From: Candidatus Doudnabacteria bacterium RIFCSPHIGHO2_02_FULL_42_25
Lineage (GTDB): Bacteria; Patescibacteriota; Doudnabacteria; UBA920; O2-02-FULL-48-8
Direction of reading: 5' to 3'
Length of the DNA: 64,000 nt
Assembly (NCBI GenBank): GCA_001777665.1
Contig: MFEQ01000004.1
Coordinates: forward strand, 64,679 to 128,678
In this document: piece by piece, positions 1 to 64,000 of the stretch
Layout: every line of letters begins with the position of its first letter
How positions within the stretch are numbered: the first letter of the stretch is position 1
The notes under the pieces: model-generated
What the model saw: only the letters and a program-made list of their open reading frames with translations
What the model was told of the DNA's origin: nothing
The model's database searches: none
Position numbers and translations under genes: made by a program

Positions 1-384
1 CGGCCCGGACTAAGCCCTCGAAAATTCGGCCATCAGATAAAACGACTCTGACTTGATTACTTTCTCGGATCGAATTGCGTGATGTGAAAATCAAGCCATC
101 AGAACTCATAATCGTTCCCAAACCTTGGAAAATGCTGTCATTATAAATCGAGACTGTGATGCCAGTGAGTTGTTTGCCCAGTTCGACTAAATTTACTCCT
201 TCATTTAACTGAACTTCAGTTGTCCGATTAATTATTATTGGCGAGGACGTAACCAGACGATTTAAAGTCTCCCAACGAGTTACCGAGGCCATCCAAGGAA
301 TAAAAAATCGGCCGAGCAGAATACTACCTAGAGCGCCCACAAAAAATGAGATCAAGATAATATTGAGAGCTTGTTTTTTATTCA
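1..384 (-). CDS. hypothetical membrane-anchored protein (C-terminus beyond window edge)
   Basis: ATG at 384 on minus strand, N-terminal hydrophobic helix (IILISFFVGALGSILLG), ORF runs off the window; no recognised motif. Confidence 0.3.
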
Positions 385-611
385 TAACGATAACCTTCCT
401 GTTTTAGCAGCTTTAGCTTCTGTTTGAGCCCTCCACGCGCGCTATATCCGCCCATACCATTATAGCCTACAACTCTGTGACACGGGATATATGGCGCATC
501 TTCGTTTCGGGCTAATGCATTCCCCACTGCTCTCGCGGCTTTCGGGTTACCAATCTTTCGGGCAACTTCCGAATACCTCATCACTTTACCAGGGGGAATA
601 GTTAGCGCCAC
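378..611 (-). CDS. MGMT-family protein (methylated-DNA-protein-cysteine methyltransferase DNA-binding domain only)
   Basis: 77 aa; IPCHRVV active-site cysteine signature of Ogt/Ada C-terminal domain; stand-alone C-domain. Confidence 0.7.
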   Translation of the reverse strand: MALTIPPGKVMRYSEVARKIGNPKAARAVGNALARNEDAPYIPCHRVVGYNGMGGYSARGGLKQKLKLLKQEGYRYE

Positions 612-658
612 TCGAAAAACTTTTTGCTGGAATGATGTATATTTATCCTAATTGATTG

Positions 659-1366
659 TCATCTTATCGGTCTCCACGGGGCTGTGCTCAAAGTTACGAT
701 AAGAACAATCGCTGCCAATGTTAGCTGCCAATAAACTTTCTGTCTCGTAAGCTTCCCGAAAAATGCTGAAAAAGAGAACAGCCACATGATATAAAAGAAA
801 ACAAATAGTATAACTCCTTGAACGAAAAAGTGCGTCGGCCAAAAACTTAAAGCCCAAGTCACTTCTGCTGTAACTACCGCAATCAAGAGGTGGAAATATT
901 TTTTCGACGGCAAACTAAATCCAGCAAATCCCTGGACTGCTAATAAATAACTAATAAGGAAACTGATCGGGACGATATACCAAACTTTGACATCGAAATA
1001 AAATTCAAAAGCAAACATGGACAGAAAAATCGCGAACACAGAAAGCAAATAAACGTTCTGGAGGAAATGACTTTCTTTGCCAAGCTTTAATTCAAGCAGA
1101 TAAAAAATAACCGAGATGCAGATCAAAAATAGGATTCGGATCGTTAAACTATTGATGATCACAAAAATACTTCCCGTCGCCATTAAATAAATCACCGGCA
1201 GCATCAAATGTGGCCAGGTGAAATTTAGTCTTTTAAAATTGATAGCTAGAGACGCAAAAATCAAAACGACCAGTGAAGCCACAAAAACATATAAATTGGC
1301 AGCGCTTCCTAAGAACACAAAAAACAATAAAATCGCCAATATTAAAGATGAGATTTTCGTGAACAT
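659..1366 (-). CDS. polytopic membrane protein, unknown function
   Basis: 235 aa, about 7 predicted hydrophobic helices, no motif recognised. Confidence 0.45.
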   Translation of the reverse strand: MFTKISSLILAILLFFVFLGSAANLYVFVASLVVLIFASLAINFKRLNFTWPHLMLPVIYLMATGSIFVIINSLTIRILFLICISVIFYLLELKLGKESHFLQNVYLLSVFAIFLSMFAFEFYFDVKVWYIVPISFLISYLLAVQGFAGFSLPSKKYFHLLIAVVTAEVTWALSFWPTHFFVQGVILFVFFYIMWLFSFSAFFGKLTRQKVYWQLTLAAIVLIVTLSTAPWRPIR

Positions 1367-1380
1367 GTACAGGTATTTTA

Positions 1381-2199
1381 TCAGTTTTTAGCTACTTTCC
1401 GCAAGATGAAAAAGCCACTGATAACAACCAAACAAAAAGCGATGATTTGGTCTACGCGAAAGTTGCCGACAAAGAAACTGTCTTCACGAATCCCCTCGAT
1501 GAAGAATCTGCCCAATGAATATAGAAAAAGGTAAGATAATCCGATAATTCCACTTTTAACTTTTCCTAAAAGCTTAAACAAAATCAAAAATATCGCTATG
1601 TCTAAAATGGCTTCGTATAAAAAAGCTGGATGATGGTATTGTCGATCTGCAGCGATGTACATTTTCCAAGGCAAATCTGTGACTAAGCCATAGGCTTCTT
1701 GGTTGACGAAATTCCCAAACCGACCGATTGCTTGTCCTAATGGCAAACTCAAAGCGATCAAATCAAACAAATGGAAAAAAGTATAAGCTTTTCGTCGGGC
1801 GTAAAAATATGTAAAAATTAAACAAGATAAAATCGCACCATAAATGGCCAGACCTCCGTGCCATATTTGATAAATCTCTGAAGGATTTTTCGAATAAAAA
1901 TCCCAGTTAAAAATGACTGTATAGACACGGGCTCCGAGTACTCCAATAATTACTAGCCAAAATGCATATTCATCTAAATTTTCCTTGCTGACTCCAAACT
2001 TCCACGAATTTTTTCTCGCAACTAAGTATGCACTAAAAATCGCTCCAGCCAAAATCAAACCGTACCAACGGATTTCGAGATTGCCCAAACTGATCACCGG
2101 GTTAATTACTATCTCACCGGCAAACGCTGGGATGAAAAAGAAAAAAACTGCGAGAGCAGCTAGGACTATGCCGGTTAAAATTAAAATATATTTTTTCAT
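1381..2199 (-). CDS. lgt: prolipoprotein diacylglyceryl transferase
   Basis: Perfect Lgt signature GRFGNFVNQEAYG, multi-TM topology, 272 aa. Confidence 0.85.
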   Translation of the reverse strand: MKKYILILTGIVLAALAVFFFFIPAFAGEIVINPVISLGNLEIRWYGLILAGAIFSAYLVARKNSWKFGVSKENLDEYAFWLVIIGVLGARVYTVIFNWDFYSKNPSEIYQIWHGGLAIYGAILSCLIFTYFYARRKAYTFFHLFDLIALSLPLGQAIGRFGNFVNQEAYGLVTDLPWKMYIAADRQYHHPAFLYEAILDIAIFLILFKLLGKVKSGIIGLSYLFLYSLGRFFIEGIREDSFFVGNFRVDQIIAFCLVVISGFFILRKVAKN

Positions 2200-2214
2200 G
2201 AATAGACGCGAGCC

Positions 2215-2793
2215 TTAAAATAACGCAGCTTGTCTGGCAATTGGTTTTCGCATCATCGGCTCGCTGAAACGCATCTGTAACTCCCTCATCTCAAAATAAT
2301 CCTTATACATACACTTCTCATATCGTAATATATAATCGTAGAGATCTTTGGTGATTCTGACATCATCTAGGCAATATTTTTTCAACTCTTCTATCTGTCC
2401 CAGTTTGTAAAATTTCAAAGCCTGCAATCCATCCCCGCTTTTCCCAACTCCCAAAGTAGATTGAGCTAAATTATCTAGCTTCAATCGACGCCCAAGTAAT
2501 TTTTCGATTTCCTCAAGGATGTCTAAGTAAGGAATGTCAGATAGTTGATAATTCAAATACGGTTGAAGGACTTGAAAATCGAAATTCTTGATATTAAAAC
2601 CGATCACCTGATCAGCTTCTGCGAGCATCTCACCTAACCGATAAAGTTGGTCTTCAGTAAAACATTGATATTTATTAGAAGGATAAGAGTAGACTCCAAC
2701 TACAGAAACTTTAAGTAAGTGATTTTTACCAAACCCCCCAACTTCTTCAAATGATTTTTGTGTCTCTAAATCGAGAACGATTTTGTTTAACAT
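2215..2793 (-). CDS. putative DEDD-type 3'-5' exonuclease (RNase H-like fold)
   Basis: N-terminal LDLET exo-I-like motif, about 190 aa; family assignment tentative. Confidence 0.4.
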   Translation of the reverse strand: MLNKIVLDLETQKSFEEVGGFGKNHLLKVSVVGVYSYPSNKYQCFTEDQLYRLGEMLAEADQVIGFNIKNFDFQVLQPYLNYQLSDIPYLDILEEIEKLLGRRLKLDNLAQSTLGVGKSGDGLQALKFYKLGQIEELKKYCLDDVRITKDLYDYILRYEKCMYKDYFEMRELQMRFSEPMMRKPIARQAALF

Positions 2794-2860
2794 ACATTAA
2801 GCATTATATCACAACCTGCTGCAATTTGGTCAATGCCAACAATTATGGTAAAATAATCAA

Positions 2861-4298
2861 TATGAATCGCACGCTTATTAAAGATACAATCAACAAAACC
2901 GAGCAGGAAGTTTTAATTAAAGGCTGGGTCAACATCAGAAGAGATCATGGCAAATTGATTTTTTTGGATATCCGGGACCGATCTGGTTTGATTCAAGCCG
3001 TGATCAATCCTAAGGTTTCTGCTGAAGCGCATGCGGTTGCCTCTGAAATCCGCAACGAATATGTAGTCGAGCTGATCGGAAAAATCAATCCACGCGGCGA
3101 AAAACAAATAAATCTAGACCTCGAAACTGGAAAGATCGAAATCGAAGTTACAGGGCTAAAGATAATCAACGGTGCCAAGCCACTCCCCTTTGATATTACT
3201 TCAGACACGAGAACGGTTTCCGAAGAAATACGTCTAAAATACAGGTATTTGGATTTGAGAAATGAGCGAATGAAAAAAAATCTCAAGCTAAGACATAATG
3301 TCATCCAATTCATCAGAAATTATTTGATGGGACTTGATTTCACGGAAATCCAAACACCAATCCTTACTAAATCAACACCTGAAGGAGCAAGAGATTACCT
3401 AGTACCATCGAGGATTTATCCTGGTAATTTTTTTGCATTGCCTCAATCTCCACAACAATACAAACAGTTGTTAATGGTTGGTGGAATAGAACGATACTTT
3501 CAGATAGCTCCGTGTTTTCGTGATGAAGACGCCAGAGCCGATCGAAGTCCGGGAGAATTTTATCAACTCGATCTTGAAATGTCTTTTGTCGAACAGGAAG
3601 ATATTTTAGAGTTGACTGAAAAATTGTTTACCGATTTGGTAAAAACTCTTACTCCAGAAAAACATATAACTTTTTCTCCTTGGCCAAGAATTACCCACAA
3701 AGAAGCAAAAGCGAAATTCGGAAATGACAAACCAGATATGCGTAAAGATAAAAATGATCCGAATGAATTGGCTTTTTGTTGGGTTTTAGATTTTCCTCTT
3801 TTCACTGAACAAACCGAAGAAGATTTCTTTCACGGAGCAGGAGATAAATGGGGGCCTTCGCATCACATGTTTACTGCTCCCAAATCGGAAGATATTCCAT
3901 TACTAGATACAGATCCAGGAAAAGCTAGAGGGTTACAACACGATTTGGCTTTGAATGGTGTGGAAATTGGCGGAGGTAGCATCCGTATTCATGATCCAAA
4001 AATTCAGGAAAAGATTTTTGATTTGATTGGATTTACTAAAAAGCAGAAACAACGATTCAATCACATGCTAGAAGCTTTTGAATATGGCGTTCCCCCTCAT
4101 GGTGGCATAGCTCCAGGAATAGATCGATTAGTTAGAATTTTAGCAGGGGAAGAAAAAATTAGTGAGGTCATCGCTTTTCCTCTCTCTGGATCAGTTCGCG
4201 ACCCTATGATGGGTTCCCCTTCCGACGTGTCAGACAAACAACTCAAAGAATTACACATCAAAGTGGATTTACCAAAGGAGAAAAAAATAGATATTTAA
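2861..4298 (+). CDS. aspS: aspartyl-tRNA synthetase, short archaeal/eukaryal-type (likely non-discriminating)
   Basis: OB-fold N-terminal domain, class II motifs (QSPQQYKQLLMVGGIERYFQIAPCFRDED, GGGSIRIHD), about 479 aa without GAD insertion; start moved to ATG 2861 (track ORF starts at 2751 inside the convergent neighbour). Confidence 0.85.
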
Positions 4299-4300
4299 TT

Positions 4301-4424
4301 CCCCCTCTTAGAATAAGAGGGGGTTAGGGGGGAGTTAGATCTCAAGCGTTAAACAGCAGCTTAATCCTTAAAGGATATAACCCCTCCTAGCCTCCCCTTA
4401 ATATAAGGGGAGGAACAACAGCAT
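4301..4424. mobile_element. MITE-like palindromic element (family 1: CCCCTCTTAGAATAAGAGGGG ... CTCCCCTTAATATAAGGGGAG); miniature of the DUF559 element at 33796-34251
   Basis: Both hairpin ends match the inverted ends flanking the DUF559 ORF; same 120 bp unit present in reverse orientation at 55135-55252. Confidence 0.7.
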
Positions 4425-4442
4425 ACACTCACCACCCTCAAT

Positions 4443-4511
4443 CCCATCTCGAACAGAGTGAGAGATCCCTCTTAAGAGCGATTTCTCGACTCGTTTCACT
4501 CGCTCGAAATG
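4443..4511. repeat. GC-rich hairpin repeat (family 2/3: CCCATCTCGAAC / GAGAGATCCCTC..GAGCGATTTCTC..CGAAATGG)
   Basis: Shares blocks with 56186-56240 and 62170-62193 and (reverse-complemented) 62604-62616. Confidence 0.6.
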
Positions 4512-4716
4512 GTTTACAAATTATATGCAATATCTTAAATCGGTCATAAATATTCTTTGGATCATAACTCTGATTATTGTAATAATTAATGATATCCAAA
4601 CACCAGGCACTGCACCTATACACTATTGGTATTTTTATGCTGCTTCAGTTATGATAATACTTAGGTTTATTGACGATAAATTTTATAAATCAAATAGTAA
4701 AAAATAACCGCTTTCC

Positions 4717-5190
4717 ATGGTTAATAAAATGATATCAAAACCTTTAGAAAAACTACTTAAAGCAAATAAAATCAAATACGAAATTGCGGAACACCGAAAA
4801 GTGTTCACGGCTATTGATGCTGCTGCAACGCAAGATTTAAAAACTGCTGAAGTCGCCAAAGCTGTACTTCTCAAGGGCAAAAACAATCTTTATTTGGCAG
4901 TTTTGCCTGCCGGTAACAACTGCGACTTTAAGGCGTTGAGTAAGCTTACCGCGGATAAAGTTTCCATGGCCAAGGAAAAAGATATTTCCAAAAATATCAA
5001 TGCCAAAATTGGTTTAATTCCCCCATTTGGTTCACTTTTCAAACTTCCCGTTTATCTGGATAAAAAATTACTGAAAAATAAAAAAATAAATTTACCAGCT
5101 GGATCATATACTGAATCTGTGGTTTTGAGTGTGAAAGATTATCAAAAACTGGAAAATCCGATTCTGGGAAACTTTAGTATCAAAAAATAA
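4717..5190 (+). CDS. YbaK/ProX-family aminoacyl-tRNA deacylase
   Basis: 157 aa, YbaK-like trans-editing domain pattern (GKNNLYLAVLPAGN...LIPPFG). Confidence 0.55.
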   Translation: MVNKMISKPLEKLLKANKIKYEIAEHRKVFTAIDAAATQDLKTAEVAKAVLLKGKNNLYLAVLPAGNNCDFKALSKLTADKVSMAKEKDISKNINAKIGLIPPFGSLFKLPVYLDKKLLKNKKINLPAGSYTESVVLSVKDYQKLENPILGNFSIKK

Positions 5191-5912
5191 TGGTCCAAAT
5201 CAAAACCGATCAATTTGAAGGGCCGCTCGATTTGCTTCTGACACTGATCGAAGAGCAAAAGCTCGATATATCCACTGTAGCATTAGCAAAAGTCACAGAA
5301 CAATTTTTGGATTATGTAAAAAATCTTCAGGTAAAAAATCCAATTAACTTAGCCGACTTTTTAGTCATCGCAGCCAAACTTTTAGTGATCAAATCCAAAT
5401 CGCTTTTACCAACTCTGGAATTGGGAGATGAAGAGGAAGAAGCGGCTTTTGATTTAACTGAAGCTTTGCTGCAATACAAAAAATACAAAGAGGTTGCGAG
5501 GCATTTCAGACGCATTGAACTTCGTCACACTCAATCCTGGACTAGAGATGTTGATTTCTCCGATCGAATCACTTTTGTCCCTGACCCGACCATCACTCCG
5601 CAAATCCTCTCCCAGAGCTTGCAAACACTGGCTATGGAACTGAAAGAGATTATCAAATTCCCTCGCCAAATAATGAAAGAGGTGGTGTCCATCTCTGAAA
5701 AAATCGCCCACATCCAGCAACTAATTTCGTCTCAAATTGAAACTTCGCTCGCTTCCCTCCTTAAAGAAAGTAAAAGCAAAACCGAAGTCATTGTAACTTT
5801 TCTAGCCCTGCTCGAACTGACCAAACAACGGATAATCCAGCTCGAACAAACTGAACATTTCGCCGACATCATTATTAAAAAACATCAGCTCCATGGACCC
5901 AGTCAAGCTTAA
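5190..5912 (+). CDS. scpA: segregation and condensation protein A
   Basis: N-terminal QFEGPLDLLLTLIEEQKLDI kleisin motif, followed directly by scpB. Confidence 0.8.
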   Translation: MVQIKTDQFEGPLDLLLTLIEEQKLDISTVALAKVTEQFLDYVKNLQVKNPINLADFLVIAAKLLVIKSKSLLPTLELGDEEEEAAFDLTEALLQYKKYKEVARHFRRIELRHTQSWTRDVDFSDRITFVPDPTITPQILSQSLQTLAMELKEIIKFPRQIMKEVVSISEKIAHIQQLISSQIETSLASLLKESKSKTEVIVTFLALLELTKQRIIQLEQTEHFADIIIKKHQLHGPSQA

Positions 5913-6450
5913 ATCCCAAATTCTCTCTATCCTCTTTGTGGCATCCAATCCAGTTTCCATCAAAGAAATTCAAGAATCTTTAGGGGTTAACGAAGACGAA
6001 ATAAAAATAGTCATTGAAGAACTTGTTGCAGCCAATCACAGTTCTGGCATTATTCTTTTGGCGCATAATAACAAATTACAACTGGCTTCCAATCCAGATA
6101 ATACGCAGGTTGTAAAAAAATTCTTGTCGCTGGAATTAAGAGAAAGATTAACTGATTCAGCTCTGGAAACTTTGGCCATCATTACCTACAAACAACCTGT
6201 CTCTAAAGCAGAGGTTGAAAACATTCGAGGGGTAAATTCCCAGTACATTTTGCGCCAACTGCTCATCCGAGGGTTGATTGAAAAAATCCCGTCCTCCTCT
6301 GACAAAAGGATGCAACTTTATAAAACTACTTTGGAATTCATGCAGCATTTGGGGATCAAGAGTCAGAACGAATTGCCAAACTTCGAAGAATTAACTAAAA
6401 ATATTACTCTTACCCCCCAAGCCCCACCCGAAGCCAAAATCGAGATTTAA
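5893..6450 (+). CDS. scpB: segregation and condensation protein B
   Basis: Two winged-helix ScpB repeats, overlaps scpA stop (operon). Confidence 0.75.
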   Translation: MDPVKLKSQILSILFVASNPVSIKEIQESLGVNEDEIKIVIEELVAANHSSGIILLAHNNKLQLASNPDNTQVVKKFLSLELRERLTDSALETLAIITYKQPVSKAEVENIRGVNSQYILRQLLIRGLIEKIPSSSDKRMQLYKTTLEFMQHLGIKSQNELPNFEELTKNITLTPQAPPEAKIEI

Positions 6451-7915
6451 TCGATTGGCGTTGGGGTTCCAGCATTTCGGTTCCTATCATTTCCAAAAAA
6501 ACTTTTAAAATATCAGGGTCAAAATGTGTTCCGGAAAGTGAAAGCATGTGCTCGATGGCTTCCTTATCATTCAAACTGCTCCTGTACGGTCGATCCGAAC
6601 GCATGGCATCCCAGACATCCGCAATTGCAAATATTCGAGCGCAAATAGGAATATCTTTACCTTTGAGCCCTCGCGGATAGCCTGTGCCGTCAAATTTTTC
6701 ATGATGGCAATAAGGGATGTCTTTAATGGTGTCCGAATATTCAAAACCTTCCAAAAATTGTGTCGCATATAAAGGGTGCTTCCGCATTATAATCCACTCC
6801 TCTTCAGAAAGCGGGCCTGGTTTATACAAAACATTGTCTGGAATTGCCATTTTTCCAATATCATGCAGCAGCGCTCCACGACGAATGTAAGCCTGCTCTC
6901 TTCTACTAACCCCCACTTTCTCTGCTAACTTCACGGTTAATTCTGCTACTCGCAGAGTATGCCCTTCTGTTTCTTTATCCCGAAGGTCCAAAGCTTTTGA
7001 CCATCCCTCCAGCGCATGTTCATACGCCTGCGAGAGTTTAATTTTACTTCGATTTCTTTCAGCAACAGTGGATGCCAGGAATAAAGTAGTTATCGCAATC
7101 ACGATCAAATACCCCAGAAGCATTACATGAGTATCTACAGGATAAGTTTTTACAAATGGACCAAAGCCTTGGTATGTAGCTATAATTGCAATCACGGCAA
7201 TTAAGAGAGTAGAATTTGCAGCTTCACGCTGGGTAAATCGAAGCCCGGCCCAGACTAAAAGCGGGATTAGCAAAAACCCCATGGGATGATTCTCTAGAAC
7301 ATTTCCATATACTAAATAACATACTGTAACAAGGCTGATAATAAATAATAATCTTTCTAAAGCTTGAACACCTCTGTAGATTTTTAATTTGGTATCTGCG
7401 ATCAAGAGCAGCGACGGAGTCAAAATAATTGCTGCCCCTAAATCACCGAGCCACCACCCAAACCACGCTTGCGAAGTCTGCGTCCAGGAATCAAAATCAC
7501 TGGTGGATAAAGCCAAAATTCCCACTGTGGCGCTCACAGCAGTGGCGATAACGCTAAAAAATACGAACATTTTAACGTTGACAGCCCGATCGTAAAAAAA
7601 TCTGCCGCCAGCGAATTTGTTAATTAAAAATGTTGCCAGCAAAGCTTCTGCTGCATTGCCAATTGCAATTATGGCTGATGATGTAATATCACCAGTGGTT
7701 GTAACGTTAACAATAAAAGCACCTATCAAAACGGCCGGCCAGAATTCAATGCCAAAGTATAACAAAGCAGCCAACGCAATTCCGGTCGGTGCCCAAACTG
7801 TGCTTATGCTGGGATTTATTTCAGCAAGCGATAATCCGAACTTACCAGCAGCGATGTAGATTAAAGAAAACAAAACAAAAATGGCACTCTGCTTCCAAGT
7901 AATTCTGTTTATCAT
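6410..7915 (-). CDS. membrane-bound HD-GYP domain protein (putative c-di-GMP phosphodiesterase/signal protein)
   Basis: N-terminal multi-TM sensor region; C-terminal HD domain with HHEKFDGTGYP (HD-GYP) motif. Confidence 0.75.
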   Translation of the reverse strand: MINRITWKQSAIFVLFSLIYIAAGKFGLSLAEINPSISTVWAPTGIALAALLYFGIEFWPAVLIGAFIVNVTTTGDITSSAIIAIGNAAEALLATFLINKFAGGRFFYDRAVNVKMFVFFSVIATAVSATVGILALSTSDFDSWTQTSQAWFGWWLGDLGAAIILTPSLLLIADTKLKIYRGVQALERLLFIISLVTVCYLVYGNVLENHPMGFLLIPLLVWAGLRFTQREAANSTLLIAVIAIIATYQGFGPFVKTYPVDTHVMLLGYLIVIAITTLFLASTVAERNRSKIKLSQAYEHALEGWSKALDLRDKETEGHTLRVAELTVKLAEKVGVSRREQAYIRRGALLHDIGKMAIPDNVLYKPGPLSEEEWIIMRKHPLYATQFLEGFEYSDTIKDIPYCHHEKFDGTGYPRGLKGKDIPICARIFAIADVWDAMRSDRPYRSSLNDKEAIEHMLSLSGTHFDPDILKVFLEMIGTEMLEPQRQSIKSRFWLRVGLGG

Positions 7916-7923
7916 AGACTATT

Positions 7924-8106
7924 TTAGTAGGCGAATTGTTCGCGCAATCGGAATAAATGGATATTGGCTACCTTCTCGATCGCAGTATCTTTGGAATTAA
8001 TAACTATCTGCTTCAGCCATTTTTCAAATTCTTTGAAGGCTTTTTTCGATTTAACCCTGGCGGCTTTATCTGCGATTTCATATAGGACTAGTAAGTTGAC
8101 TGACAT
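7924..8106 (-). CDS. small protein (60 aa), possible toxin-like partner
   Basis: Overlapping two-gene small-ORF module, basic/helical; no firm family. Confidence 0.3.
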   Translation of the reverse strand: MSVNLLVLYEIADKAARVKSKKAFKEFEKWLKQIVINSKDTAIEKVANIHLFRLREQFAY

Positions 8107-8257
8107 GGTGGTGTGTTTTCCTTTTAATTTTAATTTCTTGACCTAATTCCGCCCAATTTCTCCGAATATCCTCACTAAAAGTGCCGAAAAAATTGCGAAC
8201 TGCTTTTTCAGCTTCATTCTCTAGTGAAGCTATTTTGTTGGTTCTTGGTAGTTTCAT
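8078..8257 (-). CDS. small protein (59 aa), possible antitoxin-like partner
   Basis: ATG at 8257 preceded by GGTGAGGAGGAG SD; overlaps next small ORF by about 25 nt; below the 60-aa cut-off of the ORF track. Confidence 0.3.
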   Translation of the reverse strand: MKLPRTNKIASLENEAEKAVRNFFGTFSEDIRRNWAELGQEIKIKRKTHHHVSQLTSPI

Positions 8258-8333
8258 AACTCCTCCTCACCAAGAATGATATACCTAATCGCACCCCGAT
8301 CAAATTATGCAATTCGTACAAAAAAGTCCGAAT

Positions 8334-9566
8334 TTAGATTTGCTTTACCGTTGCTTTCTCCAAATATAGCACTTTGTTTAAAATTAGCGCAACTTTCAAT
8401 TCCATCGCATCATTAAATTTTCGTGGGTCCAGTCCTGTGACTTTTTTAATTTTATCCAGTCGATACAAAAGGGTGTTCCTGTGGATACTCAATTCCTTCG
8501 AAGTTTGAGTTAAGCTCATATTTCTATCAAAAAACTTTTCTAGTGTTTCGAGTAGATACTCTTCAGATAACAATTTCAGAAGTAATCGACGGACAAAATT
8601 ATCCTGCCACTTTCGGTTACCTCCAGCTAGTGTGGCTACCATTCCCAAATCATCTATATGATAGAGAATTTTGTTTTCCCCGATACTCAACCCTAAATTC
8701 AATGCACGTCTGGCTTCTTCGTATGCCAAAATCGCACCATCTTTGCCTCTGTAAAAACTTCCGATACTTATCAATAGACGATTATATCCATCTTTTTCGA
8801 ATTGTGAAGCAATTAGTTGATTTAATTCCTGGGCTCGATTGCGTATATTATCCACCATTTCTCGACCTTCCATGCTGTAAAGTTCGTCGAGCAGTACTAC
8901 AAACGTATCAGATCCAAAATAGGACACAGAACAACCCGATAATCTTCCGAAAAATTGACTGAAAGCTTGAAACAACTTTTTCTTATAATTGCTCAAGGCA
9001 GTTTGTTTTTCTTCCTCAGATGCAGTCGAATTTTCTCCAAATAGTGCTGACCAAAATCCTTCCACGGTTATAATTAAAACAACCTTATCGCGATTCAGGT
9101 TAATATCAAACAAATCAGCCTCTTCACGAACCTTACTATCTTCCACTGATAGTTTTCGGTGGAGCAGTCCAAACACAAAGTTATCTTTGATTTTATCTTT
9201 GTAGGGAAAATTATCAATAACCACATTCTGCTGAATCATGAGTTCGGCAGTGGTGCCGATGATGTTGCGATAGTGTTGGTATTCTTCCGAATTGTCTTCA
9301 ATAAATAAAGCTCCTGCGGTGTCCCCTCCATAATTAATAGGTATAGCTATGCCTTGGGCTAAGGTTGTTTTAGTTGCAGGCCCCGCTGTCTCGATTTCCT
9401 TGCTTGTATCGATAACTTTTTTGAGCTGCTCGTAATTCTTACCCGTTTCAGACAAATCAGTCGAGGCGAGGACATCCCCATTCACATCAGCTACAGTAAC
9501 TTTCTTTTTCAGGATGGAAGAAAGTTTATTCACTATACCTTCAGCTATAATTTCGTTAATTGTCAT
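8334..9566 (-). CDS. PucR/CdaR-family transcriptional regulator
   Basis: C-terminal PucR-type HTH (LTQTSKELSIHRNTLLYRLDKIKKVTGLDPR); start set to MTINEI with AAAGG SD. Confidence 0.7.
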   Translation of the reverse strand: MTINEIIAEGIVNKLSSILKKKVTVADVNGDVLASTDLSETGKNYEQLKKVIDTSKEIETAGPATKTTLAQGIAIPINYGGDTAGALFIEDNSEEYQHYRNIIGTTAELMIQQNVVIDNFPYKDKIKDNFVFGLLHRKLSVEDSKVREEADLFDINLNRDKVVLIITVEGFWSALFGENSTASEEEKQTALSNYKKKLFQAFSQFFGRLSGCSVSYFGSDTFVVLLDELYSMEGREMVDNIRNRAQELNQLIASQFEKDGYNRLLISIGSFYRGKDGAILAYEEARRALNLGLSIGENKILYHIDDLGMVATLAGGNRKWQDNFVRRLLLKLLSEEYLLETLEKFFDRNMSLTQTSKELSIHRNTLLYRLDKIKKVTGLDPRKFNDAMELKVALILNKVLYLEKATVKQI

Positions 9567-9748
9567 ATAGTTAAGCCTTTGTATGTATAAATATACAATC
9601 ATTATATAGAAAAGCAAGCGTCAGCATATAAAAAATGGCTAATTTTTGTGCATTAGTACAAAAATAGGCCCTTTTAACTAGTAGCAATTGTGCAAAAACT
9701 TTTTGCTTTTATACTTATCGACAAATTTAACTGGATAAGTGCATTTCC

Positions 9749-10744
9749 CTAATTGTTAAGTAATTCCTTCGCTTTGGCCCACATACCCCAATCATTATTG
9801 CGTTTGGCCATCCAATACCACCATTCGACCCCCCATAAATAGTTATCCACAAGCCCGACGCTTGAAGCGTAATCTATGTGCTCCTGGAAAATCTTTGGGT
9901 TCATCAGGGTTTTTTGGGTTTCGACATCAGTATTGAGCACACCAGAAAGCAACCAGGGTTCGGCCTGTAATTCAATTCCTACAATTGGAGTCTGGTGAAA
10001 TTTCTGCAAAAAACCAGCTCTGATTTTATAAAACCACGGCCCAATAGGATACTTATAATATCCAAGTTTATCATTATAAACCAACCGATACATGGTTACT
10101 CCTAAAATATCTGCTCCCGAACCCGCAGTATAATTCCAGTTACCTTGTTCACCGCTGTCAGTAAGTATGATCGGTCTGGAATCCAAACTTCTGAGTATCT
10201 CAATCTCTTTCCTCAAACTCTCACGAGTTTGCTTCGGGCAATCAATGCCAAATACAAAATAGGGTTCATTTTCAACTTGCCAGTATTTAATTGCTGAAAA
10301 GTTCCGAAAGTGTTCCACTGTTTTTTGAATCATGTTTAAAAGCGCTTGATCTTTTTTATCTTCATCTAAATTTTTATACCAATCTGGGTAATGGCACTCG
10401 GGCCAGCGCGGCTGTTTCTGCCCGATGACCAAAATCACCTCGACTCCACGATTGGAAGCTTCAGTTAACATCTCATCGATTAGTGCAAAGTCAAACTGTC
10501 CCTGATTTTTTTCAGTTTCGTTCCAATAAGTCATTAATCGGATTTTTTTTGGTTTCAAATCAGTAAGCATATCCAAATAGACCTGTTTCGAATCGAATCC
10601 CAGCGAGGCTGCCACGGTATGCGAAAAAGTTATGCCAAATTCAGGATTAGCAACCGGTTTAAATTGCAAATAAAAATAAAGAACTACACCTATCATTAGC
10701 CCGACAACAATTATTCCTAAACGAAAAGGAGATATAAGCCGCAT
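9749..10744 (-). CDS. membrane-anchored TIM-barrel glycoside hydrolase (GH5/GH42-like)
   Basis: N-terminal TM helix, WQVENEP catalytic-acid-like motif, GH clan-A pattern. Confidence 0.5.
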   Translation of the reverse strand: MRLISPFRLGIIVVGLMIGVVLYFYLQFKPVANPEFGITFSHTVAASLGFDSKQVYLDMLTDLKPKKIRLMTYWNETEKNQGQFDFALIDEMLTEASNRGVEVILVIGQKQPRWPECHYPDWYKNLDEDKKDQALLNMIQKTVEHFRNFSAIKYWQVENEPYFVFGIDCPKQTRESLRKEIEILRSLDSRPIILTDSGEQGNWNYTAGSGADILGVTMYRLVYNDKLGYYKYPIGPWFYKIRAGFLQKFHQTPIVGIELQAEPWLLSGVLNTDVETQKTLMNPKIFQEHIDYASSVGLVDNYLWGVEWWYWMAKRNNDWGMWAKAKELLNN

Positions 10745-11610
10745 GAAATAGTTCCAATTGCTATCAATTTCAAAGTTATTATTTCAGAAGAAATTTTTTC
10801 TTTCAAAACTTTCGGGAAATATAGCGAAAAAAAGCTTGTTAGTATCAACAAAAATACAAATTGTAAACCTTGCAATGCATTCACGACACTTACACTGCCC
10901 AATGATACTGCGTAATTTTGCAAAAAACCGCCAACAGTTCCAGTTGCCCGAGACGAATAATATAAAGCCACGTTTTTTACTCCAGCTTCTTTCGGGGCGC
11001 TAAAAATCGCCGACCGGTTTTTGGCTGACATCAAAATAAATGGGATCGGGAGTAGAAACCCGAGCCTGGTCCAGATCATACCTGAAATAAAGTTACTGTG
11101 ATCAAAAATATACTTAGTCAGTACCGAGGCGGTAGCGAAAAAGAAAGCCGCTGAAATCGCATTGAACAATGCTTTCAATGTCCAAACTCCGTGTTCTTTT
11201 TTTAAAGAGATCATTACTGCCCCCGCAACCAGGAATATAAATCCTATAGTTTGAAAAGTACTTAGACGTTCATTGAGCATAAAAAAGGCCATTCCAAAAG
11301 AAAATAAAGGCACAAATCCTCCTAAAATCGGCACAACCCTGGAAACCGAAGTTAAACTAATCGCCGCATATGTATGATATATAGCCCCGATAAATGCGGC
11401 CCCGGCAATAAGCGCAATAATGAATCCTTGAAGATTTAACATCTGTGCCCCAAACGGGAGAAGTAACAAGGAAAACGGCCCGGTGATGGCAGTGTAGAAT
11501 GCATAGGCAATTGGCGCCTTCACAACTTTTGAAACTAAAAATTTATCGGCGATCCCTGTGAAGGCCAGAAGAAAATACGCACCAGCTGCAATCAGAATCC
11601 AACTAACCAA
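10717..11610 (-). CDS. EamA/DMT-superfamily transporter
   Basis: 10-TM duplicated EamA-like topology, 297 aa. Confidence 0.55.
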   Translation of the reverse strand: MVSWILIAAGAYFLLAFTGIADKFLVSKVVKAPIAYAFYTAITGPFSLLLLPFGAQMLNLQGFIIALIAGAAFIGAIYHTYAAISLTSVSRVVPILGGFVPLFSFGMAFFMLNERLSTFQTIGFIFLVAGAVMISLKKEHGVWTLKALFNAISAAFFFATASVLTKYIFDHSNFISGMIWTRLGFLLPIPFILMSAKNRSAIFSAPKEAGVKNVALYYSSRATGTVGGFLQNYAVSLGSVSVVNALQGLQFVFLLILTSFFSLYFPKVLKEKISSEIITLKLIAIGTISCGLYLLFV

Positions 11611-12847
11611 TTTGCACCTCCTTCAAGACATCCGCGCTTTTTCTAATTTTTCGCGTTTGCGTCGCATAATCAATTTCCACTAATCCAAATCTCGGGCCAT
11701 ATCCCTCGGTCCACTCATAATTATCAGTCAGCGCCCAGTAACAATACCCTCGGACATCGGCTCCATCAGCGATGGCGTTTGCCACAGCTTGTAAACTATC
11801 TCGAATAAATTTTGGCCTTCGACTATCCACAGCATCTGCAATCCCGTTTTCTGTGACGTAAATTGGTTTTTTATACCACTTGAGATCCTTCAATAAGCGA
11901 TGTAATCCTTCCGGATATAAGACCCATCCCATATCCGATCTTTTATTCTGGTCAGTCAGCTTCATCTGTCCTTTATTAAAATTTTTATTCATTTCTTCGT
12001 AGCCCCGGCGCCAGCTCAATCTAACTTTGTTGTGAAAGTAATAATTAACCCCGATAAAATCCAATTGTTTCTGAATTTTCTCCAAGACATAATGATTGCT
12101 AATACTGTCAGCAAAATACGACAAAATTTTATCCAAAATATTATTTTTTCTATATGGTTGGTAGAATGAACTATTTTTAGCAATCCCAATTTTTGCTTTG
12201 GGTATAGTTCGTTTGATAGCTTTATATGCTGACTTATGTGCTGCAATTAAGTTTCTGATCACAATCCAAGTTTGGATTAAATTTTTTTTAAATGGCGGAT
12301 GCGATCCTTTTTGATGCGATAATCCGGCGTAGATTTCAGGTTCATTTAATGTAATCCAAAGATCGATGTCTTTTCCTAGATTCTGCGCCACAAACCAAGA
12401 ATAACGAGCAAAAGCTTCGACTCCAACATTTGTTTCAAACCCGCCTTTCGCAGCCAGCCACTGCGGCAAGGTCCAGTGCCAGAGAGTGACCATCCGAGTT
12501 AATCCATGATCTTTCATGGATTTTAAAACTTTTTTGTAATGCTCGATAGCGGCTGAATCCCACCGACCTTCTTCTGGTTCTATTCTCGCCCATTCAATCG
12601 AGATCCGCATGGCGTTCAAACCAATCTGTTCGGCTATGCCAAAATCTTCATCATATCTGTGGTAATGATCAGTAGCGATACCAGATTTAGGAACCTGTCC
12701 CAGTTGTTCCTCATGCCACCAATCCGAATTGATGTTGTTACCTTCCACCTGGTGTGCCGACAAGGCTGCTCCCAGCAAAAACCCTGTGGGGAAATGAATC
12801 TTTGTCTGCACTTTTTCCTTGGTTTTGATTTCAACTAATAACGCCAT
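11603..12847 (-). CDS. glycoside hydrolase family 1 beta-glucosidase
   Basis: GH1 N-terminal signature FLLGAALSAHQVEGNN, TLNEP acid/base, YVTENG nucleophile motif. Confidence 0.85.
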   Translation of the reverse strand: MALLVEIKTKEKVQTKIHFPTGFLLGAALSAHQVEGNNINSDWWHEEQLGQVPKSGIATDHYHRYDEDFGIAEQIGLNAMRISIEWARIEPEEGRWDSAAIEHYKKVLKSMKDHGLTRMVTLWHWTLPQWLAAKGGFETNVGVEAFARYSWFVAQNLGKDIDLWITLNEPEIYAGLSHQKGSHPPFKKNLIQTWIVIRNLIAAHKSAYKAIKRTIPKAKIGIAKNSSFYQPYRKNNILDKILSYFADSISNHYVLEKIQKQLDFIGVNYYFHNKVRLSWRRGYEEMNKNFNKGQMKLTDQNKRSDMGWVLYPEGLHRLLKDLKWYKKPIYVTENGIADAVDSRRPKFIRDSLQAVANAIADGADVRGYCYWALTDNYEWTEGYGPRFGLVEIDYATQTRKIRKSADVLKEVQIG

Positions 12848-12941
12848 ATTTCTTACATTATAGCAAGTTTTTATCTTATTTGCGTTTTATCAAATATGTA
12901 TTATATTAATGACGTAACCAATAAGTTGAAAGGACTAAGAA

Positions 12942-13919
12942 ATGAGAAGATATCTTGCTATAACCTTGGTTTTACTGGGTGTTTTCGTGTTCGTTCCACA
13001 GGCAGAAGCCCAAGGCTTGGTCTTAAGCCAATATTCTGTAAATGTGAATATGGGGCAGTCGCAAACGATAACAGTGACCACACCAGCTGGCCAAATTCCA
13101 AATTTAATCTCTCTGACCAATGGTACAGTGGCTTATGCTACCGTTAATAGCTATCAAATTACGATTTATGGACTCAACAACGGTAGTACGCAGATGACTT
13201 TTTGTACTTATGATAATTCTTGTGCTTCAGTAAGCGTTACAGTTGGTGGAGGTAATACAAATACTTATGGCCAGATTACATTTAGCCAAAATAATCCAAT
13301 CCTGACGGTGGGTCAATCGACGACTGTGAATATTTTTTCCAACATTAGCAATCCCAGTTACTACATCCAAAATAACACCAACTCGGGAATTGTATCCGCT
13401 TCACTCAATGGCTCTACACTATTCATCACAGCACTCAATACAGGTAGCACAAACGTAGTGATCTGTTCTAATAACATTAGCAGATGTGAAAGTGTATTCG
13501 TCATGGTCAGGACTTCGGGAAGTATTGCAGGGGCTTTAGTTTATAACAACGGCACACTGATCAATGACTACGGGACTATCTACATTACTTACAAGAATTC
13601 TAAAAGCGGCTTTACCTCGGCTCAAGCATTCACAAGCCTTGGCTACAAATGGGCAAATATCATTTCAGGCTCTACTGGCAATATTCCACATTCCGGTTAC
13701 AATATTTCTTCTGCTTCTGTAGCGCATCCTTGGGGATCCTGGATTAATAATGCCGGAACGATCTATTTCGTTCATGATTCTGGATTGATCCCAATCCCGA
13801 GCATGGGTATTTTCACCAGTAACGGTGGCGTGCTCAAAAGTGTCGTCGAAGCAAACAGCTACGACTTCAACAGACCAGTCCTGGCCCAAATGGACAACAA
13901 CGACTGGCGATTGAAATAA
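12942..13919 (+). CDS. secreted protein with tandem Ig-like (Big_2-like) repeats
   Basis: Signal peptide MRRYLAITLVLLGVFVFVPQAEA, three about 85-aa repeats. Confidence 0.5.
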   Translation: MRRYLAITLVLLGVFVFVPQAEAQGLVLSQYSVNVNMGQSQTITVTTPAGQIPNLISLTNGTVAYATVNSYQITIYGLNNGSTQMTFCTYDNSCASVSVTVGGGNTNTYGQITFSQNNPILTVGQSTTVNIFSNISNPSYYIQNNTNSGIVSASLNGSTLFITALNTGSTNVVICSNNISRCESVFVMVRTSGSIAGALVYNNGTLINDYGTIYITYKNSKSGFTSAQAFTSLGYKWANIISGSTGNIPHSGYNISSASVAHPWGSWINNAGTIYFVHDSGLIPIPSMGIFTSNGGVLKSVVEANSYDFNRPVLAQMDNNDWRLK

Positions 13920-14015
13920 ACTAAAATAAAAAGAACCGCTAGTTTTACCCAGCGGCGTGAATGTATGGTCGGCGCATACTGATTGTTTGCGCCGACCATT
14001 TCGTGAGGTCCTGTG

Positions 14016-14570
14016 CTACAGCAGGATATGGCAGGCGTCGACTTTGACCGACGACTCCGTGATCTCCTTCACCAGGAACAGGCCGTACTTGCCGGATTCC
14101 GTTGTCACGGCAAGGATCGTTCCCGGCGTCAGCGTCACGATCTGGTCGTTTCTCGAGATCGCGACACGAGCAACGCGTGCCAGCGCTGACCCATCCTTGA
14201 GCTCGCGGAGCTGTTGGAAGGTTTGCTCGGAAATACCCGCCGACGAAATCCATGTCTGGTTGAGCGCCCCGGCGACGACGCGGTCGTCCAGCAACTGGAG
14301 AGAAAGCAGCGCCTTGGGCGAGCAGACGCGCACGCCGTTGCCGAACACGAACGTCAGGTCAATCTCGTTGGCGTTCTGCTCCGCATCGTTGATCGGCCGG
14401 CTCTTGTTAGCCTTGCATTTCATCAGGTAGCACAAGGGCCTTTCACCGGTGAACTCGGCGCTGTAACGGTAAAACACCCCTCGCTCCGACGGAATCACCG
14501 GCTCTGACACCGGATTGGATAGATCTTGCGTTGACTGGTCTCTTGGCTCGACTTGCACGATACACCCTCC
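14016..14570 (-). CDS. hypothetical protein encoded in a GC-rich island
   Basis: GTG start near 14568 with AAGGAGGGTG SD; local GC about 55-58% against AT-rich surroundings; no family recognised. Confidence 0.4.
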   Translation of the reverse strand, partial: GGCIVQVEPRDQSTQDLSNPVSEPVIPSERGVFYRYSAEFTGERPLCYLMKCKANKSRPINDAEQNANEIDLTFVFGNGVRVCSPKALLSLQLLDDRVVAGALNQTWISSAGISEQTFQQLRELKDGSALARVARVAISRNDQIVTLTPGTILAVTTESGKYGLFLVKEITESSVKVDACHILL

Positions 14571-14691
14571 TTTGGGCTTCGCTGATTTACTGCGGTTAAA
14601 CTGAAAACTAGGGACACACTGAAGTGCCCCTAGTTTACCAAGTATCGGTAGGGCTTGCAACTAGCATATTTTAAACAATTTCGAATCCTAT

Positions 14692-14808
14692 TTAGTCCGC
14701 TGTGTGTTCGATTTTATCCCCAGCTTTTTTAAGGCCGTCTTTTACTTTTTCTTTCGTTTTCTCGTAGCCTTTCTCAATTTTTTCATCAAGATCACTAAAT
14801 GAACCCAT
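14692..14808 (-). CDS. small CsbD-like stress protein (38 aa)
   Basis: MGSFSDLDEKIEKGYEKTKEKVKDGLKKAGDKIEHTAD resembles CsbD/YjbJ-type small proteins; GAAAGGA SD; not in ORF track (<60 aa). Confidence 0.4.
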   Translation of the reverse strand: MGSFSDLDEKIEKGYEKTKEKVKDGLKKAGDKIEHTAD

Positions 14809-14818
14809 GGAATCCTTT

Positions 14819-14838
14819 CCTGCCTGCCGGCAGGCAGG
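14819..14838. repeat. perfect 20-bp palindrome CCTGCCTGCCGGCAGGCAGG (copy 1)
   Basis: Identical palindrome at 29607-29626 and 32015-32034; variant at 35660-35679. Confidence 0.9.
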
Positions 14839-14905
14839 CGTTAATGATGTAAAAGGATTCTATCATTTCAGGCAATTTAGAGAATTGGTATTTAGTCCAA
14901 TGTGA

Positions 14906-16339
14906 TTACCCAACCTCCAAAGAATCCAGAATTGCTTGATTGGTATCAGGAGTATACTTTTTAAGCGGCACTAGATTCTGTCCCCATGCTGTCATGATCG
15001 GATCTATAAATGCCCACATTGCCTTAACTTCAGCGGTTGATACAAACAAAGTTTGATCTCCAACTATACAATCCAGCAATAGTTTTTCGTATTCTTCGAC
15101 ATACTGCACTCGTTGAGCTGAATCACGCAAAATAAAATCAATCGTTCGTGACTCTTTTACCAAAGTAAGCCCGGGTTTCTTTGACCAAAACTCGATTGCA
15201 ATGCCTTCAGTAGGTTCCAGCGAAAAAGTAATCTTATTTTTATAATGTATTCCGCCTGGCGGGCAAAAGCATTCCTTGGGATGTGCGTAAGTGACTATTA
15301 TTTCCTTTCTCTGTTCGTGCATCCGTTTACCGCTTTCGAAAATAACTGGCACGTCTTTCCACCGAGGATCGGTAAGTGTGCCTTTAATCTTAAAATACGT
15401 CTCTGTATTAGAATTCGGGGGAACGAAGGCGATTGTCTGGTATCCCTCATACTGTGCTCGATAAGTTTGTGATTTTATTTCCTCCTGTGTCAAAAGCTTT
15501 AAATTGTTTAAAAGTTGGGCTCTTCTTAAATGGAGAGCGCTAGCTTGAAAGTCTAAAGGGTAATTCATTGTGATAAACGCCAGCATCTGCAACAGATGGT
15601 TTTGTCCCACATCTCTAAGCGCTCCCACACCATCATAAAAACTTCCTCTATGCTCCACTCCCAATGTCTCCCACAGTCTGATCTCGATTTTTTCTATAAA
15701 ATCCTTGTTCCAGGTCTTTTCAAAAATATCATTTGAAAACCGAAAGGTTAAAATATTTTGCACCATTTCTTTAGCCAGATAATGGTCAATCCTATAAATC
15801 TTGTTTTCTGCAAATAGATTTCCTAAAAGACTATCGAGTTTTTCAGCGGTCTCGGAATTTTTGCCAAATGGCTTCTCCACCAAAATTCTGGTTTCTACAT
15901 CTGTATTTTCGGGTCGGTCGCTTAGCCCCGAAAATTTCAACTGTTCGAAGATACTCTGATAAACATCCGGAGGCACGGCCAGATAGAACAGCCTGTTGGT
16001 TTTTGCTTGCCACGGCTCTTGGATTTTATCCAATAATTCTTTCAACGCTTCATACGATTCTTTTGATTCAAACAAACCGTGCTGGTACGAAAACAGTTTT
16101 GAAAATTCTTCAACCCTTTTTAGATCCGCATTTTGGATTTTGGCTCGGATCATTTCTGAGACAAAAGATTGAATGCTTTTGTCATCGAATGGTTTGCGCC
16201 CGAACCCCACGATCCGGAATTTTTCCGGAAGAGCATTTTTTAAATACAAGTTAAAAAGCGCTGGTGCTATTTTCTTTGCAGTTAAATCTCCAGTGATACC
16301 CAGGATTATTAAAATAGTTGGTGTGTGCTTGTCTGTCAT
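14906..16339 (-). CDS. zwf: glucose-6-phosphate 1-dehydrogenase
   Basis: Rossmann GITGDLTAKK, RIDHYLAKE (G6PD signature variant), EKPFG; start set to MTDKHTP (the track's 17 extra N-terminal codons run through the GC-rich hairpin leader). Confidence 0.85.
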   Translation of the reverse strand: MTDKHTPTILIILGITGDLTAKKIAPALFNLYLKNALPEKFRIVGFGRKPFDDKSIQSFVSEMIRAKIQNADLKRVEEFSKLFSYQHGLFESKESYEALKELLDKIQEPWQAKTNRLFYLAVPPDVYQSIFEQLKFSGLSDRPENTDVETRILVEKPFGKNSETAEKLDSLLGNLFAENKIYRIDHYLAKEMVQNILTFRFSNDIFEKTWNKDFIEKIEIRLWETLGVEHRGSFYDGVGALRDVGQNHLLQMLAFITMNYPLDFQASALHLRRAQLLNNLKLLTQEEIKSQTYRAQYEGYQTIAFVPPNSNTETYFKIKGTLTDPRWKDVPVIFESGKRMHEQRKEIIVTYAHPKECFCPPGGIHYKNKITFSLEPTEGIAIEFWSKKPGLTLVKESRTIDFILRDSAQRVQYVEEYEKLLLDCIVGDQTLFVSTAEVKAMWAFIDPIMTAWGQNLVPLKKYTPDTNQAILDSLEVG

Positions 16340-16342
16340 TAT

Positions 16343-16392
16343 TGGCAGCCCCACGGGGAATCGGACCCCGATTTGGTGGATGAGAACCACCT
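16343..16392. repeat. GC-rich triple-hairpin leader (CCCCACGGGG / CGGGGAATCGGACCCCG / GGTGGATGAGAACCACC)
   Basis: Seen directly; resembles the family-3 CCCCGGA..TCCGGGG hairpins. Confidence 0.6.
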
Positions 16393-16608
16393 GTCCTAAC
16401 CATTAGACGATAGGGCCTTGTTTAAACATAATTATAGTTTAATTGTTTTTAAAAATAAAGTCTCAAAGTTGACTCTATGTGTCGTCATCGACTACAGTAT
16501 ATGTAATTACAATGCTTGGTTTTACAGTGTAAAACTGATCCCTTCAGCCGGAAACTGCAGGATTGGGCGGCCGGAAACCGACACTAATCAAGCGTGTAAG
16601 GAGGGTTT

Positions 16609-17193
16609 ATGTTTTTCGGAAACAGCGGTCAGATTATCAGCATGTCTCATCACCTAACGCTTCCAGCGCAGTTCCGCCCTCAAAGACGTGAAGTGTTCTT
16701 CTGGTGGAGAATGCGCGTTCTCCTCCTATGGGGGATCATTGCTTTGAGTCTCGCAGGAATCTGGTGGTTCGGCCTAACAGGGCTGGAACCTGCCTTCGTA
16801 TTCACTGCAGCTTTTATGTATTCGTTGATCGATTGGCGGATATCAAAAGTTGTGGTTCTTCAACAGGCTGATCATCGTCTGGAACGATATAACCGGATGC
16901 TGAAATTGCTGGGTAACTGGAGTCCCGCTGGCTATGTCGACGCGAGGCAGACTGTAGACTATCCGACTGATCCCTGCAAATCAGCTGAATCCCTACTTTA
17001 CGAACTTGCTGCTGTGCGTCGGAATCTGGAAAAGGAGTGGGTCCAAACACCGTACGAAGAAAGAACGGAAGCTCACGACCACAATCTCTGGAGGTCACGA
17101 GAACGACTCAAAGAAGCGTACGACCTATTCCTCGAGTTCGGGCTCATTAAACCGACCGGTTACCAGAAATACTTCGATAAACCAGCGGCTTAG
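16609..17193 (+). CDS. hypothetical membrane protein in a GC-rich island
   Basis: TAAGGAGGG SD, GC about 50%, two TM helices; no family recognised. Confidence 0.4.
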   Translation: MFFGNSGQIISMSHHLTLPAQFRPQRREVFFWWRMRVLLLWGIIALSLAGIWWFGLTGLEPAFVFTAAFMYSLIDWRISKVVVLQQADHRLERYNRMLKLLGNWSPAGYVDARQTVDYPTDPCKSAESLLYELAAVRRNLEKEWVQTPYEERTEAHDHNLWRSRERLKEAYDLFLEFGLIKPTGYQKYFDKPAA

Positions 17194-17240
17194 TCACTAG
17201 CCGCTGTACCCGCCGACCGGTTCTCGGCGATTTTTTTAAA

Positions 17241-17276
17241 CAAAAAACCCGACCTTATGATCGGGCGTTTTTGTAT
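17241..17276. terminator. bidirectional rho-independent terminator (CCCGACC-TTATGA-TCGGG flanked by A/T runs)
   Basis: Hairpin with U-runs on both strands between convergent genes. Confidence 0.65.
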
Positions 17277-17295
17277 AACTTACTTGGAAGCAGAG

Positions 17296-17955
17296 TTATC
17301 TAAATAAATTTACGATTTTCGCGATCAGGACACCTGCTTGGGTTTTGAATTTCACCCATCCAGAATCACCGACTTGGACATCAGCCATAGTTTTCACTTC
17401 ACCATTGATTTTGACTTTCGTGTCGTCATTAACAGTCAAAGTTTGAGTGGTGTTAGTTAAACTATTCTTAATCGTAATGGAGTTATCAGTCTTCGCTGTA
17501 ACTTCGCCAAACGCCTTGGCTTTCCTGCGAGCTTGTTCTTCAGTTTTCTTATCGACATTGATGTGAACACTGGTCGCAGTGAGAGTAGTTCCACTAACTG
17601 TACCGATAGCAATTACTTTGTCTCCCACAGCGATATCAGCGAGTGTGGAAACTTTGTTGTTGCTGGTAAATTTCGTATCAGCATTTACATTAACTGTCGC
17701 CAAACTATTTACTAGATTTGGGACATTGGCTGTAGTTTTGGCTGTAATCACCAAACTTCCTGAAGTCTTCGATGAAACTGTGCCTAAAACTACAAACTTC
17801 GAATTATCAAGATTGGCATCTAAGAAATGGTCCAATCGAACTCCGAGTTTTGCTCCATGTCTGTTTTCGTTTTCGCCTCCATCATGTGCGAATGCTGGCA
17901 GTGCTACAGCAGCAACAACAGCCGCAATCGAAAAAGCAACTATATACTTTTTCAT
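17296..17955 (-). CDS. secreted repeat protein, unknown function
   Basis: Signal peptide, two internal repeats (VGDKVIAIGTVSG / VGDSGWVKFK). Confidence 0.45.
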   Translation of the reverse strand: MKKYIVAFSIAAVVAAVALPAFAHDGGENENRHGAKLGVRLDHFLDANLDNSKFVVLGTVSSKTSGSLVITAKTTANVPNLVNSLATVNVNADTKFTSNNKVSTLADIAVGDKVIAIGTVSGTTLTATSVHINVDKKTEEQARRKAKAFGEVTAKTDNSITIKNSLTNTTQTLTVNDDTKVKINGEVKTMADVQVGDSGWVKFKTQAGVLIAKIVNLFR

Positions 17956-18020
17956 GGGTTTTATTCCTTTCTTCCCTCAAATATATTGAACGAAGAAAGA
18001 AAGGTTGTGTTACCACACAT

Positions 18021-19280
18021 TTAAGCCCATTTTTCGCCTTGTCTTACCAATAATTCAGGGGCATGTTCTGGATCAGCCATGATTTCTTTGACGATCTTTT
18101 CCATGCGGGCTGACTGTGACCCTTTGACTAAAATAGTATCCCCTTCGATCAATGCATTTTGGATCGGCAGCCTCGCCATATCAGAATTTTCAAACATAAT
18201 TATTTTCCCTCCAAAGGATTTTTTCTTAAGCTCATTCGCAGTTAATTTAGTTTTCGGACCAACCAAAAAAACTAGATTAACTCCGGCTTCCACAATTTTC
18301 CCAGCAATTTCTCGGTGTCCCCAATCACTTTTAACTCCAAGTTCAGCCATATCTCCGATAGCTGCTAACTTCCGACCGATCGCAATGTTATTTAGGACAT
18401 CTAATGCTGCCTTTACCGAATCCGGTGCGGCATTATAGGTATCGTCAATAATTTTCGTATGCTTGATTCCATCCAATAAACGCAGTCGCCCTGGAGCTGA
18501 CTGATAGTTTTTTAGGGCTTCTGAAATTTGGACCATATTCATGTCCAGTTGTGAACCAACCCCGACTGCGGCCACTGCTGCATAAATCGCTGGCTTACCT
18601 AGGGCGTTTGGCAAAAAAAACGGAACGACATTGCCTTTATAGTGAACTTTAAAATTAGCGCCAATTGATCCTTCGGAGTTGATAATATGAAAATCAGATA
18701 TTAAAAGACTGGCTTGATAATCAAATCCGTAGCCAAGTATTTTTGCATTCGTTACTGATTTGGCTTCGAGTATTTTGGGATTATCAAAGTTAAGGACAGC
18801 CACCGATTCTTGGGTTAGTTTTTTGATCAAACTTAATTTCTCTTTGGCCAAAGATTCCGGATGGGCAAAAAATTCTAAATGTGAAATGCCGATATCAGTC
18901 AGCACCGCAACATCAATTTTGCCGAGTAACCTGACGAGATACGAAATGTCGCCTGGTCTGTCTGTTCCCAATTCCAAAACTAAAACTTTTGGATAATCAT
19001 TAGCAATTAATTTAAAAATTGCTTTAATAAAAATTATGGCCCACAAAACTATATTTCTACCACCGGTCTGTTCTCCGATAATCGTTAGTGGCACCCCGAT
19101 CTCATTGTTGTAATTATCAAAACTCGCCCTAGTCGAATACTTGGATCCCAGGACCGTGGCAATCGCCTCTTTGGTTGAGGTTTTTCCCACGCTACCCGTA
19201 ATAGCAACAACCCTTGGCTGATACCTAGCCAGGGTTAATTTCGCTAACGCTCTTAGAATAGTTTTTAGTGTATTACTCAT
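18021..19280 (-). CDS. murF: UDP-N-acetylmuramoyl-tripeptide--D-alanyl-D-alanine ligase
   Basis: Mur ligase P-loop VAITGSVGKTSTKE, dcw-cluster position. Confidence 0.85.
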   Translation of the reverse strand: MSNTLKTILRALAKLTLARYQPRVVAITGSVGKTSTKEAIATVLGSKYSTRASFDNYNNEIGVPLTIIGEQTGGRNIVLWAIIFIKAIFKLIANDYPKVLVLELGTDRPGDISYLVRLLGKIDVAVLTDIGISHLEFFAHPESLAKEKLSLIKKLTQESVAVLNFDNPKILEAKSVTNAKILGYGFDYQASLLISDFHIINSEGSIGANFKVHYKGNVVPFFLPNALGKPAIYAAVAAVGVGSQLDMNMVQISEALKNYQSAPGRLRLLDGIKHTKIIDDTYNAAPDSVKAALDVLNNIAIGRKLAAIGDMAELGVKSDWGHREIAGKIVEAGVNLVFLVGPKTKLTANELKKKSFGGKIIMFENSDMARLPIQNALIEGDTILVKGSQSARMEKIVKEIMADPEHAPELLVRQGEKWA

Positions 19281-21019
19281 TGTCTTGAGGGAGGGATCTG
19301 CATGTAGTTTAGGATAAAGCCGGCTATTTCACCAAACGCCGGGGCCGCAGTCGATTCAGCAAATTTCACACTGGTTGGATTATCTATACGGACTAGCATT
19401 AGGAACCGAGGGTCATCCACAGGACCAAATCCGATAAAAGATCCAATATTCGTGTTCGGATCATAGCCTGAACGATCTTTATAAGCAACCTGGGCTGTCC
19501 CTGTTTTCCCAGCAATATAATATCCAGACACCGCGGCTTTTTTGCCATGGCCACTCTCTACCACTTCGACCATCATGCCTGCGACCTGGACTGCGGTTTG
19601 GGTATCCAGGATCTGCTCTTCTGTGTCTGGCCTTGGTTCATCAATACTGCCGTCAGAATGCACTATTTTTCGCACAACGTACGGAGTCATCATTTTGCCA
19701 CCATTGGCGATGGCTGTAAATGCTTGGATCAATTGAATCGGAGTGACTGTAATCCCTTGACCATAAGACGCGGTGGCAAAGAAAATATCTCCTTTGCGCT
19801 TAAGATTGTCGAGATTTCCTTCAACTTGGCCGGATAAACCCAAATCAACTGATTTACCAAACCCAAACCTCTCCACATACTTTTTAAATTTGTCATTGCC
19901 AATTTGCTGTTGGGCGTACACCGCTCCGGTGTTTAACGATTCGGTCAAAACTTCAATCATATTTTGTTCACCACGAGGAGTTGGGTCAGAATTTTTAATT
20001 AACTTATCATCGATCTGTAATTCCCCTGCATCGACATATGTAGTTTGGGGTGTAACTTTTTTCTCATTGATCGCCGCAGCCATAGTAATTGGTTTAAATA
20101 TTGACCCTGGTTCATAGTCTCCGGAGAGCACCCGATTGTTGAACACTGACTGGTCCACGACCTTCCCGTAGTTGTTTAAATCAAAACCGGGTTCCGAAGC
20201 CATGGCTAATATCGCTCCAGTTTTGGGTTCCACTATCACAATCGATCCTGATGGCGCATCGTGTTCGGCTAAAGTTTTTTTAAGCACCTCTTCGGCTTTG
20301 AACTGAATAGTCCGATCTATGGTCAGATAGATATCATCGCCATCGACAGCAGGCACAAAGCTTCTGGAAGCCGTCGTAATCCACCGACCAGAAGGATCAG
20401 TGTCAGCGTCCAAAATACCAATACTTCCAGCTAACTCTTTTTGATATTTACCTTCTACCCCGTATTGTCCAACCCTGATGTCATCTTTGAAACCTAAAAA
20501 TCCGATAACCTGGCTGGCCAAATCTTTTTCTGGATAAAATCGGACATCTTCGGCCTGCAAATAAATACCTGGAAGATCCATAGCTTTCAGGGTTTTAGAA
20601 ACTTCATCATCCACCTGTTTTTTTATGATGGAAAAATTTCCACTGCCTGCCACTTTGTTTGCAACTTCAGTCAGATCCATCTCCAAGAGCTTGGCCAGCT
20701 TCGCTGCGGTATTCGGTTTATCTGTAACTTCTTTCGGCACGGCAAAAACCATATTTTTCGCAACATTCGTCGCCACTAAAACAGGAACACCATTATTGAT
20801 CGGACTAAAATATATTTCCCCGCGATTCGCATTGATTGCTTGCTGAATCCCATGCTGATTCTCAGCTAGCGCTTTGAAGTAATCCCCTCTCAGAATTTGT
20901 AAATTAAACACCCTAAAAATAATCAAGGCTACAAATAAAGTGATAAAGAGCAACAACAAAAAAATTCTTATAGTGTAAGAATTTTTGTTCGGCTTAGGAT
21001 AAGAGGTTATTGTGTTCAT
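19277..21019 (-). CDS. ftsI: penicillin-binding protein 2/3 transpeptidase
   Basis: N-terminal TM, SXXK (GSIFKP), SYGQG region, KTGTA motifs. Confidence 0.85.
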   Translation of the reverse strand: MNTITSYPKPNKNSYTIRIFLLLLFITLFVALIIFRVFNLQILRGDYFKALAENQHGIQQAINANRGEIYFSPINNGVPVLVATNVAKNMVFAVPKEVTDKPNTAAKLAKLLEMDLTEVANKVAGSGNFSIIKKQVDDEVSKTLKAMDLPGIYLQAEDVRFYPEKDLASQVIGFLGFKDDIRVGQYGVEGKYQKELAGSIGILDADTDPSGRWITTASRSFVPAVDGDDIYLTIDRTIQFKAEEVLKKTLAEHDAPSGSIVIVEPKTGAILAMASEPGFDLNNYGKVVDQSVFNNRVLSGDYEPGSIFKPITMAAAINEKKVTPQTTYVDAGELQIDDKLIKNSDPTPRGEQNMIEVLTESLNTGAVYAQQQIGNDKFKKYVERFGFGKSVDLGLSGQVEGNLDNLKRKGDIFFATASYGQGITVTPIQLIQAFTAIANGGKMMTPYVVRKIVHSDGSIDEPRPDTEEQILDTQTAVQVAGMMVEVVESGHGKKAAVSGYYIAGKTGTAQVAYKDRSGYDPNTNIGSFIGFGPVDDPRFLMLVRIDNPTSVKFAESTAAPAFGEIAGFILNYMQIPPSRQ

Positions 21020-21217
21020 CCCGTTAGAGACAGGGTCCGTTAGAAATCTTTATAACGGAGTTCTTGATTAAATTAATTATTATTCTATTAACAATCACTT
21101 GATAGGTCTTCTTAATTTCTAACGGACCCGTAAAATCACTAGTTCATCCAGTATATAATCTTTTATGTTCTAACTTAGTAATATAAACGCAAGATGTTTA
21201 GTTGTCTCTAACGGGAT
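21020..21217. other. structured intergenic element with nested inverted repeats (CCGTTAGAGACA / GGGTCCGTTAGAAAT)
   Basis: 12-mer 21020-21031 is the reverse complement of 21203-21214; 15-mer 21033-21047 is the reverse complement of 21113-21127. Confidence 0.5.
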
Positions 21218-21550
21218 TCATTTCAAAGCCACGTCTGAATCCTTAAGATAAGTGACATTACTTGCCGGAACAAAATTCAGGAGCTGCGCATCAGATTTGA
21301 TGCGATTGATAGATTGTAAATCGGAAACTTGTAATTGCAAGGCTTTTTGCTCTTTTTGTAAGTTGGTCAATTGTTGGTCCAATTTCCGGATCTCATAACC
21401 TTTAGTGCTCAACGCATTCACACTGTACAAATATACGAAACCGATTAAAAAAATAGCCGCGATAGTACTCAAATTTAAAATATAGGTCGAAACAAAAGAT
21501 CTAGATTTCTTTTTGCTAAAAACCGGAATCGCTAACGATAAATCACGCAT
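21218..21550 (-). CDS. ftsL: cell division protein FtsL-like
   Basis: Small bitopic protein with coiled-coil between rsmH and ftsI. Confidence 0.6.
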   Translation of the reverse strand: MRDLSLAIPVFSKKKSRSFVSTYILNLSTIAAIFLIGFVYLYSVNALSTKGYEIRKLDQQLTNLQKEQKALQLQVSDLQSINRIKSDAQLLNFVPASNVTYLKDSDVALK

Positions 21551-21575
21551 TTTTGCCGCCTGCCTTTTTCTTTTT

Positions 21576-21610
21576 ATCCAGCACCACTTTTTTCTAAAGT
21601 GGTGCTGGAT
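21576..21610. repeat. hairpin ATCCAGCACCACTTT / AAAGTGGTGCTGGAT between rsmH and ftsL
   Basis: Perfect 15-bp stem; related copy pair at 54357-54456. Confidence 0.7.
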
Positions 21611-22543
21611 TTAATTTTTTTCTAAAGCTCTTAATTTAGCTGGCTTACTTCTAGGATTCGCTTCAGTTTCCAAATCTGTCGCTTTGATTACTTTTCGAGT
21701 GAGAATTCTTACTGTCGAAGTTTTACCACAGACACAGGTCGGAAATTCAACAGGACAGATACAATCCTTGGCTTCGGAAACGAAGAATTCTTTAACAATT
21801 CGATCTTCAAGAGAATGGAAGGAAATAATTACCAGTCGTCCGCGTGGGGCTAGCGCTGACACCATCTTCGGTAAAGCAGATTTTAAATTCTCTAACTCAC
21901 GATTGACCTCGATCCGTATTGCCTGAAAAACTCGTCGGATATTATCATTGGCTTTAAATCGGATGGATGATGGGACGGCACTTTTGATAATTTCAACTAG
22001 CTGACTGGTGGTGGTAATTCTTTTTTCTTTACGCGCTGCTACTATTGCTGCGGCGATTCTGCCATTCAATCGTTCTTCGCCATAATTTTCAATTATATCT
22101 TCCAAATCTTTTGGCGAATATTGATTGACTACTGATTCCGCACTCGCCGTCTGCGACCGATCATAGCGCATATCCAGTGGTCCATCAGTGGCAAATGAAA
22201 AACCGCGTGACGAGTCTTCTAACTGTAGAGACGAAAAACCCAGATCCAGAAGAATACCGTCAACTTGATCCCAGCCCACTTGCTGTAAGATTTGATCAAT
22301 GTTTGCATAATTTCCCGAAACCAATTTGGTTTTTTGGCTCAACCCTCCTGCCGTAAGCTCTGCTTCGAGTTTACGTAAGGAGGCTTGATCCAAATCAATC
22401 CCCAATACTTCATTGGATTTGTTCCGAGAAAGAATTGCGCGCAGATGTCCGCCGCCGCCGACAGTGCCATCAACGAACTTCCCACCCTTATCCGCATTCA
22501 AATATTCTAATGTTTCATTTAAAAGAACTGGTATGTGCGCCAT
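21611..22543 (-). CDS. rsmH: 16S rRNA (cytosine1402-N4)-methyltransferase
   Basis: MAHIPVLLNETLEYL...DGTVGGGGH signature. Confidence 0.9.
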   Translation of the reverse strand: MAHIPVLLNETLEYLNADKGGKFVDGTVGGGGHLRAILSRNKSNEVLGIDLDQASLRKLEAELTAGGLSQKTKLVSGNYANIDQILQQVGWDQVDGILLDLGFSSLQLEDSSRGFSFATDGPLDMRYDRSQTASAESVVNQYSPKDLEDIIENYGEERLNGRIAAAIVAARKEKRITTTSQLVEIIKSAVPSSIRFKANDNIRRVFQAIRIEVNRELENLKSALPKMVSALAPRGRLVIISFHSLEDRIVKEFFVSEAKDCICPVEFPTCVCGKTSTVRILTRKVIKATDLETEANPRSKPAKLRALEKN

Positions 22544-22975
22544 TTAGACCCCAAGTTCTCCGAGTGCTTCTGCGATACTGGTACTTTCACTTTCAGTGGT
22601 TTTCTTGTATGCTTCCCAGGTTTGTGAATCCCAAATTTCAATTCGGTTATATAAACCTGCGACCACAACTTTTTTTCCGAGACTGGCAAACTTTCTCAAA
22701 TATTCTGGGATCATCATTCGTCCTTGCTTGTCTAATTCGGCATCATAAGCCCCGGCCAACATCAATCTGGCAAAAGCTCTGGAATTGGCTTTCGAAAGCG
22801 GTAAAGCTGCCAACTTCGTGGCAATTGCTTCCCATTCGCTTTTCGTGTAAAGGAACAAACTTCGATCTAGTCCCCTCGTTACTACGGCAGCTGCGGAAAG
22901 CTTGGATCGGAATTTAGCCGGAACCGCGATTCTTCCCTTCGCATCCATACTGATTGTATACTCGCCTATAAACAT
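22544..22975 (-). CDS. mraZ: transcriptional regulator MraZ
   Basis: Duplicated SpoVT/AbrB-like MraZ domains, MFIGEYTISMDAKGRIAVPAKFR. Confidence 0.85.
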   Translation of the reverse strand: MFIGEYTISMDAKGRIAVPAKFRSKLSAAAVVTRGLDRSLFLYTKSEWEAIATKLAALPLSKANSRAFARLMLAGAYDAELDKQGRMMIPEYLRKFASLGKKVVVAGLYNRIEIWDSQTWEAYKKTTESESTSIAEALGELGV

Positions 22976-22995
22976 TCTTGTGATCGCGAGTTTCC

Positions 22996-23070
22996 TACGA
23001 AATACGAATTGGTACGAAACTACGAACTGGGCTTAATTCTTTCGTATTTTCGTAGATTTTCGTAGTTCGG
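22996..23070. promoter_or_regulatory. TACGAA/TTCGTA iteron palindrome (copy 1) in mraZ 5' region
   Basis: 4 direct TACGAA repeats then 3-4 inverted TTCGTA repeats; same architecture at 31445-31524, 35119-35190, 61170-61264, 63134-63245. Confidence 0.7.
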
Positions 23071-23104
23071 AGAGAAAACTCCATTAATAGCTACAGGAAC
23101 CGAG

Positions 23105-23253
23105 TTTTCCACATTTCCCCACTTTTATCCACAATTCACCACTTACAAGTTAGTATAACCCACCCTAAACCACCCGTCAAAGCGGTTAAACATAACAAAA
23201 ATAGGCTTAAATAAGCCTATGAAGTTTCACGTTTCCACACAAAGTTTTCCACT
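23105..23253. promoter_or_regulatory. cluster of DnaA-box-like 9-mers (TTTTCCACA, TTATCCACA, GTTTCCACA, TTTTCCACT)
   Basis: One perfect TTATCCACA at 23125-23133 plus three one-mismatch boxes, all in one orientation. Confidence 0.4.
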
Positions 23254-23259
23254 AAAAAA

Positions 23260-23285
23260 CTGCCCCAAATAGTGGGCAGTTTATT
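23260..23285. terminator. bidirectional terminator hairpin CTGCCCC-AAATAGT-GGGCAG
   Basis: Stem-loop with A-run upstream and T-run downstream. Confidence 0.55.
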
Positions 23286-23574
23286 ATGCTAAGCAGCAGC
23301 TTCGTCTTTTTCTTCAGCCATATCTCCGCCTTCTGTTGGCATAGCTGGTGTTGCTGGTGTTGTGGCTTCATCATCCATGAACATGTGTTTGTAAGCTTTC
23401 TGTCCTTAGGACCATTAATAGCAGAAACATTATAACGTATTGCTGATACCTGGTCAACCCCTTAATGGCTCGGTATTATTTTGCAAAATTACCGGCCATA
23501 AAATTCTGCTGAATTTTTGGCCTACGCGCTCGGATCGTCATCCTGCGCGAGTTAATTTTACAAAAAATACCTCG

Positions 23575-23811
23575 CTAACCTCTTGATAAGAGGAATTTGA
23601 TAATACCGGAGACACTTTCCCAGACATTTTTTAAAATCGGTATCGAGGCTGGTAAAAGCACAACCAGGAGGATTAGATAAATAAATTCTCTCTTAATAAC
23701 CTTAAATACTCCGATCACGATCAGCACCGCCAGCGCTATCGAAACTATGCCGTGAAGGTTGGAAGGAAAATAACTAAGAAATTGGTTGTAGATTGAATAG
23801 ATTTGATCCAT
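23575..23811 (-). CDS. small membrane protein, unknown
   Basis: 78 aa, two TM helices. Confidence 0.4.
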   Translation of the reverse strand: MDQIYSIYNQFLSYFPSNLHGIVSIALAVLIVIGVFKVIKREFIYLILLVVLLPASIPILKNVWESVSGIIKFLLSRG

Positions 23812-24477
23812 TTATTTATAAATTAGCCTGGCTAATGGTTTACGTTGTTTGGTTTTATCTATCACTATTAGCGGATTGTTCTCGAGAATGTTTTTCACAA
23901 ACCGATCATTCAAAATCTTTCGGTATTCAAACTCTTGAATCGAAAAAATAGTGTAACTAATTTCTTGCTCGGCAAACTTCTCAGCGAGAGTGATAAAAGT
24001 ATTCAATCGTTTCGTCCCGATTTTACCGACAATCAAAATATCGGTTTCCAGTCTCGGCTTACCGACAAAGACTCCGGTTAAGGCAATCAGCTTCGCGCTT
24101 GTCAGTTTCGATGCAGCTTTGGCTAGATTGTCAGTCGGGATCTGTCTGACCTTTCGCAGCAGCGTGACTAATTCCGGATAGAGAGTAAAATGCTTGTTCA
24201 TCTGGTAGTATCGAACTTTATTTTTTGCAGTCATGTTTATGAACTCAATTTTATCAAGTTCACGGAGAGTCTGCTTTAGAATTTTAGAAGGAGCATTTGA
24301 ATTGACCCGAAGTTCGGTAAATGAAAAACTTCGCACCGGGTGTGCCAGAAATAAATTAATGACGTTGGTTTTGAGCCTGGATGATAATAGTTGGCTTAAC
24401 ATGAACCAAATATAGCATAAAATGATTATATTTGCTATACTAAACAACGTTATGGCCCGACTAGAAACACAAATCAA
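23812..24477 (-). CDS. hypothetical protein (possible winged-helix N-terminus)
   Basis: About 200 aa, no motif recognised. Confidence 0.35.
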   Translation of the reverse strand: MICVSSRAITLFSIANIIILCYIWFMLSQLLSSRLKTNVINLFLAHPVRSFSFTELRVNSNAPSKILKQTLRELDKIEFINMTAKNKVRYYQMNKHFTLYPELVTLLRKVRQIPTDNLAKAASKLTSAKLIALTGVFVGKPRLETDILIVGKIGTKRLNTFITLAEKFAEQEISYTIFSIQEFEYRKILNDRFVKNILENNPLIVIDKTKQRKPLARLIYK

Positions 24478-26347
24478 TCAAATTTATCTGATCAACCCCG
24501 AGTCGAAAAAGAACTCGTTAGTCCTCTACGAAGAACAACTTAATAATTCTCTACAGCTCTTTATCGTCGCTGAACTCTGGAACATGACACGCAAAACAGA
24601 GAGCAATGATTTAAAAAAAATCCTGGAAATTATTCTTGGTTCGTTTAAAGAAAACAAAAAGTTACCGGCAGAAACTTTATTCGAAACTTCACTCTCGCAA
24701 ATCAATCAGAATTTAGCCGACCTCGCTCACGAAGGGCGTAAATCTTGGGTCGGCAAATTTTCGTGTGTGATTTGCGCTCATGGCGGCGACAATAACATCT
24801 ATCTGGCCAACAACGGCCAAACCGCGGCGTGGTTAAAACGAAAATCGGAAATGATGGAGATCTTACCCGCAGAAAAGCGTGGAACTCACCCACTCAAAAC
24901 TTTCGTGAATTTTACACAGGGCAAACTCACTGACAAAGATAGTTTAATCCTGACCACTTCCAATATTTTCAATTACATTTCGTTTGGACTGTTTACAAAA
25001 ATCTTAGATCAAAAACCTTTAGACGAAGCCGGTCAGGAAATCACAAAAATTTTACAGGATGCCAAAGCTCCTGACATGGCTTTTTGCAGCTTTATGCTGC
25101 ACTTTGCAAAAGCTATGGAGATCTCACCGCTCTCTACGCCTGCGAAAGATATCTATGCCCCTCTGCCTGAAAACGAGGTAATAGAGGATAAAAAACCTAA
25201 ATTTAAATTAAAACTACCAGCTTTTTCTCTTCCGACTTTTTCTATTCGAAAACCAAATTTTGAATGGTTGCAAAAAATTAAAGGTTTTGGATATTTTAAA
25301 AACTTAAGTAAACCTGGAAAGTTTTTTGTTATTTGCTTCGGAATTTTTTTATTGCTGTTTTTGATTAACCTCAGCATCTACGCCAGTAAAATCCAAGACA
25401 AAAAAACCCAAGTCCAAATCACTCAACTTGTTGAAAAAATTAATCAGGATGTTTCCGCAGCTCAATCCGCTTTGATCTATAAAGATGAAAACCAAGCCAT
25501 CACTTATCTCAATCAAGCGATTGAGGATTACAACCAACTCCTGGCTTTAGATCCAATCAAAGCTCAAGAATTAGATCCAAAAATCGAGCAAGTCAAAACC
25601 GTCATCAATAAAATTAACATCATTGAGAACCCGACAGTTTTTTTGGATTTGAAACACAGTCCTCTCTTTATGTCCAAAACGCCGATTGGATTTTTGTTTG
25701 GCAATCAGGATTCCAATTCGCTTTCACGCTTTGATGAGACCCTTACTGACTATTTTCTCCTCAACAGTCTGACTGATCCGATTACTGCTATTGATCACAC
25801 TCAAACCACGGGCGTGATTGTTTTGGCTGGAAGTAAAATTTATCGGATAGATCCGATTCTCAAACAATTTGAACCAATTGTCAGTGTGGAAAATGGCGAT
25901 CTCACTACGATGCTGGTCGGGAACAGTGCTATCTACACCCTGGACAAAGCCAACGACCAGCTACTAAAAATTCTTTATACCAAGAGCTATCGCAAACAAA
26001 TCAGTGTCTCGGGTAACGTCCGCGATGCCCGCGATTTCGGGATTGATAAAGACATATATATTCTCTATGCAGATAAAATTACTAAATACGTTTCAGGTCA
26101 GCTTCAAGCTTTCCCACTTCCAAACATGTCCGATCCTCTAACTAACGGTGATAAAATTCAAGTGGCATCTAGTCTTTATATTTTGGAAGCAAATAAAAAA
26201 CGCGTACTAATTTTAAACAAGAATGGGACTTTAATAAATCAAATCTATTTCCCAACGACAAATGCGCCCACTGATTTCTATGTCGACGAAGCCTCGAGAA
26301 GTCTCTACCTCCTTGATGGAAATAAACTTTTCAAAGTGACAATCTAG
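24422..26347 (+). CDS. large membrane protein: cytoplasmic PP2C-like region, one TM, extracytoplasmic beta-rich domain
   Basis: 641 aa; LANNGQTAAWL resembles the PP2C VANVGDSRA motif (tentative); TM near residue 300. Confidence 0.4.
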   Translation: MIIFAILNNVMARLETQINQIYLINPESKKNSLVLYEEQLNNSLQLFIVAELWNMTRKTESNDLKKILEIILGSFKENKKLPAETLFETSLSQINQNLADLAHEGRKSWVGKFSCVICAHGGDNNIYLANNGQTAAWLKRKSEMMEILPAEKRGTHPLKTFVNFTQGKLTDKDSLILTTSNIFNYISFGLFTKILDQKPLDEAGQEITKILQDAKAPDMAFCSFMLHFAKAMEISPLSTPAKDIYAPLPENEVIEDKKPKFKLKLPAFSLPTFSIRKPNFEWLQKIKGFGYFKNLSKPGKFFVICFGIFLLLFLINLSIYASKIQDKKTQVQITQLVEKINQDVSAAQSALIYKDENQAITYLNQAIEDYNQLLALDPIKAQELDPKIEQVKTVINKINIIENPTVFLDLKHSPLFMSKTPIGFLFGNQDSNSLSRFDETLTDYFLLNSLTDPITAIDHTQTTGVIVLAGSKIYRIDPILKQFEPIVSVENGDLTTMLVGNSAIYTLDKANDQLLKILYTKSYRKQISVSGNVRDARDFGIDKDIYILYADKITKYVSGQLQAFPLPNMSDPLTNGDKIQVASSLYILEANKKRVLILNKNGTLINQIYFPTTNAPTDFYVDEASRSLYLLDGNKLFKVTI

Positions 26348-26421
26348 CAGTTACTCTCAAGCACAGAAATGTAGCGTGCCCATTTATGGGCTCGAGCTGA
26401 TAAATCAGCGCGCTACAAAAT

Positions 26422-26484
26422 CTACCCCGCCTAACCTCCAGCCCCCGGCGGCCGATGAGGGATGGAACATCTGTTCCAGGGGAG
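26422..26484. repeat. family-1-type end (CTACCCCGCCTAACCTCC...GGGGAGG) with expanded loop
   Basis: Shares CTACCCC(A/G)CCTAACCTCC with 34212-34229. Confidence 0.5.
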
Positions 26485-26553
26485 GAATTTTATAACCCAA
26501 ATAAAAAAGGCGGGTCCGGTGCAGAACCTGCCTGAAGCAAACCACAACGGCTA

Positions 26554-26835
26554 TTACGCCGTTTTTAGTTCAGGGTAAGCCCGAAGTCGGTCGCAGAGAG
26601 CCTGGAACTTATCCCGATCTACCGGAAGTTCCGGGTTCGGAGTGCCAACCGGCTCAACGTCGTTAACGACCCGACGGTACCAGGACAGGAAATCTCGAAT
26701 GATTGAGGTTTCCTTTGTATGACGGCTTGCGACGGGATAGGCCGTCATAAGCGCTTCACGGAGCGCGTAGCAATGCTTCAATGTCGGCTCCTCGATGTTG
26801 ACGACAAGCATTTCCTGCAATTCCTGTATGCTCAC
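26554..26835 (-). CDS. hypothetical small protein in a GC-rich island
   Basis: GTG start with GGGAGGAGGA SD; GC-rich; no family. Confidence 0.4.
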   Translation of the reverse strand: MSIQELQEMLVVNIEEPTLKHCYALREALMTAYPVASRHTKETSIIRDFLSWYRRVVNDVEPVGTPNPELPVDRDKFQALCDRLRAYPELKTA

Positions 26836-26890
26836 GAAAATCCTCCTCCCAGAGACGAGTTATTTTAACCTTTTATTAAAAACTGATCAA

Positions 26891-28582
26891 CTATTTAGGC
26901 TTAGTGGATTCCAAAGCCGACCGTCTGGATTCTAATTTTTGAAGATCTGTTCTCATTTTCTGAAGCTCTGTCTGGTTCTTGTTTAGAATGCTACGTTGAA
27001 TTTCCAATCTGTCATCTGCCCGGTAGGAATCACGCATGAGATTACTTCCTAAACCAAGTTTAATTCCTTCCTGTTTTTCTTTTAACGTCGCTAGTACTTG
27101 CTGCTCTTGCGGCAATTCTCGCCCGATGTTTTCAATTTTTTTAGTCAATATCTCTTGTTTTATCTTATCTTTTACCCCGCCGAAAAAACCTTTAGGTAGA
27201 TCCCGCAGTGTTATTTGAGTTTCAGATAATTCTTTTTGAAGTCGGACAATTTTTTCACCTTGCACTGTCACTGCACGACCTGCTTTGTCGTAGTCTAGAT
27301 TCTTTTGCAATATAACAACTTGTTCCTGAGTGCTGACTATCTCCCTTTCTATTTCATCTATTCTTACCACTAAGCCTTCAATTTTCTTCTGGATGTCCTT
27401 CAACTCTCTTTGACGATTAAACTCCCTATCTTCAACCAGAGCATCTTCTTTAATTCTTCCTACGGTTTCTGGATTAAATTTGAACCCTAGCGAGGTTTTC
27501 AACTCTTGCATCGGCATATTGGTATCTTTAATCGCCGCTTCCAATTTTGCTTTTTGTTCATCGGATAACTCCCAAGAATAAGGTAAATGAGGCATTCCCG
27601 CAGCACTAACGTCTTTTGACTCCCATTTCTCAACTCCTCCCCAACCTACTGCACCATTCCAAACTTGAACCTTAACTTGGTCTTTACCTCCTCCAATTAT
27701 AAGATTCAAGCTGCTATTTGCAGCTTTCACAGCTTCTTGTTCATGGTTATCTCCGGGTTGACTGTGGTTGGACGCAAAAGTTTCTTGAATTTTCTTTAAA
27801 ATACCTTCTTTGATTCGCTGTAAAAGTTCGGGATTAGATACGAGTTTCGATGCTGCTTCAGTCGAACCGAACTCTCTAAAATTTAAATCAAGATCATATT
27901 CAAAATCTCTTTTGTCAGACCATTCATTTCGATCTCTTCGACTTCTTTGAGTTCCAGTAATAATTTGAGAATAAATTCTTTCTACGAGTTTATTAATGTC
28001 AAACTGCATCTCAACTTCTTTTGCTTGAGCAGCAATTTCTCTTCGCTTAATCACATACTCTTGAAGAGCCGGAAAAATTTCTTCTTGTCGACGAACTTCA
28101 GGACTCAAGCCCATTATTTTTTCGGCTTCTGCTGTGGTTTGGTCTATCTTTTGTGTTTTTGATGCTACAAGTTCATTCGCTTCTTGGATTGCTTCTCTAG
28201 TTTGTGCAATCTTTTCGTCTATTTGTCTATCATCAACTCCAGCTTGTGTTTGCACTTGACGATACAAAGATTTTACCTCATCAGGAGTCTGCTCATCTGC
28301 TATCGCAGCATCAGCTTCCTTTTTACTTTCGAACACCTGTGTCTTTTGATTATTAAGCGCTCTTATATGTTGCCATTTTAGGTTACTCGCCGTATTGGTA
28401 TTAGATATATCCGAGTTAAGCGCTACCTGTTCTTCACGGTCAGCGTAAAGCTTATCCACTTGTGAAGTAACAGCGGCCTGTTTATCATCCGCGGCTTTTT
28501 GTTCTCGCTCTTGTTGGATAGAAGCCGCTTTATCGCGAGCTTGAGCTAAAAGTTCTTCCATGTTTGGTTGTGATTCGCTCAT
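26891..28582 (-). CDS. large coiled-coil protein, unknown function
   Basis: 563 aa, highly charged E/K/Q-rich heptad-like sequence, no TM. Confidence 0.5.
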   Translation of the reverse strand: MSESQPNMEELLAQARDKAASIQQEREQKAADDKQAAVTSQVDKLYADREEQVALNSDISNTNTASNLKWQHIRALNNQKTQVFESKKEADAAIADEQTPDEVKSLYRQVQTQAGVDDRQIDEKIAQTREAIQEANELVASKTQKIDQTTAEAEKIMGLSPEVRRQEEIFPALQEYVIKRREIAAQAKEVEMQFDINKLVERIYSQIITGTQRSRRDRNEWSDKRDFEYDLDLNFREFGSTEAASKLVSNPELLQRIKEGILKKIQETFASNHSQPGDNHEQEAVKAANSSLNLIIGGGKDQVKVQVWNGAVGWGGVEKWESKDVSAAGMPHLPYSWELSDEQKAKLEAAIKDTNMPMQELKTSLGFKFNPETVGRIKEDALVEDREFNRQRELKDIQKKIEGLVVRIDEIEREIVSTQEQVVILQKNLDYDKAGRAVTVQGEKIVRLQKELSETQITLRDLPKGFFGGVKDKIKQEILTKKIENIGRELPQEQQVLATLKEKQEGIKLGLGSNLMRDSYRADDRLEIQRSILNKNQTELQKMRTDLQKLESRRSALESTKPK

Positions 28583-28591
28583 AGATATTTA

Positions 28592-29173
28592 TTAATAATA
28601 GCCTTGGGAACTGCAAGTTCCCACGTATTGATTAACTTCTCCATTAAAAATCGCCAAACAGTAGGATTGGCCGGTTACGCCGTCTATGATTGTGCGCCAA
28701 GCTCCAGTCGCACTACCAGCTACCACAGGTGTTTCAATGGTTTTCACTACTTCTCTGTAAGGAATGAGGTTATATAGTGGCTCTTCCGTCATGAAATTAG
28801 GCACAGTTTCTGCTGATGGGAGTGGCCCGTGAGCCAAATTCGAATCGGATTGATCAAAAACGTCGGCAAATATCTGGTAAACAGACCCCCAAACAAAATA
28901 GATATCAGCATCCGCTTCCGAGTCCTCTAGAAACGCAATGGTGGCATCAGCTGATTGAGTATAAAAATTTTGGACTGTATCGTATATAAAAAATACTTCT
29001 TCAAACCAGGCTCGATCTCCGATTGTTTGTTGCCAACCGATATCGAGTCGCTGAACCATATCCTGCTGAACTGATGCAACTTCTGGATTTGAAAGTGGCA
29101 CAAACAGAAAAAACGCTGTCGAAACAACGATCGCCGCCAAACCATAATAAATTGGTTTTGCTTGCGCGTACAT
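28592..29173 (-). CDS. membrane-anchored protein, paralog family member 1
   Basis: N-terminal TM; shares D.V...FY.(Q/E)SA motif with next two genes. Confidence 0.45.
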   Translation of the reverse strand: MYAQAKPIYYGLAAIVVSTAFFLFVPLSNPEVASVQQDMVQRLDIGWQQTIGDRAWFEEVFFIYDTVQNFYTQSADATIAFLEDSEADADIYFVWGSVYQIFADVFDQSDSNLAHGPLPSAETVPNFMTEEPLYNLIPYREVVKTIETPVVAGSATGAWRTIIDGVTGQSYCLAIFNGEVNQYVGTCSSQGYY

Positions 29174-29185
29174 TTTTGTTTTTGT

Positions 29186-29593
29186 TTAAAACGTCGAAGC
29201 TCTAGCGAATGAAGACAAATCCAAAAGCGTAGTTAATTCTTCTGCTGCGCTTTCGTAAAAGCTATTCGTGTATTCAGTCAGCTGCAGAATTTGATCGAAA
29301 GGATTTTCTGGGAGTGATAACAGCTCTGTCATCGCCGTGGCTGATTCCTGATAAAAAGTATCGATTGTCTTTATCGCATCAACAACTGGCTGCATGACGA
29401 CGATTGTATCAGTGACTGCTTCAGAAATAGCTGAACTCATGTCCAGCATCGACAGCCCGCTTTGCCAATCTGCAATCTCTGCACTTCCCATCAAAAATCC
29501 TTCGAGCAGCAAAACGACTGCCAAGATGATCAGGAGGTATTGTGGCTCGTATTGTTTTGGTTTTTTTGATTTTGATTTTGATTTTTTTGTCAT
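29186..29593 (-). CDS. membrane-anchored protein, paralog family member 2
   Basis: K/S-rich N-terminus, TM, VVDAIKTIDTFYQESA motif. Confidence 0.45.
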   Translation of the reverse strand: MTKKSKSKSKKPKQYEPQYLLIILAVVLLLEGFLMGSAEIADWQSGLSMLDMSSAISEAVTDTIVVMQPVVDAIKTIDTFYQESATAMTELLSLPENPFDQILQLTEYTNSFYESAAEELTTLLDLSSFARASTF

Positions 29594-29606
29594 ATTTTTT
29601 GTTCTC

Positions 29607-29626
29607 CCTGCCTGCCGGCAGGCAGG
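29607..29626. repeat. perfect 20-bp palindrome CCTGCCTGCCGGCAGGCAGG (copy 2), intercistronic
   Basis: Abuts stop codon of upstream gene, 13 nt before next ATG. Confidence 0.9.
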
Positions 29627-30169
29627 TTAGTACGCCTCGACCTTGGCGAAATTATTCAAAAAATTAATATTTGGAGTTTCAAATTTATAAGGCATCTCCA
29701 ACTCCAATTCATAAGTTGGTTCGGTATCTATAGAACCAATCTCTATTATTGCTCCCAAAACCTTTCCTTGTGTATCGTATGAAATCTGTTGTTGCCCCTC
29801 ATAACCCGATCTCACCTGGTCAGTTAAATGATTAATCGCGAGTGAGTAAGCTTCTATTGTTGGTTCGAAATCCTCGAATGGAATTGTTGCAACTTCAGTG
29901 AAGGCCAGATAGAATTGTTCATAAAAATCATTTTGCGCATCCCAAACGAAGGTAACCGTATCGACAACTCCCTGGGCTTGCTGATTCATATCAAGAATCG
30001 TAACTGCCTGCGCTACATCAGACTGCATTTGAGGAGTGAGGCCGGTGAAAAAAACAATTCCAACCACTACCACACCGACAAATCCCCAGGCAACTAATGA
30101 AGTCTCAAACCAATTTAAATTTTGATAATCTGTTTTCATAATATGCTTTTTGTTTTTGAAGATAATCAA
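29627..30169 (-). CDS. membrane-anchored protein, paralog family member 3
   Basis: TM, VVDTVTFVWDAQNDFYEQF motif. Confidence 0.45.
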   Translation of the reverse strand: MIIFKNKKHIMKTDYQNLNWFETSLVAWGFVGVVVVGIVFFTGLTPQMQSDVAQAVTILDMNQQAQGVVDTVTFVWDAQNDFYEQFYLAFTEVATIPFEDFEPTIEAYSLAINHLTDQVRSGYEGQQQISYDTQGKVLGAIIEIGSIDTEPTYELELEMPYKFETPNINFLNNFAKVEAY

Positions 30170-30326
30170 AAAGATCGGACTTGGTGATTACCCAATCCCG
30201 TCCAATTTTACGCGCTCTGATTTTACCTTTACGCGCTAACAAATTTAAATAGTCCGCGCTGTAAGGACTTAAGCTCGATGCGTCCTTCAAGCTTAAAAGC
30301 TCAAGGTCCGATGCTTGGCTGTTCAT
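30105..30326 (-). CDS. HTH_17/excisionase(Xis)-like DNA-binding protein
   Basis: YSADYLNLLARKGKIRARKIGRDWVITKSDLFDYL matches MerR-like/Xis HTH pattern. Confidence 0.5.
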   Translation of the reverse strand: MNSQASDLELLSLKDASSLSPYSADYLNLLARKGKIRARKIGRDWVITKSDLFDYLQKQKAYYENRLSKFKLV

Positions 30327-30469
30327 TTATTTAATTTTCTTTTTGTTTTAGACCCTTTTTGTTTCGATCAGGATCGGCTAGCCGATACTATATCTACTTG
30401 TATTATAGCAAAAAATCGCTCTCTTGTCAACAATTCAGGCTAGTAATAAGTAAGGAGTAATTAGTAAAT

Positions 30470-30500
30470 AGAAAACTGCGGGGTTGGCCGCAGTTTCTTA
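30470..30500. terminator. rplL terminator hairpin AAAACTGCGG-GGTTGG-CCGCAGTTT
   Basis: Stem-loop with flanking A/T runs; near-identical hairpin at 33151-33168. Confidence 0.65.
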
Positions 30501-30521
30501 TTACTTTTTACTTATTACTAA

Positions 30522-30896
30522 TTACTTGAGCGTGACTTTCGCGCCAGCTTCTTCGAGTTTTTTCTTTAATTCTTCAGCTTCGGCTTTTGCGATATTTTCT
30601 TTAATCGCTTTAGGAGCAGCATCAACTAAGTCTTTCGCTTCTTTCAAACCCTTGCCAGTAGCTTCGCGTACGACTTTGATGACGTTGATCTTGTTGGCCC
30701 CGGCATCGGTAAGCTCAACTGTGAATTCAGTCTTTTCTTCTACAGCAGCAGCTCCACCTGCAGCCGGGCCTGCGGCCATCATCATCGGAGCCGCAGCAGA
30801 AACACCAAACTTTTCTTCCAAAATTTTCACCAATTCAGAAAGCTCGAGGGCCGTTAACTTTTCAATCTCTGAAACGATATTATCAAAATTTGCCAT
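30522..30896 (-). CDS. rplL: 50S ribosomal protein L7/L12
   Basis: Classic L12 N-terminal dimerisation and C-terminal domain sequence. Confidence 0.9.
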
Positions 30897-30910
30897 ATGT
30901 GTAATCCTTT

Positions 30911-31435
30911 CTAATTCGACCTTTTGTCCTTAATTGCGTTAAGTACGTTAAGAAGATTTCGAGTATTCCCGAAAAGTACAGTGACTAATCCCCTAGCCGG
31001 ACCCGCGATAACAGAAACTAATTGGCCTAAGAGTTGTTGTTTGGTTGGAAGTGTTGCAAGTCTGCTGACAACTGTTGCGTCAACTAATTCTGAATTGAAA
31101 ATTCCACCATCGAGAATCAACTGCGGATTTTCTTTTGTCATACCTTTGAGAACTCTTGCTGGAGTTGTTTCCTCTTCTTCTGAAACCGCAATCGCGACTG
31201 GTCCTGTATATTTCATTCCGTCAGTTTTAATTCCAAGTGCTTCCATCGCTTTCTTGAGTAGAGTAACTTTTACAACTTGGTACTGCACATTTTCTTTACG
31301 GAGATTTCTTCGTACGAGGTTCATTTGCTTCACAGTCATGCCACGGTATTCCGTGAATACAACACCTCGAGCTTTTTTCAAAAGCTCTGTGAGTGAAGCA
31401 AGTATTGATTCTTTCTCTTTCCTGGTTATAGCCAT
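30911..31435 (-). CDS. rplJ: 50S ribosomal protein L10
   Basis: L10 N-terminal pattern, precedes rplL. Confidence 0.9.
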
Positions 31436-31444
31436 AGTTATTAT

Positions 31445-31524
31445 CTACGAACTTACGAAATTTTTACGAAAGTACGAAGAGCTAATTTTTTTCGTATTTT
31501 CGTACTTGTTCGTACTTTCGTAGC
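31445..31524. promoter_or_regulatory. TACGAA/TTCGTA iteron palindrome (copy 2), immediate rplJ leader
   Basis: Ends 10 nt upstream of rplJ ATG. Confidence 0.7.
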
Positions 31525-31729
31525 CGTTAATTATATAAAATAAAAACTGTCAGATTCAAAGACAGTGATTGCTTGCCGATTTATCGGCTCTCATCTGCTT
31601 AGCGAATTAAGGCATATAGCCAGCTAAGGTCTTTGAATTAAGTTCTCACATAGTATAAATGATTTTCGGCATCAGGTCAAGAGCGCAACCTCGATAAAAA
31701 ATCGGGTCCCATATAGGAACCCGGCGGGT

Positions 31730-31936
31730 CTAGTACCAAGCAGCTCTTCGCTGAAGTGAACCGTAATTGATACGATCCAGCTCCGCGTCAGAGAGTCGCA
31801 GCGCTGGGCCGTGCTGAGCGTCTTTGAGATCGACTTTCTTGTTTTTGATCTCTTTTCGTCGCGCCCGTTCAAGAAGACGCTTGTGTCTTGCTCGCCCCCG
31901 GACTCGTTTCCTCCGTATTCGCCATTGTATACTCAT
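31730..31936 (-). CDS. small basic protein (68 aa) in a GC-rich patch
   Basis: R/K-rich, GC about 52%, own terminator 31690-31728; no family. Confidence 0.4.
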   Translation of the reverse strand: MSIQWRIRRKRVRGRARHKRLLERARRKEIKNKKVDLKDAQHGPALRLSDAELDRINYGSLQRRAAWY

Positions 31937-32014
31937 CTTCGCACCCCTGTGGATAACAGCTTAACATAAAAACCCCAGCTTTCGCCAGAGTCCCTTTTTA
32001 CTTATTACTTTTTA

Positions 32015-32034
32015 CCTGCCTGCCGGCAGGCAGG
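32015..32034. repeat. perfect 20-bp palindrome CCTGCCTGCCGGCAGGCAGG (copy 3)
   Basis: 7 nt after mltG stop; flanked by TTACTTATTAC motifs. Confidence 0.9.
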
Positions 32035-32041
32035 CTTATTA

Positions 32042-33130
32042 CTATCTCAAGTATTTCGCCCTATTCTCCCCATGCTCTTCCAGAGTCTTGGCAAAATATG
32101 CTGTTCCATCAGGTGAATTCAAGAAAAATAAATAATCAGAGTTCGCGGGATAAATTGCTGCTTTGATCGAATCAATTCCTGGATTGCCTATCGGTCCTGG
32201 TGGTAATCCACGATTAGCATAAGTGTTGTAGGGAGATTTAATTTTCGTATCTTCGATGGTTACAGACCGATCGGATTTCCCTGTCACATAATTTATCGTT
32301 GCATCTGATTCTAACGCCATACCAATTTCTAGTCGATTATAAAACACTGATGCGACCAGTTCTCTTTCGTTCTGCATAATTTCCAAATCTTCATCAGTAA
32401 GATTTTCTTTATTCCTTCCGACTTCCTTCTCTATGATAGAAGCTAAAATCAATATTTGTCCGAAATCATAATTTGTTTTCTCCGCATCTTCCACCATTTG
32501 ATCTGTAACCTTACTTTCAAAATTATTTAACATTTTACTAATCAAATCTTCTAGATGATTTTCTTTACTCAAGGTGTAAGTGTCCGGAAATAAAAATCCT
32601 TCGTAGTTAAATTTGTCACCCAAAATTTTAAATTCAAAATCAAAGTTGCCAGCCAAGGCATTATTAAATTCGGTTTCAGAACTGATGATATTTCTGTTAA
32701 CCAAATATTTTCCAATTTGTTTATTACTCCAGCCTTCGATCATGGTCACGTTCCGATTCTCACTCACAACTTTTCCGTGCGTCAGGATGTCGACAATTTC
32801 TGGAATTGCCATGTTGCTGTTTAACACATATTCGCCTGCCTGAATTTTTCCTCCAGCATTGTGAAGCTTAGTATAAATCAAAAAAATATATTTATTGCCT
32901 ATAACTTTTTCTTCCCATAGCAGCTGCCCGGTTTGTTTGGTCGAAAATCCTTTTTCTACAGTGATGTTTATTTCATGACTTTCGTCAGTAGCAGCGGCAT
33001 TAACTTTAGTTAGATAGTAAGTAACCATCACTAACCCTACTACAACAATCAATGCCAACAGCAGTAAAAGGCTTTTGCGCAGCCCTCGCTTTGGATCAAT
33101 TATTTGATATTCGTTCGGATTCATTTGCAT
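32042..33130 (-). CDS. mltG: endolytic murein transglycosylase MltG (YceG family)
   Basis: N-terminal TM, YceG-like domain, GLPPGPIGNPG motif. Confidence 0.8.
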   Translation of the reverse strand: MQMNPNEYQIIDPKRGLRKSLLLLLALIVVVGLVMVTYYLTKVNAAATDESHEINITVEKGFSTKQTGQLLWEEKVIGNKYIFLIYTKLHNAGGKIQAGEYVLNSNMAIPEIVDILTHGKVVSENRNVTMIEGWSNKQIGKYLVNRNIISSETEFNNALAGNFDFEFKILGDKFNYEGFLFPDTYTLSKENHLEDLISKMLNNFESKVTDQMVEDAEKTNYDFGQILILASIIEKEVGRNKENLTDEDLEIMQNERELVASVFYNRLEIGMALESDATINYVTGKSDRSVTIEDTKIKSPYNTYANRGLPPGPIGNPGIDSIKAAIYPANSDYLFFLNSPDGTAYFAKTLEEHGENRAKYLR

Positions 33131-33197
33131 AAAACTATTATAACATAAAAACTGCGGTTTCCGCCGCAGCTTCTGTTTACTGTTAACTGATTACTGT

Positions 33198-33677
33198 TTA
33201 CTGACTAAGAGTCAGCTTCTGATCCCGACTACCAAACAATTGGACTACCAAATTTGTGTTGTTGCGAGTGACTATGGCTAGGCCAACGTCAGAATAATAC
33301 GGAGACAAAATGTTTGCGCGGTGAGGTTCGGATTCCATCCAAGATTTTTCTAATTCCAAAGGATCAGAATAACCTTCTGCTAAGTTCTCACCGGCGTATG
33401 TGTAGTCATAACCCATGCTCGTGATCCAATGCCAGGGAGTCTCGCCATCAGGCGAAGTATGGGCAAAGTAATTGTCGGAGGACATGTCCTCGGCTTTAGC
33501 GAGTGCGGCCAAATTCAAAGTTGGATTCAGTGTTAGCTTCGAGAGACCGTGTAGAGAGCGGTCAGCATTTACCAAATCCAAAATAGCACGAGAAGTCAAC
33601 GGTTCTGACTTCATGCTCAAAGACATTGTTAGGGTTAAAAACCCCAATAAAAAACCAAACTTCAATTTGGAATTCAT
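33198..33677 (-). CDS. secreted CAP/SCP (PR-1-like) domain protein
   Basis: Signal peptide; HTSPDGETPWHWITSMGYDYTYAGENLAEG CAP motifs. Confidence 0.7.
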   Translation of the reverse strand: MNSKLKFGFLLGFLTLTMSLSMKSEPLTSRAILDLVNADRSLHGLSKLTLNPTLNLAALAKAEDMSSDNYFAHTSPDGETPWHWITSMGYDYTYAGENLAEGYSDPLELEKSWMESEPHRANILSPYYSDVGLAIVTRNNTNLVVQLFGSRDQKLTLSQ

Positions 33678-33795
33678 GTACCTAATATTCTTTTTTATTT
33701 TTGTTTCTTTAGTAAGACTCTCACCTTACATACATAGTATAGCAAATTTTCCGGATTTTGTAAATAGGTATGAGTAATTTCGCCCGCAGTTTTTC

Positions 33796-34251
33796 CCCTC
33801 CTAGAATAGGAGGGGCTAGGGGTGGTAGAACCTAAGGCAACTCACGAGAAATTTTTTCAATTACACCTTCAATACTTTCCCGAACCTCATCATTCGTAAA
33901 ACGAAGAAGTCGAATTTGATTAGATTCTAAAAAAACTTCTCTTCTCTTGTCATATTCGTTTCCTTTTGGATCTAGAAAATGTGAATCACCATCTACTTCA
34001 ATTCCTAACCTTAATTCATTACAATAAAAATCCAAAATATAATTACCAATTCCATATTGTCGTCTAAATTTATAACCTTTAAGGTTCTTACCTCTTAGAT
34101 AATACCAAAGAATCTGCTCTGCTTGAGGCATATTGTTCCTTAGTTGCTGTCTTCTGCTTTTATATTCTTTTTTGTTGTATAAATAATCCATACTTTATTC
34201 TACCTCACATTCTACCCCACCTAACCTCCCCTATTCTAGGGGAGGAACAAC
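33796..34251. mobile_element. small palindrome-ended element carrying a DUF559 nuclease gene (ends CCCCTCCTAGAATAGGAGGGG / CCTCCCCTATTCTAGGGGAGG)
   Basis: Inverted hairpin ends flank the ORF; MITE-like ORF-less derivatives at 4301-4424 and 55135-55252. Confidence 0.65.
33832..34191 (-). CDS. DUF559 (Vsr-like PD-(D/E)XK) endonuclease-domain protein
   Basis: LW..LR...GYKFRRQYGIGNYILDFYCNELRLGIEVDGDSH hallmark of DUF559. Confidence 0.8.
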   Translation of the reverse strand: MDYLYNKKEYKSRRQQLRNNMPQAEQILWYYLRGKNLKGYKFRRQYGIGNYILDFYCNELRLGIEVDGDSHFLDPKGNEYDKRREVFLESNQIRLLRFTNDEVRESIEGVIEKISRELP

Positions 34252-34317
34252 TGCAAGCTTTCGCAAAGGCGATTTCCGGGATGGTTAAAAAACGTTAATT
34301 AATTTTTCTTCAAAAAA

Positions 34318-34349
34318 ATCCACGGCTGAAAAATTGCCGCGGATTTTTA
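34318..34349. terminator. terminator hairpin ATCCACGGC-loop-GCCGCGGAT with T-run
   Basis: Downstream of membrane-protein gene 34378-35061. Confidence 0.6.
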
Positions 34350-34377
34350 TTTTTACGTTGTAGATCTACAACTTAAT

Positions 34378-35061
34378 TTAAGACTTGATGTCTCGTTCAA
34401 TTCGATCGAGCACTTTGCTCGCATGTTCTTTTCCACCCAGACCAAACGCCAGACCACCAGCGATCGCTAACATAGCGATGATACCAGTGAAGAGCGTTGT
34501 CACAAATCCTTCTGCAACTCTAAGTTGATCCAAAGTTGCAAGAACAGTGAAGATCATCACAGCCCAAGTCGTAACTGTTGCCAGAAGATCAGCAGAAACG
34601 AGTCCGGCAGCTTTGACGCTGTGGCGGACCAAGTTTCCCAAAAATCTCGCAAGCATCGTACCAACTAACAGAATCGCAGCGGCAGCGATGACGCTTGGAA
34701 TGTAAAGCAACACTTGATTCAAGAACGCTGAGATTTCTGTAAGATTCAAAATATCAGCTGCAGCGAGGAAGACAGCAATTAACAAAAACCACTTCACGAG
34801 CCAAGCTAGAGTGCCTGACACGCTCATCTTCATTCCAGTGCGGTTTGATATTTCATCCAATCCCAGTTTGTCTCCGATCTCGTCAACTTTTGCAGAATGC
34901 AAAACTTGTCTGATAAGTTTTGCCACAAAGGATGCAACTACCCAGCCAACGACCAGAATAATGACCGCGACTAAGAAGTTTGGCAAAAAATTTATGAAAC
35001 GTGCGTAGAGATTCTGTAACGAATCAGCTACAGTTTGAGAATAAGAATTGTAATCATTCAT
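34378..35061 (-). CDS. membrane protein, unknown (possibly a small mechanosensitive-channel-like protein)
   Basis: 227 aa, 4-5 TM helices; assignment weak. Confidence 0.4.
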   Translation of the reverse strand: MNDYNSYSQTVADSLQNLYARFINFLPNFLVAVIILVVGWVVASFVAKLIRQVLHSAKVDEIGDKLGLDEISNRTGMKMSVSGTLAWLVKWFLLIAVFLAAADILNLTEISAFLNQVLLYIPSVIAAAAILLVGTMLARFLGNLVRHSVKAAGLVSADLLATVTTWAVMIFTVLATLDQLRVAEGFVTTLFTGIIAMLAIAGGLAFGLGGKEHASKVLDRIERDIKS

Positions 35062-35118
35062 TTTACCAATTCACCCCCTCTCATCCCCTCCCACCCCCAT
35101 TCTCGACCTTTAAGATAT

Positions 35119-35190
35119 CTACGAACTACGAATTTTTACGAATATACGAACTGGGGTTAACCCTTTTCGTAAATTCGTGTTTGTTCGTAA
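35119..35190. promoter_or_regulatory. TACGAA/TTCGTA iteron palindrome (copy 3) with GGGTTAACCC core
   Basis: 58 nt upstream of 35061 start. Confidence 0.7.
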
Positions 35191-35346
35191 GTTGCCAGCA
35201 CAAAAAAAGCAAAGCCCGAAATTCAGGTTTTACTCGTTTTTTCGCACTACGGATTGTTGTTGGGTTTCCATCAAAAAATCGTATCTATCCACATTATACA
35301 ATATAAAGCCCCCGCTTGTCAACGGGGGCAATATATTTTTGGTTTT

Positions 35347-35631
35347 TTAGAGGATTGCGTCTTTAGCAGCCTTGGCTACTCTGAACTTTACTACAGTCTT
35401 AGCAGGGATTTTGATTTGTTCCCCGGTAGCTGGGTTGCGGCCCATGCGGGCATCGCGGTGCTTCTTTAGAAGCTTACCCAACCCTGGCAGGGTGAATTCA
35501 CCACTATTCTTAGCTTCTGCATACGCTAGATTAGCGACAGCATCTAAGAATTCTGCCACTTCTTTGCGGGTTTTGCCGGTTTTCTCGGCTAGGGCGTTGA
35601 GCACCTCTGACTTGGTCATTCCTTTGGCCAT
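35347..35631 (-). CDS. hup: DNA-binding protein HU
   Basis: GFGKF-like arm ...RMGRNPATGEQIKIPAK. Confidence 0.85.
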   Translation of the reverse strand: MAKGMTKSEVLNALAEKTGKTRKEVAEFLDAVANLAYAEAKNSGEFTLPGLGKLLKKHRDARMGRNPATGEQIKIPAKTVVKFRVAKAAKDAIL

Positions 35632-35659
35632 GAACGTACCTTTCTTAATAAATTATTAA

Positions 35660-35679
35660 CCTGCCTACCGTCAGGCAGG
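35660..35679. repeat. 20-bp palindrome variant CCTGCCTACCGTCAGGCAGG (copy 4)
   Basis: In hup 5' region, next to a GC-rich island. Confidence 0.8.
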
Positions 35680-35769
35680 CAATCTGAAAACCAGTATAGC
35701 AAATCCTTAACAAATACGCTAGTTGCGGTCAAGGAATAAAAAAAGACCGCGGGTTTTAGTGACCGACGG

Positions 35770-35994
35770 TCAGGTCTGGACAATGTCGCTGGCAGCAGCC
35801 TTGGCCTGTTGTTCGGCGTGCTTCCGAGCGTTCCTGCGTACGCCATTCTGCGCCCAATTGTGCAAAATGCGTTCGGCGAAGGAAAGTTTTCTGTATGGAT
35901 TGTGGCGAAGTTCAAAAAACCACAGCCCAGCGCACGCGAGACTTCCGCCGACGACGATTATCTTCAGCCACTGTTGCCATGTCAAGTCAGCCAT
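35770..35994 (-). CDS. small membrane protein, GC-rich island
   Basis: AGGAGGTAATCCCG-ATG SD; one TM. Confidence 0.4.
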   Translation of the reverse strand: MADLTWQQWLKIIVVGGSLACAGLWFFELRHNPYRKLSFAERILHNWAQNGVRRNARKHAEQQAKAAASDIVQT

Positions 35995-36006
35995 CGGGAT
36001 TACCTC

Positions 36007-36147
36007 CTAGACTGGAAGTTTGAGGTTTTCCAGAATGTTCTCGCCGTCTGGAACCTTGGCGAGTCGTTCATAGCAGTACACGAGGGCAAAAACGCCAAAG
36101 CAGACAGTGCCCACAGCCACAACGACACCTACAACAACAAGTGTGTG
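36007..36147 (-). CDS. small hydrophobic protein, GC-rich island
   Basis: Likely start MHTLVVVGVV at 36147 with GAAGGGGG SD; single TM. Confidence 0.3.
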   Translation of the reverse strand, partial: HTLVVVGVVVAVGTVCFGVFALVYCYERLAKVPDGENILENLKLPV

Positions 36148-36154
36148 CATGCCC

Positions 36155-36454
36155 CTAGCCCCCTTCGTAGTAGACGCAAGGTAAATCGGTAAATGACGCG
36201 CGCCCTGTCCTGAAGTACTGGAATTCACGGTAGGACTCGAGTCGGCATTCGGGAAGCAATCGCGCCGGAGAACGATGAATCGCGCTTATGACCTCGTCTT
36301 CGAGATCCATGAGAAAAACTACAAGCCCCATGCATTCAGCGCCAATCGTATCGATGATCGTGACCTGATCCGCACCTATTTGCGTCAGTTCGTTGAGAAG
36401 TCCCGCTTTCGCCAGCGGGATCGAAATCGCCAGCTTGAAGTGCGTGACTTCCAT
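36155..36454 (-). CDS. small protein with P-II-like/ferredoxin-like fold pattern, GC-rich island
   Basis: AGAGGG SD; beta-alpha-beta pattern MEVTHFKLAISIPLAKAGLLNEL; family uncertain. Confidence 0.35.
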   Translation of the reverse strand: MEVTHFKLAISIPLAKAGLLNELTQIGADQVTIIDTIGAECMGLVVFLMDLEDEVISAIHRSPARLLPECRLESYREFQYFRTGRASFTDLPCVYYEGG

Positions 36455-36569
36455 GTGTATACCCTCTTGAAAGTTGAATTCGATAGTAAATAGTGTAGCT
36501 CAATTCTAAGGTTTCAACAAGGACTCTTGATTATTTTGCTATTTTTTGCTATAGTAATTTGGCTTTTTG

Positions 36570-36645
36570 GCCGTTGTAGCTCAGCTGGTAGAGCAACTCC
36601 ATGGTAAGGAGTAGGTCCGCGGTTCAATTCCGCGCAACGGCTCCA
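36570..36645 (+). tRNA. tRNA-Thr (anticodon GGU)
   Basis: Cloverleaf folded by hand: acceptor GCCGTTG/CAACGGC, anticodon loop ATGGTAA, TTCAATT T-loop, discriminator U, CCA encoded. Confidence 0.8.
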
Positions 36646-36791
36646 CGAGTCAACTAACCCTTAGGCCTCCGCGTATCCGACATCGTCGAATCCGCTCCGG
36701 CCTTCGGGATTACTGCCTCTCTCAAAACAAAATGTTATAACTAAATCTTAAAGTACATTTTGTTTTGTATTAACTCAAAAGAAAGGGATTC

Positions 36792-36947
36792 ATGTCACAA
36801 GATAATTTAATCAATTTGGAATGCACAGTTTGCCATCGGATCAACTACCATTCCAGAAAAAATAAAAAGCTGAATACTAACCGATTGGTTATTATTAAAT
36901 TTTGTAAGTGGGACAAGAAACGCACGGAACACAAAGAAACTAAGTAG
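36792..36947 (+). CDS. rpmG: 50S ribosomal protein L33
   Basis: 51 aa, CTVC...YHSRKNKK...LVIIKFCKWDKKRTEHKE pattern of L33; AAAGGGA SD; missed by 60-aa ORF cut-off. Confidence 0.75.
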   Translation: MSQDNLINLECTVCHRINYHSRKNKKLNTNRLVIIKFCKWDKKRTEHKETK

Positions 36948-36970
36948 CTTTTCCCGCCAGAAGCGGGCAT

Positions 36971-37044
36971 GGGGGCTTAGTACAATGGTAGTATCTTCCT
37001 CTCCAAAAGGAAAGATGTGGGTTCGATTCCTACAGCCCCTGCCA
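36971..37044 (+). tRNA. tRNA-Trp (anticodon CCA)
   Basis: Acceptor GGGGGCT/AGCCCCT, anticodon loop CTCCAAA, GTTCGATTC T-arm, CCA encoded. Confidence 0.8.
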
Positions 37045-37078
37045 AAAAAGGCCTGACATATGTCAGGCCTTTTTTGAT
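37045..37078 (+). terminator. terminator AGGCCTGACA-TA-TGTCAGGCCT + T6
   Basis: Perfect 10-bp stem followed by TTTTTT. Confidence 0.8.
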
Positions 37079-37083
37079 TTAAT

Positions 37084-37815
37084 TTATTTAGTTCTCACTA
37101 TTGGCAGGGTGAAGAAAAAGGTCGTTCCCTTCCCTAGCTGCGATTCAAACCAAATTTTGCCGCCAGAGCCTTCGATAAAAGCTTTGGCTATGTATAGACC
37201 CAAACCAGTACCCACTGACTCAACTTTCGAAACATTACTACCCCGGAAAAACTTTTCAAAGACATCTCCCGCCTGATCTTTTGGTATCCCTATTCCTGAA
37301 TCTGTAACTGAACAGACCAACATTGTTCGGTCTTCATCTTTAAATCTTAAATCAATCTTAACCTTTCCGTTGTCAGGAGTGTAGCTTACCGCATTCGCTA
37401 TAATATTATGGATTGCCTGTTTAATCTTTATCGGTTCAGTGCGAACGACTGGAAATGGTTCTTGTTCGACGGTGAAGCTGACATTTAAATTCTTTTGCTT
37501 GATCTCTTGCGCTTTGTCCATTAGCAACTGACGGATAATCACGACCATGTCGGTTGGTTGGAGATAAAGTTTGGTATCCCCTGACTCAATTCTGGAGACC
37601 TCCAATAGATCATTGACCAGGGCAATCATTCGTTCATTCAATGCATAAATTTTGAAAATAAAATCTTTTTGCTTTTTATTTAAAGTTCCAGTGTTGGGTT
37701 TTTGGAGTAGCTCCAACATCCACTTCATCCCTGACAATGGAGTACGCAATTGGTGCGATGTTAAATTTGCAAAATCAGCATTAATGCTGTTAAAATCTCT
37801 ATTTTTAGGTGGCAT
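37084..37815 (-). CDS. cytoplasmic sensor histidine kinase (HisKA + HATPase_c)
   Basis: H-box SHQLRTPLSGM, N/G1/G2 boxes. Confidence 0.75.
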   Translation of the reverse strand: MPPKNRDFNSINADFANLTSHQLRTPLSGMKWMLELLQKPNTGTLNKKQKDFIFKIYALNERMIALVNDLLEVSRIESGDTKLYLQPTDMVVIIRQLLMDKAQEIKQKNLNVSFTVEQEPFPVVRTEPIKIKQAIHNIIANAVSYTPDNGKVKIDLRFKDEDRTMLVCSVTDSGIGIPKDQAGDVFEKFFRGSNVSKVESVGTGLGLYIAKAFIEGSGGKIWFESQLGKGTTFFFTLPIVRTK

Positions 37816-39553
37816 TAACTTTTTCCTTGGCTATTGGCAATACACAATAAAAAGTTGACCCCTTACTAACTTCCGAAAATACCCCGACGCTCCCCCCGTG
37901 GGCTTCAGCAATTCCTTTGGAAATAACTAGTCCTAAGCCCGTTCCTTTTTTCTCCGAATGCGCTGATTCTTCGAGTTGGGTAAATTTGTTAAATAATTTA
38001 GAGAGTTGCTCCTCTGCAATCCCCACCCCGCTATCTGTAACACCAAGGATTAGAACATCTTCTTCAAACGTTTTGTCTTTTATACCAGGCCAAATCATTC
38101 CGAGACTACTCACTTTATTTAGAAAACTCTCCCCTTTTTTTACTGTCAAAGCCGAGACTATAATTTTCCCTTCTTTCGTAAATTTAATCGCATTTGATAA
38201 GAAATTATTTAACACCTGGGCAATTTTGTTTTCATCCAAAGAAAAAGTGGCTACGCCTGGTTCGACTTTCGATTCGAGTGTTAAATGATTTTCTTCAGCG
38301 AGCGAAACAAATGATTGGATACGAACCTTAATTACTTCTGGAATATTGGTATCCCTTCGTAGTATTTGAAGTTTCCCTGACTCCAATTTTGCGACGTCCA
38401 GTAAGTCATTCACCAAATCCAACATCGATGAGGAATTCGAAACGATTAATTCGATAAATTCTTGATATTTTTTCTGTTCGTTCTTTATTTTATCTTCACG
38501 GAGTAAGTTGGCAATCGATCGGATTCCAGTTAGAGGACTCCGCAATTCGTGAACCATCATCGAGGTAAAATCTTCGCGCATTTTTTCTATAGATTTTTCT
38601 TTAGTGATATCGTGGAATAGTACGACTGCTCCTAGCGGTTCGTTGGCTGCGTCTTTGACTGGACTGACTAAGACACGCAAAACTTTTTCGTCCAATTTCA
38701 ATTGCTCTTCCACTTCTAATTTATCCTTTCGTAAGCTCTCCTCGATTTTTGTCCTTAAATCCATTTTCGACGATAGTTTTCCTAAAATATCAAAAATCGA
38801 TGGTTGAGCTTTATCGATCCCCAACATTTTTTGCGCAGTCGGGTTGATCACCAATAATCTATTCCTAGTATCCACCATCAAAACTCCATCGGCCATGGAT
38901 TCAACCATGGAATTGAGTTTCCCCTTTTCCAAATTCAAAATATTTTCTAACTTCGAAACCGCAGTTGATGCTTGGTGCATGATTGTATAGAGCAGCATCA
39001 TTTCTTCTTCTTTGTACAATCCTGGTTTGTGCGATGAAACATTGAGTAACCCGACTGGTCGATTATTAATCACTACTGGAATATTGAAAAAAGATTGAAT
39101 CGTGGTTTTATTGGTTTCATCAGTAATTGTGCCGGAAATGCTTTCATCGACTTCGCTTTCTTTAACCTCTCTGTTCAGCAGCGCGGTCAGAGCCGCCAAC
39201 ATGCGTGATTCCACATCTTCAATAAATTTTTTGTTCACAGACTCTTCGACAATACAGTGAAAAATAATACGACCTTCATCGCTTAAAATCAAATACGAAA
39301 CCGTGGAATAATCCAGTAATTTGCGAAGTGACCCCGTCACGACATCAACGATTTTTTGGACATTTAACGAATACCCGATTCTCTCCCCTAACTCTTTCAA
39401 AATCGAAACTTCGTACATGCGCCGTTGCATTTCGTGTTCTTTGCCCAGCAAATTTTTGCGCATCCGTTTGTTTTCAATCCAAACAAAAATAAAGACAATC
39501 ACACTATAGATTGCCAACATAATAAACAGCTGACTGTTATTTAGAGTAACCAT
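37805..39553 (-). CDS. membrane sensor histidine kinase with GAF/PAS-like sensor
   Basis: N-terminal TM, H-box HELRSPLTGI, HATPase_c. Confidence 0.8.
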   Translation of the reverse strand: MVTLNNSQLFIMLAIYSVIVFIFVWIENKRMRKNLLGKEHEMQRRMYEVSILKELGERIGYSLNVQKIVDVVTGSLRKLLDYSTVSYLILSDEGRIIFHCIVEESVNKKFIEDVESRMLAALTALLNREVKESEVDESISGTITDETNKTTIQSFFNIPVVINNRPVGLLNVSSHKPGLYKEEEMMLLYTIMHQASTAVSKLENILNLEKGKLNSMVESMADGVLMVDTRNRLLVINPTAQKMLGIDKAQPSIFDILGKLSSKMDLRTKIEESLRKDKLEVEEQLKLDEKVLRVLVSPVKDAANEPLGAVVLFHDITKEKSIEKMREDFTSMMVHELRSPLTGIRSIANLLREDKIKNEQKKYQEFIELIVSNSSSMLDLVNDLLDVAKLESGKLQILRRDTNIPEVIKVRIQSFVSLAEENHLTLESKVEPGVATFSLDENKIAQVLNNFLSNAIKFTKEGKIIVSALTVKKGESFLNKVSSLGMIWPGIKDKTFEEDVLILGVTDSGVGIAEEQLSKLFNKFTQLEESAHSEKKGTGLGLVISKGIAEAHGGSVGVFSEVSKGSTFYCVLPIAKEKVNAT

Positions 39554-39572
39554 TTTGTTTTGCTACTACTAC

Positions 39573-39878
39573 CTACTGTTTGTTAACTGATCCCAGTTTT
39601 GAAAACGCTATCCCGAGTAAAACTAAACTCACTAAAATAAGCAGGTCTTGAAAAACTGAAGCTGTCAGAGAATGCTCGACAATTTTAAATTTCAAAAGCA
39701 CGTTTTCGATAGAAGCCACGGCAACCAACATCGTCGCCACCCCTATCAGACGAACTGCTTTGCCGATAATTCCGCCATAGAGTTTGGTGCTCATCATTAA
39801 ATTATAAAACACACCTATGATAATTATGGCTATCAGTGATTGAATTAAAATATTAGCTGTGGAATTAAATTCGTACAT
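39573..39878 (-). CDS. small membrane protein, unknown
   Basis: 101 aa, 3 TM. Confidence 0.4.
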   Translation of the reverse strand: MYEFNSTANILIQSLIAIIIIGVFYNLMMSTKLYGGIIGKAVRLIGVATMLVAVASIENVLLKFKIVEHSLTASVFQDLLILVSLVLLGIAFSKLGSVNKQ

Positions 39879-40131
39879 TGATTTCAGGATATTTCAGCAG
39901 GACCGGATTAAGAATATTTTTGACGATCTGACCTGACAGAGTTACGTATTCATTAATTAAATTTTGTAAAACCTCTTGAGGATCACCATCAATGCTTTCA
40001 ACTTTTCCACCCGAGCTCAAATTTAAACCCTTCACGTTTCTCGCCTTTAATAAAACAATATCCGGTCCTAAAATAATAGTTTGTTTGGCGATAATTTCGT
40101 CGATTAAATTTTGATAATTTTGTGTTTCCAT
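39865..40131 (-). CDS. hypothetical protein
   Basis: 88 aa, in two-component operon. Confidence 0.35.
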   Translation of the reverse strand: METQNYQNLIDEIIAKQTIILGPDIVLLKARNVKGLNLSSGGKVESIDGDPQEVLQNLINEYVTLSGQIVKNILNPVLLKYPEINVRI

Positions 40132-40140
40132 TTTTTGGGA

Positions 40141-40545
40141 CTAGACTCCCGTAGCTTCAGCTTTATTTCGATCAAGAACAGTTTTGATTTTGCTAACTAA
40201 TTCTTCTAAGCGATAGTTGGCTTTGACTAGATAATCCATGGCTCCGAGGGAGAGTGCGTCCGAAACTTTGTCGTAATCTGATAAATTGGTCAGGATGACT
40301 ACTGGAATATTTTTTGTCTGGTCATTTTCTTTCAATTGCTTAAGTGCTCCGATACCATCCAGTTTCGGCATAACTAAATCCAGTAAAATTAAATCAGGCA
40401 TTTCGGAGGCAGCTTTGGCTACCCCTTCTTCACCATCTTTGGCCCCGACAGCGTCAAATCCCTCTTGTTTTAGCTCTTCTGCTAAAGCAGTAAGCAAAAT
40501 TTCTTCGTCTTCGACTATTAAAATCTTAGTTTTTTTCTCATCCAT
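40141..40545 (-). CDS. single-domain response regulator (CheY-like receiver)
   Basis: KILIVEDEE...LILLDLVMPKLDG receiver motifs. Confidence 0.8.
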   Translation of the reverse strand: MDEKKTKILIVEDEEILLTALAEELKQEGFDAVGAKDGEEGVAKAASEMPDLILLDLVMPKLDGIGALKQLKENDQTKNIPVVILTNLSDYDKVSDALSLGAMDYLVKANYRLEELVSKIKTVLDRNKAEATGV

Positions 40546-40665
40546 ATAGTTTTATTTCACTTCTTTTGTGGTTAAATAACTTGGCATTATTATAGCATAA
40601 ACGGTCAAGAATCACTAATCTTGAGTAATTCAGCTAAATTTGCTAAAATTTCCAGGTACAACTCT

Positions 40666-40740
40666 GCCGAGATAGCTCAGTGGTAGAGCAACGCTTTTGT
40701 AAAGCGAAGGTCGGAGGTTCGAATCCTCTTCTCGGCTCCA
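40666..40740 (+). tRNA. tRNA-Thr (anticodon UGU)
   Basis: Acceptor GCCGAGA/TCTCGGC, anticodon loop TTTGTAA, discriminator U, CCA encoded. Confidence 0.75.
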
Positions 40741-40869
40741 GAGAATTAGTATAGTTACAAACAAAAATAGGGGCGCAGCGAAGCGAGCACGATTTTTGTT
40801 TGAGAGGAGCAACAGAGGACCGTAGCACAATTGCGAGGCAATTTGCGAAGTGTCCGATAGTTGCGACGA

Positions 40870-40956
40870 GGGCAGGTAGCGAAGTGGTCAAACGCGGCTG
40901 ACTGTAAATCAGCTGGCCTTGCGCCTTCACAGGTTCGAATCCTGTCCTGCCCACCA
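40870..40956 (+). tRNA. tRNA-Tyr (anticodon GUA), long variable arm
   Basis: Acceptor GGGCAGG/CCTGCCC, anticodon loop CTGTAAA, 15-nt variable arm, CCA encoded. Confidence 0.8.
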
Positions 40957-40990
40957 GAAAAAAACCGATTAATTGATCGGTTTTTTTCTT
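40957..40990. terminator. bidirectional terminator AACCGATTAATTGATCGGTT flanked by A7/T7
   Basis: Seen directly. Confidence 0.75.
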
Positions 40991-41029
40991 TTTTCCTATA
41001 ACCACTCACAGAAAAACTGCTGTGGAATT

Positions 41030-41878
41030 TCAAATTCTCAACCGCATCAACTTTTCACGGGCGGATTTATTTGTAGGTTCGTGAGACAATATTTGCTCCA
41101 ATACTTCTTCGGCACGGACACTATTCTCTAGTTTGATGTAAGCATCTGCCAGCAGAGTCATGTAATGAATATTGAGCTTATCCAAGTCCAGTGCTTGTGA
41201 AATTGCTTTGACTGCTTTGGTGTAATCATCCAGAGCCTCAAAGCACAAACCCAAATTTATCCATCTCGTCGGAATTTTATTGTTGATGCTTAGCGCTTTC
41301 TCGTACGCAATCTTCGCTTTCTGATATTCCTTGAGTGAATAATGTGACAAGCCGAGGTTGCTATAGTAAATATCTTTTGTCGGATCAAGTTTAATCAGAT
41401 ATTCATAAATCTGGACCGCATCTGCAAAGTTTTTATTCTGCAGATACAATCGGCCGAGTGCCGCGTAAGCTTCTTTGTCATTCGGATTGCGTTTGATCGC
41501 TTCCAGATATAGATCTTCGGGATTTTGTGTAGCCGTAGGCTTAATCGACAGCTCTGCGGCTTCTGGAAGCCACGCTGGTTCTACTTCCGAAGATCGAATT
41601 CGAATTCGAAAAGCACTTTTAACTTTTTCGTATTGGTTATGAATTGATTTGGTTGTCGAAGGCGTTAGATCTTTAGCTTCGAGAATAAAATGCCAAACTT
41701 TTCTAACGATCGCATTGATTTTCTGTTTGACATAAGGCCAAAGCTCGTGGTGATGATGTTCTGTGTTCAGACGCATCCGCACATGTGGGCGAGAGTTGAG
41801 CTGTCCGATTTTTACCAAAAATAAACTTATCGCCACCAGTACTGCGATCGATAAAATTATGATTGCCGCGATGATCAT
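41030..41878 (-). CDS. TPR-repeat protein with N-terminal TM
   Basis: Several TPR units (AYAALGRLYLQNKNFADAVQIYEYLIKLDP...). Confidence 0.65.
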   Translation of the reverse strand: MIIAAIIILSIAVLVAISLFLVKIGQLNSRPHVRMRLNTEHHHHELWPYVKQKINAIVRKVWHFILEAKDLTPSTTKSIHNQYEKVKSAFRIRIRSSEVEPAWLPEAAELSIKPTATQNPEDLYLEAIKRNPNDKEAYAALGRLYLQNKNFADAVQIYEYLIKLDPTKDIYYSNLGLSHYSLKEYQKAKIAYEKALSINNKIPTRWINLGLCFEALDDYTKAVKAISQALDLDKLNIHYMTLLADAYIKLENSVRAEEVLEQILSHEPTNKSAREKLMRLRI

Positions 41879-42466
41879 TTATTCTGATCCAAGCATAAAG
41901 CGAGTAAACCTTCGAACTTGGATGTTCTCGCCTAATTTACTGACTGATTCCGCAATCAAATCCTTGATTTTCTTTTCAGGCTCGCGGACATAGGGTTGAT
42001 CGAGCAAACAAACCATTTCATAGTATTTTTCCAGTTTACCGGCAATTATCTGGTCCTGCATCGCCACTGGTTTATCTTTGATTTGCTCACGATAAATGTT
42101 CTTTTCATTATCAGCAACCGCTTCGGGAACTTGGTCCCGACTGACATAGATCGGGGCGGCTGCAGCGATATGAAGAGCGATTTCTTGGGCCAGAGCCTGG
42201 AAAGCTTCGTTGCGTGCGACAAAATCTGTCTCGCAATTAAGTTCAATCAACACGCCGACTTTACCACCAGCGTGAATATAAGAAGCAACAATTCCTTCTT
42301 TGGTTGTTCGCTCTGATTTTTTAGCCAGAGAAGCATGACCTTTTTTACGAAGCAGCGCGACTGCTTCATCAAAGTTGCCAGCTTCAAGGAGAGCTTTTTT
42401 GGCATCCATCATACCAGCGCCTGTGGCTTCTCTTAACTTTTTTACATCTTCAGTTGAAATTTGCAT
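41879..42466 (-). CDS. tsf: elongation factor Ts (short form)
   Basis: N-terminal UBA-like LREATGAGMMDAKKAL, follows rpsB. Confidence 0.85.
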   Translation of the reverse strand: MQISTEDVKKLREATGAGMMDAKKALLEAGNFDEAVALLRKKGHASLAKKSERTTKEGIVASYIHAGGKVGVLIELNCETDFVARNEAFQALAQEIALHIAAAAPIYVSRDQVPEAVADNEKNIYREQIKDKPVAMQDQIIAGKLEKYYEMVCLLDQPYVREPEKKIKDLIAESVSKLGENIQVRRFTRFMLGSE

Positions 42467-42558
42467 GTTAATTTTTAATTCTGAATTTTGTATTTCGAAT
42501 AAAATTATTAAATTCTAATTTCGAAATTGAATCAAAATTCTTAATTCTTAATTCAAAA

Positions 42559-43290
42559 TTACTTTGCTATTGCAGCGTCTTCGGTTTGAGTCATCACAGC
42601 CTGCTGCATTTTGCTTTTACCTTCATTAATCGCTTCTGCCATGATGTTGGCCATGAAGCTGATAACTTTTATCGCATCGTCATTTGATGGGATTATATAA
42701 TCAACTTTGGTTGGATCCGAATTGGTATCGACGAGTCCGATAACTTTGACTTTGGACAATCGAGCTTCAGTCACTGGAATGTGGTCGTGCTTGGTATCGA
42801 GAACGAAAATAGCTTCCGGTAATTTCTTCATTTCTTTGATTCCAGAGAAGAAGGTTTTCATTTTCTCAATTTCGCGGGCTGTCATCAACTGTTCTTTTTT
42901 CGTATATTTCTTGATCTCACCAGTCTCAATCATTTTTTCCAAACGTTCCATTTTCTTGATTGTTTTCTGGATTGTACGGAAGTTCGTAAATGTACCACCT
43001 AACCAGCGTTCTACGACGTAAGGCATACCGCATGATTCCGCAGCTTTACGCACTTCATCTTTTGCCTGTCGTTTCGTTCCCACAAACAAAACAGTACCGC
43101 CCTTGGATGCAACTTCTGTTGCGAAGTTTACTGCATCCGACAGTTTGTTTTTGGTTTTTTCCAAATCCAAAATGTGGATGTTGTTGCGCTGGGTGTAAAT
43201 GTATTGCGCCATTTTTGGATTCCACAAAGAAGTTTTGTGGCCAAAATGAACCCCAGCTTTAAGCATCTCCATTAGTTCAATGGACTTCAT
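42559..43290 (-). CDS. rpsB: 30S ribosomal protein S2
   Basis: MLKAGVHFGHKTSLWNPKM signature. Confidence 0.9.
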   Translation of the reverse strand: MKSIELMEMLKAGVHFGHKTSLWNPKMAQYIYTQRNNIHILDLEKTKNKLSDAVNFATEVASKGGTVLFVGTKRQAKDEVRKAAESCGMPYVVERWLGGTFTNFRTIQKTIKKMERLEKMIETGEIKKYTKKEQLMTAREIEKMKTFFSGIKEMKKLPEAIFVLDTKHDHIPVTEARLSKVKVIGLVDTNSDPTKVDYIIPSNDDAIKVISFMANIMAEAINEGKSKMQQAVMTQTEDAAIAK

Positions 43291-43332
43291 GTAATATAAT
43301 CCTTTCTTCGGCTACTTTCGTCATTTGAGTTT

Positions 43333-43378
43333 GGGACCCAGCCCCAGTTAGTTCCCGCTAACTTGGGGCTGGGCAGGA
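43333..43378. repeat. long GC-rich hairpin CCCAGCCCCAGTTAG-TTCCCG-CTAACTTGGGGCTGGG
   Basis: 15-bp stem with one bulge, in rpsB upstream region. Confidence 0.6.
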
Positions 43379-43569
43379 CCAAAACCATCAAAAAGTATGA
43401 ATATTAATTGCCCAAAGAGTTTAACATATATAGCTTGTCTTGGCAACCCGTCTGCTTTGGAAAAACCAATATTAAGCATTATATATACACATTAAAATTG
43501 CTACGTATTTTATACAAATGTACAAAATAGAGTACAAAAAAAGAAGCCTTCGAGATTGCCTCGTAGGCG

Positions 43570-43773
43570 TTAACGCTTCGTGTAGGGTACGATACATCCA
43601 ATCGCGCCCAACAACAGTGCTAGAAAGACCAATCCAAGGATTAAGATTGACCCTGCATCGCCCACATACGGAACGAGTTTCGCCTCAAGTGGCGAAACGC
43701 TTTGCGAAGGTCCAGTGAAGTAAAGAAGCACTCCGGCAAGTCCCAGTAAAGTCCAACCAATCGTTTTCCTCAT
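43570..43773 (-). CDS. small membrane protein (2 TM), unknown
   Basis: AGGAAGAGGAGA SD directly upstream. Confidence 0.45.
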   Translation of the reverse strand: MRKTIGWTLLGLAGVLLYFTGPSQSVSPLEAKLVPYVGDAGSILILGLVFLALLLGAIGCIVPYTKR

Positions 43774-43928
43774 GATCTCCTCTTCCTAATTTTCCGTTGA
43801 CTTCTTCTCTTCATCGACATCTGAATCCCGAAGACGAAAGAGAAGACGAATGCCGCTAGCAGTATAAAAATAGTCCAACTGTCCAACTCGTATCCCCCTT
43901 TCGATTTTACACCACATACTACCCTGTC

Positions 43929-43957
43929 TTGACGAACGTGTCAATCTATGCTAATAT
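43929..43957 (+). promoter_or_regulatory. sigma70-type promoter for rpmE (TTGACG -17- TGcTAATAT)
   Basis: Consensus -35, 17-nt spacer, extended -10; ATG 10 nt downstream. Confidence 0.6.
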
Positions 43958-43966
43958 TTCGGAGAT

Positions 43967-44215
43967 ATGAAGAACGAGATTCACCCACAATATTTCACAG
44001 CTGCTAAGGTTGTTTGTGCATGTGGCAACTCCTTTATTACGGGCTCTACCCAACAAGAGCTCCATGTTGAAATTTGTTACAACTGCCATCCTTTCTATAC
44101 TGGTAAACAAAACCTGATCGATACTTCAGGTACCATTGATAGATTCAAAAAACGTTCATCTAAAGCTGCTGAACTCAAGTCCAAACGGATTACGAAAAAA
44201 TTAGCTAAAGCTTAA
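43967..44215 (+). CDS. rpmE: 50S ribosomal protein L31
   Basis: MKNEIHPQY...CxxC...[12 protein letters not shown]. Confidence 0.9.
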
Positions 44216-44226
44216 CCACTCCAAAG

Positions 44227-44263
44227 ACACGCCATCTAAGAAACATCTTTAGGCGTGTTTTTA
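44227..44263 (+). terminator. rpmE terminator ACACGCC-loop-GGCGTGT + T5
   Basis: Seen directly. Confidence 0.6.
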
Positions 44264-44269
44264 AATTAT

Positions 44270-45340
44270 ATGGGACTGAATTACTCTGCAATCAAAAAAG
44301 AATACGAACAGATAAGTGAGAAGCTCTCTCAAACTACTGATTCGCAAGAACTGGCTAAACTTGGCAAACGCCAGCGAGAACTTTTGCCTATGGTTACAGA
44401 TATCGAAAAATTGGAGAACGTAGAGAGAGAAATTCTTGAACACGAAAAAATGATTGCAGATAAATCTGAATTAGCCGAAGTGGCCGCGACTGAACTCCCC
44501 GCGCTCAAATCCGAACAAGAAAAGCTTTTGGAACAGCTCAAAATCGCGATGTTACCGAAAGATCCTTATGATGAGAAAAATATTATTATTGAAATTAGAG
44601 CGGGAGCTGGTGGTGACGAGTCTGGCTTGTTTGCTGCAGAACTATTTCGTATGTACTCCAAATACGCAGAAAAGCTTGGATACAAAGTTCACATTCTTAC
44701 CACGAATCGCACATCCATTGGCGGCTACAAAGAAGTAATTTTTGAAATTGTTGGTCCGCCAACTGGCGGAGGTGCTTATTCCAAATTCAAATACGAGTCA
44801 GGAGTACACCGGGTACAAAGAGTCCCTGAAACTGAAAAATCAGGACGTGTGCATACTTCCACTGTGACCGTCGCGGTCATGCCGGAAATTGAAGAAGTTG
44901 ATTTTAAAATCGATCCAAAAGACTTAAAATTTGAAGCGACCACCTCTTCTGGTCATGGGGGTCAATCCGTAAACACTACCTATTCTGCTGCGAGAATCAC
45001 CCACATCCCCACCGGGATCATGGTCATCATTCAAGACGAACGGTCTTTATCCCAAAACAAAGAAAAAGCCATGAATGTTATGCGCGCGCGGTTGCTGGCC
45101 ATCGAAGAAGAGCGAAAGCGGAAAGAGTTAAGCGATAAACGTAAATCCCAAATCGGTACGGGCGATCGTTCTGAAAAAATCCGAACATATAATTTTCCTC
45201 AAGATCGAATTACAGATCATCGAATCAATACGAATTGGAATCAAATCGGTTTGATTATGGATGGCAACATGGGGCAAATCACAGACGCCATGATCGCCGA
45301 AGATCAAAAAAGACAACTGGAGAAAGCGTCGAGCGTTTAA
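44270..45340 (+). CDS. prfA: peptide chain release factor 1
   Basis: GGQ motif [20 protein letters not shown]; RF1-type RVQRVPET(PxT)-region; start set to ATG 44270 (the track's GTG 44255 lies inside the rpmE terminator). Confidence 0.85.
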
Positions 45341-45408
45341 CGTCAGTGCCGCGCGTATCGGTTAACGTCTGACGATACGCGTTGCGCAGACGAATAACCC
45401 TAACCGTC

Positions 45409-46248
45409 ATGACCATTCACCAACTTATAAATTTAGGAATCAAAAAACTCAACAAAACCTCCCCATCAGCAGCCCTCGATTCGGAGGTTCTTTTGTCTTA
45501 TGTGTTGAAAAAACCGAAAGAGTACCTAGTTGTCCATATGGGCAACTACGTCAGTCCGAAACAGGAAAAAAGATTTTTAACATTTATCAATCGCAGGTTA
45601 CTCGGCTGGCCCGTGGCTTATCTGACGAAGTCTAAAGAATTTTATAAACTCAATCTCTACGTCGACAAGCATGTGCTGATCCCCCGCCCCGAGACTGAAG
45701 GACTTGTAGAATTAGTCCTGAATTACCTAAAAGTACGATCGGACCAAATAGGTAAAATTAACATTTTAGATATTGGGACGGGCTCTGGAAATATTATCAT
45801 CTCCCTCGCTAAAAAACTCGGGACCAAGCACAATTACTTCGCCTCCGACATTTCACCAAAAGCTATCGCTGTGGCTAAGAAAAATGCTAAGCGCCAGAAA
45901 GTCAAAATCAAATTTGTGGATGGCAATTTACTCGAACCGTGGGGCAAACAGCATTTTGATTTAATCGTGGCCAATCTTCCCTACCTAGCAAAGCTCGTGG
46001 ATCCATCGACAAAGTTTGAACCGAGAGGCGCTTTGGTCGCTGCGAAAAAAGGGCTAAAACTCTATGAGGAATTATTCAAGCAAATCTACAACCTACAACC
46101 TAAATCCTACAACCTCTTTTTGGAAATCGGCCACGACCAGGCACCAGCAATAAAAAAACTGGCCAAAAAATTCTGGCCAGTTTCGAAAACGAAAATATAT
46201 AAGGATTTATTTGGACGACAGCGCTACGCGGTGATTACTCTTCTTTAG
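45409..46248 (+). CDS. prmC: release factor glutamine methyltransferase PrmC/HemK
   Basis: SAM motif LDIGTGSGNI, (N)LPY substrate motif, follows prfA. Confidence 0.75.
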   Translation: MTIHQLINLGIKKLNKTSPSAALDSEVLLSYVLKKPKEYLVVHMGNYVSPKQEKRFLTFINRRLLGWPVAYLTKSKEFYKLNLYVDKHVLIPRPETEGLVELVLNYLKVRSDQIGKINILDIGTGSGNIIISLAKKLGTKHNYFASDISPKAIAVAKKNAKRQKVKIKFVDGNLLEPWGKQHFDLIVANLPYLAKLVDPSTKFEPRGALVAAKKGLKLYEELFKQIYNLQPKSYNLFLEIGHDQAPAIKKLAKKFWPVSKTKIYKDLFGRQRYAVITLL

Positions 46249-46927
46249 TTTTCTTATCCTCTGTGGCAGGTACCGCGGCATCATCAGTAACTCCAGGTTC
46301 GGGTTTAATCACACCTTCCACAGCTGTGACGTCTTCCACAACTTTTTCTTCCAAAGACTTCATTTCTTCTTCAGTTCGAGGTTTAGCGACATTGGCTATC
46401 ACTTCTTCTGGAGATGCTGAGATTGTAACTTTATCACCGACATTCAAACTGGAGACGCGAATCGCATCTTCAAATGTATTCAGTGAAGAAATATCAATTT
46501 CAAAGGCTTGAGGGATATCCCCTGGCAAACATTCCACCTCGACTTCAGAAAGATTTTTCACCAGAGTTCCACCCAAATTCTTTACTGCTGGAGATTCACC
46601 ACTAAAGTGAATAGGAACGTGAACTTTAACTTTTTCCGCCATGTTTACGGCATAGAAATCAACGTGAATTGGTTTACCTTTCAAATAATGGTTCTGAACT
46701 TCATGAATTAACACGGGTCGGGTCTGGCCATCTACCACTAAATTGACGATTGTAGATTCACCGGCTTTTCGAAAAGCCATGGCAAACTCACGTTCAGAGA
46801 TTTCAATTTGTGTCGTATCTACTTTGTGACCATACAAAACAGCTGGCAGTTTTCCTGCATTGCGTAGATTCTTTACTCGTTTGCCAGAAACTTCACGCTT
46901 CGTGGCGATAATTGAAATATTTTGCAT
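46235..46927 (-). CDS. rplY: 50S ribosomal protein L25/general stress protein Ctc
   Basis: L25 N-domain plus acidic C-terminal extension. Confidence 0.8.
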   Translation of the reverse strand: MQNISIIATKREVSGKRVKNLRNAGKLPAVLYGHKVDTTQIEISEREFAMAFRKAGESTIVNLVVDGQTRPVLIHEVQNHYLKGKPIHVDFYAVNMAEKVKVHVPIHFSGESPAVKNLGGTLVKNLSEVEVECLPGDIPQAFEIDISSLNTFEDAIRVSSLNVGDKVTISASPEEVIANVAKPRTEEEMKSLEEKVVEDVTAVEGVIKPEPGVTDDAAVPATEDKKTKEE

Positions 46928-46978
46928 AAATTAAAATAGCTGTCATATCCTAACACTTTTGTGTGCCTAAGTCAACAG

Positions 46979-47338
46979 CTATTTTCGTAAGGCTGATTTG
47001 AAGTCACCATCAAAAGTTCGAAGGAACTCATGAGTAGCCAAGACTTCATCAGATGTAATGGGTTCACGATTTTTGAATTTGCTGGTATCTTGGCTGGTTA
47101 GATCAGTGACCATACCGATAGAAAAAATTTCTGGACCATCGATGGCGATTGAAAACACAACGGAACTTTTACATCGCTCGCAATCCGTATGCACTAGTAA
47201 ACTTCGGCTATTAACCGGTTTATCCTCACCCGAATCAATAACCTTGGTCTGGTCAGCGTTATATTTTTGTCCACATACAGGACACTTTAGTATATATGCC
47301 AACCACTGGAGAATTTTGTTGTAATCAAACTTGGCCAT
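46979..47338 (-). CDS. zinc-ribbon protein, unknown
   Basis: CPVCGQ...CERCKS motifs. Confidence 0.4.
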   Translation of the reverse strand: MAKFDYNKILQWLAYILKCPVCGQKYNADQTKVIDSGEDKPVNSRSLLVHTDCERCKSSVVFSIAIDGPEIFSIGMVTDLTSQDTSKFKNREPITSDEVLATHEFLRTFDGDFKSALRK

Positions 47339-47396
47339 ATCTTCTTTGTCTAACTATATTTTAAAACTCTAGAATGCAGTCGTCAATCAACAGTCA

Positions 47397-48521
47397 TTAC
47401 TGGCTGAATCTAAGGGCTTTTTGGCGAGCGATTATGCTCTGTACTAATCCTAAAGCAAAAAGACTAGTCAAAAGCGAACTGCCGCCATAACTCACAAACG
47501 GTAGTGGAATTCCTGTTACAGGCGCAAGTTTAATATTCATGCCGATGTTAATCACCATTTGGGATAAAAACATTATCAACACACCGAGTGACAAATACAT
47601 GCCGAAGTTATCCCGGGCATGTTTCGTCGCTTGAACCAATCGATAAAAAATAACACCAAACATTCCCAAGACAAACATACTGCCCAAAAATCCCAGTTCT
47701 TCAGCTATCGCGGCAAAAATAAAATCAGTTTGCCGAGCTGGTAAAAAATTTAGTTGCGATTGATATCCTCTGCCTACGCCCCGTCCCGTTATTTCTCCAG
47801 AACCGACGGCAATTTCTGACTGAATAACATTGTAACCCGTCCCCAGCGGATCGCTTTCTGGATTGAAGAAAGTATGAATTCGATCCTTCTGATAATCTTG
47901 AAGGACAAAAAACCAGCTTAATGAGGCTGCGACCAAAAATGCTGCAAATAAAATCATCAGGTGACGTTTGTTAACATTACTGGCGAGGAGCATTCCCAGC
48001 CAAATGAGAAAGATAACAATCGAAGAGCCCAAGTCTGGTTCTATAAAAATTAGCACTGCTGGAATACCTGCGTAAATCGCAAACATTGCGACATAACGGA
48101 AATCTTTTATTCGCTCAAGGTTTCGATCCAAAAACTTCGCCATGACGATGACCATCCCTAGTTTCGCGAATTCGCTCGGTTGGATCAAAAAAAATCCAAC
48201 GTCAAACCAACGAGTCGAGCCCTGAATGGTTTCCCCAAATAGCCAAACTGATATCAAACTTAGCACAACTCCTAAGTAAACAACCCAGCTGGCGTTTTTC
48301 AGTTTACGATAATCAAAAAACGCCAGAGCAAAAAGACCGACATAACCAGCAATTGCAAATGCTAATTGTCTCCACATGAGATTAGAGGCATCTTCCAGAG
48401 TTGTCGAATAAATCATAAGCAAACCCAAAACAAGCAGCAAAGTGCTGCTTGTGGCGATATATACATCGAAGTAACGAAAATTATTTAACCAATTACGCAT
48501 GAGTTTACTCATCTCGTCCAT
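47397..48521 (-). CDS. SEDS-family peptidoglycan glycosyltransferase (RodA/FtsW)
   Basis: 10-TM, FDVGFFLIQPSEFAKLGMVI motif. Confidence 0.8.
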   Translation of the reverse strand: MDEMSKLMRNWLNNFRYFDVYIATSSTLLLVLGLLMIYSTTLEDASNLMWRQLAFAIAGYVGLFALAFFDYRKLKNASWVVYLGVVLSLISVWLFGETIQGSTRWFDVGFFLIQPSEFAKLGMVIVMAKFLDRNLERIKDFRYVAMFAIYAGIPAVLIFIEPDLGSSIVIFLIWLGMLLASNVNKRHLMILFAAFLVAASLSWFFVLQDYQKDRIHTFFNPESDPLGTGYNVIQSEIAVGSGEITGRGVGRGYQSQLNFLPARQTDFIFAAIAEELGFLGSMFVLGMFGVIFYRLVQATKHARDNFGMYLSLGVLIMFLSQMVINIGMNIKLAPVTGIPLPFVSYGGSSLLTSLFALGLVQSIIARQKALRFSQ

Positions 48522-49329
48522 CTATGGGCGACGATTCCGGCGGCAAGCCAAAAATTTCTCGATCAAAAACATTAACTTCATAGGAAATTTCTGCTCTGAC
48601 TACACCCTGCAGCCTGGATGGCCAAGAATATTGAAAAGTTCTGGTCTCGTTCGATACAAGGTCGTTAATAATGGTCGAACCCACACCCAGCACCTGATTA
48701 TTATTACCGTAGAGAATAACAGGTAGGTCTACTCGCTTTAACGTATAAGGACTATTGTTTTTTACTCCAGCGTAGACAATCGTCCCACTTGCGGGATGCG
48801 TAATTTCAGTTCGTTGGATATCTAGGTCGACATTAATTTCAGGGGCATGAGAAAACTTCGTTTCACCTAGTCGAAATACAATTTCTTGCGGTGTTTGTTC
48901 ATGCGTGAAGCGAGAGAACACAATTATTTTATCCGAGCTGGGAAGAATAAAAGTCGACCCGTCAACTCTGGTCAAAACAGTGCCTCCGACAGTTTTAAAT
49001 TCTGCCGTGTATTCTTGGCGCCTGACCCCCCATTCGTATTCTATATTCCTTATCTTAACATACCCTGCATAAGTATTCGGCGCAAGTGTAAAAATTTTTG
49101 ATTCTAAAACTTCCAGCGGCTGCTTATCCTCATCGCTGTAAATTACCTGTGGCTCACGATGGGTCTGCATCATGATCGATATAAACCCAAATTTCAATAA
49201 ATAGTAAGCGGGAACCATGGCAACTATTGTTATCCCCAAGGCATACCAAACTTTCGTACCAACTGCTTGGGTTTTCTCTTGAGCCATGAGAACTACTTCC
49301 TGAATTCGTTCGTTATCATTTAAAGCCAT
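48505..49329 (-). CDS. membrane-anchored protein, unknown (upstream of rodA)
   Basis: N-terminal TM, beta-rich extracytoplasmic region. Confidence 0.4.
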   Translation of the reverse strand: MALNDNERIQEVVLMAQEKTQAVGTKVWYALGITIVAMVPAYYLLKFGFISIMMQTHREPQVIYSDEDKQPLEVLESKIFTLAPNTYAGYVKIRNIEYEWGVRRQEYTAEFKTVGGTVLTRVDGSTFILPSSDKIIVFSRFTHEQTPQEIVFRLGETKFSHAPEINVDLDIQRTEITHPASGTIVYAGVKNNSPYTLKRVDLPVILYGNNNQVLGVGSTIINDLVSNETRTFQYSWPSRLQGVVRAEISYEVNVFDREIFGLPPESSPIDGRDE

Positions 49330-49383
49330 TTGATTTGAGTTTTTCTATTAAGCAAATTATATCATTTTTCATACCCATAGTCA

Positions 49384-49452
49384 CCCATCCCAGACGCCAC
49401 GAAGGGCGATCCGGGATCCACTTTATTGGACCCCGGATCAAGTCCGGGGTGG
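49384..49452. repeat. GC-rich hairpin repeat family 3 (ATCCCAGA..TCCGGGAT / ACCCCGGATCAAGTCCGGGGT)
   Basis: Two hairpins; the second is identical at 56330-56353. Confidence 0.7.
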
Positions 49453-49484
49453 TTTTTGCTCTCTGGCTTGGCTATAATGCAAAC

Positions 49485-52400
49485 ATGGCTAAAAAGTTTA
49501 CGCATTTACATGTTCATTCGCATTATTCCCTACTCGATGGCCTTTCAAAAATCGATGCGCTAGTTAATCGCGCGAAAGAACTGGGTATGGAAGCCCTGTC
49601 TCTGACTGATCATGGTGTCATGTATGGCATAATTGAATTTTATAATGCCTGCCTGGATGCTGGAATTAAACCGATAGTCGGAATCGAAGCCTATATCGCC
49701 CCTAGAACGCTCCAGGACAAAGAAGGTAAAATCGATTCTGATTATTTTCATTTAACTCTGCTGGCCAAAAATGATGCGGGCTATAAAAATTTGCTGAAAC
49801 TGACAACTATCGCTCACATTGACGGTTTTTACTACAAACCGCGGATTGATTTGGAAACTTTAAAGCAGCATTCGGAAGGTTTGATTTGTCTTTCCGGTTG
49901 TATGCGGGGAGAACTTTCCCGAGCTGTCATGAACAAATCCGAGACAGAAATTCAATCTGTTTTAAAAAAACATTTAGATATTTTTGGCCCGGATAATTAT
50001 TACATCGAGATTCAGCGAAATGGTAAAGGCTCAAACACCCAAGACGAGCGAGACAAAGAAAAACAAACGCAGAAACTGATCACTCTTGCGAAAAAAGAAA
50101 ATTTAAAACTAGTGGCGACAGCGGATTGTCATTATTTATACCCGGAAGATAGTGAAGCCCAGGATGTCTTGATTTGTATTGGAACCGGCAAAACCATCAA
50201 TGATCCAGATCGGCTGGACATGCGGGGCTGGGATCTGTCATTAAAATCTGAAGAAGAAATGCTAGAGCATTTCCAGGATATTCCCGAAGCTGTTTTGAAT
50301 ACTGTGGAAGTCGCTGAAAAATGTGATTTAAAACTCCTTCTCAATCAGCGATACTTTCCACAAGTCGAACTTCCGGCTGGCAAAACCTCTGCCGAACATT
50401 TACGAGACCTGACTTATGCGAAAGCAATTCCTTTCTATAGTAAAGATGGAGTCATTCCTGAAGAAATTCAAAAACGCATCGACTACGAACTCGATATTAT
50501 TATCAAAAAAGGTTTTGATACTTATTTTTTGATGGTAGCTGATGTCGTCGAAGGCGCTCATAAAATTGGGGCGATTACAAATACCAGGGGGAGTGCTGCT
50601 GGTAGTATTGTCGGTCGTATTTTAGGAATTACTAATGTCGACCCTTTATATTATGAACTGCCTTTTGAGCGATTTTTAACGGAACACAGACCGACTCCTC
50701 CTGATATTGATTTGGATATTGCTGACAATCATCGCGATGAGGCTATTGAATACATCACGAAAAGATACGGCCAAGATAAAGTTGCCCAAATCATTACGTT
50801 TGGAACGATGATGGCCAGGGCTGCTATCCGCGATGTCGGTCGTGCTCTAGGTGTTCCATACAGTAAATGTGATCAGATCGCCAAAATGATTCCTTTCGGG
50901 AAACAAGGATTCCACATGACGCTAGACAAAGCCGTGGATATTAACCCTGATTTGAAAGCAGCCTACGATAAAGACCCAGAAACGAAAAGAATTTTAGACA
51001 TTGCCAAAAGATTAGAAGGATGCGCCAGACACGCATCAGTCCATGCTGCGGGAATTGTTATCACACCTACGGCTTTGACTGACTATATTCCTCTACAATT
51101 TGAACCCGATGGCAATCGTACTATTACTCAATACGACATGTACGCTTTGGATTTGAATGCCAATGCCAAAGCAATTGGTGTGGTCAAATTGGATCTTTTG
51201 GGAATTCGCAACCTTTCTATTTTGGAAGCTGCGGTGCGGATAGCGCAGAAGCGCCATGATGTCACGATAGATATTTATAATCTCCCCCACCCGGATAAAA
51301 AAACTTTTAAACTACTTTCTGAAGGTCATACTTTTGGCGTGTTCCAAATGGGATCATCAGGCATGACTCGTTATCTGATGGAACTCCGGCCGAACAGTAT
51401 TTTCGATATCATGGCCATGATTGCCCTTTATCGACCAGGGCCGATGCAATTTATCCCCGACTATATCAAACGCAAACATAATCCACGACTGGTCAGTTAC
51501 ATGGATCCAGCACTCGAGAAAATTTTACATCGAACTTACGGAATTTTGGTTTATCAGGACGATCTCCTGACGATTGCTCATGATTTGGCCGGCTATTCGT
51601 GGGAAGAAGTTGATAAATTCCGTAAAGCTGTCGGTAAAAAAATTCCCGCCGAAATGGCCAAGCAAAAAGAAAAATTTATCAACGGTTGTATGCAAACTGT
51701 GAATTGGAGCAAAGATAAAGCTGCTGAAATTTGGGCTTGGATTGAGCCCTTCGCTGCATATGGTTTCAATAAATCACACTCCGCTTCCTACTGTGTCGTC
51801 AGTTATCAAACCGCTTACATGAAAGCCAACTATACTGTGGAATTTATGGCTGCTCTCATGACCGCTGAATCCGGCGATCTTCCCACAATATCCGAAGCTG
51901 TGGAAGAATGTAAAAAATTAAATATTGAAGTACTTCCTCCTGATGTCAATGAAAGTTTGGCCAATTTTACTGTAGTAGATGAGAGTCACATTCGGTTCGG
52001 ATTGTCTGCAATTAAAAATTTGGGTTCTGATGTGGTTGGGATTATTATTGAACAACGGAAACAATCTGGAAAATTCACCTCGATTGAAGACTTCGTCAAA
52101 AGAATTCAGACCCGCAATTTCAACAAAAAATCCTGGGAAGCCTTGGCCAAATCAGGAGCCTTGGATTCATTGGGCGAACGCAATCAATTATTAGCCAATA
52201 CTGAAGTTCTCCTAGAATTTGCCCGAAGCTTTGGGAAAACCGAAAACCAAGCATCTTTGTTCGGGGCTGAACTCATGCCTGCATCTGCACTCAAGCTTCG
52301 CGAAGTGGAAGCCGCGACCAAAAAAGAAATGCTTGGCTGGGAAAAAGAATTACTCGGCCTCTATGTCAGCGCTCACCCGATGGAAGAATATGTAGAACAA

Positions 52401-52916
52401 CTGAAAAAAATCGCCAAACCGATCAAAGAAGTGATAGAAAATAAAATCGCGAATACTACTATCGGTGGCATCGTAACTAGAGTTCAGAAAATCTTGACCA
52501 GAAAAGGCGAACAGATGGCATTCATCGATTTGGAAGATTTGGGAGGCCTCATCGAACTCGTTGTCTTCCCCGGGATCTATAACAAACACAATGACCTTTT
52601 AGTCGAAGGTAAAATTGTGCTGGCCACTGGAAAACTTTCTGACAAAGATGGAGAGCCTAAATTCCTAGTGGATGATATGCGAGAATTTGGACAGCAATCA
52701 ATTCCACAAGAACCACAGTCTGTGACTATCAAAATCCCAGAAGCTGCGACTGATGAATTATTTGCCCAACTAAAAACACTTTTTGAATCTGCTCCAGGTG
52801 ACATGAGCGTAAATCTCATGATCCGAGAGCAAAAAGTCAAAACACCTTTTCGAATCAACCTTGACGATGAGCTTAAGGTTAAAATCAAGGCACTGCTCGG
52901 GAACAATTTGCAATAA
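49485..52916 (+). CDS. dnaE: DNA polymerase III alpha subunit
   Basis: PHP HLHVHSHYSLLDG, polymerase core, OB-fold; TATAAT at 49473-49478; start MAKKF (the track's N-terminal extension translates the hairpin repeat). Confidence 0.9.
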   Translation: MAKKFTHLHVHSHYSLLDGLSKIDALVNRAKELGMEALSLTDHGVMYGIIEFYNACLDAGIKPIVGIEAYIAPRTLQDKEGKIDSDYFHLTLLAKNDAGYKNLLKLTTIAHIDGFYYKPRIDLETLKQHSEGLICLSGCMRGELSRAVMNKSETEIQSVLKKHLDIFGPDNYYIEIQRNGKGSNTQDERDKEKQTQKLITLAKKENLKLVATADCHYLYPEDSEAQDVLICIGTGKTINDPDRLDMRGWDLSLKSEEEMLEHFQDIPEAVLNTVEVAEKCDLKLLLNQRYFPQVELPAGKTSAEHLRDLTYAKAIPFYSKDGVIPEEIQKRIDYELDIIIKKGFDTYFLMVADVVEGAHKIGAITNTRGSAAGSIVGRILGITNVDPLYYELPFERFLTEHRPTPPDIDLDIADNHRDEAIEYITKRYGQDKVAQIITFGTMMARAAIRDVGRALGVPYSKCDQIAKMIPFGKQGFHMTLDKAVDINPDLKAAYDKDPETKRILDIAKRLEGCARHASVHAAGIVITPTALTDYIPLQFEPDGNRTITQYDMYALDLNANAKAIGVVKLDLLGIRNLSILEAAVRIAQKRHDVTIDIYNLPHPDKKTFKLLSEGHTFGVFQMGSSGMTRYLMELRPNSIFDIMAMIALYRPGPMQFIPDYIKRKHNPRLVSYMDPALEKILHRTYGILVYQDDLLTIAHDLAGYSWEEVDKFRKAVGKKIPAEMAKQKEKFINGCMQTVNWSKDKAAEIWAWIEPFAAYGFNKSHSASYCVVSYQTAYMKANYTVEFMAALMTAESGDLPTISEAVEECKKLNIEVLPPDVNESLANFTVVDESHIRFGLSAIKNLGSDVVGIIIEQRKQSGKFTSIEDFVKRIQTRNFNKKSWEALAKSGALDSLGERNQLLANTEVLLEFARSFGKTENQASLFGAELMPASALKLREVEAATKKEMLGWEKELLGLYVSAHPMEEYVEQLKKIAKPIKEVIENKIANTTIGGIVTRVQKILTRKGEQMAFIDLEDLGGLIELVVFPGIYNKHNDLLVEGKIVLATGKLSDKDGEPKFLVDDMREFGQQSIPQEPQSVTIKIPEAATDELFAQLKTLFESAPGDMSVNLMIREQKVKTPFRINLDDELKVKIKALLGNNLQ

Positions 52917-52944
52917 CCAATCTGAAGTCCTATAATAATCTTAA

Positions 52945-53110
52945 GTTTTTGAAAGCGATGCTTGTCCGCCGTAGCCTTGGCGGAGGCGGAAAACGGCTAC
53001 CAACCGTGGAGCTTTCTCGAGAACTTGCCTCGTTATGCAAGAAATGAAGATAAAGTTTTGGGTGGAAACGTCCTCCTGGACCCCAAGCATCAGTGCTTGG
53101 ATTTTTTATT
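52945..53110 (+). promoter_or_regulatory. candidate T-box (Thr) leader upstream of thrS
   Basis: TATAAT at 52931-52936, T-box-like GGGTGGAAACG at 53060-53070, terminator CCAAGCA-TCAGT-GCTTGG + ATTTTTTATT, ACC in CTACCAACC upstream. Confidence 0.35.
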
Positions 53111-53123
53111 AACCTATATAACT

Positions 53124-54356
53124 ATGAGCGAACAAGAACACGATCACAAAATTTTAGGACCGAAACTCGACCTGTTTACCTTTTCAGATGCAGTAGGCAA
53201 AGGGTTGCCGCTGTTTACAGCCAAAGGTGCCACAGTTCGACGGGAATTGGAACGCTTTATAGTCGATGAAGAAATCAAACGCGGCTACCAACACGTTATA
53301 ACTCCCGACATCGCAAAGCTGGATCTCTACCGTAAATCCGGACATTATCCGCATTACAAAGATTCCATGTACGCCCCGATCAAAGTCGAAGATGAAGAGT
53401 TTATGCTACGCCCTATGACCTGTCCTCACCACTTTGAACTTTATCTTCGCAAACCGGTAAGCTACCGAGAGCTTCCTATGAGGATCGCGGAGGTGGCAAA
53501 ACTTTATCGCTTTGAGCAATCTGGTGAGCTTATGGGTTTGCAGCGCGTTCGTAGTTTTTGTTTGTCTGATGCACATATTATTTGCGCGAGCGAAGAACAA
53601 GCTACTGATGAAGCTTCTCAAGCTCTAGATTTGATTGAATACGTAACGGGAGTGCTTGGTTTAACTCATGGGAAAGACTATTGGTACAGACTTTCTCTGG
53701 GTGATCGAAGTAACAAAGAAAAATATTATAAAAATGACGCGGCTTGGGAAAAGGGTGAGGAGTTGCTTCGACAAATGCTTCAAAAACGAGGTCAAAAATT
53801 TGATGAAGCTAAAGACGAGGCGGCTTTCTACGGTCCGAAAATCGATGTCCAGATGAGAAACGCAAATGGTAAAGAAGATACCGCTTTTACAGTCCAGTAC
53901 GACTTCTGCATGCCTGATCGATTTGATCTAACTTACGTAGGTCCAGACGGCGAATCGAAACGAGCATTTGTAGTTCACCGCTCCTCCATTGGCGCGATTG
54001 AACGAATCATGGCATTTTTGATTGAACGGTATGCCGGCGCTTTTCCGGTTTGGCTGTCCCCTATACAAGCCAAAATCCTGCCGATCTCGGATAAGCTAAA
54101 TAAATATGCTCAAGAGTTAACTCTAGAGTTAAAAAAACATGATATCCGGGTAGAACTTGATGATCGATCAGAATCAGTGGGCAAAAAAATCCGTGACGCG
54201 GAAATGGAAAAAGTTCCTTATATGCTAATCATCGGTGAAAAAGAAGCTAAAGCAAAAACTGTTTCTATCCGTGGCCGCAATCAAAGGGATCTGGGAACTA
54301 TGAAACTCGAGAACTTTATCAAAAAGATTTCAGACGAGATCGCAAACCGAGCATAA
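53124..54356 (+). CDS. thrS: threonyl-tRNA synthetase (catalytic + anticodon-binding core only)
   Basis: Class II motifs (CPHHFELYL, HRSSIGAIERI), about 410 aa without N-terminal TGS/editing domains. Confidence 0.85.
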   Translation: MSEQEHDHKILGPKLDLFTFSDAVGKGLPLFTAKGATVRRELERFIVDEEIKRGYQHVITPDIAKLDLYRKSGHYPHYKDSMYAPIKVEDEEFMLRPMTCPHHFELYLRKPVSYRELPMRIAEVAKLYRFEQSGELMGLQRVRSFCLSDAHIICASEEQATDEASQALDLIEYVTGVLGLTHGKDYWYRLSLGDRSNKEKYYKNDAAWEKGEELLRQMLQKRGQKFDEAKDEAAFYGPKIDVQMRNANGKEDTAFTVQYDFCMPDRFDLTYVGPDGESKRAFVVHRSSIGAIERIMAFLIERYAGAFPVWLSPIQAKILPISDKLNKYAQELTLELKKHDIRVELDDRSESVGKKIRDAEMEKVPYMLIIGEKEAKAKTVSIRGRNQRDLGTMKLENFIKKISDEIANRA

Positions 54357-54456
54357 ATCCAGCACCAGTTTTGACTGGTGTAGGTATGTGGAAAATTTTT
54401 AATAATTAAAAAGACGAAGTATTATCTCTATCCTAACAAAAAAACTGGTGCTGGAT
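54357..54456. repeat. inverted 16-bp pair ATCCAGCACCAGTTTT ... AAAACTGGTGCTGGAT enclosing about 70 bp
   Basis: Related to hairpin 21576-21610. Confidence 0.7.
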
Positions 54457-54480
54457 AAAAAAAGCGCCTTCCCTAAGGGG

Positions 54481-54936
54481 TCAGCGCGGCTTGGTCGCGA
54501 TCAACTTCGCAGGATCATGCATGCGAGTGAACGTTCCAACGAACAGTTCAGAAAGCGGTTTCCCTCTATCTACTCGTTGCATTTCTTCTTCTAGTCTTTC
54601 GTAGCCCTCCTTCATGATTGCCTCGTGAGCTGCACTGTCCTCACCATTGTGACTCTGGGCTTTCTCGATCTCTCGTTTGATCTCAAAAACAAGCTCTTGT
54701 CTCCGCACATCCATTGTCTGAATAACACGACCACCGCCCAGCTTAACTTTCGCTAACGCTAGGTAGACGGCACGAATATGCTGACCCATTGGATCAGTAG
54801 ATCTCGGGTCAAAGCGCGGTACCTGGATCAGGCCCGATAACCCGTCACTCATTTCCTGCGACGCCAAGTACCAGCCGTTGCCCTCCGCTTGTTCATACGT
54901 TAACTTGATGATCTTACGGTCACTGCTGTTAACCAA
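54481..54936 (-). CDS. hypothetical protein in a GC-rich island
   Basis: TTG start with GAGGTGA SD; GC about 52%; no family. Confidence 0.4.
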   Translation of the reverse strand: MVNSSDRKIIKLTYEQAEGNGWYLASQEMSDGLSGLIQVPRFDPRSTDPMGQHIRAVYLALAKVKLGGGRVIQTMDVRRQELVFEIKREIEKAQSHNGEDSAAHEAIMKEGYERLEEEMQRVDRGKPLSELFVGTFTRMHDPAKLIATKPR

Positions 54937-55134
54937 GGGTTCACCTCAATTCAATCATAACAAATTAAATCCTGTGGATAACACAACGATGCCAAAAATT
55001 GAAAATAACCTCAAAGCAGAGCGCCGAGAAGTCAAAAAACGCCCCCGAATGAAAGTCCACGGAGCCTCTTTGAAACGGCCATCTAAATTTGCGGGTCTAA
55101 AAATTGTAAAGAAGAAAAGTTAACTTGATGTTGC

Positions 55135-55252
55135 CAGCAGTTGTTCCTCCCCTTAATATAAGGGGAGCTAGGAGGGGTTATCCTTAAGCGTTAAGCTGCT
55201 GTTTAACTCTTGGAATCAACTCCCCCTAACCCCCTCTTATTCTAAGAGGGGG
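55135..55252. mobile_element. MITE-like palindromic element (family 1), reverse-orientation copy of 4301-4424
   Basis: Near-identical block order in reverse complement. Confidence 0.7.
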
Positions 55253-55268
55253 AATTTACAGCAAACTT

Positions 55269-56201
55269 ATGTCTAACAAACTAATAGTAATTTTAGGCCC
55301 TACCACCTCGGGGAAATCATCACTCGCTATCAATCTCGCCCAAAAATTCAATGGCGAGATTATTTCTGCTGACTCCAGGCAAGTCTACAAAGGCATGGAT
55401 ATCGGCACTGGTAAAGTTACTAAAGCAGAACAAAAACTAATCAAACATTATCTTCTCGACGTCTCCTCCCCAAAAAAGCAATTCACTGTTTCGGATTTTA
55501 AGCGTCTTCTAATTTCAGCGATCGCTCAAATTAGAGGAAAAGACAAATTGCCTTTCTTAGTTGGTGGCTCGCCTTTTTATATTTATGCGGCCATAGATAA
55601 TCTACAAATTCCAGAAGTCACACCCAATCAAAAACTACGTAATCAACTACGTAGAAAAACTACTACCCAACTTTTTGCCATGCTTAAAAAACTTGACCCA
55701 GTTCGAGCAAAAAATATTGATAAAAATAATCCTCGGAGATTGATAAGAGCTATTGAAATAGTAAAAGCGACGGGAAAGCCGGTACCACCCCCACCTAACC
55801 TCCCCCTGGCAGGGGGAGGTGCCTTGATCATTGGGATCAAGAAGTCTCGTAAACAGCTCTACAAGCTTATCGATCAACGACTTGAGCAAAGACTCAATCA
55901 AGGAATGGTTAATGAAGTCAAAAAACTTCTGAAACAAAAAATCAGCCACAAACGGCTGCAAGAAATGGGATTAGAGTATCGCTTTATTTCTCTTTATCTG
56001 CAAGATCATCTCACCTATGAGCAAATGGTTGAACAATTGAAAAGCGCTATTCACAAATTCAGCAAACGCCAAATGACTTGGTTCCAAACCGACAAACGTA
56101 TCAAATGGATCTCTTCAGAAAAACAAGCAGAACGACTAATTAAGGACTATATAAAACCATCTCGACCCCGGACTACGATCCGGGGGAGAGATCCCTCCTG
56201 A
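55269..56201 (+). CDS. miaA: tRNA dimethylallyltransferase
   Basis: P-loop GPTTSGKSSLAINLA, DSRQVYKGMDIGT; carries two in-frame palindromic insertions (55789-55819 and 56166-56201). Confidence 0.85.
   Translation: MSNKLIVILGPTTSGKSSLAINLAQKFNGEIISADSRQVYKGMDIGTGKVTKAEQKLIKHYLLDVSSPKKQFTVSDFKRLLISAIAQIRGKDKLPFLVGGSPFYIYAAIDNLQIPEVTPNQKLRNQLRRKTTTQLFAMLKKLDPVRAKNIDKNNPRRLIRAIEIVKATGKPVPPPPNLPLAGGGALIIGIKKSRKQLYKLIDQRLEQRLNQGMVNEVKKLLKQKISHKRLQEMGLEYRFISLYLQDHLTYEQMVEQLKSAIHKFSKRQMTWFQTDKRIKWISSEKQAERLIKDYIKPSRPRTTIRGRDPS
55789..55819. repeat. family-1 hairpin CCCCACCTAACCTCCCCC-TGGCA-GGGGGAGG inserted in-frame in miaA
   Basis: Shares 17-mer CCCCACCTAACCTCCCC with element end 34215-34231; translated as PPPNLPLAGGGA. 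Confidence 0.7.
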
Positions 56202-56366
56202 GAGCGATTTCTCACTAATCGTTCGAAATGGGTAATCCCATCCCGGACGCTACAAGCGAAGCGCGGGCGATCCGGGATCCACTACACTAATTAATATCAA
56301 ATGATTCTTATTTGAAATGGACCCCGGATCGGCTTGATCGCCGGAGAGACGATCAAGTCCGGGGTG
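56166..56366. repeat. composite GC-rich hairpin repeat (family 2/3) overlapping the miaA 3' end
   Basis: CCCCGGA-CTACGA-TCCGGGG encodes the last miaA codons; GAGAGATCCCTC block; ATCCCGGA..TCCGGGAT; ACCCCGGATC..GATCAAGTCCGGGGT. Confidence 0.7.
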
Positions 56367-56706
56367 GATTATTTACAAAAATTCTTTCTACTGCTTTTGC
56401 TGAAATGAATCCAAGTATAATAAATAGCACTAAATCTAACCCTAGCGCTAAATAATTTTTTCTAATTATAGTGTCTTCACAATATGTTTTTTTAGTCACG
56501 TAAGATCCATTGGAAAACTCGAACGGCCAACCTATGGGACGTTGTAATCCAACGCCTACAGGATTACAGAGGGTGTACAGGTCACTCTTTCTTATCTGTC
56601 TTTCATTTTGCCCTAACGCTATCTGATAAGATTTGTCTCCGAATCGCATAGATAGAAATCCGAACAATAAAAGAGATAAAATTATACAAATAATCTTTAT
56701 TATCAT
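56353..56706 (-). CDS. small membrane protein, unknown
   Basis: 117 aa, 2 TM. Confidence 0.35.
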   Translation of the reverse strand: MIIKIICIILSLLLFGFLSMRFGDKSYQIALGQNERQIRKSDLYTLCNPVGVGLQRPIGWPFEFSNGSYVTKKTYCEDTIIRKNYLALGLDLVLFIILGFISAKAVERIFVNNPPRT

Positions 56707-56996
56707 TAAGTTCTTTTTATAGCTAACTTCCCAATAATTAATGCCGACACAAGAAAAACAGCTATATTAATTCCAAAGGAAATTATATTAATATAATCCA
56801 CTCCGCACATCGAATTATAGTAAAAATCAAAAGGCCAACCGTAGTAAACCCCACCAATCGCAGCACACGTAGGACCATAGAGCTCCTCTAAATAAAGAGT
56901 TCCAAATTGGAGATGGAATCTTATCGGAATTAACTGAATAAACGTAAAGGCTAAGATTAGTATTACTATAACAAATAATACTCGTAAACTCTTCAT
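56706..56996 (-). CDS. small membrane protein, unknown
   Basis: 96 aa, 2 TM. Confidence 0.35.
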   Translation of the reverse strand: MKSLRVLFVIVILILAFTFIQLIPIRFHLQFGTLYLEELYGPTCAAIGGVYYGWPFDFYYNSMCGVDYINIISFGINIAVFLVSALIIGKLAIKRT

Positions 56997-58441
56997 AATC
57001 CCAACTCTTTCTTTACCAAATCATTCAAGATTTGAGGGTTGCCTTTACCTTTGAGTTCTTTCATGGCTTGACCGACTAAGAAGCCAAGTGCTCTCTCGTT
57101 TTTCTTGGCATCTTCAACACCCTTAGGATTTGCAGCAACTACTTTCTTCACTACTTCTAGCAGTTCGCCTTGATCTGATACTTGATGTAATCCTAACTGA
57201 TCCAAAATATTCGATGGGTCCTCACCAGACTCAAACATATTTGCAAACACATCTTTAGCCGCCAGATTGGAAACTTTTCCGTCCAAAATAAGCTTCATCA
57301 ATTCTGCAAAATTTTCTTCAGTAACTTTTGATTCTTCTGGAAAGATTTTCTTTTCGTTGATTGCCGCAAGAAAGGGACCTAGGATCCAACTCGCTACCAT
57401 GGATCCTTTCTTGTCAGTTGAGCCAGTCCATTCTGCTAATTCTGACATGACATGCTCAAAGTACTCTGATAATTCTTTATACGAAACCAAGGTTTGGGCA
57501 TCCTTATCGACTAAAGCATATTCTTTCATCAATCTTTCTTTACGGACTTTCGGTAGCTCTGGTAATTCTTTTTGTAAATCTGCTAACCAAGTTTTAGTGA
57601 AATGTAGAACAGGTAAATCCGGTTCAGGGAAATACCGATAATCTTGTGATTCTTCTTTTGATCTCTGCGAAACAGTAATTCCTTTGTCATCTATCCAGCC
57701 ACGGGTTTCTGAAGGAAGTTTTTCGCCAGTTTCCAGAGCTTGTGTCTGACGCTTGATTTCAAATTCAATCGCGTTGGCTACAGCGCGAAACGAATTCATG
57801 TTTTTGACTTCGACTTTGTACGGCGGCAGTCCACTCTCGCCTACTTTACGCAAACTAATATTCGCATCACAACGGAGATGGCCTTTTTCCATATCAGCAT
57901 CAGATACACCTAGATAGCGCATGATATTTTGCAATTCCTGCAAATACTGCTTGGCTTCTTCTGATGATCGAATATCTGGCTCTGAAACTATCTCTAATAA
58001 AGGCGTTCCGGCTCGGTTATAGTCAACGAGGCTAAAACCTTTGCCATGCATAAGTTTGCCAGCATCCTCTTCCAAATGCGCTCGAGTGATTCCGATTGTC
58101 CGCGTCTGTCCGTTTACTGTCAGTTCCATTTGTCCGCGTCCGTTTATCGGCATATCAAATTGGGAGATCTGATAACCTTTGGGTAAATCAGGATAAAAAT
58201 AGTTCTTTCGGTCAAATTTTGAATATTCAGCAACTTGACAATTCAAAGCCAGCCCGACCAAAACGGACTTTCTCACAGCTTCTTTGTTGATGACCGGTAG
58301 AGTTCCTGGCTGGCCAGTACAAACTTCGCAGATGTGAACGTTCGGTTTGGAACTTTCAGCATTCCTACTGGAACAGAACATCTTGCTATTCGTCTTTAAC
58401 TGGACATGGACTTCCAGACCAATGATCGGTTCGTATTTCAT
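56993..58441 (-). CDS. gatB: Asp/Glu-tRNA amidotransferase subunit B
   Basis: MKYEPIIGLEVHVQL N-terminus. Confidence 0.9.
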   Translation of the reverse strand: MKYEPIIGLEVHVQLKTNSKMFCSSRNAESSKPNVHICEVCTGQPGTLPVINKEAVRKSVLVGLALNCQVAEYSKFDRKNYFYPDLPKGYQISQFDMPINGRGQMELTVNGQTRTIGITRAHLEEDAGKLMHGKGFSLVDYNRAGTPLLEIVSEPDIRSSEEAKQYLQELQNIMRYLGVSDADMEKGHLRCDANISLRKVGESGLPPYKVEVKNMNSFRAVANAIEFEIKRQTQALETGEKLPSETRGWIDDKGITVSQRSKEESQDYRYFPEPDLPVLHFTKTWLADLQKELPELPKVRKERLMKEYALVDKDAQTLVSYKELSEYFEHVMSELAEWTGSTDKKGSMVASWILGPFLAAINEKKIFPEESKVTEENFAELMKLILDGKVSNLAAKDVFANMFESGEDPSNILDQLGLHQVSDQGELLEVVKKVVAANPKGVEDAKKNERALGFLVGQAMKELKGKGNPQILNDLVKKELGL

Positions 58442-58836
58442 TTCTTGTTCAAACCGTTCAGTGAATCAAGATTAAAGTTCACTAAATCAGGATTAATTTG
58501 GTTCAAAAGGATATAAGCTGTAAACAAAATAACTATCCCGATCAAAGCTCCGGTAATGTATTCTTTTCCTTTTGCTGCCTGTTCGGCGTTACCAGAAGAA
58601 GTCATATAATAATACCCGCCAACCACGATCATCAATAATGCCAAAAGTACGGCAACTCCCAATGACCAGACATAAATTTGGTTAACACATCGAGGCAATG
58701 TCGATGCCGCACCGCCAGTTTGGGTTTTAATTCCTGCTAACGAACAAGGATTTCCCGGGGCAGTTGTCTGGGCTAAAGCAACAGTTGGTAAAAGCACTAA
58801 CACTAAAAGCAAAATAGCTAAATATTTTTTTATCAT
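58438..58836 (-). CDS. small secreted two-TM protein with VirB2/TrbC-pilin-like topology
   Basis: Signal peptide, then two hydrophobic segments; 132 aa; inserted between gatA and gatB. Confidence 0.35.
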   Translation of the reverse strand: MIKKYLAILLLVLVLLPTVALAQTTAPGNPCSLAGIKTQTGGAASTLPRCVNQIYVWSLGVAVLLALLMIVVGGYYYMTSSGNAEQAAKGKEYITGALIGIVILFTAYILLNQINPDLVNFNLDSLNGLNKK

Positions 58837-60284
58837 AGGTTTGGTTTTAATTTTAAATTTAATGATTTTTCCAAAGCATGACCGGCTTGGAATAATTTTT
58901 CCTCTGCAAAATGGTTGGCAATTAGCTGTACTCCGACTGGTAATCCGCTCTTTGTTAAACCACCTGGGACGGACATCGCAGGCACTCCAGCAAGATTAAT
59001 AGGGCCCGTAAACACATCTTCCAAATACATAGATACCGGATCTTTTTTCTCATCTATTTTAAATGCTGGTTTTGGTGAAACTGGCGTTAACAGTAAATCA
59101 AATTTATCGAATGCCGATTTAAAATCTTGTTGGACCAATGATTCAATTTGTTTGGCTTTTTTGTAATATGCATCATAATATCCGGCAGACGAAGCATAAG
59201 TCCCGATCATAATTCTTCTTTTGACCTCGGCTCCCAATCCTTGGGACCTGGAATTATAATAAACTTCTTCCAAAGTTTTTCCAGGCACTGATAACCCATA
59301 ACGGATTCCGTCATACCTGGAAAGATTGGCAGAAATTTCTACTGGTGCAATGATATAATACGCCGGAACTGAATATGGAACATTCGGCAAACTGACTTCT
59401 GATACTTCAGCTCCCAGTGCTTCTACTTGTTTGATTGCATTCTCAACTATCGCTCTAACCTCTGGATCAATACCTTCTACAAAAAATTCTTTTGGGATAC
59501 CGATTTTCATGCCCTTTAAATCTTCGGATAGTGCTGCTGAATAATCCGGAACAAGTTTAGGTAAACTCGTACTGTCTTTGACGTCTTGTCCGACAATCAT
59601 TTGCAGAGCCAACGCTGCGTCTTCTACTGTTCTCGTAAATACTCCGATCTGGTCCATCGATGAACACATGGCTATCAAACCAAATCTGGATACTCGGCCA
59701 TAGGTCGGTTTCATACCTACGACACCACAAAACGATGCTGGCTGTCGGATCGAACCAAATGTATCGGATCCAATACTAAAAATTACTTCGCCAGAGGCAA
59801 CCGATGCAGCAGAACCTCCAGAAGATCCACCTGGCACCCTAGACAAATCGTATGGATTTTTGGTCGGGCCATAAGCAGAATATAGAGTCGATGCTCCCAT
59901 GGCGAATTCATCCAAATTCGTTTTCCCCATCATCACAGGAGAAACTTTTTTTAATTTTTCAATAACTGTCGCGTCATATGGTGCGACATAATTTTCCAAA
60001 ATTTTTGAAGCTGCTGTAGCTTTCATGCCTTTGACTAAAATACAATCTTTCACCGAATAAGGAATCCCAGTTAACGCAAAATTTTCATTGTCAGCAATGA
60101 TCATTCGGTCGACTTCATCCGCTTGCTCCATCGCCTCTTTTTCCGCTACATACAAAAAAGCATGAACTTTATCATCCACTTCTTTGATTCGTTCCAAAGA
60201 CATCTCTGCCAGTTCTTTCGCAGAAACTTCTTTTTTCGCAATCAACTCTGATGCAGATTTAATTGTAAGGTCTGTAAAATTCAT
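58833..60284 (-). CDS. gatA: Asp/Glu-tRNA amidotransferase subunit A
   Basis: Amidase signature GGSSGGSAASVASG. Confidence 0.9.
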   Translation of the reverse strand: MNFTDLTIKSASELIAKKEVSAKELAEMSLERIKEVDDKVHAFLYVAEKEAMEQADEVDRMIIADNENFALTGIPYSVKDCILVKGMKATAASKILENYVAPYDATVIEKLKKVSPVMMGKTNLDEFAMGASTLYSAYGPTKNPYDLSRVPGGSSGGSAASVASGEVIFSIGSDTFGSIRQPASFCGVVGMKPTYGRVSRFGLIAMCSSMDQIGVFTRTVEDAALALQMIVGQDVKDSTSLPKLVPDYSAALSEDLKGMKIGIPKEFFVEGIDPEVRAIVENAIKQVEALGAEVSEVSLPNVPYSVPAYYIIAPVEISANLSRYDGIRYGLSVPGKTLEEVYYNSRSQGLGAEVKRRIMIGTYASSAGYYDAYYKKAKQIESLVQQDFKSAFDKFDLLLTPVSPKPAFKIDEKKDPVSMYLEDVFTGPINLAGVPAMSVPGGLTKSGLPVGVQLIANHFAEEKLFQAGHALEKSLNLKLKPNL

Positions 60285-60565
60285 TCCAGTATACTTTTAA
60301 CTTTAATATAATCATCATGACGTGAAGGCACTTGATCTAAAAATAATTTCGGATCAGCGCTCTCGATTGCGACATCGTCTCGCATTAAATTCAATGCATC
60401 TTTATCATACTCTTCCCCTAGCACTTTACTTTGAATTGCTTTGAGCTGATCCACGTAATCCAAAATGGCTGACAATTCAGTTTGTAGTTTTTGTTTCTCT
60501 TCTTCTTCGAAGGAAAGTCTGGCTAATTTGGCGATACGATTGACTTCGTCGAGGGAAATAGACAT
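60281..60565 (-). CDS. gatC: Asp/Glu-tRNA amidotransferase subunit C
   Basis: 94 aa, first gene of gatCAB. Confidence 0.8.
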   Translation of the reverse strand: MSISLDEVNRIAKLARLSFEEEEKQKLQTELSAILDYVDQLKAIQSKVLGEEYDKDALNLMRDDVAIESADPKLFLDQVPSRHDDYIKVKSILE

Positions 60566-60591
60566 AATATTAGTAATTAATTATAACATAT

Positions 60592-61167
60592 ATGCTCATT
60601 TTTTGGATAGTTCTCGGTTTACTGGTACTTGGGTTTATAGGTATTTACAACAGTTTAATCCATTCCCGCAACAGAGTGGATGAAGCTTGGTCAGATATTG
60701 AAGTTCAGCTCAAACGTAGATATGACTTGATCCCGAACTTAGTCAATACGGTCAAAGGTTACGCACAGCATGAACAAGGGACTCTGACGAAAGTCACTGA
60801 AGCGAGAGCCAAAGCTACGGCTATTACCATGGATCCGACCAAGCTCAACGTGGAACAGATGGCCAAATTCCAAGCTGCGCAGGGTGAATTGTCTCAAGCG
60901 ATCGGCCGACTCTTTGCACTGTCCGAACAGTATCCAGATTTGAAAGCCAATCAAAATTTCATGCAGTTACAGTCTGATCTAACTGACACGGAAGATAAAA
61001 TTCAGGCATCCAGACGTTTCTACAATGGTAATGTCCGCGACTTCAATACTAAACTGCAAACATTCCCAACCAACTTGTTTGCTAGTATGCTTGGGTTTAC
61101 TGCCAGAGCCTTCTTCGATATCGATGAAAAAGGTGTGATCGGCCAAACTCCAAACGTTCAGTTCTAA
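60592..61167 (+). CDS. lemA: LemA-family protein
   Basis: N-terminal TM, LemA pattern. Confidence 0.8.
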   Translation: MLIFWIVLGLLVLGFIGIYNSLIHSRNRVDEAWSDIEVQLKRRYDLIPNLVNTVKGYAQHEQGTLTKVTEARAKATAITMDPTKLNVEQMAKFQAAQGELSQAIGRLFALSEQYPDLKANQNFMQLQSDLTDTEDKIQASRRFYNGNVRDFNTKLQTFPTNLFASMLGFTARAFFDIDEKGVIGQTPNVQF

Positions 61168-61169
61168 GC

Positions 61170-61264
61170 CTACGAAAGTACGAATTCTCGAATTACGAAC
61201 TGTTCGCCCGCCTGCCATGACGGCATGTCGGGCAGGTAGTTTCGCAATTTCGTATTTCGTAGAA
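61170..61264. promoter_or_regulatory. TACGAA/TTCGTA iteron palindrome (copy 4) with core CGCCCGCCTGCC..GGGCAGG, abutting htpX ATG
   Basis: Core is the reverse complement of the core in copy 5 (63151-63192). Confidence 0.7.
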
Positions 61265-61269
61265 ATACC

Positions 61270-62154
61270 ATGATCTACACCGAGATCTCGAAAAACAAAC
61301 GTAATACAGCATTGCTAATAACTTTTTTCCTAGTCCTCATAGTCGGGCTTGGATATGTCTTTTCGCTTTATGTGGATGAACCCCTACTGCTGCCAATTGC
61401 TGTCGGGTTCTCCATCCTTATGAGTTTCTTTAGCTATTATTTTTCTGACACAATAGTGCTCAAAATGTCGCATGCGAAAGAAATAAAACGAATTGATGAT
61501 CAAGAGCTTTATCGATCAGTTGAAAACTTAGCGATTACCGCAGGATTGCCCACGCCGAAAATTTACTTAATCGAAGATACCGCACCCAACGCATTTGCGA
61601 CAGGCCGAGACCCGAAACATGCAGTGGTCGCCATTACTACTGGGCTTCGCCAAAAGTTAACCAAGCAGGAACTGGATGGGGTCATGGCTCATGAGCTATC
61701 CCACATTGGCAACTATGACATCCGCCTCACCACAATTATTGTCGTCTTAGTTGGAGTCGTGACATTGCTGGCTGATTGGATGCTCCGGATATCATTTCAT
61801 GGTCGAAGACGAGAAGGTGGCGGTTTGATTATGCTCATCGGATTGGTCTTAGCACTTCTCTCACCTATTGCTGCCACGATTATCCAATTGGCTATTTCCA
61901 GAAAACGAGAATACCTGGCTGATGCTTCAGGAGCTCTACTCACTCGATATCCCAAAGGATTAGCGGATGCGCTTCGAAAAATATCCCATGATCATGAGCC
62001 TCTGGAAGTGGCCAACAAAGCGACAGCGCATCTCTACATCGTCAATCCACTCAAAGAACATTTAGACCAAAAAGATCGGATCGGTCGGTTTGCTTCACTC
62101 TTCCAGACCCATCCCCCACTCCAGGACCGCATCGAGCGTCTAGAAAAGATGTAA
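61270..62154 (+). CDS. htpX: M48 zinc metalloprotease HtpX
   Basis: HELSHIGNYD zinc-binding motif, 4 TM. Confidence 0.85.
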   Translation: MIYTEISKNKRNTALLITFFLVLIVGLGYVFSLYVDEPLLLPIAVGFSILMSFFSYYFSDTIVLKMSHAKEIKRIDDQELYRSVENLAITAGLPTPKIYLIEDTAPNAFATGRDPKHAVVAITTGLRQKLTKQELDGVMAHELSHIGNYDIRLTTIIVVLVGVVTLLADWMLRISFHGRRREGGGLIMLIGLVLALLSPIAATIIQLAISRKREYLADASGALLTRYPKGLADALRKISHDHEPLEVANKATAHLYIVNPLKEHLDQKDRIGRFASLFQTHPPLQDRIERLEKM

Positions 62155-62169
62155 CCATATTGACCTAAC

Positions 62170-62193
62170 CCATCCCGAACTTGATCCGGGATC
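62170..62193. repeat. family-3 hairpin CCCATCCCGAACTTGATCCGGGAT
   Basis: Left flank of GC-rich ppnP-like gene. Confidence 0.6.
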
Positions 62194-62233
62194 TTTTTCA
62201 TGCTAAAATCCTCCTACTGAATCAGGAGGAAAC

Positions 62234-62512
62234 GTGCTTACACATCGCATTCACGAAAACCGCAGAGGCTTAGGTAACGCCCAGAGTCTGTACTTCCAAG
62301 ACTCCTCGGATCGGTTCAGCGTCGGAATCGTTGCCCCAGGACGATACCCTTTCAAGAAGCAACCTGCTCAGAGCATAAAGGTCGTCCGCGGCGCGCTTGA
62401 AATCAACGGCATCAACTTCACACCTGAATCTGGTCCCTGCATTATTGAAGGGGGTCAGAACGCAACTGTAGTTGCGACTCAACCGTCGGCCTACATCTGC
62501 GAAGGCGACTAA
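62234..62512 (+). CDS. PpnP/YaiE-like (DUF1255) pyrimidine/purine nucleoside phosphorylase, GC-rich
   Basis: Alignable by eye to E. coli YaiE (YF..SVG..G.Y.F...GAL....EAG..F.VP...T.YLC); GTG start; SD AGGAGGA sits inside hairpin TCCTCCT-loop-AGGAGGA. Confidence 0.5.
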   Translation: MLTHRIHENRRGLGNAQSLYFQDSSDRFSVGIVAPGRYPFKKQPAQSIKVVRGALEINGINFTPESGPCIIEGGQNATVVATQPSAYICEGD

Positions 62513-62603
62513 TAATCGCCTGAACTTCAATTTACAGAGCCTGACTCGTTCGGCTCTTTCTTTTTTTAAAACATTAGCGAAAAATCACTTCTTAAGGCTC
62601 TGA

Positions 62604-62678
62604 AGAGGGATCTCTCCCCCGGATCGGAGTCCGGGGTCGAGATGGTTACCTATTTGGTCCGATCGTACAAATAGGTAA
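62604..62678. repeat. family-2/3 repeat (GAGGGATCTCTCCCCCGGATCGGAGTCCGGGG) plus hairpin TTACCTATTTG/CAAATAGGTAA
   Basis: Right flank of ppnP-like gene, abuts recX stop. Confidence 0.6.
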
Positions 62679-62679
62679 T

Positions 62680-63105
62680 TCAGCAAAAATCCTGAAGAAT
62701 TGTTCTGATCACATCATTTCGAAAACCCTTACTCGACAGTCGTTGGGCAATTTTTGGTTTCGGTAAATTTCCTGATTTGTTTAAAACCTTTTTGGCGAGT
62801 TCTAACTCGAGTTCAAAAGTTAAATTTGCTTTCAGTGCTGCTTCCGCTTCATTGCTTGCAATCCCCCGCTGCATTAACTTACTCTTAAGGCCATAGAAGC
62901 CATAAGTTTTATTTCTAAGTAATTCGTCCAAATAGAGTTGGACAAACCGATCATTGTCGATAAGGTTTTCTTCCTGTAATTTCTGAATTACACCCTCAAC
63001 TTCCTCACGACTAAAACCTCTCATCAACAGCTTTTTGGTTAATTCGCCTGAATGATGAGGCCTGATTTTCAACAGTTTTATGGCTTTATCGTAAACGCTT
63101 GACAT
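62680..63105 (-). CDS. recX: RecA regulator RecX
   Basis: Three-helix-repeat RecX pattern. Confidence 0.65.
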   Translation of the reverse strand: MSSVYDKAIKLLKIRPHHSGELTKKLLMRGFSREEVEGVIQKLQEENLIDNDRFVQLYLDELLRNKTYGFYGLKSKLMQRGIASNEAEAALKANLTFELELELAKKVLNKSGNLPKPKIAQRLSSKGFRNDVIRTILQDFC

Positions 63106-63133
63106 ATCTGCTATAATATTAGTATAGTACTGC

Positions 63134-63245
63134 CTACGAAAGTACGAAAGGATTACCTGCCCGACATGCCAGTCATGGCAGGCGGGCGAAAATACGAAAG
63201 GTTTTCACACATGTTCGTATTTCGAACAAATTCGTAGTTCGTAGA
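63134..63245. promoter_or_regulatory. TACGAA/TTCGTA iteron palindrome (copy 5) in the recX/clpC divergent region
   Basis: Inverted copy of 61170-61264 including the GC-rich core. Confidence 0.7.
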
Positions 63246-63284
63246 AGAATTTTAACCATTTGCTTTAGGCATCAAAATTCAAAT

Positions 63285-64000
63285 ATGAACCACTTTTCAT
63301 TCATTTTAGAACGATTATCGTCCAGAGCCAAGAACGCTTTGATCACTTCACAGCGAATTTCTGAAGATTTGCATCATGACCACATCGGCACGGAGCATTT
63401 ACTTTATGGAATCGTCGAAGAAAAAGCGTCTTTCGCTGCGGAAATTTTACTTAAAAACAAAGTCACTCCAGAAACCGTAAAGAATGAGATAATCCACATG
63501 AATCAAACTCATGTTTCTGATAAATGGCAGCCAAAATTGTCCAACAATCTTCGTGAAGTCATAGAGAAAGCTGCCATTATCGCTAGCCGCTATCAATACC
63601 AATTTATCGGCACGGAACATTTTCTCTACGGCATTACAGATATGGACAGCGATGAAGCCAAAGGTATGCTTCTAGGAATGAAAGTTTCTGTCACTGAACT
63701 TCGAAAAAATCTGCTCTCTATTTTTGAAAATGTTTCTCGCTTCCCTGACTTACTCAATGTCGATGAGCAGCCAGAACTCGCTATGCCTACAGAAAAAAAT
63801 TCCAAAACGCCGGCGCTCGATTATTTCACTACTGATCTTTCTAAAAAAGCACATAAAGGAAAAATCGATCCTGTGATCGGACGCAAAAGCGAAATCGAAC
63901 GGTTGATTTCCATTCTGAATCGACGCACAAAAAATAATCCGGTTTTGATTGGCGAACCAGGAGTCGGTAAAACTGCAATTGTAGAAGGTCTAGCCCTCGC
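63285..64000 (+). CDS. Clp ATPase (ClpC/ClpB-like), 5' partial
   Basis: Double Clp_N repeat then Walker [16 protein letters not shown]; continues beyond window. Confidence 0.85.

What the first reader, a model, noticed from the sequence alone, without database searches (positions are those of the whole stretch)
35690..36500. GC-rich island with three small genes (two membrane peptides and a P-II-like fold protein) wedged between hup and tRNA-Thr
An 800-bp patch at about 52% GC encodes three ORFs: 35770-35994, 36007-36147 and 36155-36454. Each has an AGGAGG or GAGGG ribosome-binding site. The patch is bordered on the hup side by the palindrome variant CCTGCCTACCGTCAGGCAGG (35660-35679) and on the other side by tRNA-Thr. 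tRNA genes are classic integration targets. The 99-aa product begins MEVTHFKLAISIPLAKAGLLNEL, a beta-alpha-beta pattern reminiscent of P-II/DUF190-like small regulators.
Basis: partly seen in the sequence, partly recalled or inferred. Interest (0 to 1): 0.55.

Follow-up and report, generated by a model that had tools for sequence, protein, structure and literature searches.

The report
GC-rich orphan-gene islet upstream of hup
A small three-gene cassette with foreign base composition (one soluble protein and two tiny membrane peptides, function unknown) sits in a rearrangement-prone gap of a Candidatus Doudnabacteria genome; it is real and lineage-specific, but it is an ordinary kind of acquired orphan DNA and there is no sign that it entered through the neighbouring tRNA gene.

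Summary
Window 35733-36460 is 52.6% GC against 41% for the window (z = 3.7). It carries three tightly packed minus-strand genes: ORF3 99 aa, ORF2 47 aa (start is 36150, not 36147) and ORF1 74 aa. Each has a Shine-Dalgarno site. The organism is a Candidatus Doudnabacteria (CPR) bacterium. The same junctions recur in at least 24 contigs, so this is not an assembly artefact.

The genes are orphans. ORF1 and ORF2 match only themselves among 5.8 billion proteins. ORF3 has one relative (76% identity), also beside hup. Four syntenic Doudnabacteria species lack all three genes. Several close relatives carry different, non-homologous GC-rich orphan segments at the same spot, directly upstream of the conserved hup upstream block.

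The tRNA-integration idea is not supported. The islet faces the 5' (promoter) side of tRNA-Thr, and there is no integrase or tRNA-end repeat. The adjacency results from an inversion of the tRNA-Thr/rpmG/tRNA-Trp block. The palindrome is a 20-bp insertion in the hup 5' UTR, not an island border.

ORF3 models, at low confidence, as a generic ferredoxin-like fold. It lacks a T-loop, so it is not a P-II member.

Most likely this is an acquired, self-contained mini-operon encoding a small membrane-associated complex, possibly toxin/antitoxin-like. Interest is modest.

The parts
36455..36526 (-). 5' region of the islet operon, lying between the tRNA-Thr promoter and the ORF3 start. Its own promoter was not identified.
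   Evidence: AT-rich spacer ending in the GAGGG ribosome-binding site. The consensus scan found no minus-strand sigma-70 match here. There is no similarity to relatives upstream of window position 36570.
36155..36454 (-). ORF3: a 99-aa acidic soluble protein. The N-terminal 60 residues model as strand-helix-strand-strand-helix (ferredoxin-like). The C-terminal motif TGRASFTDLPCVYY is conserved.
36007..36150 (-). ORF2: a 47-aa single-pass membrane peptide (hydrophobic residues 3-26) with an acidic C-terminal tail. Its start lies 4 nt after the ORF3 stop.
   Evidence: maximum 19-residue Kyte-Doolittle hydropathy 2.71, and an AAGGGGG ribosome-binding site inside the end of ORF3. It matches only itself among 5.8 billion proteins.
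35770..35994 (-). ORF1: a 74-aa protein with an N-terminal membrane helix (residues 9-27) and a basic C-terminal tail. Its AGGAGG ribosome-binding site overlaps the ORF2 stop codon.
   Evidence: It matches only itself among 5.8 billion proteins. The contig carrying the ORF3 homologue has no room for it: the gap between the 56-aa gene and hup is 131 nt.
35733..35769 (-). 3' end of the islet: a weak hairpin followed by a run of seven T. It directly abuts the conserved hup upstream block.
   Evidence: Fold of -14.5 kcal/mol, z = -2.2; not called by the terminator scan. The alignment with relatives starts at the next base.
35680..35732 (-). Conserved hup upstream block (TTGAC ... TGCTATACT extended -10 ... 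ATTG). This is native DNA and marks the hup-side limit of the islet.
   Evidence: Alignment A2 with six related loci. It is the only stretch shared by blastn among the hup-upstream regions compared.
35660..35679 (.). 20-bp palindrome CCTGCCTACCGTCAGGCAGG, a precise insertion in the hup 5' UTR between ATTG and TTAATAAT. It is not part of the islet.
   Evidence: hairpin of -14.5 kcal/mol. It is absent from all loci of other species.
35347..35631 (-). hup (HU), the conserved flanking gene.
   Evidence: Pfam Bac_DNA_binding, E = 7.5e-27. Identity to relatives is 82-94%.
36527..37080 (+). tRNA-Thr promoter, tRNA-Thr(GGT), rpmG (L33), tRNA-Trp and a bidirectional terminator. This block is inverted in this genome relative to four related species.
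   Evidence: The blastn orientation of this block is opposite to that of the flanking histidine kinase and hup. The tRNAs lie on the same strand as hup in L014, L016 and L017.

Best explanation
The patch is a lineage-specific mini-operon, most likely acquired horizontally. It is a promoterless-looking but otherwise self-contained three-gene unit.

Location. It sits in the variable spacer between the tRNA-Thr/rpmG/tRNA-Trp block and the conserved hup upstream block of a Candidatus Doudnabacteria genome. This spacer has different content in every related species examined. It was also remodelled in this lineage: the tRNA block was inverted, and the ABC-transporter and LUD-domain genes found there in relatives are absent.

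Products. The three genes are read from one transcript and are translationally coupled. They encode a small acidic cytoplasmic protein with a ferredoxin-like alpha+beta core (ORF3), followed by two single-pass membrane peptides (ORF2, ORF1).

Inferred mechanism. ORF3 docks on, and controls or neutralises, the membrane peptide(s). This would be a small membrane-associated module of the toxin/antitoxin, exclusion or 'moron' type, not a metabolic or P-II signalling function. ORF3 plus one peptide appears to be the conserved core, because the only relative has ORF3 followed by a 56-aa gene and then hup.

What is shown and what is inferred. Shown: composition, gene structure, orphan status, absence from relatives, position, the inversion, and the lack of tRNA-integration signatures. 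Inferred: horizontal origin, co-transcription, complex formation, and the functional class.
For: Composition:
- 52.6% GC against 41.2% for the window, z = 3.7.
- GC3 is 0.54-0.63 against 0.40 +/- 0.07.
- The synonymous-codon score is -0.08, against +0.07 +/- 0.03 for long host genes. L10, L7/L12, L33 and EF-Ts are host-typical.

Coding:
- ORF cover is reached by 1 of 1000 shuffles. Ribosome-binding sites have 8-nt spacing. The intergenic gaps are 4 and 12 nt.
- The ORF3 homologue has the same length and 76% identity. Predicted strands 1 and 3 and the C-terminal motif are invariant.
- There is no Rfam match and no excess RNA folding stability (z = +0.4 and +0.8).

Real DNA:
- The same sequence and junctions occur in 24 contigs from several samples and assemblers.

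Orphan status:
-.
- The profile search of 1.84 billion representatives returned only two repeat-protein artefacts.
- There is no match in phage, plasmid or viral collections.

Absent from relatives with conserved flanks:
-.

Variable hotspot:
- Relatives carry ABC transporter, LUD, ArsR, zf-UBP, CSD and MazE-like genes in this spacer.
- L011, L013, L014 and L016 have GC-rich (52-56%, z = 1.6-2.3) orphan segments directly upstream of hup. These share no similarity with the islet or with each other, and have no Pfam domains.

Other:
- Boundary and inversion.
- Membrane peptides and charge.
- ORF3 fold.
Against: - No donor or distant homologue exists in any database searched, so horizontal origin rests on composition and patchy distribution alone.
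- No mobility gene, target duplication or terminal repeat was found.
- A 76%-identical ORF3 sits beside hup in another organism. The islet is therefore not very recent, yet it has not drifted towards the host GC content.
- hup itself is codon-atypical (score -0.086, GC3 0.52). Relatives are also GC-rich at this spot. A local compositional effect is therefore not excluded.
- All available copies are clonal (at least 99.87% identity), so no test for selection was possible.
- No promoter was detected for the operon.
- The functional class has no direct support. There are no hits in Pfam, PHROGs, NCBIfam, PADLOC or PDB sequences. There is no similarity to GhoS or GhoT. The structural model is low-confidence.
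Confidence: 0.5

Rival explanations
1. The islet is the remnant of an integrative element that entered at tRNA-Thr.
For: It has foreign composition, lies next to a tRNA gene, and is absent from relatives. In the ancestral orientation the whole variable spacer lies just 3' of tRNA-Trp.
Against: - The islet faces the 5' (promoter) side of tRNA-Thr.
- There is no direct repeat of a tRNA end.
- There is no integrase, excisionase or other mobility gene in this interval or in the relatives' spacers.
- The adjacency to tRNA-Thr was created by an inversion.
- The islet abuts the hup upstream block, not a tRNA 3' end.
Confidence: 0.05
2. The genes are native and fast-evolving. On this view the hup-upstream segment is one ancestral locus in this Doudnabacteria clade that diverges beyond recognition, and its GC-richness comes from a local mutational, expression or selective bias and not from foreign origin.
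For: - GC-rich segments occupy the same position in L011, L013, L014 and L016.
- An ORF3 homologue lies beside hup in another organism.
- hup itself has raised GC3 and atypical codon usage here and in relatives.
Against: - The segments differ in gene number, size and strand, and show no blastn or tblastx similarity.
- L017 and L012 have ordinary genes and ordinary GC at this spot.
- Similar GC-rich orphan patches occur at unrelated places in the window: 13.9-14.6 kb, 31.7-31.9 kb, 26.5 kb and 54.5 kb. One of them is a clear insertion relative to L016 and L017.
- Ribosomal-protein genes are not GC-rich.
Confidence: 0.15
3. The segment is inert captured DNA. A piece of foreign GC-rich DNA was fixed neutrally in a tolerant intergenic spot, and its ORFs are no longer (or never were) functional in this host.
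For: - No promoter was detected.
- The genes have no homologues.
- GC-rich DNA yields long ORFs by chance. For example, a 127-aa antisense ORF lies at 35809-36192.
Against: - The architecture is compact and coupled, with correctly spaced ribosome-binding sites, and is reached by only 1 of 1000 shuffles.
- ORF3 has kept an intact frame and a structured conservation pattern at 24% divergence.
- A small gene still follows ORF3 in the relative.
Confidence: 0.15
4. The region is a structured non-coding RNA or an assembly chimera, not a gene cassette.
For: GC-rich islands in AT-rich genomes are often RNA genes, and this patch lies next to tRNAs.
Against: - There is no Rfam match at E <= 1 inside the islet.
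- Folding energy is no better than that of shuffles on either strand.
- Protein-level conservation of ORF3 argues for coding.
- The junctions are identical in 24 contigs from independent samples.
Confidence: 0.02

Closest known systems
Genomic islets in integration or variable hotspots between conserved core genes, including phage-style 'morons' (own knowledge of the concepts)
   Same: It is a short, compositionally deviant, self-contained unit lying between conserved neighbours, just upstream of a housekeeping gene's promoter block. It is present in one lineage and replaced by unrelated DNA in others.
   Different: No recombinase, att site or phage context is present. The host is an ultra-small CPR genome. 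The cargo is entirely orphan genes. The same spot carries GC-rich orphans in several species.
P-II / P-II-like / CutA / ACT small ferredoxin-like proteins
   Same: ORF3 is about 100 aa with a strand-helix-strand-strand-helix core. P-II-like PstA, TTHA0516, CPII, DUF3240 and CutA are among the best structural matches.
   Different: There are no sequence-family hits. There is no T-loop: strands 2 and 3 are joined by a tight 2-residue turn. The fourth strand is not modelled. A unique conserved C-terminal tail (TGRASFTDLPCVYY) is present. The matches are as good to V-ATPase subunit C, EF-G domains and NikR, which makes this a generic fold. The model has pLDDT 55.
GhoS/GhoT type V toxin-antitoxin pair of E. 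coli (architecture only)
   Same: A soluble protein of about 98-99 aa is encoded first, immediately followed by a membrane peptide of about 50 aa, in a compact two-gene core. That GhoS has a ferredoxin-like fold is from my own knowledge.
   Different: No sequence similarity exists: hhalign probability 0.07% for ORF3 against GhoS, and BLASTP E = 11 for ORF2 against GhoT. There are no Pfam GhoS or GhoT hits. A third gene (ORF1) is present. ORF2 has one membrane helix, not two. No toxicity data exist.
tRNA-linked integrative islands
   Same: Foreign composition and a tRNA neighbour.
   Different: It lies at the wrong end of the tRNA. There is no repeat and no integrase. The adjacency is due to an inversion.

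Membership tests
P-II (GlnB/GlnK, Pfam PF00543) | Sequence match to the family profile | tested here: not met
   There is no P-II hit at E <= 1 in Pfam or NCBIfam. The profile search of PDB sequences found nothing relevant.
P-II (GlnB/GlnK, Pfam PF00543) | Double beta-alpha-beta ferredoxin-like core | tested here: inconclusive
   The AlphaFold2 model shows strands 5-13, 30-37 and 40-48 and helices 18-26 and 49-60. No fourth strand is modelled and pLDDT is 55. P-II-like chains match only at Foldseek E 0.007-0.04 and TM about 0.5.
P-II (GlnB/GlnK, Pfam PF00543) | Long T-loop between strands 2 and 3, and a nucleotide-binding B-loop motif | tested here: not met
   Strands 2 and 3 are joined by residues 38-39 only. 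No glycine-rich B-loop-type motif is visible in the sequence.
P-II (GlnB/GlnK, Pfam PF00543) | Homotrimer | not testable with these tools
   No multimer prediction is available.
DUF190 / CutA-type small P-II-like proteins | Sequence match to PF02641 or PF03091 | tested here: not met
tRNA-targeted integrative genomic island | Integrase or recombinase gene in the element | tested here: not met
   The interval holds only the three small ORFs, and none has a Pfam or PHROG recombinase hit.
tRNA-targeted integrative genomic island | Insertion at the tRNA 3' end, with a direct repeat of that end at the far border | tested here: not met
   The islet faces the 5' side of tRNA-Thr. No tRNA-derived repeat lies within 35300-37100.
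tRNA-targeted integrative genomic island | Foreign composition and absence from relatives | tested here: met
GhoS/GhoT type V toxin-antitoxin | Homology to GhoS and GhoT | tested here: not met
GhoS/GhoT type V toxin-antitoxin | Gene order: soluble antitoxin first, then a small membrane toxin, in one compact operon | tested here: met
   ORF3 is followed by ORF2 after a 4-nt gap. In the relative, the 99-aa gene is followed by a 56-aa gene.
GhoS/GhoT type V toxin-antitoxin | Membrane toxicity of the peptide, and its neutralisation by the partner (an RNase acting on the toxin mRNA) | not testable with these tools
   This needs expression experiments.
Known anti-phage defence systems (PADLOC) | Match to any defence-protein model | tested here: not met
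   There are no families at E <= 1 for any of the three proteins.

The most novel reading that the evidence does not exclude
The spot immediately upstream of the hup upstream block in this Doudnabacteria clade might be a dedicated capture site. On this reading, GC-rich, promoter-poor orphan mini-operons would be inserted there repeatedly by an unrecognised recombinase-independent mechanism, for example uptake of foreign DNA by the CPR competence machinery followed by homology-facilitated recombination through the highly conserved hup and tRNA/rpmG flanks. ORF3 with its partner peptide(s) would then be a new family of membrane-acting toxin/antitoxin or symbiosis-related effector.
Probability: 0.1. 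Interest if true: 0.6.

Novelty: new member of a known kind. Interest (0 to 1): 0.3.

Why it matters
If the reading is right, the patch is one of several small, compositionally foreign orphan cassettes scattered through a very small CPR genome, sitting in a spot that turns over between species. This is a modest but concrete example of how streamlined episymbiotic bacteria still gain and exchange accessory genes. It also gives a defined pair, ORF3 plus a membrane peptide, that could be tested for toxin/antitoxin-like behaviour. It does not open a long-standing question, and the function remains unknown.

Tried and rejected
- Family searches of the three proteins in Pfam, PHROGs, NCBIfam, PADLOC and PDB sequences found nothing significant.
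- The word-indexed search of 5.8 billion proteins returned, for each protein, only the protein itself, plus one ORF3 relative.
- The exhaustive HMMER profile search of 1.84 billion representatives gave two extra hits. Both are internally repetitive proteins whose E-values come from summing seven weak repeats, so I rejected them as artefacts.
- The DNA of the relative's contig could not be fetched because the sample file is too large. Two metagenome-contig scans (peptide patterns, then a back-translated C-terminal motif) found nothing. No dN/dS could therefore be computed.
- Viral contigs, phage records and plasmid records gave no match.
- The ten fetched copies of the locus are clonal and carry no informative variation.
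- Rfam and RNA-folding tests for a structured RNA were negative.
- Repeat searches found no tRNA-end duplication, target-site duplication or terminal inverted repeats. The only notable inverted repeat (35688-35703 with 36545-36560) is simply the two -10 regions of the hup and tRNA-Thr promoters.
- A 19-nt motif shared by the 3' ends of this islet and the 13.9-kb islet (AAAARRACCGCNNGTTTTA) occurs only at those two sites. It was derived from them, so I did not pursue it.
- Comparison with GhoS and GhoT showed no similarity.
- The AFDB Foldseek library was unavailable. The viral fold library gave only weak generic matches.
- A literature search returned nothing bearing on GC-rich orphan islets in Doudnabacteria.

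Full report
**What is there.**
- The window averages 41.2% GC. The stretch 35700-36460 is 52.6% GC, and the 750-nt window 35717-36466 is the second most GC-rich in the 64 kb (53.3%, z = 3.7).
- Three minus-strand ORFs fill the stretch: ORF3 36155-36454 (99 aa), ORF2 36007-36150 (47 aa) and ORF1 35770-35994 (74 aa).
- ORF3 is preceded by AAGAGGG 8 nt before its ATG. ORF2 starts 4 nt after the ORF3 stop, with AAGGGGG 8 nt upstream. ORF1 starts 12 nt after the ORF2 stop, and its AGGAGG overlaps that stop codon.
- This degree of same-strand ORF packing (669 of 738 nt) was reached by 1 of 1000 dinucleotide shuffles.
- tRNA-Thr(GGT) lies at 36570-36645 on the opposite strand, with its 5' end towards the islet. 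hup (Pfam Bac_DNA_binding, E = 7.5e-27) lies at 35347-35631.

**Real DNA, real genes.**
- The organism is a Candidatus Doudnabacteria bacterium from the Rifle aquifer series.
- The same sequence and the same junctions occur in 24 contigs from JGI, ENA and NCBI assemblies. The ten fetched are 99.87-100% identical to the window. An assembly chimera is excluded, but the copies give no variation to test selection.
- There is no Rfam family inside the islet, and neither strand folds better than its shuffles (z = +0.4 and +0.8).
- ORF3 has one relative, P0002. It is 99 aa long and 76% identical. Predicted strands 1 and 3 and the C-terminal stretch TGRASFTDLPCVYY are invariant, and the substitutions fall mainly outside those invariant segments, in the helices, strand 2 and the linkers. 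This is what a folded protein under constraint looks like.

**Orphan status and composition.**
- ORF1 and ORF2 match only themselves among 5.8 billion clustered proteins.
- A profile of the two ORF3 sequences, run against 1.84 billion representatives, added only two internally repetitive proteins. Their E-values come from seven summed weak repeats, so they are artefacts.
- No match exists in Pfam, PHROGs, NCBIfam, PADLOC or PDB sequences.
- No match exists in phage, plasmid or viral-contig collections.
- GC3 is 0.54-0.63, against 0.40 +/- 0.07 for window ORFs of at least 100 aa.
- A synonymous-codon score is -0.08 for the islet, against +0.07 +/- 0.03 for long host genes. L10, L7/L12, L33 and EF-Ts are host-typical, so high expression alone does not explain the composition. 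hup, however, is itself somewhat atypical.

**Comparison with relatives.**
- A scan of one genome per species with the HU protein returned 80 loci. None encodes any of the three proteins.
- Four other Doudnabacteria species (L011, L014, L016, L017) share the neighbourhood: two histidine kinases, tRNA-Thr, rpmG, tRNA-Trp, a variable spacer, hup, an MscS-like gene, CAP, YceG, L10 and L7/L12.
- In these species the spacer is about 3 kb. It holds an ABC transporter, LUD-domain, ArsR, zf-UBP, cold-shock and MazE-like genes in various combinations. None of these genes is in the window.
- A block of about 54 nt upstream of hup (TTGAC ... TGCTATACT ... ATTG) is conserved in all of them. The islet ends exactly where this block begins, at 35733.
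It is found only in this genome.
- The tRNA-Thr/rpmG/tRNA-Trp block (about 36527-37080) is inverted here relative to all four species, while the kinase and hup keep their orientation. The tRNA-Thr promoter (TTGATT-17-TATAGT) moved with it.
- The contact between the islet and tRNA-Thr is therefore a by-product of an inversion, and it involves the tRNA's 5' side.
- No repeat of a tRNA end and no recombinase are present. The tRNA-integration reading is not supported.

**A variable, GC-rich spot.**
- In L011, L013, L014 and L016 the 800 nt just upstream of the hup block are also GC-rich: 52-56% against 44-49% for the loci, z = 1.6-2.3.
- These segments carry different ORFs on either strand, several with good ribosome-binding sites and some with membrane helices.
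- They have no Pfam domains and no blastn or tblastx similarity to each other or to the islet.
- L012 and L017, and more distant CPR lineages, do not show the bias.
- The P0002 contig reads: gene fragment, 99-aa gene, 56-aa gene, hup. Only 131 nt separate the 56-aa gene from hup. ORF3 plus one small gene therefore sits at the same place in at least one other organism, and ORF1 is an extra in the window genome.
- Within the window, similar GC-rich orphan patches occur at 13.9-14.6 kb, 31.7-31.9 kb, 26.5 kb, 54.5 kb and 16.6 kb. The 31.7-kb patch is a clean insertion between YceG and the L10 promoter relative to L016 and L017.

**The proteins.**
- ORF2 is one long hydrophobic helix (residues 3-26, hydropathy 2.71) with an acidic tail. 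ORF1 has an N-terminal membrane helix (residues 9-27) and a basic tail. ORF3 is acidic and soluble.
- The AlphaFold2 model of ORF3, built from a two-sequence alignment, is poor (pLDDT 55). It is consistent in residues 5-60: strand, helix, strand, strand, helix. The conserved tail is unmodelled.
Strands 2 and 3 are joined by a two-residue turn where P-II has its T-loop, and no family profile matches. ORF3 is not a P-II or DUF190 member.

**Most likely explanation.**
- The islet is an acquired, lineage-specific mini-operon in a spacer that turns over between species.
- Tight translational coupling argues that the three products are made together, and that the soluble protein acts on the membrane peptide(s).
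- The closest architectural analogue I know is the GhoS/GhoT pair: a soluble protein of about 98 aa followed by a membrane toxin of about 57 aa. There is no sequence similarity, so this is an analogy, not membership.
- I put about 0.5 on the overall reading, that is, an acquired functional membrane-associated module. Within that, I put only about a quarter on a toxin/antitoxin-like mechanism specifically.
- The rivals are:
  - a native fast-evolving locus with a local GC bias (0.15);
  - inert captured DNA (0.15);
  - a tRNA-targeted element (0.05);
  - a structured RNA or an assembly artefact (0.02).

**Verdict.** This is a new, two-member orphan family in an ordinary kind of genomic islet. 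The mildly interesting point is that the same spot upstream of hup carries unrelated GC-rich orphans in several Doudnabacteria species.

Noticed in passing
window 13940-14660: This is the most GC-rich patch of the window (13822-14571 is 56.5% GC, z = 4.65). It holds a minus-strand orphan ORF of about 182 aa (GC3 0.72-0.78) with no Pfam, NCBIfam or PADLOC hit. It has its own TTGCAA-17-TAAACT promoter-like site and two strong terminator hairpins.
   Followed up: partly
window 31640-32040: This GC-rich patch encodes a very basic 68-aa orphan ORF (31730-31936, minus strand). Relative to L016 and L017 it is an insertion of about 350 bp between the YceG stop codon and the L10 promoter.
   Followed up: partly
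window 26554-26835, 54481-54936, 16609-17193: Three further small ORFs have raised GC3 (0.52-0.60), atypical codon usage and no Pfam domain. GC-rich orphan genes appear to be scattered through this genome.
   Followed up: no
window 14819-14838, 29607-29626, 32015-32034, 35660-35679: This is a 20-bp perfect palindrome family, CCTGCCTGCCGGCAGGCAGG, with a variant at hup (0 copies expected by chance). Three of the four copies (14819, 29607, 35660) sit just upstream of the ribosome-binding site of a minus-strand gene; the fourth (32015) lies about 60 nt upstream of the 31.7-kb patch ORF. The hup copy is a precise 20-bp insertion that is absent from other species. It may be a tiny mobile or regulatory hairpin.
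   Followed up: partly
window 36527-37080: The tRNA-Thr/rpmG/tRNA-Trp block is inverted relative to L011, L014, L016 and L017, while the flanking histidine kinase and hup keep their orientation.
   Followed up: yes
L011 2593-2881: In the closest related species, tRNA-Thr(GGT) is interrupted by a 213-nt insertion directly after the anticodon. ARAGORN misses this tRNA. No Rfam group I intron or other family matches the insert.
   Followed up: partly
window 31440-31525, 35118-35200, 23031-23067, 63221-63245: This is an imperfectly palindromic repeat family rich in TACGAA/TTCGTA. The copy at 31.4 kb is an insertion of about 85 nt in the L10 5' UTR relative to L016 and L017.
   Followed up: partly
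window 33832-34191: This DUF559 (Vsr-like endonuclease) gene is unusually AT-rich (31% GC, GC3 0.20). It is absent from this position in L014, L016 and L017, so it is another lineage-specific insertion, this time of opposite compositional bias.
   Followed up: partly
window 4297-4480, 55137-55256, 56155-56213, 62597-62693: Several other intergenic repeat families are present, for example CCCCCTAACCCCCTCTTATTCTAAGAGGGGG and GAGAGATCCCTC-type elements. Copies are 80-100% identical, in direct and inverted orientation.
   Followed up: no
window 35957-35985 (minus strand): A near-consensus promoter-like site (TTGACA-17-GATAAT, 11 of 12 matches) lies inside the 5' end of ORF1 and points towards hup.
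   Followed up: no
L011 4900-5900, L013 5400-5850, L014 5000-5900, L016 5200-5900: In four related species, non-homologous GC-rich (52-61%) orphan segments lie directly upstream of the conserved hup upstream block. Some carry ribosome-binding-site-preceded membrane-protein ORFs on either strand.
   Followed up: partly

Follow-up and report, generated by a model that had tools for sequence, protein, structure and literature searches.

Between the end of dnaE and the start of thrS (53124–54356, + strand), a gene for a 410-aa ThrRS that comprises only the class II catalytic core and the HGTP anticodon-binding domain, the window that we analysed (the whole stretch of DNA, 64,000 nucleotides in length) contains a leader that is preceded by a sigma-70-like promoter and carries an intrinsic terminator near its 3' end, both on the + strand. 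The promoter (52908–52936) is made up of a −35 box TTGCAA (52908–52913), which overlaps the end of dnaE, a 17-nt spacer, and a −10 box TATAAT (52931–52936); the boxes agree with the consensus at 10 of 12 positions. The terminator (53083–53110) consists of the hairpin CCAAGCA-UCAG-UGCUUGG (53083–53100) and the T-run AUUUUUUAUU (53101–53110), which is separated by 13 nt from the ATG at 53124. No promoter-like sites were found in the window sequence between the terminator and the ATG: expression of thrS, which we presume to be the regulated gene, must therefore cross the terminator. Public records translate the leader as part of ThrRS. The genome belongs to the CPR, and its ThrRS lies in a cluster at 90% identity whose members bear the name Candidatus Doudnabacteria. 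A preliminary description of this DNA had proposed a T-box for threonine in this leader, pointing to the TATAAT box, to the terminator and to a T-box-like sequence directly 5' of it. Every sequence feature that it listed was found where it had been placed, including the TATAAT box and the T-box-like sequence (AAAGTTTTGGGTGGAAACGTCC, 53052–53073); the terminator is likewise present, but with a stem of 7 bp and a loop of 4 nt rather than a 6-bp stem and a 5-nt loop.

The region that includes the T-box-like sequence can fold into an alternative structure (53058–53086, + strand; −9.9 kcal/mol) with the canonical shape of a T-box antiterminator, or discriminator core: a helix A1 (UUGGG at 53058–53062 paired with CCCAA at 53082–53086), a 7-nt bulge UGGAAAC (53063–53069), in which UGGA (53063–53066) is complementary to the tRNA 3' end UCCA, and a hairpin A2 (GUCC-UCCU-GGAC, 53070–53081). 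The 3' strand of A1 and the 5' strand of the terminator have 4 nt in common. At −15.4 kcal/mol, the state with the terminator and A2 exceeds the antiterminator by itself in stability, as a switch that is stabilised by a ligand requires. The window sequence UGGGUGGAAACGUC agrees with the T-box consensus AGGGUGGNACCGCG at 9 of 13 specified positions; its bulge ends in AAC, where the conserved T-box has ACC, and A2, which is not GCG/CGY, starts with a G-C pair instead of a G-U wobble. Such a wobble has been described as the aminoacyl sensor of T-boxes, in which Stem III is flanked by a purine string of the form 5'-RRRxG-Stem III-AA-3' (PMC7583486). By alignment, a purine-rich linker AAAUGAAGAUAAAG(UU) (53042–53057, + strand) replaces this entire element in the window leader, which contains the purine string GAAGAUAAAG and no Stem III.

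A descriptor that requires an A1 of 5 bp, a bulge of 7 nt beginning with UGG, a hairpin A2, and a T-run behind a terminator that overlaps A1 matches a single site when both strands of the window are scanned, the thrS leader. In 150 simulations under a first-order Markov model, of which 5 contained a match, the chance level came to a mean of 0.033 matches per 128 kb, or about 5 × 10⁻⁵ for a leader of 190 nt; shapes resembling the antiterminator that are not accompanied by a terminator are expected by chance about 4 times per 128 kb. Further upstream, the segment GAUGCUUG (52957–52964, + strand) is a perfect complement of CAAGCAUC (53084–53091), which is the 5' strand of the terminator plus its loop. 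When the leader is folded in full, the MFE structure uses this pairing, and its probability of arising by chance can be roughly estimated as about 0.01: it may represent a second anti-terminator pairing, or chance. The leader of the closest homologue is cut at the 5' end, and the region of GAUGCUUG is missing there.

The decoding half of the window leader is not a canonical Stem I. It includes hairpin A (UCCGCC-GUAGCCUU-GGCGGA; 52965–52984, + strand), which has 6–7 bp (−12.7 kcal/mol, z = −2.66). Hairpin A is followed by a specifier hairpin (ACGG/CUACCAA/CCGU; 52993–53007, + strand), whose 7-nt apical loop presents the Thr codon ACC (52999–53001) and next to it a purine, A53002; the codon with its surroundings reads CTACCAACC (52997–53005). 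The specifier stem, with 4 bp and −3.6 kcal/mol, folds no better than shuffles, and the same is true for the 5' domain as a whole (z = −0.69). Three possible closures of this domain (52943–52952 with 53017–53026, as in the MFE fold, CUUGU/GCAAG, and GCUU/GAGC) were considered, and none was supported. A third hairpin, X (CUUGC-CUCGUUAU-GCAAG; 53024–53041, + strand; −4.9 kcal/mol, z = −2.54), lies outside the position of Stem III and has a counterpart at a comparable position in the closest homologue. The 13-nt tip of the specifier hairpin, CGGCUACCAACCG, does not differ at any position from the consensus of a larger class of thrS leaders in CPR bacteria described below, to which it links the window leader.

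Both contacts that a T-box would be expected to make can be matched to tRNAs encoded in the window. The tRNA-Thr(GGU) (36570–36645, + strand; anticodon loop AUGGUAA), which is the predicted ligand, and a second isoacceptor, tRNA-Thr(UGU) (40666–40740, + strand), both end in ...GGC-U-CCA, so that their discriminator base is U and their CCA is encoded. This confirms from the gene ends what the preliminary description had read as discriminator U in both genes, and its proposal that UGGA pairs with an NCCA end of this kind also holds: the bulge is complementary to the U73-CCA of either tRNA. The codon ACC is complementary to the anticodon GGU, and the anticodon of tRNA-Thr(UGU) is mismatched to it at the wobble position. 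The earlier suggestion of ACC as the specifier is borne out too: of 120 corresponding loops in the class, 119 contain ACC or ACG. None of the 60 related loci that were scanned contains a tRNA-Thr gene.

The closest homologue, L202, encodes a ThrRS 82% identical to that of the window and has a homologous leader with the same overall layout. Its specifier tip, A1 and terminator are the same as in the window; its bulge is the consensus UGGAACC, its T-box sequence reads GGGUGGAACCAUC, and its A2 (AUCC-GAGA-GGAU) differs from that of the window (GUCC/GGAC) by a compensatory change of A-U to G-C. The L202 leader also has a Stem III, in the arrangement AAAUGAAGAG-[Stem III]-ACAAGGA. This single divergent homologue, cut at its 5' end, is the only one that was found for the subtype of the window leader; in ten contigs from the same population the leader is identical to that of the window, and thus carries no information on covariation. 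The leader is present in L202 and, in related form, in 14 of 80 GTDB relatives, but it is absent from L201 (ThrRS 81% identical), L001, L208, L209 and L210; the closest relatives with a ThrRS identity of 78–81% lack any leader.

Related thrS leaders, apparently unannotated, number at least 130 in the Parcubacteria; they are found in at least 120 metagenome contigs and in the 14 GTDB relatives. Members of the main class have the exact GGUGGAACCGCG, in the form GGUGG(A/G)ACCGCG. Their specifier loops are restricted to Thr codons (ACC in 116 of 120, ACG in 3 of 120, with a purine as the next base in all 119), their bulges contain UGGA in 118 of 120 cases, and they are linked to thrS: a ThrRS follows in 106 of 120, the downstream DNA being too short to tell in the other 14. 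Leaders with UGGG are exemplified by L054 and L155. Pairing is maintained in 93.8% of the discriminator and 94.4% of the decoding domain, levels that were not reached in any of 500 shuffles; A1 and A2 covary across the class, and compensatory changes occur in 4 of the 6 pairs of the specifier stem. In the main form a closing helix, P1, surrounds the specifier hairpin together with P3 and P4, both of them variable hairpins, so that a four-way junction results. Stem III is absent in 30 of 107 main-class members (about 28–30%), while in the remaining 77 of 107, as in L202, it is preceded by RAG. Neither a long Stem I platform nor an evident K-turn occurs in the class. A K-turn at the main-class junction was considered and rejected: instead of the tandem G-A pairs and 3-nt bulge of such a motif, covariation favours a UCAGA/UCUGA pairing with a GA bulge, and the junction contains a U bulge in addition. 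Judged from its sequence features, the window leader is probably a divergent member of this compact CPR variant of the thrS T-box.

The scores of covariance models speak against this reading. With the curated gathering threshold of RF00230 set at 93 bits, no match was obtained in the window at the gathering score, nor at E≤10; L202 also has no match at E≤10, and none of 40 related loci matches at the gathering score. A class member, L054, has a local match of 26.6 bits over model positions 150–216 (Stem III plus antiterminator); positions 1–149 find no match in either the window or its relatives. Among models built for the purpose, R1 and R3 (3' domain, 12 and 99 sequences, respectively) and R2 (5' domain), none found the window discriminator. 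The main-class models matched only the 13-nt hairpin tip of the window leader (E = 0.59), and R3 matched L202 with 9.5 bits (E = 1.4). Elsewhere in the window, R2 gave a match at 43546–43640 (E = 0.33), and R1 one at 14606–14675 on the − strand, which was discarded as a mere terminator hairpin with no UGG bulge. The one weak match of the Rfam runs on the window, to suhB/mmgR (17 bits, E = 0.37; opposite strand), was dismissed.

The window leader has several features in common with canonical T-boxes (RF00230), such as those of B. subtilis tyrS, thrS and glyQS. These are A1 and A2 with a 7-nt UGGN bulge complementary to the NCCA of the tRNA, an intrinsic terminator that overlaps the antiterminator and excludes it, a specifier codon that fits the downstream aaRS and has a purine as its next base, a string rich in purines 5' of the antiterminator, and the position upstream of an aaRS gene; the main class also shares the exact GGUGGAACCGCG and the match to RF00230 positions 150–216. 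There are also differences: the canonical specifier occupies a side bulge of a long Stem I, whereas in the leader it is located in an apical loop with no long Stem I, and IDTM, AG-bulge/distal-loop motifs, an evident K-turn and a recognisable Stem II or IIA/B are all lacking. Further departures are the bulge UGGAAAC, an A2 other than GCG/CGY and the missing Stem III of the window leader, and, on RF00230, the 26.6 bits of the class relative against a threshold of 93, with no match for the window.

The actinobacterial ileS T-boxes, which have short or ultrashort Stems I and act at the translational level (Sherwood et al. 2015, as summarised in PMC7583486 and PMC10651847), also share features with the CPR class: a short hairpin with the specifier at its apex, in the loop, no platform for the tRNA elbow, and more hairpins between the specifier hairpin and the discriminator. 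Unlike the CPR class, however, which is thrS-specific and has a strong intrinsic terminator, they exert translational control through a sequestrator, and their K-turn, IIA/B pseudoknot and S-turn in Stem II belong to a row of consecutive stems, rather than to elements nested in P1 as in the CPR main form. Neither an S-turn nor an F-box sequence was recognised in the CPR class, and the features described set it apart from class II.

Taken together, we consider it probable that the leader at 52937–53123 is a T-box-type transcription attenuator for tRNA-Thr, in a divergent and compact form characteristic of CPR bacteria; this is our preferred explanation, and it supports the T-box reading of the preliminary description. 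Of three outcomes that were jointly to tell against that reading, only the missing match to RF00230 occurred: the alternative pairing of terminator and antiterminator exists, and the leader is present in some relatives. By analogy with the established T-box mechanism, transcription would start from the TTGCAA/TATAAT promoter, and by default the 7-bp terminator at 53083–53100 would fold just 5' of the thrS ATG and halt the polymerase. When charging with threonine is low, uncharged tRNA-Thr(GGU) would contact the leader at two points, with its anticodon at the ACC of the apical loop of the hairpin at 52993–53007, and with its free U73-C-C-A end at the UGGA of the 7-nt bulge between A1 and A2. 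Both contacts would stabilise the antiterminator, which, since it takes up CCCAA, part of the 5' strand of the terminator, would allow read-through into thrS; with charged Thr-tRNA the second contact would be impossible. Binding of the tRNA, sensing of its charging state and the regulatory outcome are in this way extrapolated from known T-boxes.

A different possibility, which we regard as unlikely, is that the leader is the decaying relic of a T-box that has lost its response to tRNA. The terminator would in that case be a leaky attenuator that is always active, or it would be opposed by the GAUGCUUG/CAAGCAUC pairing; the 8-nt 5' complement of the terminator that this pairing needs is indeed present. 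Such a history would account for the lack of Stem III, the AAC ending of the bulge, the non-consensus A2, the 4-bp specifier stem and the lack of covariance-model support for the window leader; moreover, the loss of the leader in relatives with 78–81% identical ThrRS shows that the T-box is dispensable in this lineage. However, its modules (codon loop, purine linker, A1/bulge/A2, and terminator overlapping A1) are still in register, and UGGA and ACC still fit the tRNA-Thr of the same genome. In a class that is well conserved in other respects, 28% of the members have discriminators with no Stem III, so the absence of this element alone does not signify decay; finally, the terminator precedes an essential gene, thrS, that has no alternative promoter.

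It is far less probable that the leader simply contains the ordinary terminator of dnaE together with a chance resemblance to a T-box. Despite the missing RF00230 match, and the frequency with which antiterminator shapes devoid of a terminator arise by chance, this explanation was already disfavoured by the rarity of the full descriptor, and it conflicts with the 13-nt specifier tip common to a thrS-specific class, with the preservation of the entire layout in L202, and with the placement of a promoter between dnaE and the hairpin and of none between the hairpin and thrS.

Equally improbable is an operator bound by a protein (ThrRS on a tRNA-mimic hairpin), or a coding function of the leader as an N-terminal extension of ThrRS or as a leader peptide. 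In E. coli, ThrRS binds a mimic of the tRNA-Thr anticodon arm in the thrS operator and represses its own translation. The window leader is similar in that a structured 5' leader with a 7-nt hairpin loop, the size of an anticodon loop, would mediate feedback on thrS; the E. coli loop, however, mimics the anticodon and binds a protein, while here the loop displays ACC, a codon where a mimic would have a Thr anticodon (NGU), and is combined with a T-box bulge and an output by termination. Although public gene calls lengthen ThrRS to 464 or 459 aa across the leader, both coding readings were rejected: homologous ThrRSs (404–426 aa) have their N-termini where the ATG at 53124 lies, an extension would contain the terminator and its T-run, and the only small ORF of the leader (29 codons from an ATG at 52958) contains a single Thr codon and is thus not a Thr attenuation peptide.

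According to the TBDB supplement, T-boxes are typical of Firmicutes, Actinobacteria, Chloroflexi and Deinococcus-Thermus and have reached other groups by scattered transfers; in the literature that we searched, no paper linked them to CPR, Patescibacteria or Parcubacteria. The main-class leaders score below the Rfam threshold, and would consequently be missed by annotation based on Rfam and by TBDB, which was built from RF00230 plus a model limited to Actinobacteria. Somewhat more tentatively than for the window leader itself, at slightly less than even confidence, we suggest that this leader and the other leaders, at least 130 in number, form an unannotated class of thrS-specific transcriptional T-boxes in Parcubacteria/Paceibacteria and Doudnabacteria, with the codon in an apical loop and no elbow platform, no K-turn and, in about 30% of cases including the window leader, no Stem III. 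Current structural studies regard each of these elements as necessary for a T-box to act on transcription.

A class of this kind would represent a natural minimal T-box, or else would depend on new tertiary contacts or on a protein helper. Its use of a terminator as the read-out, joined to a short hairpin with the specifier in the apical loop, with no elbow platform and often no Stem III, contradicts the rules that transcriptional T-boxes generally need a long Stem I and that Stem III, as reported for model T-boxes, is indispensable, and it bears on the question, raised in the same source, of whether a T-box can work in the absence of a K-turn (PMC7583486). These leaders might also be useful as a small natural scaffold for the study or engineering of tRNA sensing. 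For the organisms themselves, in which gene regulation is largely unknown, they would be among the few regulatory RNAs proposed in CPR bacteria.

The 3' part of the leader preceding thrS in the window (52937-53123) reads as a textbook T-box discriminator core. Antiterminator helix A1 would pair UUGGG (53058-53062) with CCCAA (53082-53086), and helix A2 would be the hairpin GUCC-UCCU-GGAC (53070-53081), with the 7-nt bulge UGGAAAC (53063-53069) between them. The preliminary description had pointed to a T-box-like sequence, AAAGTTTTGGGTGGAAACGTCC, which is found at 53052-53073, to a stem segment with a possible specifier, CTACCAACC, found at 52997-53005, and to a TATAAT box, which lies at 52931-52936 with a -35 element TTGCAA 17 nt upstream. 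The intergenic region (52917-53123) separates dnaE (49335-52916) from thrS, which encodes 410 aa from the ATG at 53124. The reported intrinsic terminator is present at 53083-53100 (CCAAGCA-UCAG-UGCUUGG, then AUUUUUUAUU), and its geometry is corrected here to a stem of 7 bp and a loop of 4 nt. Its 5' strand (53083-53089) overlaps the 3' strand of A1, which provides the alternative antiterminator/terminator pairing. The computed stability is −15.4 kcal/mol for terminator plus A2 versus −9.9 kcal/mol for the antiterminator alone; the terminator state is the more stable, as in T-boxes, which are off by default. No promoter-like site was seen between the terminator and the thrS ATG.

A descriptor consisting of a 5-bp A1, a 7-nt bulge beginning with UGG, the A2 hairpin, an overlapping terminator (6 bp or more) and a T-run has exactly one match on both strands of the window, the thrS leader site; its chance frequency in 150 first-order Markov simulations is 0.033 per 128 kb. 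The Rfam T-box model RF00230 gives no match to the leader at its gathering threshold (93 bits), nor at E≤10 with a search space of 351 nt. Folding of the 5' domain is no better than that of shuffles. The segment GAUGCUUG (52957-52964) is complementary over all 8 nt, with no mismatch, to CAAGCAUC (53084-53091, terminator 5' strand and loop), and the minimum free energy fold of the whole leader includes this pairing, which could be a second terminator block or chance (rough estimate ~0.01). The only divergent homologue, L202 (below), is truncated and does not include the corresponding segment.

The genome, previously called CPR-like, is that of a CPR bacterium; its ThrRS clusters at 90% identity with GenBank entries named Candidatus Doudnabacteria (Rifle MAGs). 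The 80 GTDB species representatives closest in ThrRS sequence (64-78% identity) are all Patescibacteria, with labels such as Paceibacterota and Kaiserbacteria. In 14 of them the T-box core GGUGG(A/G)ACCGCG is found in exact form 80-210 nt 5' of thrS, and 13 of the 14 have a single architecture in common. In this main class a closing helix P1 (AUCAGA/UCUGAU) is followed by a GA bulge, a short helix UUG/C(U)AA, a specifier hairpin (6-bp stem, 7-nt loop CUACCAA), a pair of variable hairpins (P3 and P4), the 3' strand of P1, a purine-rich linker ending in RAG, Stem III, AAACUAGGUGGAACCGCGG, and a long terminator overlapping A1. A strict pattern of this architecture matched at least 120 stretches of metagenome contigs. 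Among the 120 matches listed, the loop codon is ACC in 116 and ACG in 3, a purine follows it in all 119, and the bulge is UGGA in 118 and UGGG in 2; one match (L182), with neither codon, is likely a false positive. In 106 a ThrRS gene follows, and in the remaining 14 the sequence continues downstream for no more than 853 nt. The elements thus defined are conserved in anatomy, restricted to threonine codons and linked to thrS. Two of them face each other on one short contig (L194, 534-664 on the plus and 830-966 on the minus strand), probably an inverted-repeat assembly artefact.

Main-class elements covary strongly. In model-based alignments of 99 elements, which are model-fitted and have some columns made invariant by the search pattern itself, pairing reaches 93.8% in the discriminator helices, with 94 double-change cells (36 in shuffles), and 94.4% in the decoding helices, with 247 (82 in shuffles); in neither case did any of 500 shuffles score as high. 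Compensatory changes affect four of the six specifier-stem pairs and five P1 pairs. RF00230 reached its gathering score in none of 20 core-bearing-type GTDB loci and none of 20 metagenome loci tested; the GTDB relative L054 gave only a local match, of 26.6 bits (model positions 150-216, Stem III plus antiterminator). Among the matches listed, about 20 downstream ThrRSs are of the short CPR type and about 85 are forms of about 580 aa with an editing domain and no TGS. Two long forms were traced to Parcubacteria (one to GW2011_GWF1_40_6/Nomurabacteria, one to Paceibacterota), and 76 of 76 comparable long forms are 48-100% identical to one of these. The window ThrRS (53124-54356, 410 aa) has neither a TGS nor an editing (tRNA_SAD) domain.

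The window leader has in common with the main class the 13-nt hairpin tip CGGCUACCAACCG and the core GGGUGGAA. Our decoding-domain covariance model matches it at the tip only (E = 0.59 for 128 kb), and its discriminator is scored by no model of ours, nor by RF00230. In this leader neither the GAUUG nor the CUAAUC junction motif is present, and A2 departs from GCG/CGY. Stem III is also missing, as AAUGAAGAU-AAAG-UUUUGGG leads directly into A1. Stem III has been reported to be indispensable in model T-boxes (PMC7583486); its absence is not peculiar to the window leader: of 107 unique main-class elements, 30 are likewise without it (for example L089:1872-1960, L105:6902-6985 on the minus strand and L095:760-839 on the minus strand), having instead an A-rich linker of 19-29 nt (...AAAAGAACAAAG), with no predicted helix, that adjoins A1. 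In a 'headless' T-box (L076:2860-2990, GTDB representative CAYNQE010000011.1) a -10 box, TGCTACCAT, stands directly 5' of RAG, Stem III, antiterminator and terminator, with no decoding domain in the 300 nt before it. Such an element would sense the tRNA 3' end without reading the anticodon, or be a degenerate copy.

By homology with the established T-box mechanism (PMC7583486, PMC11297988), the apical-loop ACC codon would pair with the anticodon GGU of tRNA-Thr, a complementarity that could reach 5 nt (UACCA with UGGUA), and the free U73-CCA end with UGGA of the bulge. Both tRNA-Thr genes of the window end in ...GGC-U-CCA, with CCA encoded, and their discriminator is therefore U, as had been claimed. 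Such tRNA contacts would stabilise the antiterminator at the expense of the terminator, allowing transcription of thrS when tRNA-Thr is uncharged; tRNA binding, charge sensing and regulatory output are all predicted on this model.

The only divergent homologue of the window leader, L202, is on a 1.65-kb contig that starts within the leader and encodes a ThrRS 82% identical to that of the window. Its sequence, GGCUACCAACCGCGGAGCUU...UAAAUGAAGAG-[Stem III UCCCCG/CGGGGA]-ACAAGGAUUUGGGUGGAACC-AUCC-GAGA-GGAU-CCCAAGCA-GAUG-UGCUUGG-UUUUUU, still has the specifier tip together with the GGAGCUU motif and the purine linker, and preserves both A1 and the terminator; the bulge is the consensus UGGAACC, and in A2 an A-U pair stands where the window has G-C, a compensatory change. 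Ten same-population contigs carry a leader identical to that of the window. Conservation in relatives holds for L202 and the related class and fails for the close relatives L201, L001, L208, L209 and L210, which have no such leader upstream of thrS (L201 with a ThrRS 81% identical and the same dnaE-thrS-miaA synteny); the T-box thus occurs sporadically in this lineage. In relatives that have no such leader (L201:1480-1503, L002, L003, L005 and others) a -10 box lies 6-12 nt before the thrS start (e.g. TATAATAAACCAATG, TGTGGTATATTCAGCAGATATG), which suggests that their thrS mRNAs are leaderless or nearly so.

It is unlikely that the window copy is a decaying relic of a T-box. Its bulge (AAC), A2, Stem III and stem length are off consensus and the leader is gone from near relatives, but its modules are intact and in register, match the tRNA-Thr of their own genome, and precede an essential gene that no bypass promoter serves. 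A coding extension of ThrRS through the leader is what public gene calls of 464 aa from TTG 52962 (P0001; P0361 = OGE74797.1) and 459 aa (OGF00100.1) imply, while a 410-aa call is also on record; homologues begin at the position of the 53124 ATG, so the longer calls are annotation artefacts. Attenuation by a leader peptide is contradicted by a direct reading of the sole 29-codon ORF, which holds one Thr codon, and an operator like that of E. coli ThrRS by a loop that holds a codon, not an anticodon. Chance resemblance around a dnaE terminator is very unlikely.

In 773 kb of CPR DNA (metagenome loci L081-L194 and the window) the discriminator models found T-box cores at thrS leaders only, with no second T-box before a non-thrS gene, and so T-box use in these genomes may be confined to thrS. 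One match, at 14606-14675 on the minus strand of the window, was rejected as an ordinary terminator (CUAGGGGCAC-UUCAG-UGUGUCCCUAG plus UUUU after a minus-strand gene).

The discriminator half of the CPR class is like that of canonical T-boxes, whereas the decoding half departs from canonical Stem I: it has neither a specifier in a side bulge nor an IDTM platform, and a K-turn is not evident. The short Stem I of actinobacterial ileS T-boxes is the only known precedent for a specifier in an apical loop; those T-boxes act on translation and depend on a K-turn, an S-turn in Stem II and a IIA/B pseudoknot (PMC7583486, PMC10651847). The CPR class resembles them in its apical-loop specifier on a short stem, but has a terminator instead. 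Transcriptional T-boxes are reported generally to require the long Stem I (PMC7583486). TBDB was built from RF00230 matches and an Actinobacteria-only class II model, and CPR is absent from its discussion of phyla; full-text searches, whose coverage excludes many subscription papers so that an earlier description is possible, returned no paper tying T-boxes to CPR, Patescibacteria or Parcubacteria. Since a terminator is combined with a short apical-loop specifier, and often with no Stem III, we file the CPR class as a putative new structural variant of the T-box kind, outside RF00230 as curated.

What the first reader, a model, noticed from the sequence alone, without database searches (positions are those of the whole stretch)
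55785..56201. Palindromic GC-rich elements inserted in-frame inside miaA (RPE-like behaviour)
Two members of the dispersed palindrome families lie inside the miaA reading frame without breaking it. The family-1 hairpin CCTCCCCC-TGGCA-GGGGGAGG sits at 55799-55819. It is preceded by the 17-mer CCCCACCTAACCTCCCC, which also marks the right end of the DUF559 element at 34215-34231. In miaA this region is translated as VPPPPNLPLAGGGA, in a linker after the conserved LIRAIEIVKATGKP block. The last nine codons and the stop of miaA (56166-56201) are encoded by the family-3 hairpin CCCCGGA-CTACGA-TCCGGGG, and the repeat continues for 165 bp past the stop. Selfish palindromic elements that insert in-frame into protein-coding genes are known from Rickettsia (RPEs) and a few other AT-rich genomes. 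I am not aware of this being described for a CPR-like genome.
Basis: partly seen in the sequence, partly recalled or inferred. Interest (0 to 1): 0.8.

Follow-up and report, generated by a model that had tools for sequence, protein, structure and literature searches.

The report
Palindromic repeats inside CPR miaA gene
Pieces of hairpin-forming repeat DNA sit in-frame in two floppy parts of a tRNA-modification gene of a Candidatus Doudnabacteria genome, and relatives show that the same protein loop is repeatedly overwritten by different hairpin repeats, even between near-identical strains.

Summary
miaA (55269-56201, intact, 310 aa) contains a perfect 23-nt palindrome (55798-55820) preceded by a 17-mer that is identical to one end of a DUF559-gene element. 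Its last 15 codons and its stop come from a repeat unit (56155-56213) with a 94-98% identical intergenic copy at 62597-62647.

The "RPE-like in-frame insertion" reading is only partly right.

- **C-terminal tail:** it is a true lineage-specific extension; about 110 of 118 orthologs end at "...YLK".
- **Internal element:** it is not a net indel. It replaces a disordered linker whose length is normal (14 vs 11-15 residues in close orthologs).

The main new result is that this linker carries a perfect hairpin in 10-12 of 14 Doudnabacteria loci. The hairpins belong to at least 5 unrelated families, including classical CGTC-type REPs. Their distribution on the MiaA tree is indistinguishable from random. 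Two miaA alleles that are 99.7% identical elsewhere carry different elements there.

The best explanation is selfish or neutral REP-like DNA tolerated in two unstructured segments, plus a landing-pad and ratchet effect at the linker. A selected hairpin function is not excluded.

In-frame palindromic repeats are a known kind (RPEs, intragenic REPs). This family and the hot spot appear undescribed for CPR.

The parts
55269..56201 (+). miaA (tRNA dimethylallyltransferase), intact 310-aa ORF that hosts both repeat pieces
   Evidence: ORF list. Pfam IPPT 4.7e-67. An identical protein, P0001, is named Cand. Doudnabacteria MiaA and is seen on 21 contigs. All invariant family columns are present. PDB MiaA homologs score down to 2e-56.
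55786..55820 (+). Internal repeat-derived segment: box CCCCACCTAACCTCCCC (55789-55805) plus perfect palindrome ACCTCCCCCTG-G-CAGGGGGAGGT (55798-55820). It encodes PPPNLPLAGGG in the linker between the insertion domain and strand 185-190.
   Evidence: (D14). In the AlphaFold model residues 169-184 are coil and pLDDT is below 50 at 177-182.
56155..56213 (+). 3' repeat unit that supplies codons 296-310 (KPSRPRTTIRGRDPS) and the TGA stop (56199-56201). It contains hairpin CCCCGGA-ctacga-TCCGGGG (56166-56185) nested in an outer ATCTC/GAGAT stem.
   Evidence: (I1, D12). Fold z -4.05. The tail is absent from orthologs.
56214..56370 (.). Mosaic of further REP-like modules between the convergent genes: ATCCCGGA...TCCGGGAT-CCA (56240-56283) and ACCCCGGA...TCCGGGGT (56321-56367).
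   Evidence: 100% matches to 49404-49422 and 49436-49452. Fold z -5.68. Family scan.
56353..56706 (-). Convergent 117-aa ORF with no Pfam hit. Its last four codons (PPRT) and its stop lie in the 3' arm of the 56321-56367 hairpin.
   Evidence: No homolog was found in the 12 related loci, so its native end could not be checked.
55137..55256 (.). About 120-bp doublet (REPIN/MITE-like) of the same family 1, lying 13 nt upstream of the miaA start. It is 88% identical (reverse complement) to 4297-4419.
   Evidence: (I4, I5, I7, I8). Three-hairpin fold, z -5.18.
33786..34254 (-). Reference element for family 1: a DUF559 gene (33838-34191) flanked by about 50-nt inverted ends (33786-33837 and 34203-34254). 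The right end carries the 17-mer.
   Evidence: I2, 79% complementary. Pfam DUF559 3e-32. Alignment of ends.
62597..62647 (-). Intergenic sister copy of the miaA 3' unit, lying downstream of the stop of a recX-like gene.

Best explanation
**What it is.** miaA here is a working tRNA isopentenyltransferase gene of a Candidatus Doudnabacteria (CPR) genome. It carries passenger DNA from the genome's own GC-rich palindromic repeats in the two places where the protein is unstructured.

1. **Internal piece.** One unit (box plus hairpin) of family 1 has overwritten most of the about 13-residue linker that joins the insertion domain back to the core. The same unit forms the inverted ends of a DUF559 endonuclease gene and of two about 120-bp doublets.
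2. **3' piece.** A cluster of REP-like hairpins landed between the convergent miaA and its neighbour. It removed the native stop, so translation runs 14-15 codons into the repeat.

**Why it is tolerated (inferred).** Neither segment contacts the fold, so both are tolerated as neutral or nearly neutral selfish DNA. This is what has been described for Rickettsia RPEs and intragenic REPs.

**What the comparisons show.** The linker is a clade-wide landing pad. Different REP families replace one another there on a strain-level time scale.

**Mechanism of turnover (inferred).** Once a palindrome sits in the linker, two things follow. Its DNA cannot simply be deleted, because the linker needs its length; this is a ratchet. 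It also attracts further palindromic elements, or is recopied from ectopic copies (REP-into-palindrome targeting, template switching or gene conversion).

**Unknown.** The enzyme that moves family 1 is not known. The flanked DUF559 endonuclease is only a candidate.
For: **The gene is intact and the segments are repeat-derived**
-.

**Both segments are disordered**
- Residues 169-184 are coil with pLDDT below 50 at 177-182, and the tail after helix 284-295 is coil.
- The tail is absent from orthologs.

**Repeats are mainly intergenic**
- Of 17 GC-rich perfect hairpins in the window, 11 are scored intergenic, 1 overlaps the edge of an ORF and 5 lie inside called ORFs. Two of those five are in miaA. 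One of the others sits upstream of the likely true dnaE start, and one lies in a doubtful 99-aa ORF.

**Hot spot at the linker**
- The linker holds a perfect hairpin (stem of 8 or more) in 10 of 14 Doudnabacteria loci. Imperfect or long palindromes occur in L165 and L168 and a loopless 6-bp-arm palindrome in L171; only L164 and L167 lack a clear hairpin.
- The density is 1.3e-2 per nt, against 2.5e-4 in the interior of coding regions and 1.8e-3 in intergenic DNA (Poisson P 2e-14 and 2e-6).
- The hairpins belong to at least 5 unrelated families.

**Turnover**
- Element class shows no detectable phylogenetic signal on the MiaA tree: 34 Fitch changes against 35 for shuffled labels, and 20 changes among 36 hairpin-bearing taxa.
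- L168 and L169 differ by 2 substitutions over the first ~890 aligned miaA columns outside the linker and by 1 in 352 nt upstream. They carry different elements in the linker and differ in the last ~35 nt.
- P0040 and P0043 are 91% identical and carry different elements.

**Hairpin DNA does not evolve like coding DNA**
- Identical codons occur in 4/5 hairpin positions against 3/33 flanking positions (P 0.002), and in 6/8 against 12/39 (P 0.027).

**General niche behaviour**
- The sites upstream of miaA and at its 3' end also hold varied hairpins across loci.
- L162 prmC carries two in-frame REPs.
- In other CPR lineages the same linker holds a stem of 8 or more in 10 of 146 loci, about 1.1e-3 per nt by my own division over a ~60-nt linker. 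That is close to the intergenic density.

**Literature**
- REPs are reported to insert into palindromes and to occur inside genes, possibly in flexible linkers (PMC3733652).
Against: - A purely neutral permissive-loop model predicts at most the intergenic density, but Doudnabacteria linkers exceed it about 7-fold.
- In most loci the linker's hairpin family is absent from the surrounding +-10 kb. The linker is therefore not just sampling a dense local repeat population.
- No target-site duplication is visible, and the miaA copy lacks the outer tip of the element end. Classical transposition is therefore not shown.
- Linker length is preserved in many independent cases. This needs either compensating deletions or a copy-over mechanism, and neither has been observed directly.
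- Nothing here shows that the protein is made or active.
- The hot-spot statistics treat related loci as independent.
Confidence: 0.65

Rival explanations
1. The hairpin in the miaA linker is a selected nucleic-acid structure. It could be an mRNA hairpin that modulates translation or decay at the domain boundary, or a DNA site for a recombination or nucleoid protein. The palindromic repeats would merely be the raw material that keeps supplying it.
For: - Occupancy in Doudnabacteria is 7-fold above the intergenic density.
- Stem codons are invariant at synonymous sites across species that are about 70% identical, while loops vary.
- The family is often unique to the linker within +-10 kb.
- Occupancy preserves linker length, including 13-14-bp stems in normal-length linkers of other CPR lineages (L039, L052, L092).
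- The same IRAN palindrome sits at the same site in Colwellbacteria and Doudnabacteria.
Against: - The close orthologs L164 and L167 have no hairpin, and 82 of 118 orthologs show no recognisable hairpin peptide.
- There is no common stem or loop sequence, size or exact position. Elements range from 12-nt loopless palindromes to 68-nt ones.
- No T-run or terminator-like signal is present, and there is no Rfam match.
- Decayed remnants exist (P0017, P0033, L167).
- Neighbouring intergenic niches show the same family diversity.
Confidence: 0.17
2. The repeat sequences arrived by ectopic copying rather than by insertion of a mobile unit. This could be template switching or short-patch gene conversion during repair of a break or a stalled fork at a resident palindrome, which would overwrite the linker without transposition.
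For: - The result is replacement rather than net insertion.
- The miaA copy is only the inner 31-35 nt of an about 50-nt end.
- No target-site duplication is visible at the copies read.
- In the L168/L169 swap both elements begin with the same GTCATCCTGA at the same place.
- Other length-preserving palindromes lie inside structured parts of miaA. Examples are LRSMLRS = TACGTAGCATGCTACGTA in L168, and window 55635-55654 and 55508-55535.
Against: - The L168/L169 swap also includes a 7-nt indel upstream of the shared tag, so it is not a simple homologous patch.
- Elements of 32-39-residue linkers (P0052, P0095, P0118) look like added units.
- No donor copy is available for any ortholog.
Confidence: 0.3
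3. Nothing special is present: the linker sequence is native and resembles the repeat by chance, or miaA is a pseudogene or mis-called frame.
For: - The native linker is proline-rich (PVPxL...), so C-rich DNA is expected there.
- The fold z-score of the internal hairpin alone is only -1.69.
Against: - A 17/17 match plus the adjacent family hairpin has 0.01 expected matches.
- The 3' unit matches its sister copy with E 3e-16.
- The Pfam match is full-length, all invariant residues are present, and the identical protein is seen on 21 contigs from several sources.
Confidence: 0.02

Closest known systems
Rickettsia palindromic elements (RPEs; Ogata et al. 2000, 2002, as summarised in PMC10969869)
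   Same: Both are dispersed palindromic repeats read through in-frame inside conserved housekeeping genes without inactivating them, and located where the fold tolerates extra residues.
   Different: - RPE-1-type elements are about 100-150 bp and add a peptide. The internal piece here is about 33 nt and replaces a linker of normal length.
- This family is associated with a DUF559 gene.
- The genome is CPR, not an intracellular alphaproteobacterium.
- Recurrent replacement of one site by unrelated families is not, to my knowledge, described for RPEs.
CGTC- and GTAG-tagged REPs, including intragenic REPs (Di Nocera et al. 2013, PMC3733652). According to that paper, CGTC-1 corresponds to Neisseria dRS3 and R. 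conorii RPE-6.
   Same: - The elements in the orthologs' linkers fit the CGTC description feature by feature. L163 reads TGTC-ATTCCCGC-GAAA-GCGGGAAT-CCA, and L169 reads CGTC-ATCCTGAA-CTTGT-TTCAGGAT-CCA.
- That paper already reports REPs inside genes, at COOH termini, close to convergent ORF ends and inside other palindromes. It suggests that they sit in flexible linkers.
   Different: - The window's own internal hairpin lacks the tag, the AT-starting stem and the CCA tail.
- The paper does not cover CPR.
- As far as I read it, the paper does not describe one orthologous coding site being cycled through different families.
REPINs and REPtrons (REP doublets mobilised by RAYT tyrosine transposases; Bertels & Rainey 2011, PMC3116915)
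   Same: The architecture is similar. A gene is flanked by inverted hairpin units (33786-34254), gene-less doublets of the same units lie at 4297-4422 and 55137-55256, and a singlet sits in miaA.
   Different: The flanked gene is a DUF559 (Vsr-like PD-(D/E)XK endonuclease), not a RAYT. There is no GTAG tag. Mobility is not shown.
MITEs that make in-frame fusions (ERIC, Correia, QMITE1 and others; PMC10969869, PMC2229807)
   Same: Both are small non-coding repeats with inverted ends, and both sometimes overlap gene ends and alter termini.
   Different: No target-site duplication is visible and no known transposase partner is present. The miaA pieces are single hairpin units, not whole elements.

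Membership tests
MiaA / IPPT (host gene) | Pfam IPPT domain above the gathering score over most of the protein | tested here: met
   226.6 bits against a cut-off of 23.6, residues 38-274.
MiaA / IPPT (host gene) | P-loop GPTxxGKS, the DSRQVY motif and the other family-invariant residues are present, and the protein is homologous to solved MiaA structures | tested here: met
   The invariant columns of 36 orthologs are all present in the window protein. Matches: 2qgn 2e-56, 3d3q 5e-51, 2zm5 1e-43.
RPE-like in-frame palindromic repeat (as a kind) | Member of a multi-copy palindromic repeat family in the same genome | tested here: met
   Family 1: 4381, 34215, 55149 (rc) and 55789. 3' unit: 56155, 62597 (rc) and 4450.
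RPE-like in-frame palindromic repeat (as a kind) | Lies inside a conserved ORF and is read through without frameshift or stop | tested here: met
RPE-like in-frame palindromic repeat (as a kind) | Appears as a lineage-specific insertion (extra residues) relative to orthologs | tested here: inconclusive
   The C-terminal tail meets this: it adds 13-15 residues that are absent from about 110 of 118 orthologs. The internal element does not: the linker is 14 residues against 11-15 in close orthologs, so this is replacement.
RPE-like in-frame palindromic repeat (as a kind) | Located in a surface or disordered part of the protein | tested here: met
   AlphaFold model: residues 169-184 are coil, pLDDT is below 50 at 177-182, and the tail 296-310 is coil. 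This is a prediction only.
Rickettsia RPE-1 to RPE-10 (sequence families) | Sequence similarity to an RPE consensus | not tested
   No RPE consensus sequences were available in the tools. PMC3733652 equates RPE-6 and RPE-4 with CGTC-1 and CGTC-4, and the window's elements do not fit those (see next rows).
CGTC-tagged REP (Di Nocera 2013) | CGTC/TGTC/CCTC tag at one end, 8-9-bp stem starting with AT, 4-5-nt loop, and an unpaired tail that is mostly CCA | tested here: not met
   Window internal hairpin: CTAA-CCTCCCCC-TGGCA-GGGGGAGG-TGC. It has no tag, no AT start and no CCA tail. The 3' hairpin CGAC-CCCGGA... also fails. By contrast L163, L170, L081, L169 and L162 meet all four features.
CGTC-tagged REP (Di Nocera 2013) | The same features, applied to the downstream module 56240-56283 | tested here: inconclusive
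   The module reads ATCCCGGA...TCCGGGAT-CCA. The AT-starting 8-bp stem and the CCA tail are present, but the loop is 27 nt and the upstream tag reads TCCC.
GTAG REP / REPIN with RAYT | GTAG tetranucleotide at one end of the unit | tested here: not met
   No GTAG is seen at the ends of any of the five aligned family-1 units.
GTAG REP / REPIN with RAYT | Inverted doublets of the unit (REPIN architecture) | tested here: met
   4297-4422 and 55137-55256 each consist of two inverted units. The central boxes pair and are flanked by two local hairpins.
GTAG REP / REPIN with RAYT | A RAYT (Y1/HUH transposase) gene flanked by the units | not tested
   The ORFs of the window were not scanned systematically for Y1 transposases. 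The only gene seen flanked by the units is a DUF559.
MITE | Terminal inverted repeats, small size, no ORF, several copies | tested here: met
   The ends are about 79-88% complementary or identical. There are two about 120-bp gene-less copies and one gene-bearing copy in 64 kb.
MITE | Target-site duplications and a parent element encoding a known transposase | tested here: inconclusive
   No direct repeat flanks the copies read (checked by eye only). The parent-like element encodes DUF559, which is not a known transposase.

The most novel reading that the evidence does not exclude
The MiaA linker of Doudnabacteria, and to a lesser extent of other CPR lineages, is a dedicated exchange site at which hairpin elements are actively and site-specifically swapped. 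This would be the first natural before/after evidence that CGTC-type REPs, which have no known transposase, are still mobile. Family 1 would be mobilised by the DUF559 endonuclease that its units flank, giving a REPtron-like system built on a PD-(D/E)XK nuclease instead of a RAYT. Alternatively, the hairpin itself is kept by selection as an intragenic regulatory structure.
Probability: 0.15. Interest if true: 0.8.

Novelty: new member of a known kind. Interest (0 to 1): 0.5.

Why it matters
In-frame palindromic repeats are textbook oddities of Rickettsia. Finding the same behaviour in an ultra-small CPR genome shows it is not tied to intracellular alphaproteobacteria.

More usefully, the MiaA linker offers a natural experiment. 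It is one orthologous coding site, easy to find in any metagenome, where unrelated REP families replace one another between alleles that are otherwise 99.7% identical.

That gives exact junctions for asking two questions:
- how REPs without a known transposase move;
- whether palindromes attract palindromes.

It also flags a candidate new partner enzyme, DUF559.

There is a practical warning as well. Repeat-encoded peptides (SFPRKRESS, RHPELVSGS, VILSGAKDL...) inside real proteins can mislead annotation, alignment and phylogeny of CPR genes.

Tried and rejected
- **Collection scans.** Only L001 and L081 exceeded 60% identity. They served as an outgroup census rather than for close comparison.
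- **Close orthologs.** These had to be fetched one by one (cap exhausted). P0010 returned no DNA.
- **Downstream small ORFs.** tblastn of the two small ORFs against 12 related loci found nothing. I therefore could not test whether the convergent ORF's C-terminus is also repeat-derived by comparison.
- **Rfam.** A scan of 54800-56800 gave only sub-threshold chance hits.
- **Terminators and promoters.** The scan found no terminator-like site at either hairpin. I dropped the idea of an internal or bidirectional terminator.
- **tRNA mimicry.** I considered that the linker hairpins mimic the tRNA anticodon arm for autoregulation. I rejected this because loops differ (GAAA, CTTGT, TGGCA, none) and no A36-A37-A38-like loop is shared.
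- **Allelic recombination for the L168/L169 difference.** I considered recombination from a divergent donor. I rejected it because the flanks are identical right up to the element.
- **Is miaA as a whole hairpin-rich?** It has 4 against 1.0 expected, P 0.02, the top of 48 ORFs. This is not significant after correcting for 48 tests.
- **Gene-wide histogram outside Doudnabacteria.** The linker enrichment is mild: 6 of 35 stable hairpins fall in 2 of 31 bins.
- **First parsimony script.** It timed out and was rerun with faster distances.
Full report
**1. What is at the coordinates**

The ORF 55269-56201 (+) encodes a 310-aa protein.
- It has a full-length IPPT domain (Pfam 4.7e-67, residues 38-274).
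- It is homologous to solved MiaA structures (2qgn 2e-56, 3d3q aligned to residue 296).
- An identical protein in the public collection is named MiaA of a Candidatus Doudnabacteria bacterium and occurs on 21 contigs from several sources. It is therefore not an assembly accident.
- All columns that are invariant in 36 orthologs are present.
- Synteny dnaE-thrS-miaA-(small convergent ORFs)-gatB is conserved in relatives.

**2. The observation**

*Internal element.*
It is in fact a perfect 23-nt palindrome at 55798-55820.
- The 17-mer at 55789-55805 is identical to 34215-34231, with 0.01 matches expected by chance.
- I aligned it with the two ends of the DUF559 element and with the ends of the two about 120-bp doublets (4297-4422 and 55137-55256). 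The miaA copy shares the box plus hairpin and then diverges. It lacks the outer AACAACTGC.

*3' end.*
- The repeat unit starts at 56155 inside codon K296, not at 56166.
- It is 94-98% identical to the reverse complement of 62597-62647, which lies downstream of another gene's stop.
- Fifteen codons and the stop are therefore repeat-derived.
- Beyond the stop, a mosaic of further modules runs to about 56367 and matches 4460-4487, 49404-49422 and 49436-49452.
- The last four codons and the stop of the convergent ORF 56353-56706 lie in the last hairpin.

*Distribution in the window.*
- There are 17 GC-rich perfect hairpins (stem of 7 or more). Eleven are scored intergenic, one overlaps an ORF edge and five fall inside called ORFs, although ORFs cover 88% of the DNA.
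- Apart from one upstream of the real dnaE start and one in a doubtful 99-aa ORF, the only intragenic ones are the two in miaA.

**3. Is it an insertion?**

*C-terminal tail: yes.* About 110 of 118 orthologs end within three residues of "...YLK". None has PSRPRTTIRGRDPS.

*Internal element: not as a net indel.*
- Between TGKP and LILGI the window has 14 residues.
- Hairpin-free close orthologs have 11 (L164, L167) and hairpin-bearing ones have 12-15.
- The broader Parcubacteria consensus PVPxLKKxPLPYPV has 13.
- About 11 of the window's 14 codons are repeat-derived, so about 8 native codons were replaced.

*Structure.* An AlphaFold model (mean pLDDT 85.8) puts residues 169-184 in coil between helix 155-168 and strand 185-190. 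pLDDT is below 50 at 177-182, and the tail after helix 284-295 is also coil.

**4. What the relatives show**

*DNA of 13 other Doudnabacteria miaA genes.* This linker is almost always a palindrome, but of different families:

| Element | Peptide | Loci |
|---|---|---|
| ATCCTGAA(C)-loop-(G)TTCAGGAT | RHPELVSGS | L161, L162, L166, L169, L001 |
| ATTCCCGC-GAAA-GCGGGAAT | SFPRKRESS | L163, L170, L081 |
| ATTCGnGCGAAT | IRAN | L165, L171 |
| about 68-nt palindrome | VILSGAKDL...PQND | L168 |
| window element | PPPNLPLAGGG | window |

- The first two families match the published definition of CGTC-tagged REPs feature by feature: CGTC/TGTC tag, 8-9-bp stem starting with AT, 4-5-nt loop and CCA tail (PMC3733652).
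- That paper equates CGTC-1 with Neisseria dRS3 and Rickettsia RPE-6.

*The 118 orthologous proteins.*
- 36 carry recognisable hairpin-encoded peptides of six classes.
- The classes are scattered on the tree as if at random. There are 34 parsimony changes against 35 for shuffled labels, and 20 changes among the 36 hairpin-bearing taxa where 5 would suffice. This is stable over 10 bootstrap trees.

*Near-identical pairs.*
- L168 and L169 differ by two substitutions over the first ~890 aligned miaA columns outside the linker and by one in 352 nt upstream. One has the 68-nt palindrome in the linker and the other has the short CGTC REP. They also differ in the last about 35 nt of the gene, where L169 has the palindrome GTACGTACCTACGTACGTAC (peptide VRTYVRT).
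- P0040 and P0043 (91% identical) carry SFPRKRES and IRAN respectively.

**5. Statistics**

- Across the 14 loci the linker holds 10 perfect hairpins (stem of 8 or more) in 768 nt. The rate is 2.5e-4 per nt inside large ORFs and 1.8e-3 per nt in non-ORF DNA. The Poisson P values are 2e-14 and 2e-6, with related loci treated as independent.
- Codons inside the hairpins are identical across species far more often than flanking codons with conserved amino acids: 4/5 against 3/33 (P 0.002) and 6/8 against 12/39 (P 0.027). The hairpin DNA is therefore either recently and independently acquired from conserved repeat pools, or held at the nucleic-acid level.
- In most loci the linker's family is not found elsewhere within +-10 kb.
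- Outside Doudnabacteria, 10 of 146 CPR miaA genes have a stem of 8 or more in the linker, some with 13-14-bp stems in linkers of normal length. The same IRAN palindrome occurs in a Colwellbacteria gene.
- Over the whole gene, the linker is the top bin for stable hairpins and the 3' end is second.
- The sites just upstream of the start codon and around the stop also carry varied hairpins in different loci.
- prmC of L162 carries two in-frame REPs.

**6. Interpretation**

*Shown.*
- The two segments are repeat-derived and in-frame, and they lie in predicted disordered parts of an otherwise conserved enzyme.
- The tail is an extension and the linker element is a replacement.
- The linker and the 3' end are sites of rapid, recurrent turnover of palindromic elements in this clade.

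*Inferred.*
- These are passenger (selfish or neutral) elements of the REP/RPE kind.
- The high occupancy of the linker has two likely causes. One is a ratchet: linker length is needed, so repeat DNA that replaced native codons cannot be deleted. The other is a preference of palindromic elements for existing palindromes, which PMC3733652 reports for several REP families.

*Unresolved.*
- It is not clear whether arrival is by mobilisation of a unit or by ectopic copying or template switching.
- The partial unit, the lack of visible target duplications and the length-preserving palindromes elsewhere in miaA keep the copying model alive. Those palindromes are at 55508-55535 and 55635-55654, and LRSMLRS = TACGTAGCATGCTACGTA in L168.
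- A selected function for the hairpin is not excluded. Against it are the hairpin-free orthologs, the decayed remnants, the absence of any shared sequence, size or loop, the lack of terminator or Rfam signals, and the similar behaviour of neighbouring intergenic niches.

**7. Comparison with known systems**

- The element works like Rickettsia RPEs and like the intragenic REPs of Di Nocera et al. (PMC3733652, PMC10969869).
- The window's own elements are not members of the CGTC or GTAG REP families, because the defining tag, stem and tail features are not met.
- Family 1 has a REPIN/REPtron-like layout, with doublets and a gene flanked by inverted units. The gene is a DUF559 endonuclease (Pfam 3e-32), not a RAYT.
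- A 38%-identical DUF559 homolog in another CPR genome (L062) is likewise flanked by inverted CTCCCTTT-aagaa-AGGGAG hairpins. This is a lead, not a result.

**8. Novelty and score**

- In-frame palindromic repeats are a known kind.
- The held literature contains nothing on REPs in Patescibacteria/CPR and nothing linking DUF559 to such repeats.
- The finding as written is an ordinary new instance in a new clade, with one part (a net internal insertion) not borne out.
- The clade-wide hot spot with strain-level swaps is the more interesting outcome. It could make REP mobility testable.
- Interest 0.5.

Noticed in passing
window 33786-34254; also L062 18530-19120: A DUF559 (Vsr-like endonuclease) gene is flanked by about 50-nt inverted ends, each made of a box plus a CCCCTCC/GGAGGGG-type hairpin. 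Gene-less doublets of the same ends lie at 4297-4422 and 55137-55256. A 38%-identical DUF559 gene in another CPR genome is also flanked by inverted hairpins. This may be a REPtron-like unit built on a PD-(D/E)XK nuclease.
   Followed up: partly
window 54878-55123 (likely true start near 54986); L163 9858-9995, L165 9840-10004, L168 56-220, L169 9704-9868: A small basic ORF (about 45-54 aa, ...KRPRMKVHGASLKRPSKFAGLKIVKKKS) is conserved just upstream of miaA in several Doudnabacteria. The 54-aa copy in L168/L169 has no Pfam hit recorded in the gene tables.
   Followed up: no
window 56353-56370: The convergent 117-aa ORF downstream of miaA takes its last four codons (PPRT) and its TGA stop from the arm of the REP-like hairpin 56321-56367. 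One repeat cluster therefore supplies the stops of both convergent genes.
   Followed up: partly
window 55508-55535, 55635-55654, 55823-55841: Three further palindromes lie inside structured parts of miaA with no length change. The first is a 28-nt palindrome with one mismatch per arm in helix 74-90. The second is CTACGTA-atcaac-TACGTAG, encoding KLRNQLRR; L168 has the perfect TACGTAGCATGCTACGTA, encoding LRSMLRS, at the same place. The third is CTTGATC-attgg-GATCAAG, encoding LIIGIK.
   Followed up: partly
L169 10865-10900; proteins P0009, P0017, P0019, P0026, P0032, P0056: Six MiaA orthologs from different branches end in ...VRTYVRT(K). In L169 this is encoded by the palindrome GTACGTAC-ctac-GTACGTAC. 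The 3' end of miaA is thus a second recurrent palindrome site.
   Followed up: partly
L162 759-823: prmC of another Doudnabacteria genome carries two adjacent REPs in-frame about 170-210 nt before its stop: ATTCCCGC-gaaa-GCGGGAAT and ATCCCGGA-tcaag-TCCGGGAT.
   Followed up: no
window 14816-14839, 29604-29627, 32012-32035, 35657-35680: A separate intergenic palindrome family, CCTGCCTG-ccgg-CAGGCAGG, has four copies.
   Followed up: no
window 22995-23073, 31459-31517, 35118-35166, 61234-61266, 63129-63245: Clusters of short TACGAA/TTCGTA repeats occur in direct and inverted order at five places. Their nature is unknown.
   Followed up: no
window 55782-55796 (residues 172-176): The repeat-derived sequence creates a PPPP run (V-P-P-P-P-N) in MiaA. 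By general knowledge this kind of motif needs EF-P for efficient translation. This is inference only.
   Followed up: no
L167, L162, L165, L163 ftsW/rodA genes, about 47-50 nt from the 5' end: A CAGCAGCA...TGCTGCTG hairpin recurs at the same position near the start of the FtsW/RodA gene in four Doudnabacteria loci. It probably follows from a conserved peptide, but I did not examine it.
   Followed up: no
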